Below, piece after piece: positions 1 to 64,000 of a DNA stretch of 64,000 nucleotides. Source of the stretch: Lama glama (Eukaryota). The notes below the pieces were generated by a model. It searched no databases. It saw only the letters and a program-made list of their open reading frames with translations, and was not told the DNA's origin. The translations under genes were made by a program, and so were the position numbers. The stretch covers positions 65,722,001-65,786,000 of the forward strand of contig CM052816.1 of assembly GCA_028534125.1 (NCBI GenBank). The letters are read 5' to 3'. Numbering within the stretch: position 1 is the first letter of the stretch; the number at the start of each line of letters is the position of its first letter.

Positions 1-945
1 CCTACAATCTTCTTTTAGTCTTTATTTTCCATGTATGTTGAGAGCATTTCTAGTCAGAGTTCTTTTTTTTTTTACGCTGTTACCAAGTAGTGCAGTCTCC
101 AGTAACTTTTTAATTAGTTTGTGACATATTCGCCCTTTAATCAGGTCTACAATGGCCAGCCAACTGTCTTCAGTGTCAGTTTTAGGTAGGCATTAGTATG
201 ATAATATGGAACTGGTTGACAATCTTAATTTTAAAGCATTTTGGAGGAGATATTTTATGAATGGTGTTGAGGGACTTATATGACCTGTCAAAACAATTCA
301 TAAAATTCCTATTTTGAAGGGGAAATTAAAAGTCAAGGTGATGGAAAGGTTATATTAGTGCATTTGAAGGAGATGAAAGATGTAGAGAGGATGACTTTGA
401 AAGCTAATGAGAAAGAAGCTACTTGTCAGGCAGTCTGTTCAAGAGCAATGTCAGCAAGTGAAATGGGTTGTTGCCTTTGGGGAAATGATTCACAGTGTCT
501 GAAAACGATGAAATCCATATTGGTTTAGGAGCTGGATTGACCATGGCACCTCTCCTGACTTTTTGGCTCTCCCTTCCTTCCTGTTTCCAGTGCAAAATCA
601 GCTTTTGCCTATGAAGTGTGCGATCCATACTTGGCCTCCACTCGTGTGTGTTCTTGATATGATTTAAAATAATGAGATTGGCATTGGATACTTCATTAAA
701 CAGCCGTATTTACTTTAGGTCTGTATTTACCTATTCTTTGTAGTTTAGCTGGCTAAACTCAGACAAAGTCTTCTGAATTTGAGCCCTAATCAAGTGTTGT
801 GCTTTCGAAGAGAGTATGCAGAATTAAAAGAATATACAGTTCCTCTTTGCGTAAAAAAACAGACTTTCCTTTTTCTTTTCCTGTTTTTCTCATCTCTCTG
901 CTGTCGGACCTGCCCCAGGCAGGGACACTTAGGTCATATCCCTAG

Positions 946-1013
946 TATGTATGTATGTATGTATGTGCATATATGTATGTGTAGTATGTATGTGTATATA
1001 TGTATGTGTGTGT
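946..1013. repeat. (TATG)n/(TG)n compound microsatellite
   Basis: Seen directly. Confidence 0.9.
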
Positions 1014-2589
1014 ATTCCATTTTAACATTGAATAAAGGAACTTACAGTTTTTTAACCTTTTTTTTTTCATAAATGCAAAAATAGAATCTGTCCTGTAAGC
1101 AAATGATCTTGAACCCAGAGTAGCTACCTCTGGAAGTTTGGCTACTTGGTGATAGGCATGGGGCTCTACTGTGCTTTACTACCACCTAAAAAAATAAAGA
1201 CAAAAGGACGACACCCTGTGTGCTACTAGAGAAAGGCCACAGTCCGAGCCGAACTGCTTGTCACTTTCTATCCTTCAGGCTCTTTAAACTATCTTCCTTT
1301 TGGATGATGCTTTTTGTATCTGTTGTCACTTGTGCAACTGGCCAGGGAAAAGGAAATGAATAACATGATTGGAAGGAGTGTAGAGGAATTGGAGTCTTAG
1401 GATGATCCTTAGGATTTACAGAAGCCTTTAAAGCTATTTGTGCTGCTTTGTGGTGCTTTGTGCCCTGTGTCAGCTCATATTTCATCTTTACTCCATTTTT
1501 ATGTTCTCAGATCGAGGACATGTTTTAAAAATCATTCTTTTGACCTCCTTTCTCAGTCCACCCTGAAGCCTTCCAGCTTCCGGCCAACCCTATTAGCTTC
1601 TCTGATTGCATCTCCATGGTCCTTTCACTTGGTTAAGCAACACAAAGTGGATGCTTCAATGCCAAGACCAATACGTAGGAAATCTTTGTAAATGGCAGCA
1701 CAGGTTCACCTGCAAATATGAAATGTGAAGGAACTTCCATGTAGCTCCTGATGAGTGTAATTATTAATGCTGAAGTCAGTTCACAGTTTGCTGATACTAT
1801 AACGAGTTTTTGAATTACATTTCACTTAGTAGTGGAGCATTTTAGTCTGGAAAAAAAGCTTCATATATAGTATGACATTCGATATACTCCTGTAAAGCAC
1901 TGTTTCATCCTTTTAAATAGACTACAACATCCTGGAAGTGAAATCAAGATTTCTGAATGTCTAAAGCAAAGAAACACTGGAATGTAATCAATACATCTTC
2001 TAAAGAAAAGAAATCAACTTATTTTACATGATTCAGACGAAAATAGCTCTAGGGTTAGCTAAGGAATAGTAAGGGAAATCTCATCCGTCAAGAGATACTA
2101 GATAAATGAAGCTATATTAAAGTCCTCTCAAGTACACAGGAGTCTGCACTAAGGAGATGTTGCTATATACTCTGTAATGTTCAAAACTATTCCTTAGATC
2201 AATTCACTGATGAAATTGTGGGGGTTTTGGGTTTGTTTTCTTTGTTCTTTTTACCAACTGCCTGCCAGTGGAATGAACTAACAAGAAAATAGCGCCCTCC
2301 GTCAGTGGGAGTGTAGAATGCATCTTACTAGCAAGAATCAACATGTTGTAGGAATGAAAACCAGCACAGACCAATTGATGCATGTCATGCTAGTTTTTTT
2401 TTCTTTTTAAAGCAGTTTGTTGGTGAACAAAAATAAAGAAGAGACATATTCCCTACCTCTGTTCTTGATGTTTCGTTAAATCATGATGTTTTATTAAATT
2501 CTGACATAATGATGTAGCTTAGTCACCTCAGGGAATGATCTCTGACAAGCAACACTTCAAAAAAAGAGAGAGAGAGAGAGAACCTGCTA

Positions 2590-2947
2590 GTATGCGGTTC
2601 CTAAAACAATACAAGATAAACATATAATTCACCAGGGATGCTTATTTAAAATGGAAATTCCATGTATAGCACAGGGAAATATACACAAAATGTTATGATA
2701 AATCACAGAGAAAAAAATGTGACAATGAGTGTGTATATGTCCATGAATGACTGAAAAAGTGTGCTGAACACTGGAATTTGACACAACATTGTAAAATGAT
2801 TATAAATCAATAAAAAATGTTAAAATGGAAATTCCAAATCTCACATCTGGAGACAAATTTGATAGGTCTGAGTAGGTCCTGGGAATTCCATGACTTTTAC
2901 CAAGCAGCCCAGGTGACTGTCACACACTGTGGGCTCAGAAAACCATG
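2590..2947. mobile_element. MER5-family hAT-Charlie MITE, split by an L1 insertion
   Basis: The halves (aattcaccagggatgcttatttaaaat and taggtctgagtaggtcctgggaat...caagcagcccaggtgac...gaaaacca) rejoin into a MER5A-like element. Confidence 0.6.
2663..2821 (+). mobile_element. Young 5'-truncated L1 3' end (camelid type)
   Basis: tgtatagcacagggaa...acacaacattgtaaaatgattataaatcaataaa, with a perfect TSD AAAATGGAAATTCCA at 2648-2662 and 2822-2836 at a TT|AAAA site. Confidence 0.9.
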
Positions 2948-3925
2948 TCTTTTGGTGCCCCTGCCCTTGGCACGTCTGTCCTCGTTGTAAGTGGAGTTCT
3001 TCTACCTCTCTCTCCAAAGTCCCATTTGCTCTTGGGACTCTTTCTCTTGTTTGGCTCCTTTGGTTTTTGATAACTGAGGGAGGGAACCAATTACTTGTAT
3101 GTCCTGCACTTTCTACCACTTATTCCAGAACTGTTAGTCCCTAGAGCTATGCCAGGCACGTTTCCTGCCTTCCGCCTGTAGAGGCTTTCTGGGATCAGCA
3201 TACTGTCCAAGGCATCATATCTACATGCAGCCGACACATTGATGAATACTGCAGATATTTGGCACTTACGATTTAAATGTAACTTTCCCTGAGTGCATAT
3301 AAACACTCCTGTTCTCTGCTGTGCGCTACATCTGACTATGTGTGTCATCTCTGATGCCATCTCTGTTCATCATGCCCTGAATCACATAAAGTGGGCACTT
3401 CTGCCAACATTACAGTGGCTCCTATTAAAGGAGGCTCATGGCCTCATAGTCATGAAGATAACTGTTAGCAAAGCCTTTGTTCCTCTCATCACCTACCAGT
3501 GGCAGGCCTTTTCCTGTCCTCGCTTCCTGATACTGTTGGCAGACATGACATTGAAGCTCAGATTTAAAGGAGATGTAAGGTCTAGAATCAAAGTCTTCTG
3601 GTTTATAATGATGAAAGCATTAAATATAGGCTGTTAACAAAACCTGTTAAAGTACAGAGACAGATGATAAAATTAGTCTCCCTGGGGTGAAGTCTATGAT
3701 AATGTAAGCTGTTTAGAAAATTGAGAAAACAAAATTAAAACTTTGCTTCACCTATGCTTTAAAAAAAATAAGGAATATCCCTTTGCCCTTTTAATTTTCA
3801 GAAGAGTGTGCATCTTACATGTGCGTTTCTTGCTGCTTCATGTGCCTTATATGCTGGATGGTTCAGCACCATTAGATGCTTTAGTTGTTTTTATCCCCAC
3901 CTTATTGCTTTTGCCAAGCAATCAG

Positions 3926-4127
3926 GCCTGTCCACGACTTCATTTTAATCCTTTTCTTTTTGTGTTTTGTTTTCCAGGTAAGTACTTTTGGTTTTCCTCT
4001 TCCTTAATGCTGAAAGAAAATGCACCTGCCTGATGTAGAGCACATGGTTTATGAACAGAACAACCAAAAGATAAAAAATAACGTGAATAGTAAAGCAAGC
4101 TCTGCTACCTGATACCTACCGGTAAGA
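3926..4127 (+). other. Recursive splice site (AG|GT ratchet point at 3977/3978) with 144-nt RS-exon 3978-4121
   Basis: Branch-like TTAAT (A3948), 50-nt AG-free zone 3926-3975, pyrimidine tract, CAG immediately followed by consensus GTAAGT, and downstream donor CCG|GTAAGA at 4122. Confidence 0.7.
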
Positions 4128-5231
4128 ATGTTTAGTGGTGTGCCAACACTCCTCTCTTTTCCCAGGAAGGGGACTAACAGTGCAGGAAGATGGGGGTGGG
4201 TTTGTTGCTGTGCAAGGAGGGAGAAGATTACAAGGAATGTTCATGAAATATTTATTCACACCTGCTTATTGGGTAGATGAACAGCTGATGGTTCTGAGCC
4301 AGACTACCATTTCCCAGATTGGAAATTATTCACCTAAATGCAGCTTTTAAATATTTCCAAAAAAAAAAATCCCAAATGGAAATAGATGTAGGTGATACTG
4401 AGGAGTTTTGTACCTGTCTGTCAGTTTGTTTCGAAAAGAGACGTAACAGTAGAAAAAAATATTTTTATTACTTGATTTTAATTTGTATTACATATGAAGC
4501 TGTCTACTTAAATACTTCAGGAACATATGATCATGAATATATATACATAACCTTCACCCAGAAAAATCCTTAAAACTTTTGATAATAAATGTGCATATTC
4601 TGTATGGTGAGAGAGAAATACCGATGCACTCAAACATAATTTACTTCACATAGTGCAGGTACCTTCTCTTTCTCTTATAACATGTACACCCCCTGTACAT
4701 ATGAAATAACACATCAAATACACTTAAATTTCAATGCTTCCATGATATTTTGCCCATACCCACAGCCATTCTTTATTTAGCTATGGATTTCAAGATTTAC
4801 ACAGATGTGGTAAATAGAATGCCTTCATATCAATGTCAGAGTAGCCCTTTCTATAATAACATATTACATTTAATGTAAATTCAAATACTCCTTCCAATAT
4901 AAGTGAATAAATATATTAATATAAATACACTAACATTTAATATGAACCAACTGCAAAGATTCAGTTTTTAAAGACTGCTGCCTGTGACTCAATTATTTTC
5001 TCTACCAATTACTTTGCTGACCTCGTAGAATTTTTTCCTCTCCTAGAATATCACCTCTCTGCCTCTCCTTCACTTCATTTTTTGTCTGTGTTTAATTCTG
5101 ACCCCATGTCCTGCACAAAACCTTCTTAAGTATTCCAACACATACCACAACTCCAAACCTAATCCTAACCTTCCCCATAACCCTACCCTAAGCCTTATCC
5201 CTGCCCTAACATCATTCCTCGGTGGAGTCCC

Positions 5232-5594
5232 TGTATGTTTGCTAGGGGCCATCATAACAAAGTGCCACAGACTGGTGGCTTAAACGTTAGAATTTTGTTG
5301 CCTCATTGTTCTGGAGGCTAGACATCTCAGATCAAGGTGTCGGCCGTGCTGATTTTTTCTGAAGCCTCTCTTACTGGCTTTGTAGATGGCCATGTTCTCC
5401 GTGTGTCTTCACATGGTCTTCCCTCCTTATGGGTCATACTTTCTTCTTAAAGGGCACCTGCCACATTGGAGTAGAGCCCACTATAAAGACTTAATTTTAA
5501 CTTACTACCTCCTTAAAGACACCATCTCAAATACAGCCACATTTTGAGATAACTGGGAGTTAGAATTTCAACATATGAATTCAGCTCATAAACA
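5232..5594 (-). mobile_element. MLT1 (MaLR) solo LTR
   Basis: cataacaaagtgccacagactggtggcttaaac...ttctggaggctag...agatcaaggtgtcggc, with TG..CA ends and TCCC on both flanks. Confidence 0.85.
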
Positions 5595-6494
5595 TCCCTG
5601 TTACAGTTTCTCAATTATTTTTCTAATCATTTCATATAAATTAGTTCTGCCTTCCCCAGTTAGAACATAAGTCTCAAAGATAAGGACTGGTCATATTTTA
5701 AATTTTATTTAGTTTATCCATAGTACTGAGAGAGCCAGGTGCATAATATTAAATAATATATATACTTATTACTCAAAAATGTTGGAAGGAATAGGGTAAA
5801 AGGACTGAGTGAGAGTCCTTTTATCAATTTTTGCTGATTTCAGCTCCCTTATCTTGACAGAAAGAAACCAGTACCATAAGTCTTAGGGTCAGGCAGTGGT
5901 CAGGCAAGTGGTCAGATGCAGTGTCTACTTCTTTCCTGGGAGTCTCATCAGCATTCCGGTCAGCAGAGGTGATCTGGTGGAAGGAAATGCTGATCTCTGC
6001 AAATAGGTAAAAGGGTGTTTAACCCAGGCACATATCACAGAAGACAAGTTGGGCTTGTGGAAAATAATTACCTCTTTAAGAGCCTTCAGAACTAGAGGCA
6101 GGTTATCGGAGGGTAGAACTGTGAACACGTTGATGATCCCAAGGCAGTAAATTGAATGAAATCACGTTTTAAGTTCTGAAATCCTGCTTAACTCTTTACT
6201 AGTAATTCTATGTGTATATATATGCCAATTTATATGTAAAACGATTACCTCATTTAATTTCCAACACTAAAAATGAGGGTTCAATTTGTGTACTCTCCTC
6301 AGTTTTTGTTATATTCCATTTTCCACAATTTCTAGAGCCAGCATTCAAAAGTATTTTCAGTGCCTTAAAATAGAGTCATCCTAAATTCAAATTATGCAAA
6401 TGCTCATTTAATGCAGTTATAAACATGGCTCCATATTTCATATAAAATCCTAAGAAAATAGAAAACCCTCCAAACTTCAGCATAACCATGTTAC

Positions 6495-6673
6495 TTTCTC
6501 TTACTGGATGTGTGTCCTTGAGTGAGTTACTCAAGCCTCAAGTGAGTCTGAGGTTCTCCAGCTCTTAAAAGGGAATCAGAATACCTACTTTACTGGGCAG
6601 TTGCTGGTATTAAATTAACATGTGCAAAGAAGTTGGCCCAGTCCTTGCAAAGTACCTGAGTTCAACAAATGTT
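6495..6673 (+). mobile_element. MIR SINE
   Basis: Core-like tgtgtgtccttgagtgagttactcaa...aatacctactt...ttcaacaaatgtt. Confidence 0.7.
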
Positions 6674-6749
6674 CCTTCCTTTTATTCCTCTGTCAGGTTG
6701 AATTTTGCTCAGTAGATTAACCATCTACATAGAAAAGAGATGCAAATTT

Positions 6750-7462
6750 GATTGATTTGATTGACTTACTCATTCTCTCAGCAATGTTTAGGTATTAGGA
6801 TCACTGTATCTTGGTTTCTTGCTAGATGCGGGGTGAATAATGATGAGAAAGAAACAGAGTCCCAACTTTTCATGGAGAGATGGGTGTTAACGAAAAGATC
6901 CAAAAGTACATGTAAAGCTAAAGTAATGGTAAAGGCTGTGCAGTGCTAGGAGATTTTGTAACAGGGAGAGCTGTCTTTTTTGAGGGCATGTGGAAGATGT
7001 CAGAAATATTTCTCTTTGAATATAAGTGAACTGAGTTTGAAAGTGGGTGTGTTTCTGTGTGTGTGTGCGCGTGTGCGCGTGTGTGTATTCCAGTAGGAAT
7101 AGTGGCTAGAGTGATGACAGTAGCAGTGGTGGTTGTGATGGTGGTGAAGGGAGGATGAAATAAACAAAAGATAAGTGTCCAGGGAACAACATGTGCACGG
7201 TCCAGACATGGGAAGCAGGGTGAAGAGTATAGTTTCCCAAAAGAAAGCCAGTGGGTCTGGGACGCAGAGAGCTATAAGGAAGATCATAGCTTGAGAGGAG
7301 GGTAGGGACCAACTGAGGCAGAGCCTTATAGATTAAATTAAGGAGTTTGTCTTCTATCCTAAGAATAATAGGAAGCCAATAAAAGGCATTAGTGGATGGG
7401 AAGGTGAGATTTATAACATATTCAGATTTGTATTTTGGAAAAATTCATTTTGTCCTCCAGTG
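6750..7462 (-). mobile_element. L2 LINE fragment with internal (TG)n
   Basis: Purine-rich L2 antisense hallmarks: agggaacaacatgtgca, taaggagtttgtcttctatcct, atttgtattttggaaa. Confidence 0.75.
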
Positions 7463-10261
7463 CTTTTGCAGGAAGATCGAAATTCAGAATGTGTTTATTT
7501 ACAGCAAACACAAAGAAGTTTCCCACCTTATGGGTGTGCTTTAATTGCATTAATTTTGCACGTGATTCCTGAATGACCTGAGATTCTTTAAGGACCCAAT
7601 ACATTCTGTTTTCTGAACCAGTGACACTTATAAAAAGGAATGTTGATTTAAACTTCCAACTACAGCTGATAATTTGACCCAATTAGCAGAAAAATCTTCT
7701 GGTAAAATCTTTCTGCTAATTTCACTGAGCAGTTTGCAGGGTCTAGCAATGGAAAATTCTAACCATAGAATGACTGTCATAATTCCCTTGGAGCACCTTT
7801 GTTATTGGAGATAAACCTTTAGCCACCTGGTTTTGGTAGAAACCTCAATGAGTATGATGTTAAGTGAGGAACAAGCACCCCTCTTGATCCTGGAAACATC
7901 CTGTGAACCAGGTCGACACCAGTCATAGATTTTGATACTGAGAAACTTTTGCTTTGTTTCACTGGCAAGAACTCTTACTTGGGGATGCTGTGTATATGTG
8001 AATTTAAATTCATTTTACGTTTCTTCTTAAAGCTTTCTATGTTAACCATCTGAAACAATAGATTAGTATAATCAGTAAAGATTCATATCAAGTGTAGGAT
8101 ATTGGAAGATTCCCACTTGATAAATATGTTTTCACAACAAACCTTATTTTTTCAATACAATATGAATGCATCTTCATCCTAACTATCATTTCAGCTGAGT
8201 CCTTCCTACTCACCCCCAATGTAAGTAATCCACGTAGTGACACAACATTTTATCCAATTTCTAAAATAAGGCCCCATGTTAACCTTGAACTATGACAGTG
8301 CCTACTGGACATGTATTAAATTTAATTGAATTTAATGACTAACCAAAGAGACTTTAGTGATTACAACTACTTCAACAATTGTGTGGAAAGCGTATAGGAG
8401 TAAAGGATACAGGTACCTCTAAGTATGAAGTTTAAATAAATGCTTAGTGATGGAAGAAAAATAGTGTCTGCAGACTGCTTACAATTGCTTTATGGAAACT
8501 GATTTTCCTGCCTTTACTCATCTTGCCTCATTTGTTTTTAAATACTGTTACAACATCAAATTAGCAAGGATGGAATGTCAGAAAATAGTTAATTCCATGT
8601 ACTAAAGGTGCAGTTTGTTCTACTGTTAAATATAACATTATTGAAAGGTTTATATCCAAAGATATATTCCTGGGGTACCAGTCCAGGTTCCTGTTATTTG
8701 CTCTGTGCCCCATTTAGTAGATTTCATGCTAGATGTTGACCTAAGCAAGTCAACATATGCAAGTGAATTTCATCCAAGGGCGAAAAAAAAAAAAGTGTTG
8801 TTGTTGGTATATGTTTAGGAAAAAAATGCATCTGTTTCACAAAGACTGACTTTTGTGTATGTGAAAAAAAATGATGATAAGATAGTATAGGATTGTACTC
8901 TTTCAACTCACAAAAATCCCAGGATGCTCAGAACTATTCTAATATGCTGGATGTGCTACTTAGGAAGTTAGAGGAACAGCATGCATGTTATTTGGCTGAT
9001 GTATGCCACCCAGAGTCTGCTTACCTGGCAACCTGAGCAGGACACACCTGGGATATCTTGGTACCATCTAGAGACACGAGCTAATCTTGCCAGGGTAAAC
9101 TGCAGAATCCAAGGAAATTGTTTTGTCGAGTGACGCAGTTGCACAGATGATATAGTAATATAACAAGGGCTAAAATAATTTGGGAAAGAGAAATGGAGAT
9201 AATTTAGTTGAAGTTGTTCTACTTGCTATTCTCAGAAGTGATTTTTGTTTGTTTGTTTGTTTTTTATCTTTAGAAAAAGAATAGAGTATTAAATCATTGC
9301 CTTAACTAGTGTGGTAATTTGGTCTTTCTAAACAATTTTTTGAATGCTGTCTTGTTTATCTCTATTACTTAACCTGACCTTCACAGTATAGCTAACCTCT
9401 TATGAATGAGAACTGGAAAATACCAACCACATAAGCCACTATCTTTGTTAACTATATACTAGTAATTTTTGAATTAAATGCCAAATAATCTATTTTTTTC
9501 TATTAAAAACTCTTAAAATGGGCAAGAAAGAGGGACTCAATATGATCATGGGTAGAAGATTCTACTGAGAGCCTTTGGAAAGGATCACCAGATTCCAGAA
9601 AAATCTGTCCAATTTACAAGGTAGCATACTCAAAAAAATTAATTGGGGATCTAAAGATCAACCCTTTGGGAAAAGTCTGGTTTTCTCTGAGTCAAGGATT
9701 AGTAAAGGCCTTTGTATATATACCAGTTTTGACAGAGCTGAAAAAATCAGGAAAATGGCCATTTCAGTGGAAAAAATATAAAGTTCAGCCTGTACATTTT
9801 TCTATCACTTTGCATTGTTCTTAGCTGAACTTAATGCAGGCAAAAGAACCAAAACATTTTGGCCTAGTAGGTATCCAGAATATTCTAGACAGTAATTTCT
9901 TAATTACCAAATGACTCTATTTTATGTCCTTTAGGAAACTAATTTTCAAAACTTTCTCTGGAAGAAACCTAAGAAGTTTTAATTTTTTTAAGTTTATTTT
10001 ATTTTTTTCTTGATTATAAAACTTTTGTAATATTTTATGTAAAAAAATCCAAGCATTGCAGAAATGCAAGATTTAGATAAAAGCATATGTTTGCCACCTT
10101 CCCTCCCATCCCCCTAGAAGACTGTTTCTAAGACTTGCATAGCTGGGTTTTTTGGGTACATGTATATATTTATATAAGTTTTCCTGAAATGGAAGTTTGC
10201 TACATGTTTTTCAACAAACTTTTTTTTTTACATAAAATATCTTAGTTGTTTGTCTACATTA

Positions 10262-10900
10262 GGACACATTGCTCTATCTACGAAGCTATAAACAGAACAA
10301 AGAGTTTATTCCCCAAGAGAAGCCCTAGATATCTGAGAGTATCCACAAAGGCTGAGTCAGTTTGTGCCTGGATTTGCCTGAGAAAGTTATCGTCGTCCCC
10401 ATCCCCCCTTGAGAGCAAGTCGGTCCCTTCGTGGTCGCCACATCCCTGGCCGAGCTCATGTGCCACAACAGCAGGCAGTGTGGGTTAAGGAACAGGCTTC
10501 CAGGGACTGAGTGATGGAGGGCTGGTAAGAAGAGAGAAGGCTGTGATCCCCTTGTTCCTGCATCATCCCTCTTTCTTGCTGTCCTGTTTTATAGGGCAGC
10601 TGTAGAGAAAAACTTTGCCAGTGGGGGTTCAGACAACCCTCCAAGTTATTGGACTATCTCAGTTTAGATGCCAACTCTTTAGAGGAATTGTCTAACAAAA
10701 CTAGCTCCCCAGCCCTGAAGACCTCGGGGAAGCATGGCAAGTCACAGCCCCTTCAGCGAGGAAAAGGATGGGAGCTCATGGGAAGCTGAGTGTGGGTGAG
10801 GCCTCTCCAGATGGGAGAGGGGAAAGCTGCCAACAGCTAGTTCATTGTCTAAACAACTCCATATGAGCTATCAAGTCAATTTTGGGCCATACCACCCAGG
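10262..10900 (-). mobile_element. Probable ancient solo LTR (family not identified)
   Basis: GC-richer block within AT-rich L1-like sequence. Minus-strand TATAAAA (10587-10593) is followed about 280 bp later by AATAAA (10305-10310). Confidence 0.4.
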
Positions 10901-11379
10901 ATGTTCTCCTGGTTAAATCATGATTCCGGTAGGCTTGAATAGTAACAAAACTGACATCGTGGCATCCTTGGTTTGATGACCTCTGTTTAATATTCTAACA
11001 CAGTTGGTTTTTGCAATACCTTCTTCCAAGTAATTTGGTGGTGTTTAATCCTGCCATGTCCTTTACAAAGGAAAGATAATAAAAATCATCCTGTTAATTA
11101 GCATAAAACTTGCCTATTACATTTTTATAGAAAATGTGTTATAATTTTATTAAAAGAATTTCACAATAAAATGCTATCCATTTTCATATGGATTGTTGAA
11201 TATTTAATATTCCTTTCCAATTCATATCTATATAACAAACATGTTTAATCAAAGCATACATATAATTTTGTTCTGTACTTTTTTCATTTATGTTTAATTT
11301 CTAAACACTTTTCTGTATTATTTCCACATTGTCATCATTTTCCCCATTTAAGGCCTTCTTTATTTAAGCATTGTATATT

Positions 11380-11475
11380 CTAAGGCAGCTCTAATTGTTA
11401 GAAAGCCTCCCTTATACTGATTTGAAGTTTACCTGATTGTAAGTCAGCTATTGTTCTTAGGTTTGTGCCTTAGAG
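11380..11475 (-). mobile_element. L3/CR1 fragment
   Basis: gcagctctaattgttagaaag...ccttatactga resembles the antisense L3 3' region. Confidence 0.6.
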
Positions 11476-11479
11476 AAAT

Positions 11480-11612
11480 CAATGGCTGACTTCACATGGT
11501 TTGGGGACACCAAAATTGTATGTAAAATCTTGGACGCATGTGCGGTCTTCTGGAGAACGTGTCCTTAGCTTCATCAGATGGTCAGAGATGTATGAGTAGC
11601 TCAGAACCACAC
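11480..11612 (-). mobile_element. MER103-like hAT-Charlie MITE
   Basis: aaattgtatgtaaaat...gcttcatcagat. It is the reverse complement of the element type at 63340-63501. Confidence 0.55.
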
Positions 11613-11799
11613 AGGACTGAGTAAGCTCTACTTTCACAGCTAGAAGAGTTGAATAGACTGAATAAGTTAACTGGGCACCGAATTAGGACCATAAAAGTAA
11701 TGAGATTTTTGGACTACTAGAACTTAATATCCAGCTTTGGTATGGTTTCAGTATCATTTAATTATCTGACAAGCCAAGCTCTTTCAAATTCCCATTAGA

Positions 11800-11935
11800 T
11801 TGAAACTTAACTGTACATTAGTTGCTTCCAGGTAATGTTAGAGATATTGATGCCTGGCCCCCACCTAAGAGATCTTGATTATATTAAATGGTCAGGGTAT
11901 GGGTCAAGTCTACAGCCAGAGATGAGAACCACTGG
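11800..11935. mobile_element. MER5A-like MITE
   Basis: tgatgcctggcccccacc...cagccagagatgagaaccactg terminus. Confidence 0.6.
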
Positions 11936-13049
11936 ATTTGAAGCCTGCATGAACATGAGGTAGGGAAGTGCTGTTGAAACTATTCAGATAGGGGAAAAAA
12001 AGAAAATCCAGGCACTCACCTCTATTTTACCTCTGTAGGAATATTTTACCAAACCAGAATGACAACCCATCCTGCTAAATGAATTCTTTTAAATTTTAAC
12101 TTGGTCTTTGGAGACACCATTGTTTAAACTTTAACGCAATTTTCTTCCTCAAATTACTTAGGGATAAAGTAAGTAATCTTTCTGCTGTGATAACAGTGAA
12201 ACTAAAACAAGAGAATCTAGCTTAGAGGGTCATCGGAGAACAGTTTTTACTCTAAAAGAATAAATTAAGCAGAGACTTAATTCATTACAAATTCAACCAT
12301 GAAGGAAAATATACATTAATTATTTATATTAAGATAAACATAAACTATTTCTAGCAAACAACTTTATAGTTAATTTTTCTAATTTACCACTTTCTGAATC
12401 TTATGCAAAGTATGCTGCTCATAATACCTATAAAATATGATTGGCGAAGGACACTGTGATCTCAATGAGAAGTTTCATGTAAATGAAAGAAATCAGATTT
12501 CATTGCAGACCTAGAATATTAAAGCAGGCAGAAATATGTCAGTTAAACTTTCTGCATTCTTTTAATGCGTGACATTTTATTTTGGCAGGGGAGAGATTAA
12601 GGATTTACCATGTCCAAAAATAATTATAGATTAACAAGTTACCAGTTGGATTTTGTTTTCCTTCCCCAGCTTAAGTAACTGACCCCTATTTTGACTGTTT
12701 TTAAAGCTGATCCCTATTCTTCAGTTCCATGGGACACTTTCGGTCTTATTTTCTCAGTCAGGCAATGGGATACCTTAGGTTCAGTCACAAGGCACTCTAG
12801 CAGATTGTTACTATTTTATCAATCCATTTTCAATTTTTATAAACCTTTAAAATTAAATTGATTATTATTTTTAAACCTCTAAGACTCTACATAATGAAAA
12901 GATAAAAACCAACAAAGTGGAAAATTTCATCCAAATTATTTTAGTAGTTGTTGGCATACCAAGAGTATATTAAATTTAAATCTTATATTTGTCTTCACCA
13001 ACAGATTTATATTTTGTGTGTGTGTGGACTCAGATAGACTAGACTTGAA

Positions 13050-13133
13050 TACCTTTTAGCTGTGGGATCCTGGGCAGTTACTTTCCCTCTCTGAGCCTCA
13101 TTCTTCCCATCTGATAAAGTGAACAATAGGATT
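13050..13133 (+). mobile_element. MIR core
   Basis: tagctgtgggatcctgggcagttactttccctctctgagcctca...catctg. Confidence 0.75.
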
Positions 13134-13304
13134 ATGTTCATTTGTTCATATAGCCAATTTTTACCAAATGCCTCTTGAGTGTTAATTATTTTACTAGAAA
13201 AAAGGGAAAGCATAATAAATTAGGTCAATCAGAATCCTTGCCTTCGTGGACCTTCCCTTCTTTGTAATGGAAGAAAAAATTTTACTCCATAAAATGTGTT
13301 GAAT

Positions 13305-13775
13305 GTTTTTTGTGCCGGCTGTTGGCCTCTTGACTCTCAGATCCATTTTCTGCACTTCTCTTCCTCTGCACTTTGTCATAGGAGGCTAATCCCTGAAGGC
13401 ATAGTTCCCAGGTGGCTATGTCTGTTGGTTGGTAGGTGAATTCGGTACATAGGAGACACTGAGCAAACATTTGGAGAGACAAGAGAAGCCAGGATATTTC
13501 CCTCTCTCTGCCTACAGCAGTATTACATGCAATAACTTGTCTCCTCCATGGCTCCAGCCGCAGCCAGGTGGCCCTCCGCCCTGGAAGCAGCAGCCCTTCT
13601 CGCCTTCCTCCAGACCAGAGGTGGTAGTAGCTTCCTTTTGATACAACTTCTGAATTGCCTCACAGTCCCTATCTCACCTTGAACTTTCATCACCTGTGTA
13701 ATGAATTATACCTATTACACTCACTCCTTCTGAAATAGGTAGTGTTTTTCTTTTCTTAGGTGAGTGCTATTTGCT
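13305..13775 (+). mobile_element. LTR33-like ERVL solo LTR inserted in L2
   Basis: cagatccattttctgcac...ggaggctaatccctg...gaggtggtagtagcttcc...cacctgtgtaatga resembles the recalled LTR33 layout. Confidence 0.65.
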
Positions 13776-13789
13776 GAAGTCTTGATAAG

Positions 13790-15190
13790 AGTGATTGATA
13801 GAGGAAGACCCTATGTTAGAAGTAGTCAAAAAAGGTTTACCTATGAAAGAAAAATTTAGGTGAGAATCTCAAGTATAAGTAGGAATGTATCAATGGAGAA
13901 GAGGAAAAGTGTTCTAGATCATGTCATGAAGGGAGAAAAAAATGAGTCACATTTGAGGAACTAAAGGAATGTGGTTGGCTGGAGTGTGAAGTATGAGAGG
14001 AAGGACGGGAAAGAGTATTAAAGGGCTTTCAAGCCTTAATGATTTTGAAGGCAAGTCAATTAGAAGACATTGCAGGGGAGTGATATGGGCATCTGTATTT
14101 CCTAAAGTCAGTGGCTACAGTGTACAGCATTGTTTGGAAAGGAGGCAAAGAACCACTTAGAAGACTGTTGCAGACGGTGATGGGGTGGTGAAGTAGAAGG
14201 ATGGCATGGCAACGGGGAAAAATGAACCAATTTGAGAAACAGAGATAAGAAGTGGAGTCAGTGTGTCTTGATAATTGATAGGTTCTTGGAGACAAAGTTG
14301 AAGAAGGAGTTAGTATTGTTCCCAGGATACAAAATAGGGCAACTGGGTGAATAAATGGGTTACTAATCACTGCAAGAGGGGATACTGGGGGAGATATTTT
14401 GAGCATGACTGAGCTTGAAGTATATGTGGGGCAGCTCCAGATGGAGCTGTCCAGGAGTTAGTACAATCTGTGTGTCTGAAGCTCAGTTGAGACAGAGCTC
14501 AACTAGGGAATTTGATTGGGGTCTGTCCATCCATAGACAGCCATGGAGGGTATTTGAGTCAATGAGACGAACCAGGGGATAGGCAGGATTAGGAGAACAA
14601 AAGAGCCAAGTGAAAAAGAAGTGTTTCAGAAAAGAGGGCATGGCCAGCAGTTTTGGAAATATTTGTTGGATGTAGTGAAATGTAAGTCAGATGGTGACCT
14701 GGTGAGATAAATTTCCACAGTGGTGGGAGCAGAAACCAGACTGAAGTGGGTTGAAGTGAAAGTGTGAAAGAAGAATCAAAATAATCTACAGAAAGAAAAT
14801 TATTTCAAGAAATTTGAATGCTCAGAATGAAGAGATGTGGAGGTAGCTGGATGAAGTAGGAATTGAGCAAAGTTTTATTTAAGATGGGAAATACTAATTC
14901 CATTTGCATTCTTATGGGAAGGACTCGGTAAAGAGGAAGCAAATAGGAGATAACGGGTGCAGCTGGGTTTCTGAGGATGTAAGAGGGACTGAGATCCAAA
15001 GCACAGGTGGTAGAGTTTGCCTGAGGTAGTAATGGGAGGTTAAAATGGAAATCATCAATGTGGGTGTGGGTGCGTTTGTCAGCTGGGTGGCTGGACATGG
15101 AGAACGTTCCTTTTTGATGGTTACTATTTTCTCTTTGAGGAGGAAAATCATCTGCTGTGTGTGGGAAGTGGGGACTCAATGCTGGAGAAA
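13790..15190 (-). mobile_element. Long L2 LINE remnant
   Basis: Continuous purine-rich L2 antisense motifs: tggctacagtgt, gcaactgggtgaataaatgg, cagaaaccagactgaagtgggttga, gagatccaaagcacaggtgg. Confidence 0.8.
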
Positions 15191-15352
15191 GAAGAAGAAA
15201 AGACATTTGCTACCATCTTTAGGGAAAGTGAAAGAGCTGATTAATAATTGTTAGAATTTTTAAATGTTTGTAAGATGCCTGGGTTATAGTTGTTTAAGAA
15301 GTATTAGCAGCCTTGTCTCTGCATTTTATTGCCTGTGCTGCTAAACCTCAGT

Positions 15353-15386
15353 CCGCAGTCACTCTTTTGACCACTAGATGGTGCAC
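15353..15386 (+). promoter_or_regulatory. CTCF site, core plus upstream motif
   Basis: TGACCACTAGATGGTGCAC (15368-15386) matches CCASYAGRKGGCRC with one C>T change. CCGCAGTCAC lies 5 bp upstream, as expected for the ZF9-11 upstream motif. Confidence 0.6.
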
Positions 15387-17440
15387 TCCTTGCTGAAATG
15401 CAGACCTGCATGTTCTTTTTGTTACCAGCCAAGACTGACAGATGAGTAAATTGAGTTGTTAACTTCTTGATAGGAATTAAGATGCTTTTCTTTTTAAAGT
15501 ATTTCTCTTAAAAAAAAATCTTAAACAATACATCCCTCAATTGTATATACAGTTTATGGGGCAGAGAATGTGGTGCCACAGAAACCTTAGGAAATGCATG
15601 ATTTGCTTTCACACTAAGTGTAATATACATAGCGTACCATCTCTTCCAATTTTTTGTCTTAAAAATGCTAATCAGTTGGCACTAGGTGATCATTTGCATA
15701 GTCAGAATAGAGCTTTGGGCTTAGCATTTTATCTTAAAATAAATCAGAAATTGCATTGCTGTGGGTGTCAGTATGGTACATATAGCCAGAACACTGAAGA
15801 AATCCTGCCAAATGGCAAACACCACCCAGAAACTGAATTCCATCACTCAGTTACCATTTGGCAAATGTGTGTATGCTCTTGGGTAAGTTAAATGTCAGTT
15901 ATTGGTCCAGATCTTTGTTTTTAAAAAGGTCCTGCCAATTGTGCCATGTTAGTTGAAGTGATTCAAGGAAATCAAGTCATTCTAAGGAATTTCCTCACTG
16001 CTTCATAATGAAAGTTGGAGTGGGGGTGACCACAATGCAGGTGGCCTTTTCCCGCCCATGTCATTTTTTTAGGTAGGCCACCATCCCCCAAGATAAGATG
16101 TTAGACTGAAAAAATCCTACACAATTTAACCAAGTTAAGAATATAGGCATTTTAAAAATCCCGAAAACAAGGTTGTTCTTTTGAATCTCAAAACCCAACC
16201 ATTTCACATATGTCTTTCTCCTTGCAAGGAATTTGAGACAGATAAGAAAAGGGAGGTAAGATAAGAGAGTTCAATATGAATAATTAATATAAAGTCTACA
16301 ATGTTAAGTAAGGGATACTTTTATCCAGTAGGTTCAAGATTTTGTTAGCGAGGGTATTTTTAAAGGTTTTAAAGCACATTTGGAGGGGGAGACCTGGGAA
16401 GAAAACTGCATAAGCCTTGTATAAGAGAGTGCTGTGGAATATTCCTGAAACAAACTTTCCTGGGTCTAAACACTCCTTGATTACAAACCAAGATTTAGAG
16501 TGACCAAAGAATTTGCTGTCTAAGAGTAAAAGGGGGACTATTACTAATTTTACAGGAAAACAGGAGCAAACCCAAAAACAGGTGCAAAGCAGGGCTGTCT
16601 CAGGCAGACCAGGGAGGTTCAAGGTGAGATGGAACACTCTTGAGTAAAGAGCGTTGAAAGTCATTTGAGCCCATGGCTGCAAATAGAATTAGTATTTGTA
16701 GGACTTGGTGCATCCGGAGCATAGTTATGTGATCAGTAACCTTTGACATCTGTAATGTAGGGCCTCTCAACCTCTCTACCTGGAATCAGGGACCACAGAC
16801 AACATATGGGTGGGAGATAGAGGATTGTAACAGATTCCCCTGGGGAAAGACATTTTTATTTTTTCTTATCATTATTTTTGTTCCCAAGCTAACAACAACT
16901 CTCCCTTTTCTCTCTCTGTTGGCACAGGACAAAACAAACAAACAAACAAAAAAAAACCCCACACATTTGAGAATCTCCACTATAAAGATGGTTCTTTAAA
17001 TTGTGGCTGCAATTGCTTCTGTTGTAAATTTCCATAGATTATGGTTATAATGATACTGGGAATGATACCCTGGTGTGTTGAAAATTCAGGGAACTTCATT
17101 CCCATTCAGCCAGCACTCCCCAAGCGCTCCTTACCAGTGAAATGCCTGAGGCACTTGGGAGAACCGAGCCGGAGAGCAGAGAGAGGAACGAGGGAAAGCC
17201 TCCTCCGTGTGGCTTCGGGAGTGCTGGAGCTTGGCGCAGAGCTTCTTGCTCAAATGACAGCCAGCAGATCTTCCTAGAGTTTCTTGTCAAAAACCTCATG
17301 ACAGACTTGAGAAAGGACCATTTTATTTAACAAAAATGCCTTTCCCAACTCAGACTCCCTTGTGTCAGCCCTCTTTGTATAGAGAAAACGAAAACGTCTG
17401 CCAACAATCTATCCCTGACAACTGTGAGCTCATTCGTCCT

Positions 17441-17799
17441 TTCAGTCAGTTGAGACCAGTCACATGGAGGTAACTAACCACTCTGATACTGCAGTGGCTA
17501 CAACCATAGTTTTATTTCTTGCACTTGTTAGATGTTCTTAGCTGGCCGGTGGTACTCTGTTCCTTAGCCTTTTCATTAAGGAGCAGCCCATCCTGAGAAG
17601 GCAGAAGAGATGGGGAGATGGCAGGACCACATAATGGCTTTTAGAGCACAGAAATGCCATAAATCTCTTCCACTCACAGGCCATTGGCCAGAGTAAGTCA
17701 CATGGTCAAGCTTAGCATCAAGGGGCAGCAGTATAGCCCTTGCACAGGAATGGGTTTGGAAAGCCATTCAGTATTTTGACAATAGTATAGTATACCACA
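17441..17799 (-). mobile_element. Old MLT1 (I/J/L-type) solo LTR
   Basis: cttccactcacaggccattggccagagtaagtcacatggtcaagctta...taccaca. Confidence 0.7.
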
Positions 17800-19378
17800 T
17801 TCTTGCAAGGAAATCATGGAAACTACTTAAAGTTTTAACATAGATCCTGCGTTCTACCCCTTGTGCTGTCCCTACTGTTCCTTTCTCCTTCTGACAAATT
17901 ACTATTCTTGTTCTTCTTATAGATGTTTCCAAACCCACACAAGCCAGTAGCACTTAACACACTTAAGCTTGGTTTTCTTGTCTGTCTCCTTTACTCAACT
18001 GTGGAACTTTGAGAGCAGGAGTGATCTGTGAGTCTCCAGGGTAGGGTTGGCACATACAGAAACCTTCATTAAGCATTTACTGACTACTAATGAATTAATG
18101 TAAAGGATGGAGTGTTTGCATTGACTTCTCCACCATCACACCCCACTCCCTTCCAACAAGAAATCTTGTAAAATGAGTAGAAATCACAGTGGAATATTGA
18201 AGAATGGCTTCGTATTCACTAGATGGAAAAGTACGGGGAGGCAAATCCAGGGAAAAGGAAGTTAGTGGATCCAGTTGTAGTCTTGTTGAGTGAAGGTCAA
18301 ATTCTTCTTGGATTTTACATCCTAAATGCAAGAGTCCATATATCATCAAGCTTGGTCGCTGCCAAGTCTGAGCCATCCCACAGCACTGGTGAGGTAAACT
18401 GCCAGTGTAGGGCCCAGACTGTCAACCCTGACCCTTATTAGATTTCTCCCCAAAACAAGTCTTTACTCCACCTGCACAGATGATGCAAAGTCATTAAAGG
18501 AATGTGTAAATCAGTAACTATTTTTCAGTGTTTCATATGTGACATTTTATTAATTGCTTACTCATTAATTAAAATCTACCCTAGCATAACATCTAAATAC
18601 AGCGTTGCCATCTGACGTTGACTCTGGAAATTACAGATTTTGCGTTACTATTTTTAAAGCACATATGAAGAGAATAGAGGGAGAGTGATGGATTAGAAGA
18701 CACCAGAGTTCATGCACTAATTTAATAGAGACTGAGCTTTCCTAGGTGATTCCTGCAGGAAGCTCTCCACTTCTTCTAGGGATGTTGCCATTACTCTCAT
18801 GTTTGGGGGATTCCCCTTTGAACCACCCTTTAGAGTCTATGCTACACATTTTTTTAAAAAATTCATTGATGACAAATTTCCATGCGCTGAAGGTGGATCT
18901 GATTCTAAGAAGCTGCCAAAAGCCCTTTGGCATTAAGTGTGATGATTAAAGTGGATAATCAAGTTAGCTAATGCGATTTGGGTCAAATGGGAAGTGACTA
19001 TAAAATCAAGATGCTGTTTCCTTATGCACGCAGGAAGTGGCTTGTAAGGATGGTTCCCAAAGGGACATGCCAAAAATGTCTTCAGCCCTAGTGGTGTTCA
19101 TTCATTTATTCATTCAGCAAGCAGGCTTTCTTTTTTCACTGAAATAAGTCATTAAGGAAACATGAATTTGAATTTGCATATAGTGTATATGTTTGAAAAA
19201 TCACTCTCATTACTTTATAAGCAGTTTACTTAGTAATTACTTAAAATGAATATAAATAAAATGATAATTTATAATATCAATATAATATTTGCATACATAA
19301 AGGATTATATGTTAAATAATTCATATATAATACACATATAATATATATAGCACAATGACCAAATTAAATTATTCTTTT

Positions 19379-19538
19379 TTAATTGTATTATAGTTGACTT
19401 AGAATATTATATTAGTTTTAAGTGTACAGCATATGATTTGATATTTGTATACATCCTCCATTATATGAAGTTATTACAATATCATTAATTATATTCTCTG
19501 AGCAGTACATTACATCCCTGTGGCTTGTTTATTTTGTG
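19379..19538 (-). mobile_element. L1 3' end (L1MA-type)
   Basis: tatagttgac...tattagtttta agtgtacagcat...tacattacatccctgtggctt, with TSD TTATTCTTTT at 19369-19378 and 19539-19548. Confidence 0.8.
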
Positions 19539-21419
19539 TTATTCTTTTATAGTTTTTTTTCAATTTTTAAAAATCCGCATATACTTTTAAGCAAATGCCT
19601 CTGTTAGATCAGAAATATCAAACTGACAAATAATACTAGATAAATTATTTAACTATTGGTTATTCTATCTTAAAACCAATGGGCTTCCTTTGTACCTAGC
19701 CAACACTCAGCTCTATATATTACCCTATTGGATAGTGACAAAAACTACTTTAAAATATACATAGTGTGCTGTCTATCATACTTTATGTTCTTTAGCAAGT
19801 CCAGCAACTGCAAATGAATTTTATTGTAGGCAGGAGATATATTTTCCTAAAGTGATGTAAGTCCTTTCTGCACAAATATGTAAATAAATAAATACACGCA
19901 TGCATATGTAAGCAACATAAGCATAGTTCCCAAGCTATGCAATTTTCCTCTAGTGAGTCTGAACAGCATTTGCGACTGGATTTAAGCTATGCCTGGATGT
20001 CGTTTGAAAGTATTTGAAAAGTTACAGTTTGTTCACTATATTATTTTGTCTACATGATCTCACATAATTTTGACTAAATCCATTGGTATTGAGGTCGTGT
20101 AGACCTGTAGACCATCTTCTTAAATTCTCGTTAAATGATTGACCGTCTTTACAATTGTACACAATTGCAACAGAAATCTATATATTCAGGCAGTTTAGTC
20201 TGCAATTTAATGGCATGTAAATCTTGAGAACAAAATTACTGGAAACTTCAGCTGTGTCACCATAAACCAGAACAACAGTACATGTCAGTCTCACTAAGCA
20301 AGTATTACCTGGCATAAACTCAATGTTTCTTGAGTACATGAAAAATGTGCTGTTGAATGATTCTTCCTTCACAGAAATTGACTATATGTATTGATCTTCG
20401 TTTAAATACAGAGTTCTATTGGTAAATGAAAACATTGTTTCATAATATAATAGTAAGTTGCTGATACATACTCATGAGACAATTTCAGAGCAACAGTAAA
20501 TCTTTGTAAACAGTGGAAAATAGTTCCAGAAAGTGCAAAGTTGTGGTAGAAAGGCCAGTACTTTCTCTAGCTGAGTGCTAATGTTTTGATTAGAATTTAA
20601 TCAAGTGATAGCAGATTTACTTCTTTCTCAGCTCAAAGTTTCACTTGAAATGTCTTCAGTTCAATTTCTTAGAGAAGTCAGGAGGAAATGAATTTGAGCT
20701 AGGTAACTTGGGTGGGGATTGTGTCAAACTGAAGAATGCCTACCCCATCTACAGGAGATAGCTGATACTCTGTCTCAGTTTTAAATCACTGTGTAGGAAG
20801 AAGGGCTCTGTGTTCTAGACCTTGTAAATTTTCAAAAGACGTTCAAAATTCAACTTTAATATGACAGACATATCCTGTATGCTTCAAATATTGGATCCAA
20901 AGGAAAAAAAAATTAACAGTATGTTGGTCAAAGGCAGTTCTGTTAGCCATGTGTGGTCCAAGGACAGCCAGTTCACCTACTCTATCCTGCGTCTCTTTCC
21001 TGCCATAGTGTTTATCTTCATTTCTCTTACGTAGAATTGTGAATATTGTACTCCAGTTTGTCCACAGTTATGAGCAAAGCCAAAGGTCTGTAGCCAAGCC
21101 CTGGATGTGTTTCTGATATCTTTAGAAAACCTCCAGAAGGATTCTCCTGTTTTTCTCACCATGTTCTAAGGATAAATAGCCCAAAACAAAAAGGCAAAGT
21201 ACCCTGGCTACTGTGGACCTTTAAGCATTCAGGTCACTTGCAGAAATGGGAGTATTTTCTATGTGAAGGTGTCATGAAGGGAAGTTACTAGAGTTTGGGA
21301 TCAGGTACTTTTTTACTTGATCTTAACAAGTTTAGTTCTTAGCAACTTACTAAGAAAGATTGCTTCTTCCTTGTTACCCTGCTGTGTCACCCAAGAAAAC
21401 ATTTATATTTTCTCTTATT

Positions 21420-21500
21420 TCTCTCTTGCTTGCTCTCGTGCTTGCTTGCTCGCTCGCTCGCTCGCTCTCTCTCTCTTTCTTTCTCTCTCTCTCTCTCTCT
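21420..21500. repeat. (GCTT)n-(GCTC)5-(CT)n compound microsatellite
   Basis: Seen directly. Confidence 0.9.
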
Positions 21501-23779
21501 GTCCCTATGCTAAATTCTACAATTTTTTTTCCCCTTTACCTGGTTTCTGTCACTTTTGTATCCAAAAGGTCAAGAGAAAGAAAGGGCTGCTCCTCAGTTA
21601 ACTAGGGTTATCTCTGAGAACAAACAAGGGCAAAAACCTAAGGAAAGGTTAAATGTCGAATGTATCCACTCTACTAATACACATTTGTGGTTTAAAAGGC
21701 ACACTTCATTGAATAATTTAAAATATGCTTTTACCATCTGTTCTCTCCGAGATTAACATTGTTCATGATAGCAAAATAATCACATGTTAAATAAATTCTA
21801 GATACTGTGTTCTACCATTTGTAATAGCAATGACATTGGTAATTCAGATGACCTAGTCCTTCCTTTCTCCATGTAACTGCACTATTGATTTTCCCATATG
21901 GAAAAAGCAAACAACTGCGTACATACTTTTTTTCTAAAATGGAACATGCAGTTCAGGAATTCTGTCATTTCTTGTATGAAAATAAAAAATAAAGTGTAAA
22001 CATGTGCCGTCTTTGATGGCAACATTATATAAGTGTTTGGGAATAATATTTGCTGTCTTTATCTACTTCTTTGTGTAAATTCATCAGAGAAATGGTAAGA
22101 TTGTCATATGCATCTTTTAGAAACTATGCAATCAGTTTTACCCAGGGGTTCTGTTGTCTGTCTGGAATGATACAGGGTGAGAGTTTCTATGTAAACTGAA
22201 CGGGTTTACTCCAGGGTGGATATTGATTTTTTTTGTCCCTGAGCTCTTATAACATTTCGTGTTTGAGCCTCATTGTGGGCTGTCTCATACTACCTGCAAA
22301 TTTATCCATGTGTTTAAGTCTTTTTTTCCTCAAAAATATTGTAAGCTTTGTGAGGATAGGGGCAGTTTGATTCTCCTTTTGTGTCTCTCAAAGTTTCCCA
22401 CCTGCTGGGTTTTCCAAGGGCAAAATAAATGATGGGTAAATGATTGATTTTAATGTTGTAAAGTAGGGGGAAAGTTAAAAAAAATGATTGTTGCTTCTGA
22501 TAGCACATTTTCAAGATGATTTGGGCCAATGACTTCTTCTACCCATGCCTAATTCAGGTGTGTAAACTGTTCTTAGTCTGGGCTCTTCCTATGTGAACCT
22601 CTATGATAGTAGAATATGGATGGAAGGGCCCTTGAGGACATTTCAAAAGTCTTCCAAATACCCTCTGCTTAATAACCATCTTCTGTCAGAAAACCTCCCT
22701 GTGTTGCTGCATTCTATTCCCTCTGCTTCTCTTTAAAACCACATCTTATTTTCTGAGAGAGGATAGAATATAGTAGGCATCATTGTTCTTTGTAAAAGGT
22801 CTTCGAGTCATGTCATTAAATCACTCTTGTCTTCTCATCTTTAAGCAAAATGGTACCAATTTATTTAAACATTCTTTCTCAGTCCCAATATATTCTCTTA
22901 TGAAAGTTCTTTAAGAGTCACTTTTCAAGCTTAGTGAGGTCTCTCACTTGATCAAGGATCCTATAAAAGGCAGAATAAATTCAAAGGCCCTGATGTTGCA
23001 GTTCTTTTTGTCATCCCATTTGACCTTCTTGCTTTTGTACTGAGCTTTAACTGATTTGTCACTAAATTATCTGTTATTTATGCTCAGTATTGCCAAACCA
23101 TATTTTCATTCCCCATTTCTTTTCACTATCTGGTTTCATTCCCCTTTTGTGTTCACTATTTGGTGTTCACGTTATACTGCCTTGGTCTCAGTTAAATTGT
23201 TTTTTCATATTAGGAAGTCAATTTAATATCTGAATGATCTTCCAAGATTTGCCTACTATTTTTTTTTTTACTTTTCTCCCACAAAGCAGTCTCATTGATA
23301 AAAATACCTAGTTCCAAAGCTCATTGTCATTATTTGTGTCTGCCAATTCACACAAAATTAGTCATAATCTCACTAGCACTTGTCTGGTAAATTGGGAAAA
23401 TGCTATAGAAATTGTCCATTTTTATTTTGATATGGCATGTGAGAATGTCTCTTGTGGTATAATTGTAGATATAATGGATATATGGGCTGGGTGAAAATGC
23501 AGTTAAATAGTTAAGTAGACTTATTACTAGTTGAAAAAAAGATGAAGAGTACTGAATCAAGAATAGAAGATTATTTGTTCAATCCGACATCCAGAAAAAC
23601 GTACTTGAAAGTGACAGGAAACACACTGGGATGCAAAGTCGGGATCAACAGTTATTTATGTTTGCTAATAAAAATTGCTGTAGTTTCAAGTCTGCAATTA
23701 ATCTGAACTGGATTATGGAATCCTGTGGAAGATGGTGCATGAATTAAGAGTTTGAGGAGACGTCTGTCTTAAGCCTCAT

Positions 23780-24325
23780 TCATAGATTTATAATGAGCTG
23801 AGAAGTGGAGATGACTGTCTCTCTCTGCCCCATAATAGTTACATCATATCTGGAGTGTTGGTTTGATTGCACATAAGACACTTTAAGAGGAATCAACAGG
23901 CAGGAATAAGTCCAGAAGCACGTGGCCAGGATGGTGAAACATCTGGAAATTATGACATATTGGGAACAATCCAATGACCTGAGAGTGTGTAGCCTAGAAA
24001 AGGGGGAGTGTGAAAGCTCTCTTTATGTCACCACAGAGTTGTCATAATGACAAAGAGTCAGGTTTGATTTTGGATGACTCCAGATCTAGGATCATGAGAT
24101 AGTATTTATCAAAAGTGAAATTTAGTTTGTTACAAAGGACTCTACAATTTTTGGATATGCTCAAAGCTGAGCATCCTGCCCTGTGAAGCAGGTTGGTCCT
24201 CATCCCAGGAGGGGCCTGAGCAGGACCAGACACTTGCTTCTCCCTGGAGAGTGTTCATGCATTAGAAGGAGACTGCATTTCCCAGTGCTTCTAATAAACA
24301 TTCCAATTATGAGAACTTAATGCAT
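23780..24325 (+). mobile_element. L3/CR1 LINE 3' region
   Basis: catatctggagtgtt...cactttaagagg...tccagaag...ccaggatggtgaa...tagcctagaaaag match CR1/L3 RT 3' hallmarks. Confidence 0.7.
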
Positions 24326-25129
24326 GAAAAGTTCTCAGCACAGAGCCTTTTATAGACTTCTTATCAAATACTCATGAGATACTAGCTATAACTATTATTG
24401 GTAGTGACTAATCCATGACTTTCTAACATTATTTGTCTCAGAGGAATATGTCAAGGGAAGGTGACTCTGTTTAAAATTTTAGCACCAGCTTCTGTTGCTA
24501 AATAATTAAGGTAGTTAACAAGGGCCTATGATTCTTATAACTGATTTACTCTTAATTTATTAGCTCTTTATGTTTTCTATAATTGCCTTTATGTCTTATG
24601 TTGCCTGGATTTGGGATTCATTCATCACATTGAACAGGAAAATTTTAAGCAGTTGCTAAATCACAGTTGCCTATATAAATTTATCTAGTGACTCACAATA
24701 GCAGTAGTTCATCAACAAAGGAATAAATCATGACAGAAAAACATGGATCTCTTCCACTGATTAAAAGGACTATTTTAGTTTAGGGATTTGTAGAACTTAA
24801 TACAGTTATGTTCTGTGTCATGTTAACGTCATTGGATTTTTTTTCCTTAAGTGATGGATTTATCTCTCATCATTGCAGTTAATATTTATTGAAGGCATTC
24901 ATTCATTCATTCACTTAGTTATTAATTCAACAGATATTATACCAGACACTGCCTGGGCCTTCATGTCTGTATAGTCTCCTTTCCCCTTTATCTCCCTTTG
25001 AGTCAGTCACCACTGTAAGTCTGTCCCCTCCACAGCTCACATCCCCTAGACCCTGCCACCAGGGGCTCCATGGCAGTGAGGCAGTCCCCCTCTGCGCCCC
25101 ATCCCTGAACTTCTTGTGTCCCTTCCCCC

Positions 25130-25293
25130 ACTTATCGCCTCATATATTTTGCTTATTTATATGTCTATCTACCTTCCTCTACTGGAATGTCAGTTTCATA
25201 AAAGCAGGCATACATGTCTATTTTGTTTGCTCCTGGGTTCCCAATACCCAGAATAGTAACTTGACAATTATTTGTTGGATGAATAAATAAATA
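25130..25293 (+). mobile_element. L2 3' tail
   Basis: actggaatgtcagtttcataaaagcagg...tatttgttggatgaataaat. Confidence 0.75.
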
Positions 25294-25825
25294 AAGCTTC
25301 AGTGTCATGGAAACTGGTACTAGAAAGGTGTCATTAATCCTCTAGGGTTACCTAATTCATTTTTGGTGGCACAGGGTTATGAACCCAAGTCACTTATCTC
25401 TGAAACCAGCATCCTCATTCTCAATCTCGCCTTCATTAACAAGTAACTTCTGAATTTCGCTGTATGATCCTAGGGATCTAGAGGTGTCTGACAATGGCAA
25501 AGATATTTCACTGCTATATGGGTTTGAATACAGGGGGATAACTTTTTTCTCATCAAGATTTAGGAGACCATCCAGGTCAATATTTACCTGCCTCATCCAT
25601 TGCTATATAGATCACTCCTTTTATACTTTGTTTCCTCTCTGGTTTTATTCAATTTGTCTATCATGAGTTTTTCTATTATCTGTTATTTTTTCTTGGGCCA
25701 TCAGTGCAGACCCTAGACAAAGTGGGATATGGTTTGGAGGAGCAATTATGAATAAGACTCAGTCTTTGCCTTTGAGCTCAATATAGAGACCAAGGCAGCC
25801 TTGGAAGTCTGTAGTTCCACAGTCA

Positions 25826-25950
25826 GATGATAACCAGATAATTTATAATCCAAGCAGTGGTACCTTTGAGATTAAAAGAAGGCAGTACTTAATAATCATA
25901 CTGGGAAAATGGCTAGTTTAAGGAGTTAATGAAGATAAAATAAGGGTACA
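25826..25950 (+). mobile_element. MER94/MER81-like hAT-Blackjack MITE
   Basis: ataatttataatccaa...ctttgagattaaaagaaggc...ttaataatcatactggga. Confidence 0.5.
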
Positions 25951-28929
25951 AGTCCTTCTTATAACAAATATTTACTGAGCACTTATGACACCAATGTACT
26001 AGGCACTGAGGATAAATCAAAGATGAATAGTCCGTGAATCTGCCTACCTTGTGGTTTATAATCCACTTGAGGAGAGAGAACATTAACAATACAATATAGG
26101 GAAGTAAATAATAGTATAGCTGAATATAAGTTTGATGAGATGTTAGCCAACCACACAGTTTCAAATAAGGTCATTGATGTTGTGCCAACTTTTTATTTCT
26201 ACCTTATAATATGATCATTTGAAATGAGTCCTGCCATGATGCATGAATTGGACATTAAATGGATTTATGACTTTCTTCCCCTGATAAGAGTAATGCCATT
26301 CACTTCTTCTGTGTATATATAAATGTTGAACTCATGCTGGCCAGCTGTCTGGCTGGCTGGCTTGCTAACTGACTGAGATAGAAGAATGAGTTGATGTATT
26401 TAAAAAAAAATATCATCTAGCAACAAAATATTGAACAGTCTTTGCCAAAGACACCTCCTCTTTGCTTGACCAACTAGTTGACAGTGTTAAGAACTTACAG
26501 CAAGATTATTTTTTGTCTTCAGATTTTATAATGATAGAAGACCTTTGGTTATTTGGAAATAACCTTAATAGTGTTTTAATTTTTTCCCCTGGTTCCTACT
26601 GTTGGAAGTTCTTTTGTTGTTGAATATTGGCAACAGTTTGTATCTTGGCAAGTAAAACAGTGCTTTTTAAGGACGAAAGTGTAGGAAGGACATCTGTTGG
26701 AGAAGCCATGTTGTCAAAGCCCATTATATATATTAAATTCACTCGTTTCATTTTCATACATTCTAAAGCAAAATGTCACTCTAACATTCAAACAATTTAT
26801 AAAGAGCTTAGAGATATAAATTGTGTGGACCTACCTGAAACTTCAATGAATGAGCATCATTTTATTCAGTAGATTTTATTGCTACTTTATTTGCAGAATT
26901 GAGTCATGCTAATAAAATTCCCAAGAGGCTAATTTATACATCAGAATGTTAACACTGTCATTTATAACTGAAGATCACTGGTCTAAGAACACCAGTTCCA
27001 TGTGATACCCATTTTCTAGATAATTCTAATCAAGAAGCCAAATTCTAGATCAGAAACTGTTTGTGAATACCGATCAGATCAGGAAAGTTGGAGTCTCTTA
27101 AGGAGATACTTAACTCTTTCCCTTTCCACCTATTTTACTTTATAAATTACTCTTTAAGGATTTTTTCATGTGAATAATACAAGTTATCTAGATTTAGAAT
27201 ATGCAATGCCTTTGTTATTATAAATGAGTTCTTTTTTAACCTCAGTGAGACCTGCTGCCTCCTCTAATTGCAATTATAATTTTTCCTTTTTTCCCTTCAT
27301 TTTAGTATATTTTCAAAGTACTAGCATTACCAAAGTTTATAGATTTTTTTTTGTCAAAACATGTTTCCTGATAAATAAGGAAGCAGCTTGACTGCATGAG
27401 TTTTTAAAAACAGTTGTATGGTCTGTGAATCTCATCTTATTAGCTGTAGTCCCAAAGGAAACCCAGATTTCGGGGCTTCCCTTACCTATAGAAACTATAT
27501 TTTCTTTCAGTTCACTATTCAAGTCAGAGTTCTTTGCTAGTTCTACAGCTCTACATGAAGACACACCAGATACCATAGACACCAAGTGAAAAGAAATCAA
27601 TATTTCTATTATTTTCCTGGATGTAATTTACTAATTGATCACAATCAATAATTTCTCCTTTTAGTTGATGGAGTCCAGATTTTGAAATTTGAATAGAAAT
27701 TTCACTTTTCTTTTTTAAATAGTATCACAAGAGACTTTCTAGAATGTTAGCTAATATATAGAGAGGATAAGAAGAAAATTAAAATCATCCATTTCTTCCC
27801 ATCCAGGTAGTTTTTATATTCTGATGTATATCTTTTTTATTAGTTTTGTTTATCAATATATGAGTATTTTTCCTTTGTTAAAAACAGTATCATACTGTTA
27901 GACTGTCTTATAACCTAGTCTCCTACTGAGTCAATGTCGTATGAATTCTCCGTATCATTAAGTGATATTTTAAAAACATAGTTCCCACAATGTACATGCG
28001 ATTCTTTGTCCTCATAGGTTCCCATGGAGAATGCCCCATATTCCATCTTTGTTGACAATTGAGAGCAAACATTAGCATAATAAAAATTTTGAGAATTCCT
28101 GCTCCCCACTAAAAGCCTATATATAACTTTGTTTAACCAAGAATTTCCCAAATGTTTGTGGCTATGGGGGTCATGTGTTTCTGTTTATGTATTTAATATA
28201 CCTATTAGCATATCTCAGTGTACTATGAGAAAAGCATTTCAACACAGTCGTTTTAATGAATTCATGGTATTCACATTGATTGGATATTTTCCACATTTTA
28301 TTTAAGCATTTGGGCATTAAGGATATTTACATCTTATTTCTATTTTGGAAAACACTATGATGACCTTCTTGGTAGTTAAGTCTTCATATGAACTTGTGGT
28401 ACTTCCTTCTGATTGGAGCCACTTTATACAAGACTGCATGAAGTATGCTATGTGGAGTGTTTAAGTAGATTATCAGAAAAGCTAATACTTAATAGAAGAA
28501 GAGTGATAAATTAATTGATTAATTTTGAATTTGCCTGTTGTGTTCTCAAAACATAGCACATGATTAAATGAAGGCATAATCCCATGATTATTTAAGTGGC
28601 TGAATAACTACTATGATAATTTTTATTTATTAAACTGAAACTGTCAGCCCAGGCAGACACATCTCTGTCATCCCAGCTACAACCCATGTATGTCCCTCAA
28701 TCCCTGAGAAGAGACATCACCCTGCCTTTGTATTACAGTGGGTGCTCTTTGCAACATATTTCTGTTTAATAGAATACAGTTTCTATTTCTACTATTTCCA
28801 ATGTATTTCAGTAGTTAGTAACTTTATTATTAATCTGAAGGAGTAGCTGAGAATAAGGGAGTTCAGGAGAGAGTTAAACATATCTTTGGGATATTCAGGA
28901 CCTTACAATTGCAGCTACCTCATTTAACA

Positions 28930-29880
28930 AGGCAGTGTTGTTTTAAGTGCTGGAGTTGCAAGTCATATAAGGCAGAATGCCTGCCCTTAAGAAACTGTGG
29001 TGCCACAGGGAGAGTTATAAATGCGTGAGCAGCTATGAAACGATGTGCTAGAGTCATATGTCAATGGGAAAATAGATGTACGGCATCGAAATAAAACTGA
29101 GGAGTGGAGAATGTGTTTTGGAAGAGATGGAAGAGTCAGTCAGCCAGAAAAGCAAGAGAAGAAGAGTTCTGGTCAGAGGGCTTACCATCTCTAAAGGCCC
29201 AGTGGTGTGAAAGAGCCAGCTGTTACTTATCGCAGACATAGGAGAGGAAGTCAGCACAAAATTACAGGGGATCTCTGTGCCAAGCTTTGGATCTTCAGTT
29301 TTGTTCTTGATTCCCATTTTAAAATGATCCAAAGAAGATGTGGTATATATATACACCCAATGGAATATTAATCAGCCATTAAAAAGAATGAAATAATGCC
29401 ATTTGCAGCAACATGGAGGGACCTGGAGATTGTCATACTAAGTGAAGTAAGTCAGACAGAGAAAGACAAATATCATATGATATCACTTATATGTGGCATC
29501 TTTAAAAAATGATACAAATTTTATTTACATACCAAAAATAGACTCATAGACAGAAAACAAATTTTGGTTACCCAAAAAGGAAAGGTCAGGGGAAGGATAA
29601 ATTCAGAATCTGAGATGAATAGATACACATTACTATACATAAAGTAGATAAACAACAAGGACCACCTGTATAGCACAGGGAACCGTATTCAATGTCTTAT
29701 AATAACATATGATGAAAAAGTATATGAAAATATATATATATATATGTATGTATAACCAAATCACTTTGCTGTACCCCTGAAACAAAAAATAAAAAGTAAA
29801 AAAAAAAAAATAATCCACATGGCATTCAAGTAAAGGATGGAATTAAGGAAAAAAAGACTAGAGATATTAACTCTAGGCAG
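28930..29880 (-). mobile_element. L2 remnant interrupted by L1
   Basis: taagtgctggag...cctgcccttaagaaact...aaaggcccagtggtgtgaaagagc. Confidence 0.6.
29332..29806 (+). mobile_element. 5'-truncated L1 (end of ORF2 plus 3' UTR and poly-A)
   Basis: Translates to KKNEIMPFAATWRDLEIVILSEVSQTEKDKYHMISLICGI (L1 ORF2 C-terminus). A-tail present; TSD AAAAT[G/A]ATCCA at 29321-29331 and 29807-29817. Confidence 0.93.
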
Positions 29881-29944
29881 ATAAATAACAAACAGGAGAC
29901 ATATTAAGGAAAATATGATCTGGAGAGAGGAATAACCCAGGCCA

Positions 29945-30162
29945 GTCTTTGGAGCCAGATTAACTGGTTCCTAACTCTGACTGCAGTTAACACTACTTGA
30001 CCTGTGGTATGTTATCTCAATCCTTCCATGCCTTGTTTATATCATCTACAAAATGAGCGTAATAATAGTGTCCAACTCATATAATTTTATGAAGATTAAT
30101 AATTCTTACCAATAACAGTGTCTACCACATAGAAATCATCTGATCAAAGTTAGCTGTTATTG
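29945..30162 (+). mobile_element. MIR SINE
   Basis: ctttggagccagat...catctacaaaatgag...taataatagt...gttagctgttatt. Confidence 0.75.
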
Positions 30163-32379
30163 ATTGTTACTATTAATATAATTAATATAATATTGTTGTA
30201 ATCTTATATTATTATGTTGTAATAATATATTATTTAATCCAATACACTATTTAACTATTTATTATGTATGTCTGTAAGATTTGTGGCCTATTAGAAGGGA
30301 TTGGCAGTTGCCTGGCTGAATGGTGACAGTGCCAAGGAACACAGGAAGAAATGTGCTTGAGGGGTAGGGAAAGGGAATCAGTGTGAGTTACATAGAACAT
30401 GCTGGAATGAGGTAGCTGTGGGACTTCCAGATGGAATTTTCTTATGAACAGTGGATTATAACAGCAGAAAGGTTTGGACCCTAGAAGATGTGAGAGTTTT
30501 TCAGCACGCCATGGGTATTTGAATCCACTGAGTAGGATGCATTCACCAGAAGTGTGTAGGTTAGAAAGTGAGCAAAGCCTGGAATGCTGAAGGCAGATTT
30601 GAACCCCAGCAGCATTGCTTGCCAGTCTCGGTGTGGCAGAGAACACAGGATCTGGGCGGGAGGGAGTCCTTCTAAACCACAAGTAAGGGAAAATGATTCA
30701 GCTGATTCCTGTCATGATTCCTGTCACAGGGTCCTGAACAGATAGATATCTAGGTGTCCTGAAAGAATCTCGTCAGCTTTGCGGGTTGCCAAACTCAAGA
30801 CAGGGTAGAGCTAAGAGCTGAAAGAATCTTCGTTAATAAATATTGGAATTATTAAAACAGGAGTCCTGTGCCCTCAAACTGTTACTTGCTGGCAATTGCT
30901 GTTAATTGCTGTTAAGGGTGTTACCATCATCGCAACATCTAGTATACTGGAAAAAAAAACCTGATGTTCTAGATACCCTAATGTGATTTCTGCCCTTGTT
31001 TTAATGTTCTCACGAGCTTAGAATCATGGGGTGTTTGAGTGAGATTTGTGCTAGATTTCCATGCCTGTTGGCCACAGAAATTCCAGTATGCCAAAACAAA
31101 CAAAAGTGTGAATGGGTAAGCCTGGTCATTCCTTAGTGATATGTGAGCCCTATTTTGCTGTAAACTTGTTAATCTGTAGATAAAATAAAGTTCTCCAGTG
31201 TGTTTGTATTCTCCCCCAACTACCTCTGCCCAGACTTGGAGAAAGGGAACTGTGGAAGAAAGGAAGATTCGATTTTTCCTCAGAGGCCACTCCTGCTAAT
31301 TGGCCATCATTCTCACAGACTCTAAATTCTTGGCGGGTTGGATTTTAGAAGTAATCCTGTCTCATCCCAGTTTGAGTGCAAGTAATCCCCAGGAAACCCT
31401 GCCAGCCTCGTGGTAAATCATGGCCCAGTACAAGCAAAAAGTGACCCTGCTAAGAAAATCAAGGAATTTTACCTATCAGTGGATACTTATTTCCCTCCTA
31501 TAGAAATTTATGTCTTACTCTTCAGTTTTTTATTTCTACCCCTTTTAGGAAATTCTTATGTGAATCAAGTCTTATCCTCTAGTACTGGATAAAGACCCCT
31601 AAATCAGCTCACAGATAAAAAATACTGTGCATTTGTTCTCTAAGATGGGGCAGTAGGTCCAAAGGGCCTCTTCAACTTGAAAACTATAAATTTTACACAG
31701 CTGTACATCACAGTTTGTTGATAGTCATTAGGCACTACCTCCACATTGCAAAATTATATATTTCCCCAATTATGAGACCTTATCCTGATTAAGAAAAACA
31801 TACTGAAGGGCGGGAACATAGCAGGAACTCTGTGTTTTATCTCCCCTTCATTATGCAAATTGAGCAAAAATTCTTTGTCACTCTACATTGCGTGGGTGTG
31901 TTCTCTCATTTTGATGAGATTCCAGACTTCCGCCTAGTAGATCTCTGTTCAGGGAGGCTGCCCTTTTCTTGATAGGCACCTTAATAACGATTTCATTTTC
32001 ACAAGGAATCGTATGCAATCACTGGGCATTTTGGGGAAGTAGCTACCTTATTTTTCTGCTGTTAAGAAACAGAGTTGAATGTCAGTAGAGAGTGTTTCAA
32101 GAGCGTGGGGAAATGGACAATGGGCCTCTTCCTCCATGACTTTTAAGAGTATGGATTGCTTTAGGTTATTAAAGGGAAAACCACACAGGATTTGGGATCT
32201 AGCAGGAATCCCACTTGCAGGAATAAAAGCATCAACCAATAAGAATATATTAACAAATGTATTCATTGTTTATAGAAATCCAAGATTATATGTCTGTCAA
32301 TAGAGAATGGGTTGAATACATCATAGTATATTTGTTCTATGGAATCTTACGTAACTATTCATGATTTTTTTTTTTAGTA

Positions 32380-32590
32380 CAAAAGACTCACAAATATAGA
32401 AAACAAACTGTGGTTATGAGGAGGGAAAGCGGGGAGAGGTTAGGAGTTTGGGGTTAATAGATACGCATTACTACGTATAAAATAGATAAACAATAAAGAC
32501 TAACTATATAACACAGGGAACTATATTCAGTTTCTTGTAATGAGCTGTAATGGAAAAGAATCTGAAAAAAATATATGTGTGTATGTAAAA
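32380..32590 (+). mobile_element. L1 3' UTR fragment nested in an older L1M remnant (about 32250-32845)
   Basis: agactcacaaatatagaaaacaaac...aaaatagataaacaa...acacagggaactatattca...gaaaagaatctgaaaaa. Confidence 0.85.
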
Positions 32591-33829
32591 GAAAAATTTA
32601 TAGAAGACTACATATAGTATAAGCCCACTTTACAAAAACAGGACAGGGAAGACCTATACATTTGTCAGTGTGTGTGTGTGTGTATGTGTGTGCATATATG
32701 TATATGTCTGTATATACATTGATAGAATTAGCATAAAGAAAAAGAGTGAGATTAATGGGTAGGAAAAGAGAGTAAGGATTTTATTTATACACCTCTGTGT
32801 CCTTTGACATGTTAAAATTAGCATGTGTCATTTTATAATAAAAAAGTATAAAGGAGAATCATTAGACAGAAAACAGTTACTGTCAAATGGAAAATTATCT
32901 TCCCTTTCAAACTTTAAAAAATTCTGAATTTAAATGATGCCTGTTATTTAAATCCAAACAGCGTCTAAGTTTGGCCACTACAGAATAAAATATAGCTTTC
33001 TCTCCACACACACACTTAGTGTTTGCCCAGGTCCCAGGACTCTTAAATAAATAGGTTGTGTGTATTCAAATCCTGGATAAGAAATCATTTTTCAAATATA
33101 AAATTACCCTGCACAGTACTGCGAACTCCTCCTATCTTTAGACTACACACAAGGGGCTCCGTGGTTTTGTTGCTATGACACTAGGAAATGAGGTGAGGAC
33201 TAGTAAAAGCCGTGGGCTAATGAAAGCTGCAACTTTCTCTGAGATGCTGCTGCAGTAGGTAGGATTCTGGAATTACTCACAGTTTCTCCAGTTTGTCTTT
33301 CACTGTTTAAAAAAAATTCCTATCAGTTTTTCAGTAGATCTTCATCCAATGAGCAGCTGGAGGTTGCATTTCTTATTCTTATTAGAGTATTTCTAATAAG
33401 AAAAAAATCAAAGTCCAAGTTAGTATACAAAGGCCTTTGCTGACAACTTTTTTGTTCCTGAGAGACTGAGTTTAATTCTATTGTGAACAGTAATTTATGA
33501 ACAAGAACCCACAATTTTTTAACCAGCAAATTGGAAAACCACCATAATCATTTCCATGTGCACATCTCATTTTCTAAAGATCTATAATCAGTTTACCAAA
33601 CATTTTTCCCCTTTTGAAAACATCCCAAATAATTGATCATTTCCTTCCTATCAGATGTATGTTTGGTGTGTTTACCGAGAGGTAAAGGACTGATTTCCCA
33701 ACCACTGTTTCATTAGACTGATGTTCTTTTAGACATTAGACAAAAATGGATTAAACCTTGCTGCCTGCTCAGAGATTTGGTGTGAGTGAAAATAGGTTTT
33801 TGTGGCACCACAGAATTTCTACCTCATCT

Positions 33830-34082
33830 ACTCAGCCAGTAAGTGGTCAGAGCGCTGACTCTGGGTAGGAATAAGCAACAAGCTGCCTGTATCCATGAAC
33901 AGAAAACAAGAGAGTGCATGTAGCCTCAGAGAAACACGCGTTTACTTTTGAAGCAAAACGGCACCCAGCGACCAGTGAGCAGCATGTCTGAAATCCATTC
34001 TCTGACTAGGTCTTTCCAGCATTCCCAGGAATGCCGGTCTGACGACTAAGATTTGTTTTTTGCTTCCTGCCTTTTGGATAAA
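33830..34082 (+). promoter_or_regulatory. Putative alternative promoter / 5' UTR of the PDE4 first exon
   Basis: About 13 CpGs in 33850-34210, against a strongly depleted background. No recognisable transposon nearby. Contains the near-palindrome CATTCC-CA-GGAATG (34020-34033), a TGACG half-CRE (34040-34044) and two uORFs. Confidence 0.55.
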
Positions 34083-34210
34083 ATGAGTTTGCCAACCGGC
34101 TGTGAGTATCTGACCCCGGGGAAGGTGGCTAGGTTCCGAAGCGCTGTTTATGTTCATGGATCGCCTTATGCAATCAACAAGCCAATTGACATAAAGCCAC
34201 AGAGGAGACG
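34083..34210 (+). CDS. PDE4D: Alternative first coding exon (unique N-terminal region) of a long-form cAMP-specific phosphodiesterase 4, most likely PDE4D
   Basis: ATG at 34083 with A at -3, followed by 42 codons (MSLPTGCEYLTPGKVARFRSAVYVHGSPYAINKPIDIKPQRR) plus CG, then the donor ACG|GTAACT at 34211. Phase 2 matches the splice onto the common UCR1 exon (x-FDVDNG/FDVENG) used by PDE4 long isoforms. I recall the AVYVHGSPYAIN.PIDI...RRRF motif from vertebrate PDE4 N-termini. CpGs are locally retained. PDE4D versus PDE4B is recall only, and the UCR1 exon is not in the window. Confidence 0.75.
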
Positions 34211-37200
34211 GTAACTGCTTTCCTTTCTCCTAGTTGTTTGTCCATGGAAATGTGGTTTTGGGGGTTTTTTGTTTGTTTGTTTGTTTTACCCTTTGGCTAA
34301 AATGCTTTGGAGTTCTGCTGAACTGGGACGGTCAGGGTGAGAGGTTAGCTTGGAAATTCAGCATACTGGATAGTTAGGAAAAAACTAGTCAAAGAGGAGA
34401 GCTGGTAAATACCCTTAGCTTAAATAGCTAGTTAGCAAAAGCCGATCTGATTTCAGAGGCTTTAGATTTTAAGAATTTGAGAGATTGCTAGTGCTTGTGT
34501 TACCTTCAGAATCACCCACATTGAATATTTGAAAGAGGATTTAGCCAAATAATGGATATATTTATTAAGGTCTCTTATTACCAGATTTCCAGTATCTCAT
34601 AATCTATGTATAACATTCCTTAATGCCGATGTGCAATAAATACGTTAAAATTCTATAAAAAGCATTTATTTTCATGTGGTCAGTGTGAAGGCCAGAATAG
34701 GGTTAGATATTTTTCCTCTGAAGATGTCATTTCTAGATCAATGTTCCAGAATTCTGCTAACTCAGTCTCCACACAGTCTCACGCCACACACATGCCCCAC
34801 AACACACACACACTACACAGGCAAAGTCACACTGTAAATTAGGAATTTCAAAGTTGAGCTCAGTGTTTTCATGACAAGGAAAGAGGATGTACAGTAAGTA
34901 AACACTTTTTATCTTCTAGCTTCTTTATTTCCGTGTCAGAATAGGGATGATACAGTTGACTAATGGCTCCAAGAAATCATACCTCAGCTTGGGTTTTATA
35001 CAAAGTCATTTTATTCAGTATTTCAGAATGAACTTGAGAAGCATTTTACAAAAATGTTCTATTCTCTGTGAAAATTCCAATTCTTCATAATTCTATGAAT
35101 TCTTGAAATAAAAACCCACAACCCTAAAAGCAACATAATTTACTGGAAGACAATCATTATCATCTTAGGCTTCTGCTTTTCCTTTTCTAATCACACATGT
35201 GCAAACTCACGCATAAAGCATACATTTTGCCAGATGTGACCTTATTTGTAAACACGAAGGAAATTTTGGATTTTAAGTGATTTCTCTTAAAAACGTTCCA
35301 AACCTTTACAAATGCTTCGAGGTTAGCTTTTCAACTGAGAAAAAAAAAATGGCTTTTTGATTTGATGGGAATAAATGTTTGAAAAAAAAATTTTGTGTGT
35401 ATGTGGGAAAATAATTGATTCTTTTCCCCCAAGTACCAAAGCTCTCCCTGTTGAGCTCCAGCACCATTTGAATGGATAACAGGCTGGCAGCAACTAACTA
35501 CACCAAGGTCCATTCAGGAGCATGTGTCCTGAGATCCTCTACACGACTCAGTGGTCGTCAGTATATAATTCGTGGTGTGATACTACAAATGCACACAAGA
35601 TGCCAAATTGTTGACGTATGGTCATGAAAATGCAAAAGTTCTTTCAAATCGGTGATGTTGCATCTTGAAAGCCTAGTTGAAATGGATATACTATACAGAT
35701 AAATAGGATTTTTGCCTATAATTAAGCTTTGACAAAGTTACATAATCTTTACTAGTGTCTCATTCACTGAGAAAGACATGGTGGTTATGGTATTGGCTTC
35801 CAAACAGTTGAAGAGGGTTTGATTCCTTCCTTTCTTATTTTAAATTTGCATAAGTAGGCTCTTCAGAAGTATCTATGCCATGTCCCTATTCATATTACTT
35901 TATTTTTTACCACTTAAAAGTGATCGATTTTTTGTGTAAGTCAGCAGAATCAAGTGTTTACATAAGCTGATGTGTACATGCTCAGAGTGTGGACTCTTCG
36001 TATGATGTTTTACATCCAGACAATTTATCCCCAATTATTTTACATTAGGCATCACCATGTCTTTTGCAAGCAAATATTCTTGCAAGACATTTGACAATAA
36101 CCATGATTTTGTAGTATAGACCTTGAATTTGTAAAAATATCAGATCCAACTTGTCTTTTAGTATAATATATTGCTTATATATAGCAAGTAAATCAAACAA
36201 ATGGCCTTTTGTTGAAAGATGAGGAATCATTACATCATTATATCTAAAGCTTTTATTCCTAGAAGAATAAATATGACAACAAACATATAGTGAAAACAAC
36301 GGTTAGAGGAGGGTGGATGAATGGATGAAGGAAGATCCAAATCATAGGCAATGTCTTTTTATTCCATAACTCATTTTGTAAATTTTAAAGTCTTTATTTG
36401 AGCTTTTTTTTTTTATCTGCTCAGAAAACAATACATCTGGACTCGTGGTAGATCTCCATCCTAGGTGCACTAAAGTCTGCCCCAAATTAAATGGTTATGG
36501 TCTCAGGATGCTTACTGGGACTCACCTAAGATTTGTCTAAAACACCATGTTTACATTTATTTTCATGTAGTTATGATTGTGCTCTTTGAAAGAAAGGACA
36601 CTGCTTTGATAATTACTAAAAGGGAGGGAGGGAGGGAAGGAAAGAAAACATCTAAAGAGGAGGAGCTGTATGTTGATGCTTTGACCTGGCCAATGATGCC
36701 TAAGATGGAGATGGTAGAAAGAAAGCTTTCTTTACACTAAATGGAGAGAATAATGTAGGAAATCTAATCATACATGCAAAATATAGCTCAATTTGAATCC
36801 AAGTCATTATTTTATATCCTTATAAAATAATGAGTTCTTGCAAGAACAGCTTGTGGTCTTGGAACACAGGGAAATAATTTCCAAATTGACAATTAGCAGT
36901 GTTAGACTTGTGACCACTTGGTCATTTAATTGTTCTGAATTCTTATTTCACGAGCAGCAGTGAAAAGATTAACAAAGCAGCTAACACTCCTAAATCTTAA
37001 TTCAGCTTGATGGTGAAGAGGATGACAGTCCCACCATCTGTGATCCTCATAATTTTCTATATTCATGATTTAAAAAAAAATTCCCTTTAAATACTGTGTA
37101 GCTGCCACAAACTCTAAGACTCTATTTTTACTCTTGCAAGAAAAACAACTTCCTTTTAATTGTGTGGTACCTTGATGTCTCAGTTGTAATCCATAGAGAA

Positions 37201-38150
37201 TAAGTAATCAGGTTTAATCTGGCTCTTCCACCCACTCCTCACCCAAGGAAGCTACAGGGTTTTTGAGTGTGTGGACTATGTCCTGTCCCTTGTTACAGCC
37301 TCAGTGCCCACCACAGAGCCAGATCAGACTAGAAATGCTTGTTTGATACATAGAAGATGAGAAGGTGCGCCTCACCCATCTTAGGTGAGGTGTATATTTC
37401 ACTTCCCTAGATTCCACTGTACAGAGTCTTTGGCAAGACTTTTGTCTCTGCTTTTCTCCTGGGACAGCTGAGTTCCCTTCCTCATTTCCCTATGGAATCT
37501 GCATACAGCACTGACTGACCTCAAACCCCTGGCTTGAGTGGTTGGGGATCACAGCTTTTGTTTTTCTCAGGTCAGCAAAGCATATCCATTTTTTTGCTTC
37601 ACCACAAGTAACCATATAGTACAAAGGAGAAGAAAAAGCTACTGTGAGAAGAAAAAGCTACTAAAGCAGAGGAAAGTTCCTAGAGGGAAAAGATATCGCT
37701 ACTGTCAGAAATGTGATAGACACGCACAAGTTTATAAAATCAGTTACAAAAATTGTGAAGTGTCAGCCCTAGTTCTGTTTGTCCTGCTGACATGTAAAAC
37801 TCACAAAAACATTTTTTGAGCAAAACAGAAAGCAAAAATTGGGAACAGTGAAAAAGGCGAGACAGGACTAGCCAGCACCCTGAGGTACAGAGCGCATCTG
37901 TGCTCTAGGGCAACACTTCTCACAACCAAGCACAGGACTGCACCTCTTCCCAGCACCTCTGGGTGCTCACACATCTCAGAGGCTCAGCCCCATGTCTCTG
38001 TCCTGCTCTGTCTTCCCTCCTGCCCCACCTGCTTCTCTCTGACACTGTAGCCTGTTTTCCTAAATGCTGTAGGTAGGCTCGCTCTCCCTGTCATCTCTGG
38101 GATCAGAAAACAGCACAATACAAAGAGCCAGGAGACAGCAGAGACTTCCA

Positions 38151-38280
38151 TGAGCATATGTTAGTGAGTCTATGTTAATCAGGATGGGTTAGTGAATATA
38201 TGTTAATGGGTATATGCTAATGAATATATGTTAATCAGTATGAGTTAATGAGTATATGTTAATGAGTGTACGTTAATCAG
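38151..38280. repeat. 14-bp minisatellite (TGAGTATATGTTAA), about 9.3 copies
   Basis: Units read in exact 14-bp register from 38151. Confidence 0.92.
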
Positions 38281-38412
38281 CCTGTTTTCTCCATGGGGAA
38301 AAATGACAAAGTTGCACACTTAGATTTCTAACCAATCATCAAGCTTTCATTTACTCAAATTATTGCTTTTAGTTCATTAGTATTATTAGTAGCATTCTTG
38401 TAATTTTTTATG

Positions 38413-38794
38413 AGTATGAGTTTGCTAGGGCTGCTACAACAAAATACAACAGACTGAGTGGCTTAAACCACAGAGATTTGTTTTCTCGCCAGAAGCACAA
38501 GATCGAGGTGTAGGCAGGTTTGGTTTCTCCAGAGGCCTCTCTCCTTGGCCTGCAGATGGCCACCTTCTCACCATGTCCTCCCCTGCTCTGTCCTCCGAGC
38601 AAACATCCTTGGTGTCTCTGTGTGTCCAGATTTCCTCTACTGATGAGAACACCAGCCAGATTGGATAAGGGGCCCACTCTCCCAGCCTCGTTAATCACCT
38701 CTTTAAAGACTATCTCCAGACACAGTCACATTCTAAACTACTGGGGGTTAGGCATCAACACGAAGTTTGGGGTGACACAATTCAGTGCATAGCA
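38413..38794 (-). mobile_element. MLT1B-like solo LTR
   Basis: agggctgctacaacaaaatac...gaggcctctctccttggcctgcagatggc...gacacaattcag. Confidence 0.88.
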
Positions 38795-38965
38795 AACTGT
38801 GCCCATAGAAATGCTGTGCTAGGAATGACTGTGGAAGGAGATAGGAATTAGGCTGTGATTCTTTAATAATCGGTGATCTTTCCATTAAAATATATTCAAT
38901 CAGTCTGAACTTGCAGAAGTGTGGCATTGCGGAGTATAGAGAAGTACTTTCCACTTTCACAGTTG

Positions 38966-39073
38966 CACATTGTGAACCATAAATCTTCATCAAATATAAT
39001 CTCTTTAATTTGGAATCTACACATTGTGAACACTAAATCTTCATCAAATATAACCTCTTTAATTTGGAATCTA
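38966..39073. repeat. 54-bp tandem duplication
   Basis: 38966-39019 versus 39020-39073, 51 of 54 identical by eye. Confidence 0.92.
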
Positions 39074-39144
39074 TAGTCATTCAAACGTGCTTTTCTAGAG
39101 TTCTTTTTTAAAAAGTGGGATAATAAATTAATTATCAGTGTAAA

Positions 39145-39358
39145 CACTAGTTCTCAACTAGGGCAGATTTATCCCCAGGGAACATTTTGGCAATGAATAG
39201 GCACATTTTTGATTGTTTCAAGTTGGGAGAGTGGCTAATGATATCTAGTAGGTAGAGGAATAAGATGCTGTTAAACGTCCTCTAATACACAAGACAGCGC
39301 CCACGACAAAGAATTATTCAACCCAATATTTCAATAGTGCTAAGATTGGGAAACTCTA
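39145..39358 (+). mobile_element. MER20 hAT-Charlie MITE, near full length
   Basis: gttctcaac...catctagtaggtagagg-like...gatgctgttaaac...acaaagaattat...tcaatagtgc. Confidence 0.85.
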
Positions 39359-40079
39359 ATATAAACAAATTGGATTGGGGAATACTTTGAAGCTCTTTAA
39401 AGGCCTTTATTTATAGCCAGACAATTGATATTATTTATGTATTCATGAAAACACTTTCATCTTCCTCGTGGTAACCACTGGATAATGCTCTCTTAGCCTG
39501 GTTAAAAATAGACAACGGCTGTGAGGTTCAAATGGTCTAAAATATTCAGTGCTTCAAACCGTCCTGTCTTCTGATTTGTCTGAATTAGTGGCTTTATTGC
39601 ATTGTCAGGGCCTATTATTCTTTCAGTAGGGCTACTCCCAAGATTTCATTACAGAAAGCTGAATAAATGATCTCATCCATTCTTGTTGCTCCAGGCTAGG
39701 TACTAAACATTAATCTGCTTTTCAAGGTGAAGTGAAAAATACTAGATGAAATTACACAGGAGATAACAAATATTGAGCGACTATCCCATTGGCCTGGTGG
39801 ATCGATGTTCTGCTGGACTCTGGTCACCCGTCCCCATGTCTCCATGCCTGGGCACATCATTTGTGAATGTGTGAGCCATGTGTGGGTTTTCATCAGAACC
39901 AGCTGATTCTCATAGCAGAGGGCAAGTTTCATAAGGGGAGAAGTCTGGGAGAAAGGGGAATACTTTCTCTAATAAGAGGACCTTCATTCCACTAAATAAA
40001 ACTTCTAATTATCATCAGGATTTCTTTGAACACTTCCCACATCTGGGTAAAAATTATTGGCTGTCACAGTTCGAACTAG

Positions 40080-41230
40080 AATGTGTATTTCCAGCTCCTC
40101 ATTGCCTCCTCAAATCCAGAGCGGCATATACAACTGTCTACTATCAAAGGGTCCTCCGGAGAACTCAGACTCAATATATTGGAAATGAAAATTACCTAGG
40201 GACCCTTACCATCTTACATTTCCTCCATGATCCATGGCATTTACCAGAAAGTCATCCCCTCCCTCAGCCTAACCACTGTCCCTATCTGGTATCAGGGATG
40301 TTCTTTCTCCTTCCTTTTATTGCCATCCCCAGGGCACTATCCTGCCTTAAGCCCTTGTCCTCTTTTGCCTGGAAGTTTCCTAGCCTCGTCATTGACTTCT
40401 TTATTCTACTGTCATCCTCCTTCCTATGGTCATCCACAAATTAATTCTCTAAAATTGCATCATCACACCTCCATGCTTAGACCAGTAGCTTTTTTTAAAA
40501 AATTCTTATTTTTTTATTGAAGTGTAGTCAGTTTACAATGTTAGTTTTAGGTGTACAGCCAAAACAAATCAGTTATACATATACACACATATATGTTTGT
40601 TTCCAGATTCTTTTCCATTACAGCTCATTACAAGAAATTAAATATAATTCCCTGTGCTATACAGCAGAAACTTGTTGTTTATCTATTTTGTATATAGTCA
40701 TGTGTATCTATTAATCCCAAACTCCTTATGTATTCCTCCCCACCTTACCTCCCTGGTAACCACAGTTTGTTTTCTGTGTCTGTGAGTCTATTTCCGCTAG
40801 TAGCTTTCTATTGCCTACAAAAAAGCCTCAATGCCAAAGGTTTGTGAGCTGCTCCCCTCACATCCTCCATCCTTGTAAATCTCCCTTATCACCCACATGT
40901 ACTCTGCATTTTAGGTGTAAGAAACTACTAAATATACCTATTTTTAGCCTGGAGTTTCTCTCTCCCCCTCTTTTATGATGAACCCCAGCTCATCCTGCAG
41001 GTCTTTTTCGTTAATCCTTTCCAAATGCCCTATTTCCAAGTGGAAATTTCTTCTTTAGGGAGCTGCTGTTTCTTTTCTTATATGTCTATCAGGGCATTAC
41101 ACATGCATCACAGTTATTTTTATATGTATGTGTGTGTGTACATGTGTATATATTCTATCTTTCCTACTGTTGAAGAGTGTCATGATGGCAAACAGCTGTT
41201 TAAGGAAGAATAATTTGACAATAGCTTGCA
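40080..41230 (+). mobile_element. L2 remnant interrupted by L1
   Basis: Pyrimidine-rich L2 sense motifs on both sides of the L1. Confidence 0.55.
40493..40798 (-). mobile_element. L1 3' end
   Basis: ttattgaagtgtagtcagtttacaatgtt...ccctgtgctatacag...ctgtgagtct, with TSD AGTAGCTTT at 40484-40492 and 40799-40807. Confidence 0.9.
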
Positions 41231-41656
41231 GCATAAATTGAAATGGGAAAGACTGGATCTCTGTCCTGATAGAAATAAACAGGGTAAAATCCTGACAGAA
41301 ACAATTTCATTATGATTACAAAAGACAGAAATAATTGATTACAATTGTGAGAACCTCTAAAAAGGAGACAAGGGCCCAGTAAGAGTATATAAATAGGTAC
41401 CTAACATAGTCTGAGCATTTGGAAAATGTTTCCCTGGAGATGATGAGGCCTGAAGATGAGTAACATGTTCTACAGAGAACTGTGTGAGTAAAGCCCTGAT
41501 ATGAATGTCAAAGAAACTAAAAGGATAAGATGTCTGAAATATGATGAGGGAGGGTGGAGAGTGGCAAAAATAAAGTGAGGGAGATTGCTCTTAAAAGTAA
41601 ATTAACAATGACTATAACTCAATGAAAAAAAAAGTTTAAAAATAAAAGTAAATTAA

Positions 41657-42055
41657 TGATAAGTGAAGTAAGTCCAACAGAGGTAGACAAATATCATGGG
41701 ATATCACTTATATGTGGAATCTAGAAAATGACACAAATAAACGTATTTACAAAACAGAAACAGACTCACAGACATAGAAAACAAACTTATGGTTCCCAAA
41801 GGGAAAAGAAAGGGAAGGGATAAATTAGGAGTTTGTGATTAACAGATACAAACTCCTAGATATAAAATAGATAAACAACAAGGTCCTACTGTACTGTAGC
41901 ACAGGGAACTATATTCAATCCCTTGTAGTAACCTATAATGGGAAAGAATCTGAAAAAGAATACATATAAAAATATATAACTGAATCACTTTACTGCACAC
42001 CAGAAACTAACACAACATTGTAAACCAACTATATTTCAATTTTAAAATGATAAAG
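41657..42055 (+). mobile_element. 5'-truncated L1 (ORF2 tip plus 3' UTR)
   Basis: taagtgaagtaagtc...gatatcacttatatgtggaatct...actaacacaacattgtaaa, flanked by AAAAGTAAATTAA. Confidence 0.92.
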
Positions 42056-42628
42056 AAAAGTAAATTAACAAAATAATTCTTAATTTCATTTTGGAGAGAA
42101 ACATTAATGATTATTTAATGTGCTTCACTCACTGGAGATGCAATTTGAAAACATATCCTTTGTGTCTTATTTATCATTGAGGATTTTAAAACACTGAAAT
42201 GAACAGTAGGTAATGTTTTCCAACTGATATTAAAAAAGGTATATGTTCCAATCCATTGAAAACTGTTAAATATTAATAAAAATTAAAAGTCATAAATATT
42301 AACCTTTGTCCCTTTACATCAGCTTAGAATTTGCTCATCACCTAACCATACAGCCTCTCCTTTGCCAAAAAGAGTAAAATGAGACTATTTAGAATATTTA
42401 GAATGTTTACTGCCGTGAAGTACAGGAGACTGTAGACTATCACAGTGACCTTCATGTGTGAGTCACATTTCTACATCCAGTTAGAGACATCATATTACTT
42501 ACTCACTGTTGGGAACTTCTTTCAATTTTTTTCTTTTTTGTTGTTTTGTTTTTGTTTCCCATGGATTTTATCTTGCACTGAACATGATTACTACATAGAT
42601 AAACTCATACTATAAAGATAAGGCTTTT

Positions 42629-42726
42629 GGTGGGAGAGGGTAATAGCTCAGTGGTAAAGCATATGCTTAGCATGCATGAGGTCCTGGGTTCAATCCTCAG
42701 GACCTCCATTTTAAAGAGAGAGAGAG
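42629..42726 (+). mobile_element. tRNA-derived SINE (camelid Vic-1-like), short form
   Basis: A box tagctcagtggt, B box ggttcaatcc, (GA)n tail, TSD AAGGCTTTT at 42620-42628 and 42727-42735. Confidence 0.85.
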
Positions 42727-45700
42727 AAGGCTTTTATTATCACCCTTTATTTTACTTTGTAAGCTGTGATAGATGAAATAGTGAATTCTGACAAGCATTC
42801 TAGGCTTAGGATAGCACCTCACTATCAAACAGGGTACATATTGCTGTAAAAGGTCTGAAAGAAGCAAAAACAAAAGAAGGTGAGTGAGCAGTCAATCCCC
42901 TGACAGACTTTGAAATAAGAGTGAAGGCTTTGAACTTGATCACTATGGCCCTGTTGTCTGCAGCCCTAAGAGGAGGACGGATCCAGCAAAGAAGATAGTT
43001 GTGCCAGTGGTGATAAGGAGAGGTGCCCTGGAGAGAAGACGTGTGTTGAGAAGGAAGTTGCAGGTGTCCAAGGGAAAGCTAATCAGCTTCCCAGACAAGA
43101 TGGAATGTGTTCTAAATTTCAAAAGACAGTCAGGGCTTCATTCATGTGGTTTTCAGTAGCTCATGACGTGACTCATCCTTTAAGCCTCGTCATCCCCAGG
43201 GAAACATTCCCTAAATGCCCAGACTGTGTTAAGTACCTATTTATATCCTCTTATTACACCATTATCTTCCTTTTTAGCAGTTCTCACATTTGTAATCCCA
43301 TATTTATGTATTTTGTTGTCTAAGAGCCTCCTTCCATCTCCAATTATGGGACCATGAGAACAGGGTCTAAGCCAGCATCTTAACCCATGGTGTGTCCAGT
43401 GCTTTGTGCAAGGCCTGGAATACAATAGGCGTTTAATCGATGTCTATGAAACATGTTATTCCGACTGGGAATAAGAAAGTAATCAGACACAGTAAATAAA
43501 CATGTACCTTTTGGAGAAACATTAAATTCATTCTAGCAACTTCCAAACGTACATCTCAAGCCCCAACCACTCTTCCCATTTAAACTTGTATCATTCTCAC
43601 TGCTTTAAATTATTATTGGAGTGTTCTCATGGCCAAAATTGAACTCGTTGTCTTACTCTATAAGTCTATTTCTTTTCTTCTATTCCTTGATTAGAAGGCC
43701 TAATGGATTGCTTATGCCCCAATTATCCAAACTAGAAATGTAAGAGTCGTCTTAGTCACCTTCCTTTATTTCACCTCCCTCCCTCATCGAATTCTCTTTT
43801 ACCTACTGTTAAATTCTTCCATCAGTCACTTCCACTCTGTTTTTACTAATACTGTCCATTAATGTGATCTACTACTAGAGTCTCTTAAATGGTCTGTGCC
43901 TCACTGATTTCTGTGTAATCCACCCAGAACAGCTTTGTGTGCATTGGTTTGTTTTCACTGTTGTAGTGACACTTACTTTTCTGCAACACTAGTAAATTAC
44001 ACCAAAATCCTCTGGGTGATAGGTACTCAGTTCCAAAGTTTTACGATGACCCCAAGTATAAAAATAGAAAATTCTACCTTTGTGGTGTTTCTTCTTGAGC
44101 AATGACTGAGTTTCAAAAACAATGAATTTGCCTAATTTGCATGATGAAAACATTTAAAATTCCTCTAAGACTTCTTAAAATCTGAGCTTATGATTGTATG
44201 AGAATTCACTGTACATCAGCTCACAAAACATATAAGCTTCAGCTTATCATAATAAATAAAGAATTAGTGGCATTTAATTACTGATTTTTAATCCAGGTAA
44301 AAGGTGGAAAGCTATATATACATATAGCTACAGAAGTCTCAACGTCTGTTGAATAGTCAAAATTATTTAGCTCGCCCTTATGATGGGTATACAGTTTTTC
44401 TAAATTTGCAGCTGCCCTTCTGGACCCTGCCACCTTGACTGAAAATATATGCTCTTGTTTATGCTGTTATTTCTGAACAATGTATACTGGTATCTGATGT
44501 ATGATGAGTCATATGGTACTGGTGTTGCCGTGGTAATTGCTTATGCAATAATGAGAACATCAAGGATACGGGCAGCTTTCTCTTCTCTCGAGTTTCTGTT
44601 GTCTTCTCTCTCTCTCTCTCCCTTTAGGAAACCAGTGGCTATGACACCAAGAGTAACACAATCAAAATTTCCCTTTCTATTGTTTGTTGGTAGAATTCAT
44701 CCTCTGCTAGCAAGGGAATTCTTGGACATTCTGACTTGTAAGAGATTTTGCATCTCCTTGATATTTCTTTTTGTCACTAAACTTTTCTTGTCTCTGGAGG
44801 AAAAATAATTTGAATCCTAAGGCTGATATGTGCAGAAATCCAGTATGAAAAGTTCTGTGAAAGCAGAACATTCCAGCCCTAGGATTGGTTGCCATTGTCT
44901 CTGACTTCAGTACCTGTTCAAAATCACCTCAAAAAAGAATTGGAAAGTGAAAGTTAACCTTCACATCCCTAGCAGTTTTTACTGTACCACTCTAGACACT
45001 CCATGTCAGAGTTGGATTTAAGTTACCACAGGGATGATTGGAGTTAAGTTACTCAGGGGCTAATGATATTTATAGAGGCTATTGAAAAATTTAACATGTG
45101 CTATGACTAAGGAGATACTGTAAAAGAACAATTCAGTAGAACTGCACTGTGTAAGCACTTAATAGTGCAAGTTCAAATATACATATTAAGCAAAACAGGA
45201 GAGAAAAAGGAGAGAGAAATAACAATTTAAATAGGCAATTCCACCTTCTCCACCTGCCACTGCATTGAATGGATCTATGTCCAATAGTAAGGGTAAGGGG
45301 ATTTGAATCTTCTGTTCTCGCCCTGCCTCAGTTCCCTAGGGTCTGTCATAGTGTGACCATCTTGCCTTACATTTGGGTGATTTAAAGGATTCTCCATGGT
45401 AATATTGACTAGACTGGATTCTCGCCACAAAGGGTGATGTTAGAACATAGCTTAAATAAGATCTGACCCAACTGAAGTTTGTATTACTCCACCATCAAAA
45501 GGTATATCTCTGTTTACAGACATTCTTATATTCGATTTAAGAAGGAACTCCAACATTGATATTAAGTATAATTAGCCTCATTTGCAGAGTTAAACAGATA
45601 CTAAGATTGCATGCACACCAGAAATAAAAGTGTCATACAGGAATGTCTTGTATGCATGGGCATTTCAGTTCATGATCCAGCCGAGCTGTATTTTCTAGTC

Positions 45701-46011
45701 AGCTTTCTGTAAGTCATGTGCATGGAACTGTATGGATACCAACACAGAGCACACAGAGCCTGGGCTCAGGAGCTTATAGTCTAAAGAGAGAACACAAGTA
45801 CAAAACATAAATAACTGATTCACGAGATCCAGATATCAGTAAATTTTTTCATTTATTTATTCATTCACTCCTGTATTCACCCAGTCAAGAACACTTCCTG
45901 AACAGGCATTGAGTTCAAAGTTCTCTGCTAGGATTGTAAAACTGGGTAAGATGAATTTCCAGCCTTCAGAAAGATCACAGTCTAGCTGCTCAGGCAAAAA
46001 TTCAGATTAGA

Positions 46012-46168
46012 GGGGAGGGTATATAGCTCAATGGTGGAGGACATGCTTAACATGCATGAAGCCCTGGGTTCAATCCCCAGGTACCTCCATTAAAAATAAA
46101 TAAATAAGTAAACCTAATTATCCCCCCCCAATTTTTTTTTTAACAAAGAACAATTCAAATAAAAAAAA
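46012..46168 (+). mobile_element. tRNA-derived SINE (Vic-1-like)
   Basis: ggggagggtatatagctcaatggt...catgcatgaagccctgggttcaatcccc...aaacctaattatccccc plus A-rich tail. Confidence 0.88.
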
Positions 46169-47098
46169 TTGAACTGTAAACACATAAAGACTTCAAGGAT
46201 CATTCCCCAGAGGCACATAGGTCCAAACACCACCACCTGCTCAGGGAAGATCTTACAAATTAAATCATGAAAGAGAATGAGGCTTTCTCCTGAAAGGCAG
46301 TGCCTGGCAGAGAATGAACTCACTAGCTAGCACTTCATAATTTACAAAGTACATTTCCATGTATCATCACCTTTGGTTCTCACATCAACTATGAGAAAAC
46401 TGAGACCCTGAGAGTTCAAGGGTCTTGCTCTCACAGCCATAGACTTACTTAAATGCTAGAATTGGTACTTGAGTCCCAGTCATCTCTCTACGTTTCATAA
46501 CTGTATTCATAGAGAAAGCAGAAGCAAAACGCTTTAGTCGCTCCGAGAAGGGAGAGTTTAGTTGCAACTGGGGACATCGTAGAATTAATGCTTCATGGGC
46601 AAAATGGCATTTGGTCTTGAAGTTTGCACTTAGTTTTGTAGAGTTGAGACTCTGGCACAGGTATGGGTATGGTTAAAGTAAGTGAGCATTTATAGGGGGA
46701 AAGAAACTACAAGTGTGGCCAAAACTTAATGAACTTGAGAAGTAATCATAGGAAATAAAATTGGAGAGAGTGAGACTATATTAGGGACATAAAATCAGGC
46801 TAAGGAATTTTTCCTAAGCCAAGGTGAGTTGAAGGTTGAACATTTTTGAACAGGAGAATTCTAGGATCTTAGCTTTGCTTAAGAAAGAATAAAATGGCAT
46901 CAATGAAGAGACATTTTGGAGCAGAAGAAGATAGAATAAGGAGAGCAGTGAGGGGAGTAAAAGCAATAATCTACTCTAGAGGTAATACTGATATTACAAG
47001 ATGACATACAAGATGATGGATTAATATTATTTTTTGTTGTTCTTTTTGTATAGTTTATATTTTCTACAGTGACTATAAAAATTTGTGAGGAAAGTGGT

Positions 47099-47839
47099 TT
47101 TTTATTGAAGTATAGTTGATTAACTATGTTGTGTTAGTTTCAGATGTGCAAGGTGATTTGGTTATACATATATATGTATATACCTATACTTATTTTTAAT
47201 TTTCCATTATAGCTTTTTATAAGATATTGAATATAGTTCCCTGTGCTATACAGTAGGTCCTTGTTGTTTATCTGTTTTATATATAGTGATATGGTGATAT
47301 ACATCTATTAATTCCATACTCCCAGTTTATCCCCACCCTGTTCCCCTTTGGTAACCATAAGTTTGTTTTCTATGTCTAGGTCTCTTTCTGTTTTGTAAAT
47401 CATTTCATTTGTACTAATTTTTTTAGAGTTCACATAAAAGTGATATCACACAATATTTGTCCTTCTCTGACTTACTTCACTTAGTATAATAACTTCTAGG
47501 TCCATTCATGTTGCTGCAAATGGCATTATTTCGGTTTTTTTTTTATGGCTGAGTAATATATATATATCATATATATCTTCTTTATCCATTCATCTGTTGA
47601 TGGACATTTAGTTTGCTTCCATATCTTGGCTGTTGTAAATGGTGCTGCTGTGAACATTGGGATGCATGTGTCTTTTCAAATGAGAGCTTTTGTCTTTTCT
47701 GGATATATGCCCAGGAGTGGTATTGCTGGATCATATGGTAACTCTATTTTTGGTTTTTTAAGGAACCTCCAGACTGTTTTCCATAATGGCTGCACCAATT
47801 TAAGTTCCCACCAATGGTGTAGGAGGGTTCCCTTTTCTT
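47099..47839 (-). mobile_element. 5'-truncated L1, about 740 bp
   Basis: Antisense 3' UTR and ORF2 end: tccattcatctgttgatggacattta, ggatatatgcccaggagtgg, aaggaacctcca. Confidence 0.95.
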
Positions 47840-49414
47840 AACGAAGTTTTTTTTTTTTTAAAGAGAGCATATATTTAGGGCCTAACCTGAAGTGGTACAT
47901 GTAGTAATAAAATGGGTGTGAGGGAGACATATGGAGGAAGGATCGGCAAAGACTTGAAAATCTGTATAAGAAGAAAAAAGAGGATGCTGTTTCTGTGATG
48001 ATGTGATACCTGGACACCACAATTACTCTGGGATTTCTGGCAAAAGACTTGCAGAGTTAACAGAAATAGGGACTAGGAAGAGGAACAGCATGTTGGAGAG
48101 TGAAAACAGTGGCTTACTGATGAATAAACTGATTTTGAGAATTTTTCAGGACAAATAGATGGAGAACAGCAAACAAATATCAAAGAGTAAAAAGAAGTCA
48201 GAGTTGGGAACCAAGGATGGCTAAGCATAGATCCTTGGGGGAACATCTACATTTGTGAGTTGGACTTTGCTGAATTTAAGTTTAATTTTTTTTTTCTTAG
48301 AGTCAGAGTCAGTTCCTTTTTCATTTATTTGTTTCCACTTCAGAACTTTACTTTCACCCTGAAATTTATTGTGCAGACCTCTAAATGCAGCTTGAATAGA
48401 AGATAAATAATTTACAGAAACATCCAAAATACATCAGACTTTGTTCCTAAATATTTTATTGCTAAGATCACCTAGATGTTGGCTAAATTGTAAGACGCAT
48501 AAATTGCAAGGGCTTTGTAGAATAGCATTCATTTTTAAACCGACTGTGAATTTCAAATCAAATTGTCAAATTGAATCCTGAACCTTTTGGTAACCAACAA
48601 ATGCTTTCAAAAAGTAAATATTAACAGCAAGACACAGATGATCCAGTGCTGATCTGTTCTACTATTATTATTTTCTCGGAAATAAATAGTAAATGAGAAT
48701 GTTGAAGTGGCATAGTTGCCAGAAATCAACCCAAATTGGCCTGATGGTTAGGGATGCGTTGATCATGGATAGAACTACATAATTTTGGAATTATAGAGGA
48801 CAACAGGGAAGGAACCAACAAAAAATAACGTGCTATTACCCAGTCCCTGGAGAGAAATATGTTCATAGCCACAGGGTGAGAATTAGCTGTGAGATTGTGT
48901 TCTATCATTTTCTATTATATTGGTTGTAAAAAAAAAAGAAAGAAAGAAAGTTAAAATAACCTCTTGCTTTTAACCAAACATTTCTTACTGAAAATTCAAT
49001 AGGCACACTTTTGTCTTGTTTGTCCAGATGTGGTATTTGTGTTACTCCTTTTTAGTTGTTCTGAAAGCAGTTTTATCAGTACTTAGGTACATTCTTTTCC
49101 CAGGAGCTTGGGTATTTTATTGAGATTGTTTCAAATGCACTTAATGTCCTCTCTAATGGATTTATTTATCTTTTTCCCAAAGCCTTCTTTTCACTTAGCC
49201 AGAGCAATTACTTTTCATGTACCTTATAATGTGAGGACCTCATTACTATAACCTATAGATTATGGCACTTTGATATTTCATACGTGCTTTTAATATGATA
49301 TATATCATATACAACTTACAAATAAAAATCTGTGAAGAATTTATTACTTCAGATTTCTTTTATAGAGAATTGTTATAAAGGATGTATAGTCAATACTTTA
49401 AAATAATAATTGGA

Positions 49415-49559
49415 AGAGAAGAAGGTATAGCTCAGTGGTAGAGTACGTGTCTAGCATGCATGAAGTCTTGAGTTCAATCCCCAGTACTTCCTTTAAAAAA
49501 AATTAAATAAATAAACCGAATTACCCCCCTCAAAAAAATAAAGTAAATAAATAAATAAT
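49415..49559 (+). mobile_element. tRNA-derived SINE (Vic-1-like), more diverged
   Basis: ggtatagctcagtggtagag...gagttcaatccccagtac...aaaccgaattacccccc plus (TAAA)n tail. Confidence 0.85.
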
Positions 49560-50682
49560 AAGATAATATTAGAAAATTTAAAAGATGAGTAGATCAGTTT
49601 ATATGCTATGCTGTGACTTCATAGACAATATTCTCAAAAATTGGAATATATCCTGGAGGTTAAAATATTTCATACAGATATAATATAAATGTAGAAGTAT
49701 AATTTTATCAGAATTTTTTATAGTGGTATTTGGCTACAGATCCACTGACCTGAAGTATTTTGCGGGTAGATGCTAAGTATGTCAAGGCAGCTGGCATAAA
49801 GCGTAGGAAAAAACACTACTCCCTTAGCTGGCAAGTAGATGTGAATTTCCTACTTCTGACTTTGGTCATTCTGTAATGAATCAAATGTTTACTCTGACCT
49901 ACTTAAAACATCTGGATAATTCTAATCTGGGGACATATTGCTTTAGATATACTGAATGCAGAAAATTGGTAGAATTTTACATTTCTTCTCTTGATAAATG
50001 AGATTGCCTTAAGTTTTGTAATACACAAAGATTCACGAGTGCTTAGCTCTCCTCCTTTGTTTTTCCATTTAGTTAAAATCTCCTACTTTCTATCTATCAC
50101 ACACATAATTCTTAAGAGAGCAAACATCTGGATTATTATCAGCAGTTCTTGAACAGACCAAGGTTTCACTATCAGACTACTATCCTCCATAAAAAGAAAC
50201 CCAGGTGTACAAGCTATGCCTTGATACTGAATAACTCCTAGTTTTCTAGTTATTATTTTCTCAGAACAGCTCCAAGCAGTCTTGTTGGGATCTCCTCTGG
50301 GGCTCTTTGATAAATCAATTCCGGATTGAGATTGACATGAAGATAGAGCTTGGGGTGAAAGACAGAAAACAGCTGTGAACAAAATGATTCTCCTTTGAAA
50401 GGTAAACAAGTACAGGACATGCCAAGAAAAGGTAGCTGGAGTTGTTATTTTCCCTGAAAACTGTGAAAGACTTGACCCATACAGAAGAGTGGCGGATTAA
50501 CCTGCCGTCACACCCAGGGCTCATTGTCCCATTAAATTAAGATGACTGTTCTATTCTTTACAGACATTCTTAAAAATCAGTCATCCAGAATGGAAAAGGA
50601 AATTACCTATGTTCCCTTAACTCTGTCATTTGTCTCATTATGCAGTTGATCTCTCATTTATTTATTTCTCAGTTTTTAGACC

Positions 50683-51160
50683 TGCACTTGGCCAACAGAA
50701 ATACTGTGCAAGCCACATTTGTAATTTAAAGTGTCTGGTACCACATTTAAAAAATAAAAAACATAGATAAAATTAATTTCAATATACTATCATCAATATA
50801 CAATCAACCATTATTATTGGAATCAGTATATCAAATTAATAGTGTAATATTTAAATTCTTTCCTCCTTCTAGGTCTTTGACATCTTGTGTGTGTTTTATA
50901 TACATAGCAATTTAGATGCTAACTTTTCATCAAGCATGCTTGATCTGTAGTTAGGTTTTGTAAAATTTACAACTGGAAATTTAGATTCACCTTCTCAAGT
51001 TTCAGATACGCTTGAAAGTTTTCTAATAACTGAATCAACTATTGGGTTTTAAATTTTAAATATTAATTACTAACAATCAAATATAGTTCTTCAGTCGCAC
51101 TAGACCCCTATCAAGTCTGCAGTTGCTTGTGGCTGGTGGCTGCCGTATTGGACAGTCCAT
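50683..51160. mobile_element. Charlie4a/MER33-like DNA transposon
   Basis: gcaagccacatttgtaatttaaa...cttgatctgtagttag...tcagtcgcactag...tgtggctggtggctgccgtattggacag. Confidence 0.75.
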
Positions 51161-51169
51161 ATTTAATTG

Positions 51170-51396
51170 TCTGGTTTGAACTCAGACTCTGCCACTCGCT
51201 GACTGTGTTATCTTGAGAAAGTCGATTTCTCTTTTTGTGCCTTAGTTTCTTCATCTATCAAATGGAGATAATAATAGTACCCTCGTAAGAAAGTGGTTTT
51301 GAGGATTAAATGAAATAATACCAATTATACATGTAAAACACTTAACACAGTACCTGGTATATAATGAGCTCTCAACAAATACTAACTTTTATTATT
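51170..51396 (+). mobile_element. MIR SINE
   Basis: ctctgccact...gtttcttcatctatcaaatggagataataatagtacc...gaggattaaatga...ctcaacaaat. Confidence 0.85.
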
Positions 51397-51404
51397 ACTG
51401 TTGT

Positions 51405-51602
51405 TTTTTTATGTGTATATTCTTTATTTTTCTTAAAGTATAGTCAGTTTACAATGTTGGGTCAATTTCTGGTGTACAGCCTAATGCTTCAGACATACAT
51501 GAATATACATATATTTGTTTTCATATTCTTTTTCACCATAAGCTACTGCAAGATATTGGATATTGTTCTCTGTGCTATACAGTATATAAACTGTTCATCT
51601 AT
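51405..51602 (-). mobile_element. L1 3' end inserted in MIR tail
   Basis: agtatagtcagtttacaatgttgggtcaatttctggtgtacagc...ctgtgctatacagta, with degenerate TSD TTA[T/C]TACTGTT. Confidence 0.88.
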
Positions 51603-51769
51603 TTACTACTGTTTTTATTAGCATGTATTCACTTTTATGACTTATAAAATTATTAATTCTAAGTGTCTGGCAAAAGTAAACTTCTCCTCTTTGGGGTTTG
51701 TAAAGCAGACAGATGGTGAGCCAAGCGCAGAAATGTAAGCTCTTTTTGCTCTACATCTGTGTCTCTAAG

Positions 51770-52720
51770 TGCCTGGATGTCCTACAGTGCAACTGTCAGC
51801 CTGGCTAACCTGAACTCACCGTTCTTCTTGAGTCACCTCTCCTGAATAGAACTTACTTATTCCTCTTCAAGACAATGCTGTTTTCCTGTTTACTTAAACT
51901 CAGAACCTTGGAGTTATCACCGAATCCTCCTTTCTCTCATCACCCTTGTCAGTCAGTCATTATCAAGTCCCTCAAGATTTCCAGTGTAAAACTCAGGCTT
52001 TCCTCTTGCTGGAGAGCTGTAGTAATTTCCTGTTTAATGAATGGGAGTCTCAGTTTCTGGTCTCTAAACATCATATTGTGCCTGTTGTATGCTATTGAAT
52101 TAATCTCCTGAAAATGGTATTTTTATCATATGATTCCACTGTTCAGATCTTTTTTTCATTGCCCATCACCTCTAGAATAAATTCATCTCCTCTATGCAGC
52201 TTTTTTTGACAACTGCTATACCATGATAGCAGATCCCAACGATAACCGCTTGCTTGTGTCACCGTGTCCTCCACCATGACTTCTGCCACAGCCCCAGAGT
52301 ATTATTCCATGTACTAGGGTAAATGTACCCTTAACCCCACAAAGCTATTTTGTTGCCAGATTTGTTTTTTAGCCCTTCCTTCCTTCCTTCCCTCTTTCCT
52401 TCCTTCCTCTCTTTCTTTCCTTTATGTCTTGATATCTCCACAATGCAGCACAGTGGCTCCTTAATAAATTCTCATTTTTTGTATGAGCTATTGAATGACA
52501 CTCCTGTGTCTGGCATTCAAGGTCTCTAAAATTAGCCCCAACCTAGTATTCATGGTCTTGTTTCCTGCTTCTCACCCACATAGTTTATCTCTGGACAAGC
52601 TGGTTTGTAGCTGTCTCACAGATATGCCTTCTCTGTTTCCATCCCCATGCCTCCACTCACCATCCCCTCTCCTGAAGAGTTCCTCTCTCCTCTTGACCTG
52701 CCCAAATTCTACGCTTTTTT
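51770..52720 (+). mobile_element. L2 remnants
   Basis: tcagaaccttggagttatc...cattgcccatcacctctagaataaa...ctggcattcaagg. Confidence 0.6.
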
Positions 52721-55007
52721 CAAGAATCATGCACTCTACCTTGTTGCAGAGTCAGGATTGCATGGCCTCATGGAAGGAGACCAGGCTTGGGGTCCTAGTG
52801 GGTCTGTTTGTTTTCCTGACCAAGTGGCCTACTTTCTCTGAACTTCATATTCTTCCTCTTTGTATTTAGAGTAACAAAGCCCAAGTTTCAAGGTTGTCTT
52901 GAATAGTGAGACTGTTGTGTTGACTGGTATGCAGTGTGGATTCAGACAGAATATGTGAGTTCTGTTATTTTCAGTATGATCATGGGACATCTAATCATGC
53001 AGCTTTTTAGGTATCTTTTCTTGTAAAATTTCGCTGTCATTTGACTCGTGCTACAATATACACTTTATTCCAAACTACACTACAAGTTTCTGGGCTACAG
53101 CTAGCACTAATTGAACTGCAGACACATGTAAAGCAAACATATACGTGTGTATATTAATAGACATCAGAAGAGAGAGGGAGGCTTTCATGTTGATTCATTT
53201 AATCTTCCCAAGAAAGCACCATTCTATGAAGAAGTTAATAATGTCCTTATTTTATCCATAAAGAACTGAGACTTGGAGAGTTTGAGTCCTTCCCAAATCA
53301 ACCCAGATCTTAAAGAGTTAGAAGCAGGAATTTCAAACAGTGTTTACACAGATTCCCCAAATCTGTTTGATTTTATTCTTTCCCACATTTCACGTCTGTG
53401 AGATTCTCTGCCTCAAGCAATATGTATGCTGACCACCTGTCTATTTTGATCTGCATGCAATCACATCCAGGTTCAGGGATTGTGCAGGGAGGGAGATAGC
53501 TTTAGGAAGGGTGCTGCATAGCGGGGGAGGCAAAGGAAGGACTCCTCCAAAAGGACAACTGTGGTATTTTTGTTAGGCCAGTCGGCATTGCTGTCAAGAA
53601 TGACAAATGACGCTGGAGTTCCCTTTTTCTTGAAAAAGAGTAAGAACAGCCTATTAACAAATAAAATTAATACCCATGTACATAATATATAACAAGTCTT
53701 TGCTGCAAGCAATGGTGTTCTGATTGGAAAATCCTAAGATTCAGTTTATTTTTACCCAAATGCTTCCTAGTGTCAGCAAAGTTTAAGATTGGCTGAATTT
53801 CACATCTGGACCATGACATGACATGCCAAAGTACAAAAAACTGGCTATGAAAGCCACAGAATAAAGATGACCTGTGTAAATTATCTTCTTAAGGTTAATC
53901 TTACACACATAGAAAATCCCCTATAACCAATGGAGGGGCAGGGAAATATATGCACAGAACTTCCTAGAGATAGCAGATTATGATTTCTCATTGAGGAATT
54001 CCAGATCTCCCCCAAATTGGTCCTCATATTTTGGTAAAGGACTGAGATAGCTTACTAAAAAGTAAAATATTTTACTTATCACTTTATACTCACTCTGTGT
54101 GCAGTTTGTGTGGATGGTCAAGGCAGAGATTGCCAGTGCAAAGTAAAACCTCTCATTGCTTAAGTTTAGGTTAATCATTAATAGTTTTCCATGGATCAAT
54201 ACCCCTTACAGCAGGAGATGTAGCCATGCTCCCCAACTCATGTTTTTGCCAACTCATGTGAAAAGCCATGGGCCAGACCTGGTGGAGGTTTGTCGTGTGC
54301 AGCTTTGTCATGATCTCTTCTTAGCTCTTCTCTGTGAACAGTTCTTCCCCCCTCCCTTCCCCAGTGCTCCTCAGCCAGCCCTGAGAGGGTAGATGTGGGT
54401 GTGAAATGGGGGGGGGGGATCCTTTTAATACTGTTCAGTTCTTGACTTAAGGCTTTTCTACAATTGAAAGTTTAGCTGTTATATTCCCTGACATGAAATG
54501 GTAGTCAGCAAAAGTAATAACAAGACAACCTAAGTGTGTGACTTTCAAGTAACAGAAGTGATTTTTTTTCAAAAGTGTGAAGCATTGCATTTAATGTGAA
54601 AGATGAGAGATGTTAGTATCTCCTTGAAAACAGCCTGCCATGTTTTTTTCAAAAGAATCACCATTAAGGAGTTGATAAATATTTAAAATTTTAAAGCATC
54701 CTATTAAAATGCATCACAGGAATATAAAGCCTCCTATTCTTATCCCTCTCAATGAAACCCCATTATATTCAGAGGTTGGGTCTGATTTACCTTCACGTCC
54801 CTTGTGTTCCTAAACCAAAAACCGTACAAAAATACATGCTCGATAATTGTTATTTAGTAATTGAATGAATTAATCAATGAAGGGTGTGCTGTTTTGCAGA
54901 GAACACTATTTGGGAAGTTGTGCCTGGCATCTTTAAGTAAAAGAGTACATATTTTCAAGATGCTTAGAGTTGTGTTAAGAATTTTTTTAAATTTTAAACA
55001 TTATCTT

Positions 55008-55436
55008 TGTGACAGACTGAATTTTGTCCCCCCAAAGTTCATACATTGAAGTCCTAGTCCTCAGTACTTCAAAAAGTAACTGTATTTGGGGGTATGATCT
55101 TTAAAGATGATTAAGTTAAACAATTAAGTTAAAGCCAATTAAGTTAAAAGTTTAGGGTGGGCCCTAATCCAATATGACTTGTGTTCTTATAAGAAGGGAA
55201 AATTTGGAAACACAAAGAGAGACACCATAGATGTACACATGCTGAGGAAAGACCATGGGAACACACAGCAAGAAGGCGGCCATCTGTAAGCCAAGGAGAG
55301 AGACCTCAGAAGAAACCCACCGCCTGACACTTTGATCTTGGACTTCCAGCTTCCAGAACTGTGAGGAAATAAATCTCTGTTGTTGAAACCACCCAGTCTG
55401 TAGTGGATGCAATGGCAGCAGGAGACAGCAAATACA
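55008..55436 (+). mobile_element. MLT1B-like solo LTR, full length
   Basis: TG..CA termini, gggccctaatccaatatgac, ttgatcttggacttccagcttccagaactgtgag, AATAAA, and 5-bp TSD ATCTT/ACCTT. Confidence 0.9.
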
Positions 55437-55829
55437 ACCTTTTTAAATTTCTACCTTTGAAAATCCTCTCTTAAAATGATGGTAGAGGAAAAGAAGTGTA
55501 TCAGTCCCCAAGAACAGAGGGATGAGAAAGGAGAAAACTGGAGATGAGCAAGGAGTATTTTAGAAATGGGTAATAGAGAACTGAGATTAGCAAGGTTGAG
55601 AATGCTAATTACACAGTGCCTGCAGAGGAGGGTATCAGGAGAAGCAAACAATTCCCTTTGTGGAAATCTGGAAAGACCTGGGAATTGAGGAACCAAATAT
55701 GCTTAAAAATAGGTGGAGATTGATGGAAAATTTGCATCTAAAGTGGGCTCTTTCACAGACCCTCCTCTCACCCTGCACAGCTAGGAGACCAATTCCACTC
55801 CAACCTCATCAGATCATTGGAAAGATCAA

Positions 55830-56830
55830 TAAGTAAGCAAAAAATTATTATTAAAATTTAAAACAATGATAGATAAATTAAAAAATTCAATGGAAGTGCT
55901 TAGGGAATACTAACATAACTCAAGATTAAGAAAGCTTCCAACAAAAAGATGGGCAATAAAAGTTAAGAAAATTAGACAAACGATTCTATGGCTAAGCTCT
56001 AACTAGTAGGAGTTTGAGAAAGAAAAACTGAGAGAGGGAAAAATAAAGGGAATGAGCTTATCCAAGAAATAACACAAAATTTTCCTCAAACTGAAGAACA
56101 CATTTTTCTTCATTAAAAACACCCATGAATGCTTAGAACAGTGAAGGAAACAGACCCATACAAAAGACATATCTTGACATTTCAAGATACAAATAGTAGA
56201 TCCTAAAAGCATCTTGAGAAGGAGGGGAAAAAGCAAAAAACCCATGGACTATATTTCTGATAAGGGTTCATATAATACTGATTTTATCCTCTAAAAAGCA
56301 CATTGATGATTAGGAGACAATGGAACAATGCATTCAAAATTCTAAGTGAAAATGACTTGCAACCTGGAATTCTAAACCCAGCTAAATCACCAATCAGGTA
56401 TGAGGGAACTGATAAAATAATTGATATGCTTGACCCAGGCAGAAAATATATTACAAAGAGCTTTTTAAAATTATTTTGGAGAGTTCTGGAATAACTGATG
56501 ATAATCCCACATAAAATTAAGCAGATAAAAAAGGATGCAGTTTATAACTCCAGAAAAAAAGAAAGACTAATCAATCAATAAATGAAACATAGTCATGTGA
56601 CACTATTGAGCTTATCAGTAAACATTACTTCTCAGGAATTAAAAGATAAAACCTGAATATCCATGGAACCATCAATTGTTATGTAACTACACTAAGTCAG
56701 GAGGATACAGGGAGGGAAGTGGGGAAGTGAGATGGTGAAAGAGTGTGAAATCCTTATTGTCCATAATGGGAAGTCAGTTAGTGGTATAGAGTTAAATAGC
56801 AGAAGAAAGGACTACAGGGATTTCAGAGGG
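55830..56830 (+). mobile_element. HAL1 / ancient L1 ORF1 remnant
   Basis: ORF 56303-56494 contains RRQWNNAFKILSENDLQPGILNPAKSPIRYEG, which resembles the L1 ORF1p C-terminal domain. The rest is A-rich and frame-disrupted. Confidence 0.75.
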
Positions 56831-58138
56831 AGTGACAGGGGTGGCACAAAGGACCCTGTTTCTAGTTCTAAGCTTTTATAGTACAATGGGGGGGGGTGGC
56901 AATTAGTTAAATGATTCTTTTGTAAATTTAAAAGGAACCAAAGTGACCAAATTTCCAAATATGATAAATGTCCTATGTTTATTAGCATGATCACAGTTAA
57001 ATATCTTGGGTAGGGATTGTTCAATATCTGAGTGGGATATTTCGCTTCCTCCTTAATTTGTGATGGATTTAACATCATTTCTTACTGTAGAGCAGGGACT
57101 GGAGTACTCTTCATTGGCAGATGTGAGGCTGGCTTCCTTGACCTTTCAGGAGAGAGGAGACAAGAACATCTGGCCAGTCAGACCAGCAGACTCAGTGCTG
57201 GTTGATGAGTGAGGTTGTAGACATGGAAGGGAGTATGTTGTTCAGATGTTAGATCATCCTACTGCAGCTCTCTAAAGATGATATCTACTAACGCTTTTCA
57301 CTTCCAGTCTTCTCATGAGTGTACAGGAGACTAATGTAAAACAATCAGGATAAAAAGAAGTCACTCCATCAACTACGAGTTGTTGAATTCACTCTTAGAG
57401 GAGGTAATCCTCCTTACAAAGAGTAAATAAAGCTTAAGAAAGTTGGTATTCTGTGCAGGGCTTTGCAGAATATATCTGGCTTGTTTACTGTCACACCTTC
57501 AGTCTCAGAATTACCATGAGTCAAGCTGTTCCTTGCAGATTCAGAATTTCCTTTACCTCAGAAGCATCCAGAAAAATTGTTTGACCTTCAGCATGGGTGG
57601 CAGAACAGTGCTTTGTCCAAAGGAAGGACTTTCTAGCACGGGATTCACTTGGGTTATTGAACTGCCAGGCTCCCTGAAAGGTATGTTGGGAATGAAGTAA
57701 ACAGAATCTCACGATGTCAGACTTTTCCCTCTAGAGCAGCACAGTTCTGTTGCTGAGCAGGAACAGCCAATGCCTTCGCACTCTCCCCCTCTTTTCTGTA
57801 AATTGAGAAGCTGGGTAGCTGCAAGAGTGACATCAGCAGAGCTAAATGTAAGTGGAGTCTATAAAGAGATGAAGAGCCCAGCAGAAGCTTGTGTATTTCA
57901 GTGTAATTCTCCAGAGTTTCATACTGTATTCCAGAATCCATCTCTCACTTGCCCCTTTCCCAGCTCTGCCCCCCTCACTTGCTCTTTTGCACTATTCATG
58001 TCCATCTCTCTCTCCCCTGTGGGATCACAGGTTCCTGGGAAGGTGGGGCCTATCCATTGCCTCCACCTTGCATTTCTCCCACTGCCTAGTGCACAGCTTG
58101 GACCCTCAAAAAACGGATGTTAAATCGCATTTTCCAGT

Positions 58139-58146
58139 TGACGTCA
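58139..58146. promoter_or_regulatory. Full palindromic cAMP response element
   Basis: Exact TGACGTCA with intact CpG in non-repeat sequence. Function is not shown. Confidence 0.4.
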
Positions 58147-58244
58147 TATGTTGTAAAACACCCTTCACTCAGTGTTAACTCCTTGTGATCACAACCTGTC
58201 TCACACCTGCGTTTCCAGAATGTTTTGTCTATGATCTGGTATAC

Positions 58245-58875
58245 TGGTGAAGGGGCCAAGCTCTGAGCTCAGTATCTGAGTTAAAAATCCCAGCCCTCAC
58301 TTATTAGCTGTTTGTCCTTGGATTCTTAGCGTTTCATCATCTCTAAAACGAGGATGGCAATCTCAGCCTCTGTGAAGACTAAATGAGATGATAGCTGCAG
58401 GGTGGACATTAATGTGCTGGCACATGGTAAGGTCACAATGCTAGCTTTTATTACTATGATTGGTATTGTCCATTATTACTGTTAGTCTCTTCATTTCTAA
58501 ATGAAAATAATGAAAATGATAATGTCAAACTTACAGGGCTATTGTGAGAATTAAAATAGATTATATAAATGTATATATATGTGTATATATACACTATATG
58601 TGCATGTATATACATACACATGTATATGTATATACACATACATACACACATATGCACACATACACATATACATGTATAGTAGTAACTAACACACAATAAC
58701 CACTCATGTTAGCTTTTATTACTCTAAGTATAACTATGAGTAGTAACTATTATTATAGTTTTTTCTTATATCAAAAATGAGGTTGTTGAAAAGATTTTAA
58801 AGTTAATATATTTTAAGGCCTTGGAACTGTGCCTTGTTGATGGTGAGCCCTATACAAGTGTTTACTTTTATTATT
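58245..58875 (+). mobile_element. Head-to-tail cluster of MIR pieces with an internal (TA/CA)n tract
   Basis: At least three MIR 3' halves, ending in tagctttttattact, tagcttttattact and ttacttttattatt. Confidence 0.7.
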
Positions 58876-60642
58876 ATAGTAATAAAAAAAATGATCATAG
58901 AGTAAACATGTGAGATAGTATATGCTCAATAAGTTGTTAATTCACATTTGTATTCATTTCCTGGTGCATTGATAGTACTAATGAAATGAATATTAATGGC
59001 AACACATGCTCTCAGGGTAACATTAATTATCTTTCTACACACTGGGGGTAAAAAAAAATTCAGGATGGTGAAACATCTTAGCCCGGAATTCTGCCCTTGG
59101 ACAAAAGATAAGATGTGAGTGAGGAAAACATGCCTACAGGAATTGTGAGGGTGGCATTTTACCTGCTATGTATAGTGACTTGCCAATTTCCCTTTCACCG
59201 ACTCTGACAGTGACACTGATACTAGTGGAGCAACCTGCATCACGCTGCAGGGGCACATCCCTTCTTCTGAGGCTGCAGGCTTGCCGATGAGACAGGATGT
59301 GTGCTTGATTCCATCTGCTGTCATTTATCTGCCAATACAGACAGCGGGGCTCTCTGGGTCTGTTTGGCAGCCAAAACGACAATCTATCTCTTAGCAACTC
59401 AAAGGAAACCACCTCAGAGCATTAAAGCTGGGAAACACCTTATGATAACTTCACTCTAAAGAAATGAGTATACAAAATTTGAAACACTAAGCTCCCTGAG
59501 GCAATGGCCTTTAATAACAGAATAAAAATGCTTACAGCTTTTATAGACTGAACTTGTTTTAAAGGATGTGGAGAAACTTTTCATCATGTTTATCTTCTAC
59601 TTTTAATTAAAGTACATATTTTCTGGAATATAGCACTTGAGTTTTCATCAAGTTTCAGAGGAAAGCTGCTCTCCGTGGTGCATGCCCTTTGTTGAAGAAG
59701 ATGAATTTTATGTGGCATTTGAATTAAAAATAACCGGTCTTATTTTTAAATTAATATTCTACAAACCAGCAGATAGAACCATCTTGTCTTTACTCAGACA
59801 TTTCCACAGAGTATATATATGTGGTCTGAAAATACAAAGTCAGGAAAGGAAAGGAGGGAATCTTTTCAAATATTCATGGTGCCATTTATAATTTATCTTC
59901 ACTAGAATGAGATTAGCTTGGGTGCAGAATGGGGACAGCAGGGACATACTGTGAGTGTGGAAGCAGCCAGTTTCAATGCACTAAATTATGAACACTTCTG
60001 ATGGCAAAAGAGAGGAGTTTTGACTTTGAATCCCATCCCAACCACTTGACCTATAATTGGAAGTCTCTTTCATACTGTTTATTATCTCTTCTTCTATATA
60101 TTCTTTTCTTGAGATGGTCTTCAACATAATGTGCCTTTTCATAGGCAGTGTATAAACATGAAGCAAAATTGAATCCTCATCTTTGGCATTGACCCCAAAG
60201 TCCTTTTTTGTTATGAGATACCTTCAAATCTGTGTCTTCAAACTCAACGTTTATTCATTGAGATTGGTATATTTCTTTCCACATGTAGATCTTCTGATCT
60301 CTTAGGTTGACTCTTTCCCAAGTTCTCTTTTAACATCAGGAATTACCATTCTTCTAATCAACCAGTCCAGAAATATCATCATTACTCTTTTCTTTCATTT
60401 CCAGGATCCAGAGTATCCTCAGGTTTTATTAATCCTTCCTTCAAGCTCTGCCTCCTCTGTCCTTCATTCCCCAATGTATTAATCTCACGCAGTCCTCGTC
60501 TGTTTATACCTGAATGTGGACAAGAGGTACTAACTGGTGTGTCTGCATATAGGCTCATTACATTAGTCCTACCCACTACTCCCAGGTGACATAGTGAAAG
60601 CTCTCCTCTGATCCTCTTACTCTCCACTCAGGGCTCTCCCAG

Positions 60643-60855
60643 CAGAGATCACAACTTACATATCAACAGGGGTCAGGCAGGTAATACAAAAGGGAGAAGG
60701 CAGGTGGTGATCCTGCCCAGAGGGAAAGTGTATCTTCATCTGCCTGCACAGCCACGTCTAAGTTCCTAACAGTTGTTGCCATGTGAAAACATAGGCCAGT
60801 GTTGGCAGACTTTCTGATTTTTCTAGGAGAACAGAGAAATCAAGACTTTAAAAAA
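60643..60855. mobile_element. MER102-like hAT-Charlie element
   Basis: caggggtcaggcaggtaa...ttgttgccatg...ggccagtgttggcaga...tctgattttt. Confidence 0.65.
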
Positions 60856-60859
60856 AATT

Positions 60860-61740
60860 TTATTCAATAAATATCTATCATAGGCATATTAAATTCCAAA
60901 CTGTATTCTGTATGTTGGGGGAGATACAACAGTGAAAAAAAACTGACTAAAATTCTACCCTCATTATGCTTATATTCTTGTTGAGGGAAAAAGATAAAAA
61001 AAATAGAGAAGAGAGAGAGAGGGAGGGAGAGAATTATTGCTTTTATCATCAATGCTATGAAGAAAAATGTATCAGGAAGAAGTCAGTTGAGTATATGTGT
61101 ACGTGGTGGAATTTTTAAGAAGGGAGGTTAGGAAAGATCTCATTGAAAATGTGGAATTTCGGCAAACCCATGAAGGAAGTGGATGTGTGAGGGAAAAGTA
61201 TTCCAGGCAGAAGGAAAATAAGGAGTCTTGCTGCCATGATGAGGAACAATTAGGAAGCCCCGAGGGCAGGGGCGAAGTAGCAAAGTGGAGCACAAGAGGA
61301 GACAGAGATGGAGATGAAACTTAAGTGGGTGAAGCGGGGAGACGTGGGGGCAGATCAGTGGCAATCCCTAAAGGCCTTTGTGGCTCTTCCTTGTGACCTT
61401 GGTCTTAATGTTGAGTGAAACAAGCAATAAGCCATCGAGGAGCTTTGAACAGGTTTTCACAAGAGGATTCTAACTTCAAATAGACTTTAGAAGGACAAGG
61501 AAAGAAGCAGGGAGATGAGGGGGACACTTCATCATGAGAAATGGTGGTGGTTGACCACAGTTTGGGGCTGAGCAACTGGAAGGATGGAGTTGCTAAAAAC
61601 TGAGATGGGATAAGACATCAGAAAAAGGAAGCTTGGAGAGGGAAGATTAGAAGCTCTGTTATGAACCTGTTAAGATGTTTATAAGGGGATGTTGAGTAGA
61701 TAGTCTGACTTGTAAATTTGAGGTTTAAGGTTGGAATGGA
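60860..61740 (-). mobile_element. L2a LINE fragment
   Basis: ttattcaataaatat...caatgctatgaagaaaa...gtattccaggcagaaggaa...ctgagcaactggaaggatggagttgc. Confidence 0.85.
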
Positions 61741-63339
61741 GGAAAATTCTCAGTTTGGAGTGAGACAGCTAGACCACATGCCTCAGCTCTCTTTCTCCTA
61801 AGATGAACCGTTATTTCCTGGGTTCTTTCTAATTTTTGTTTTCATTAGCATCATCCCTTGGAGAGGCAGAGACTACTCCTCTTATCCCAGTTTATCCAAA
61901 TATGGGTTAAAAAAAAAGCCCTCATTTTTTTGAGTCAACAGCTGAGATAAAGCAGAAATTTTTAAACAAGTCTTTACCAACAAAAAAATATATAAAAGCA
62001 AAATAACATGAGACTAGATCATTTGACTTATTATAGGAGATATTTTACTCAAATTCAGTCCCATATGAGAAAGCTTCCTCCACCTGCCCTGGACAGTAGA
62101 GGTCTTACCACAAGAGAGAGAGCTGAAAGACAGTCTTGTCCCAAGAGACAGAGAAGCATAATGGAGATGCTTTGTCTCCTCTTATGCTTACAGCTCACCT
62201 TCCTAATTCTGAGTTTATGAGGACCTTTCTCTCCCTCTGGTGATTGTATGCTAGGATTTAGTACCACATTTAGGAAAGAAGCCCCTGCCATCAAAATATC
62301 CAAATACAGCACCAGAGTTCCAATACTTTAATAGGAGGCACAAGCATGTATCATCAAGGTAGAGGAATCATTTAATCACAGCATGAATCATAGTATGTCT
62401 TCAGTAAACATTAATTACCTTTCCTTCCTCTGGAAATGACATTCAGTACTCTCTAACTCGCCTAAGACCTTAACTATCTGGAGGCCATTTTCTTGCATGC
62501 CAGGACCACATCATTCCAAGCTTTTTCTTGTGATATTTGCCCTTCCTGGAATATTTCCCCTTACCTTCTTCTCATACAAATCTTGCAGGGCTTTTTTTTT
62601 TTTTAGGTCAGACCAACCCCACAAGATCTTTTATCTAATTGAACCCCACGGTGATGTCACCTCTTCTTTGTACGTCTATGATTTGTCTATACCAATCATT
62701 TTTTTCAATTAAATATACAATAAAATGTTTTGGTATGGAGATGTTGTCTTCCCTGAAAGAAAAGAACCATGATTTTCTCTTTAAACTTAAAAAAAATTCA
62801 TCACCATGCATAACACAGGGCTACGTATGTAGGAGACAAAGAATAATACGGTAATAATCTAGTAAATAATCTGTGAATGTCTGAAATATCTGTTCATTAA
62901 TCCATTCACTCAAAAGACATAAGCACCTTGTCAGGCATTGCTAGATATTCAAGCACAGAAATAAAACAATGATAGAGAACCACTTATTGTGAATACGAAA
63001 GTTTTAGATAAAGAAGAGGTGTTAGAAATAGCTTTTTAAGAAATCGGTTTGGTAAACTCATATATCCAAGATTATAGAGAGCCATCTTGTGGACAGTTCA
63101 GTTTCTCACCCAAAAAACATCTTTAGATAAAGTCTAGCTGCAGAATTTTTTTTTAAGTATATTAAAACTGTATATAATTAAGTATATTTAACCAATTCCC
63201 ATAAGTTAATAGTCTTTACACTATTTCTTTTTATTTCCTTAGCAAAGAAATAATTGTCATACCATGACTTACAACATTTTACATAAAACATCTTTTAGAA
63301 TTGTGGTCAGAAAATAAGAGTCCTTATAGATTACCTCCT

Positions 63340-63501
63340 CCAATGATCAATCACTTTTGGGGCTTTAATGATGATTTGAAAATCTGATTAAATCTATGGT
63401 TTGCTCCCTCGAGAAATGCAAATATACACACAATTTTTCTTTACCAGCTCTCCACAGTTTACTCATGAACCTGTTCATGGACTTCATATTTTAAACTCCT
63501 G
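63340..63501 (+). mobile_element. MER103-like MITE
   Basis: tttgaaaatctgattaaatctatgg...gaaatgcaaatatacacacaatttt...catggac. Confidence 0.6.
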
Positions 63502-64000
63502 TATTTTATGATACACAAGAAGGTATAGAAGATTTTGGGGTGAAAACAAAGATTTGATACCATTATTTCTTCACCCTCAGAGGCTCATCGTCATACAACT
63601 TCATAGAATAGATGAATAAATCATTATGAAATATTTTTCCTATACTGAGTCCCTCAGCTAAGTCTTAATATTTATAGTTTTTAGTTTCTTAAAGTTCCTG
63701 ACATCAACAAAGGTATAATTTTTATACTAGGCTCATGTCATTGTGTCAAAATCCTTGGTGTTTCTTCTCTCCAAAATAAAAGATGTATTTTGGAACTACA
63801 CTTAGCCTTGAACCCACATTCATGGGTAGATGATCCATGGCAGTATGAGGTTGATACATTTGGGGGAAAAGGTCCTTTTTTTTTGTATATACATATGTTA
63901 CCCTACATATAGACATACAATCACACTGCTAGTTCTCTGTTTCCTCTTTCTTTCTCATTAGGAAACCAGGTGCATTCACAAAAGTCACCTCTTTTGGTTG

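Follow-up and report, generated by a model that had tools for sequence, protein, structure and literature searches.

Introduction

In recursive splicing, a long intron is removed stepwise through sites at which a splice acceptor is followed directly by a splice donor. In Drosophila such sites are reportedly known as intronic ratchet points from the work of Hatton 1998, Burnette 2005 and Duff 2015, and a vertebrate model, in which a recursive splice site (RS-site) is accompanied by an RS-exon, is said to have been put forward by Sibley et al. 2015 (Nature). The Drosophila ratchet points likewise combine a zero-nucleotide juxtaposition of acceptor and donor with the stepwise removal of long introns, but they belong to a different lineage and have no orthology to the llama site described in this work. 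Closer to it is the vertebrate model. As in that model, a strong acceptor is joined directly to a consensus donor at the llama locus, within a very long intron of a long gene expressed in brain; a donor farther downstream could delimit a putative RS-exon, this exon would contain a premature stop, and the rebuilt donor is stronger than the donor of the RS-exon. The llama architecture, as read from its sequence, differs from that model in nothing.

PDE4D is listed among the first human genes with recursive sites (PMC8758631). Three human PDE4D sites are reported, at hg19 chr5 58981769, 58764261 and 58678237 (Zhang et al. 2018, PLoS Genet, PMC6110456); the first and third are credited there to Sibley et al. 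and the middle one is new, and a saw-tooth pattern is reported at all three. The middle human site (RS2, chr5:58764261, minus strand) has a PhastCons value of 1 and junction reads from exons ending at 59064072 and 58882154, which are 299,811 nt and 117,893 nt away from it, while the next exon follows after 252,467 nt (PMC6110456). The lariat table of the same paper has no PDE4D entry. In mouse, Pde4d sites are described at mm10 chr13:109333510, 109550007 and 109614417 (PLoS One 2022, PMC8797253), with 128, 42 and 33 upstream-junction reads, respectively, and with 0 downstream-junction reads at all three in cortex nuclear RNA. The middle mouse site, chr13:109550007, is found 107,654 nt after its upstream exon (PMC8797253).

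The DNA analysed in this work, referred to as the window, is a stretch of 64,000 nt from the llama (Lama glama) genome (C1:65722001-65786000, plus strand, where C1 is contig CM052816.1). A first-pass annotation of this stretch had proposed a complete recursive-splicing module close to its start. The site, the gene and the architecture are already in print for human and mouse, and the llama site appears to be a conserved copy. We report that the AG|GTAAGT at window positions 3976-3983 is very probably the llama orthologue of the known PDE4D RS2, the middle one of three recursive sites, by which the intron would be removed stepwise. The use of the site in llama is inferred from its orthology to the RNA-supported sites of human and mouse.

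Materials and methods

For the exon map, PDE4D sequences, both full-length and N-terminal, were placed on the genome, and the ends of the exons were read there. The N-terminal first-exon types are called D3, D4, D5, D7 and D8 in this work, which we take to be their customary labels. Donor strength was scored as the count of matches to the 9-position consensus CAGGTAAGT, and candidate branch points were read against the branch-point consensus yUnAy. The expected numbers of short motifs were obtained from shuffles. The census of AGGTAAGT in the intron covers 316.3 kb of its 475.9 kb.

Results

The llama genome contains four PDE4 loci, and the one on C1 is encoded on the plus strand, with its UCR and catalytic exons extending from 65928519 to 66125821. 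Among the 120 matches listed for the frame of its last exon, those named at the source are PDE4D, generic or clearly unrelated proteins; no name of another PDE4 paralogue occurs among these 120, and the best named match among them, from camel, is 99% identical. This exon map and the PDE4D-named matches bear out the first-pass annotation in its placing of the site in PDE4D: the window is located inside this gene, on the sense strand, in its giant first intron. From the D5-type exon to exon 2 the intron measures 475,864 nt. The recursive site, whose regenerated donor GTAAGT starts at window position 3978 (C1:65725978), is preceded by the D5-type exon at a distance of 273,322 nt and by the D3-type exon at 110,427 nt, and exon 2 follows it after 202,543 nt. 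The coordinates of the site and of the exons are collected in Table 1.

Table 1. Elements of the recursive site and exons of the llama PDE4D locus (window positions, or positions on C1 where so marked; all listed elements are read on the plus strand)
Feature	Position	Strand	Remarks
Acceptor region	3926..3975	+	50-nt AG-free zone, candidate branch points, pyrimidine tract 3950-3975
Recursive splice site core CAG|GTAAGT	3975..3983	+	AG 3976-3977; GTAAGT 3978-3983; zero spacing
Putative RS-exon, 144 nt	3978..4121	+	predicted; stops in 3/3 frames
Putative RS-exon donor CCG|GTAAGA	4119..4127	+	7/9 match to CAGGTAAGT
D7-type first exon	ends about C1:65248458	+	AGT AG|GTGAGT
D4-type first exon	from C1:65325065	+	3' end lost in run of N
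D5-type first exon	ends C1:65452656	+	ACA TG|GTAAGA
D3-type first exon	ends C1:65615551	+	ATA TG|GTGAGT
Alternative first exon ("MSLP")	34083-34210	+	ends CG|GTAACT, phase 2
D8-type first exon	C1:65811367-65811462	+	
Common exon 2	starts C1:65928521	+	TTTACAG|T TTT GAT

Two of the first exons require a comment. The 3' end of the D4-type exon runs from C1:65325152 into a block of N, which is an assembly gap or a withheld stretch, and several contigs of a few hundred bases hold copies of a piece of this exon. The "MSLP" exon, 30 kb downstream of the recursive site, has an ATG after an in-frame stop and encodes MSLPTGCEYLTPGKVARFRSAVYVHGSPYAINKPIDIKPQRR; PDE4D isoforms of birds and frogs match it at their N-termini with E values of 1e-14 to 5e-16, and it also matches six proteins that include rodent, turtle and frog PDE4D isoforms. 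Because this exon is downstream of the recursive site, its transcripts bypass the site. Elsewhere in the window, the translations of about 38400-38800 and 55160-55450 appear alike by eye in opposite orientation, which suggests two copies of an interspersed repeat, and inspection by eye also suggested simple repeats near 6900-7300 and 58450-58700.

The elements annotated in the first pass, namely a branch-like A3948, an AG-free zone, a U-rich tract, CAG joined directly to GTAAGT, a downstream CCG|GTAAGA and stops in all three frames, were each found where they had been placed. The nearest AG upstream of the AG-free zone ends at 3925, and pyrimidines account for 88% of the bases over 3950-3974. 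TTAAT at 3945-3949 provides a candidate branch point at A3948, 29 nt before the acceptor G, and TTCAT provides a second yUnAy-type candidate with its A at 3942. In the translations of 3978-4121 the first stops, one per frame, are TAA 3979, TAA 4005 and TGA 4031. A coding exon at the site was considered and rejected: there are stops in every frame, and no PDE4D N-terminus among 120 proteins matches there.

The bare motif is at chance frequency in the window, with no excess. YAGGTAAGT was observed once on the two strands, against 1.30 expected from shuffles, and AGGTAAG was observed 6 times, against 9.6 expected. The combination with an acceptor context is rarer. Of the 4446 sense-strand AGs, only 10 have a pyrimidine content of at least 80% over the preceding 20 nt as well as 50 nt or more without AG upstream, and GT comes next in exactly one of these 10, the CAG|GTAAGT at 3975-3983, which is also the sole position on the sense strand of the window to match at least 8/9 of CAGGTAAGT. 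No AGGT on the minus strand of the window has both a pyrimidine tract and an AG-free zone of this size. By our arithmetic, about 0.003 full composites are expected per strand per 64 kb, which amounts to a few hundred by chance in the 2.35-Gb genome, and it is therefore the genomic context that decides. When the 501 nt surrounding the site were searched against the genome, no locus other than their own was matched.

Parts of the same 501-nt stretch were found in 19 of 24 sequencing runs, measured as the share of sampled words present, which is no evidence of expression or splicing. The word shares were 0.20-0.31 in the four runs recorded as RNA, 0.24-0.37 in ten guessed to be RNA, and 0.96-1.00 in five runs of unknown kind that are apparently from the source species. 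The metagenome, bacterial-genome and viral-contig collections were searched for orthologous DNA with the pattern GTGTTTTGTTTTN{2,3}AGGTAAGT, and none was found in them. Eight metagenome matches to the pattern align to the window at 36-41% identity, which equals chance; the pattern also matched five loci in bacterial genome records and four viral-contig loci, none of which is a PDE4D orthologue.

The genomic context of the llama site agrees with that of the published middle sites. Like human RS2, it is found in the same gene and intron, after the D3-type exon and between the first and third recursive sites (PMC6110456). The distances in human and llama, respectively, are 117.9 and 110.4 kb from the D3-type exon, 299.8 and 273.3 kb from the D5-type exon, and 252.5 and 202.5 kb to exon 2. 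The comparison with human is one of position, and human RS2 has junction reads and a saw-tooth, whereas the llama site has been read from its DNA only. The middle mouse site is 107.7 kb from its upstream exon, compared to 110.4 kb in llama, and the next recursive site follows after 64.4 kb in mouse and 64.6 kb in llama (PMC8797253).

For mouse the bases can be compared as well, within the 28 nt of printed sequence (PMC8797253). The tract upstream of AGGTAAGT in the middle mouse site has the 12-mer GTGTTTTGTTTT, which is identical to window positions 3961-3972, and the two tracts match by eye at 16 of 19 positions when a shift of 1 nt is allowed. This mouse tract is of a T/G type; among the 20 mouse tracts, no other combines 20% G with a lack of C. 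Immediately upstream of the AG, the last 2-3 nt read TTT in mouse and CC in llama, a length difference of 1 nt. The rebuilt donor is printed as ACG|GTAAGT (ACGGTAAGT) in all three Pde4d rows of the mouse table, whereas the llama D3- and D5-type exons give ATG|GTAAGT; the mismatch could reflect a difference between the species, or an error in the mouse table or in its PDF extraction.

In the intron census, sister acceptor-type AGGTAAGT sites were detected at C1:65536046 and at C1:65790587, the second of which is 4.6 kb past the window end. The upstream sequence of both is at least 85% pyrimidine, and their AG-free zones measure 33 or 66 nt. When compared to the printed mouse tracts (PMC8797253), the tract at C1:65536046 matches that of the first mouse site at 14 of 20 positions without gaps, and the tract at C1:65790587 matches that of the third at 15 of 20. 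The spacing from the first to the middle site (RS1-RS2) is 189.9 kb in llama, 216.5 kb in mouse and 217.5 kb in human, and that from the middle to the third (RS2-RS3) is 64.6, 64.4 and 86.0 kb in the same order. The first sister site is located 83.4 kb after the D5-type exon, compared to 82.3 kb in human. The two candidate sister sites are at the places predicted for the first and third published PDE4D recursive sites, and the ratio of the llama distance to that in human or mouse ranges from 0.75 to 1.03, for exons and sister sites alike. This agreement upholds the comparison with published human recursive sites that the first pass had called for, with the llama site at the position of human RS2 and of mouse chr13:109550007; its statement that PDE4D is among the published recursive-splicing genes was likewise correct (PMC8758631, PMC6110456, PMC8797253).

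Within the 316.3 kb of the census, AGGTAAGT occurs four times on the sense strand, and in three of these cases the upstream sequence is at least 85% pyrimidine and lacks AG over 33 nt or more. Such acceptor features are absent from the three antisense occurrences, in all of which the pyrimidine content does not exceed 50% and the stretch without AG does not exceed 13 nt. In the background, a pyrimidine tract of this kind is found at a rate of 3.4%.

The D7-, D5- and D3-type exons upstream of the site end in phase 2, with AG, TG and TG as the bases of the split codon, and exon 2 supplies the third base. Since the phase-2 exon end would be joined to G|TAA at 3978, the reading frame would give xxG and then an immediate stop, TAA 3979. 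It had been stated in the first pass that the first complete codon after a phase-2 upstream exon would be TAA, and this holds for all three first exons that could be read. The stop follows from the motif together with the phase and does not set this module apart; the same argument applies to any AG|GTAAGT in this intron, including both sister sites. The exon ends give a rebuilt donor of ATG|GTAAGT for the D5- and D3-type exons and TAG|GTAAGT for the D7-type exon. A further suggestion, that inclusion of the RS-exon could send transcripts from some upstream promoters to nonsense-mediated decay, is not indicated by these ends, as all readable upstream exons rebuild a perfect GTAAGT. The perfect rebuilt GTAAGT should favour skipping of the RS-exon by outcompeting CCG|GTAAGA.

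Discussion

The preferred reading of the site as the llama RS2 may be put as a sequence of steps. Transcription would begin at the alternative first exons located upstream of the site (D7-, D4-, D5- and D3-type), and in the first step the donor of the upstream exon would be spliced to the AG at 3977, with the removal of 110-480 kb. This joining would rebuild the donor as ATG|GTAAGT (D5- or D3-type) or TAG|GTAAGT (D7-type), and in the second step the rebuilt donor would be spliced onward, either over 64.6 kb to the recursive site that follows or over 202.5 kb to exon 2, so that no nucleotide of the recursive site would be left in the mRNA. The chances are about equal for and against recognition of the site by exon definition with the help of GTAAGA at 4122. 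In that case, the rare transcript that includes 3978-4121 would gain the stop at 3979 and be prone to nonsense-mediated decay.

Could 3978-4121 instead be an ordinary alternative (cassette or "poison") exon that is spliced as a unit, with an incidental GTAAGT at its 5' end? An acceptor of fair quality and a donor 144 nt apart do resemble any small exon, 46 of 84 mouse AGGT junction candidates were unannotated exons (PMC8797253), and some cassette exons are reported to carry AGGT (Zhang 2018, PMC6110456). We nevertheless consider a cassette exon very unlikely, because the orthologous mouse site with its 42 upstream and 0 downstream junction reads and its saw-tooth bears the signature of recursive splicing (PMC8797253), a saw-tooth is also reported at the human site (PMC6110456), the rebuilt perfect GTAAGT is stronger than a GTAAGA preceded by CCG, and all frames of the interval carry stops. 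It is extremely unlikely that the module is a chance or decayed look-alike, not used in llama, with the intron removed in one step or elsewhere. The site shares its strand with the gene, in an intron already known for recursive splicing, and its distances to three exon landmarks are those expected from the human and mouse sites; it has a 12-nt core in common with the mouse tract and is flanked by the counterparts of both sister sites, and the acceptor features accompany AGGTAAGT in 3/4 sense against 0/3 antisense cases over 316.3 kb of intron. These points outweigh the chance frequency of the 9-mer in the window and the few hundred composites expected genome-wide (about 0.003 per strand per 64 kb), and they stand beside the fact that use of the site in llama is read from orthology and not from RNA.

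A different alternative concerns how the site is recognized. The chances are about even that 4122 is a functional RS-exon donor, and a putative poison RS-exon is plausible. Definition of the RS-exon by a downstream donor is the published vertebrate model and the norm for vertebrate recursive sites (PMC8758631, PMC6110456), and premature stops are reported in most RS-exons (68%; Zhang 2018, PMC6110456). This exon-definition model is in keeping with a strong donor at a distance typical of exons, and the 4122 donor is the only one of at least 7/9 within 20-500 nt downstream of 3978. It is somewhat short of an even chance, but a serious possibility, that the site is used and yet defined without the 4122 donor, the RS-exon ending elsewhere or none being needed, in which case the "144-nt poison exon" would be an over-reading. 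A donor of at least 7/9 is found 50-300 nt downstream of 17.7% of all window positions, and the 4122 donor alone is therefore not significant; 144 nt of AT-rich intron would by default be expected to carry stops in three frames. An RS-exon was found for only 50% of the saw-tooth sites by Zhang 2018 (PMC6110456). The downstream donors listed for the mouse Pde4d sites are weak, with scores of -1.09, -1.65 and -3.21, and go together with 0 downstream-junction reads at all three sites; the middle mouse site is listed with a 230-nt RS-exon and a weak donor, not with a 144-nt exon and GTAAGA as in llama (PMC8797253). Passages of that study do not state how the interval was chosen at sites lacking downstream reads. 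The llama sister sites have their best donors at +38 (7/9) in one case and at +35 and +155 (6/9) in the other, with no common RS-exon length. A search of the literature on PDE4D for "poison exon" found none.

The elements of the locus follow one another along the intron in the order D5-type exon, RS1, D3-type exon, RS2, "MSLP" exon, RS3, D8-type exon and exon 2. By our arithmetic, points placed at random would occupy the three intervals that hold the recursive sites, one in each, with a probability of about 0.07, and the alternation of first exons and recursive sites is only suggestive. One might speculate that the sites are placed to clear the upstream intron before the polymerase passes the next internal promoter. 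With all first exons in phase 2 and all sites reading G|TAA, the RS-exons would serve as a decay trap, dependent on the promoter or exon upstream, for mis-initiated or mis-joined transcripts; we regard this as unlikely.

Conclusions

The value of the llama site is that of a positive control: a reading of raw sequence picked out a rare, high-confidence vertebrate recursive site and named the right gene. In mouse, no downstream intermediate is listed at any of the three Pde4d sites (PMC8797253), and the question of the RS-exon in llama bears on whether exon definition by a downstream donor is needed at all recursive sites.
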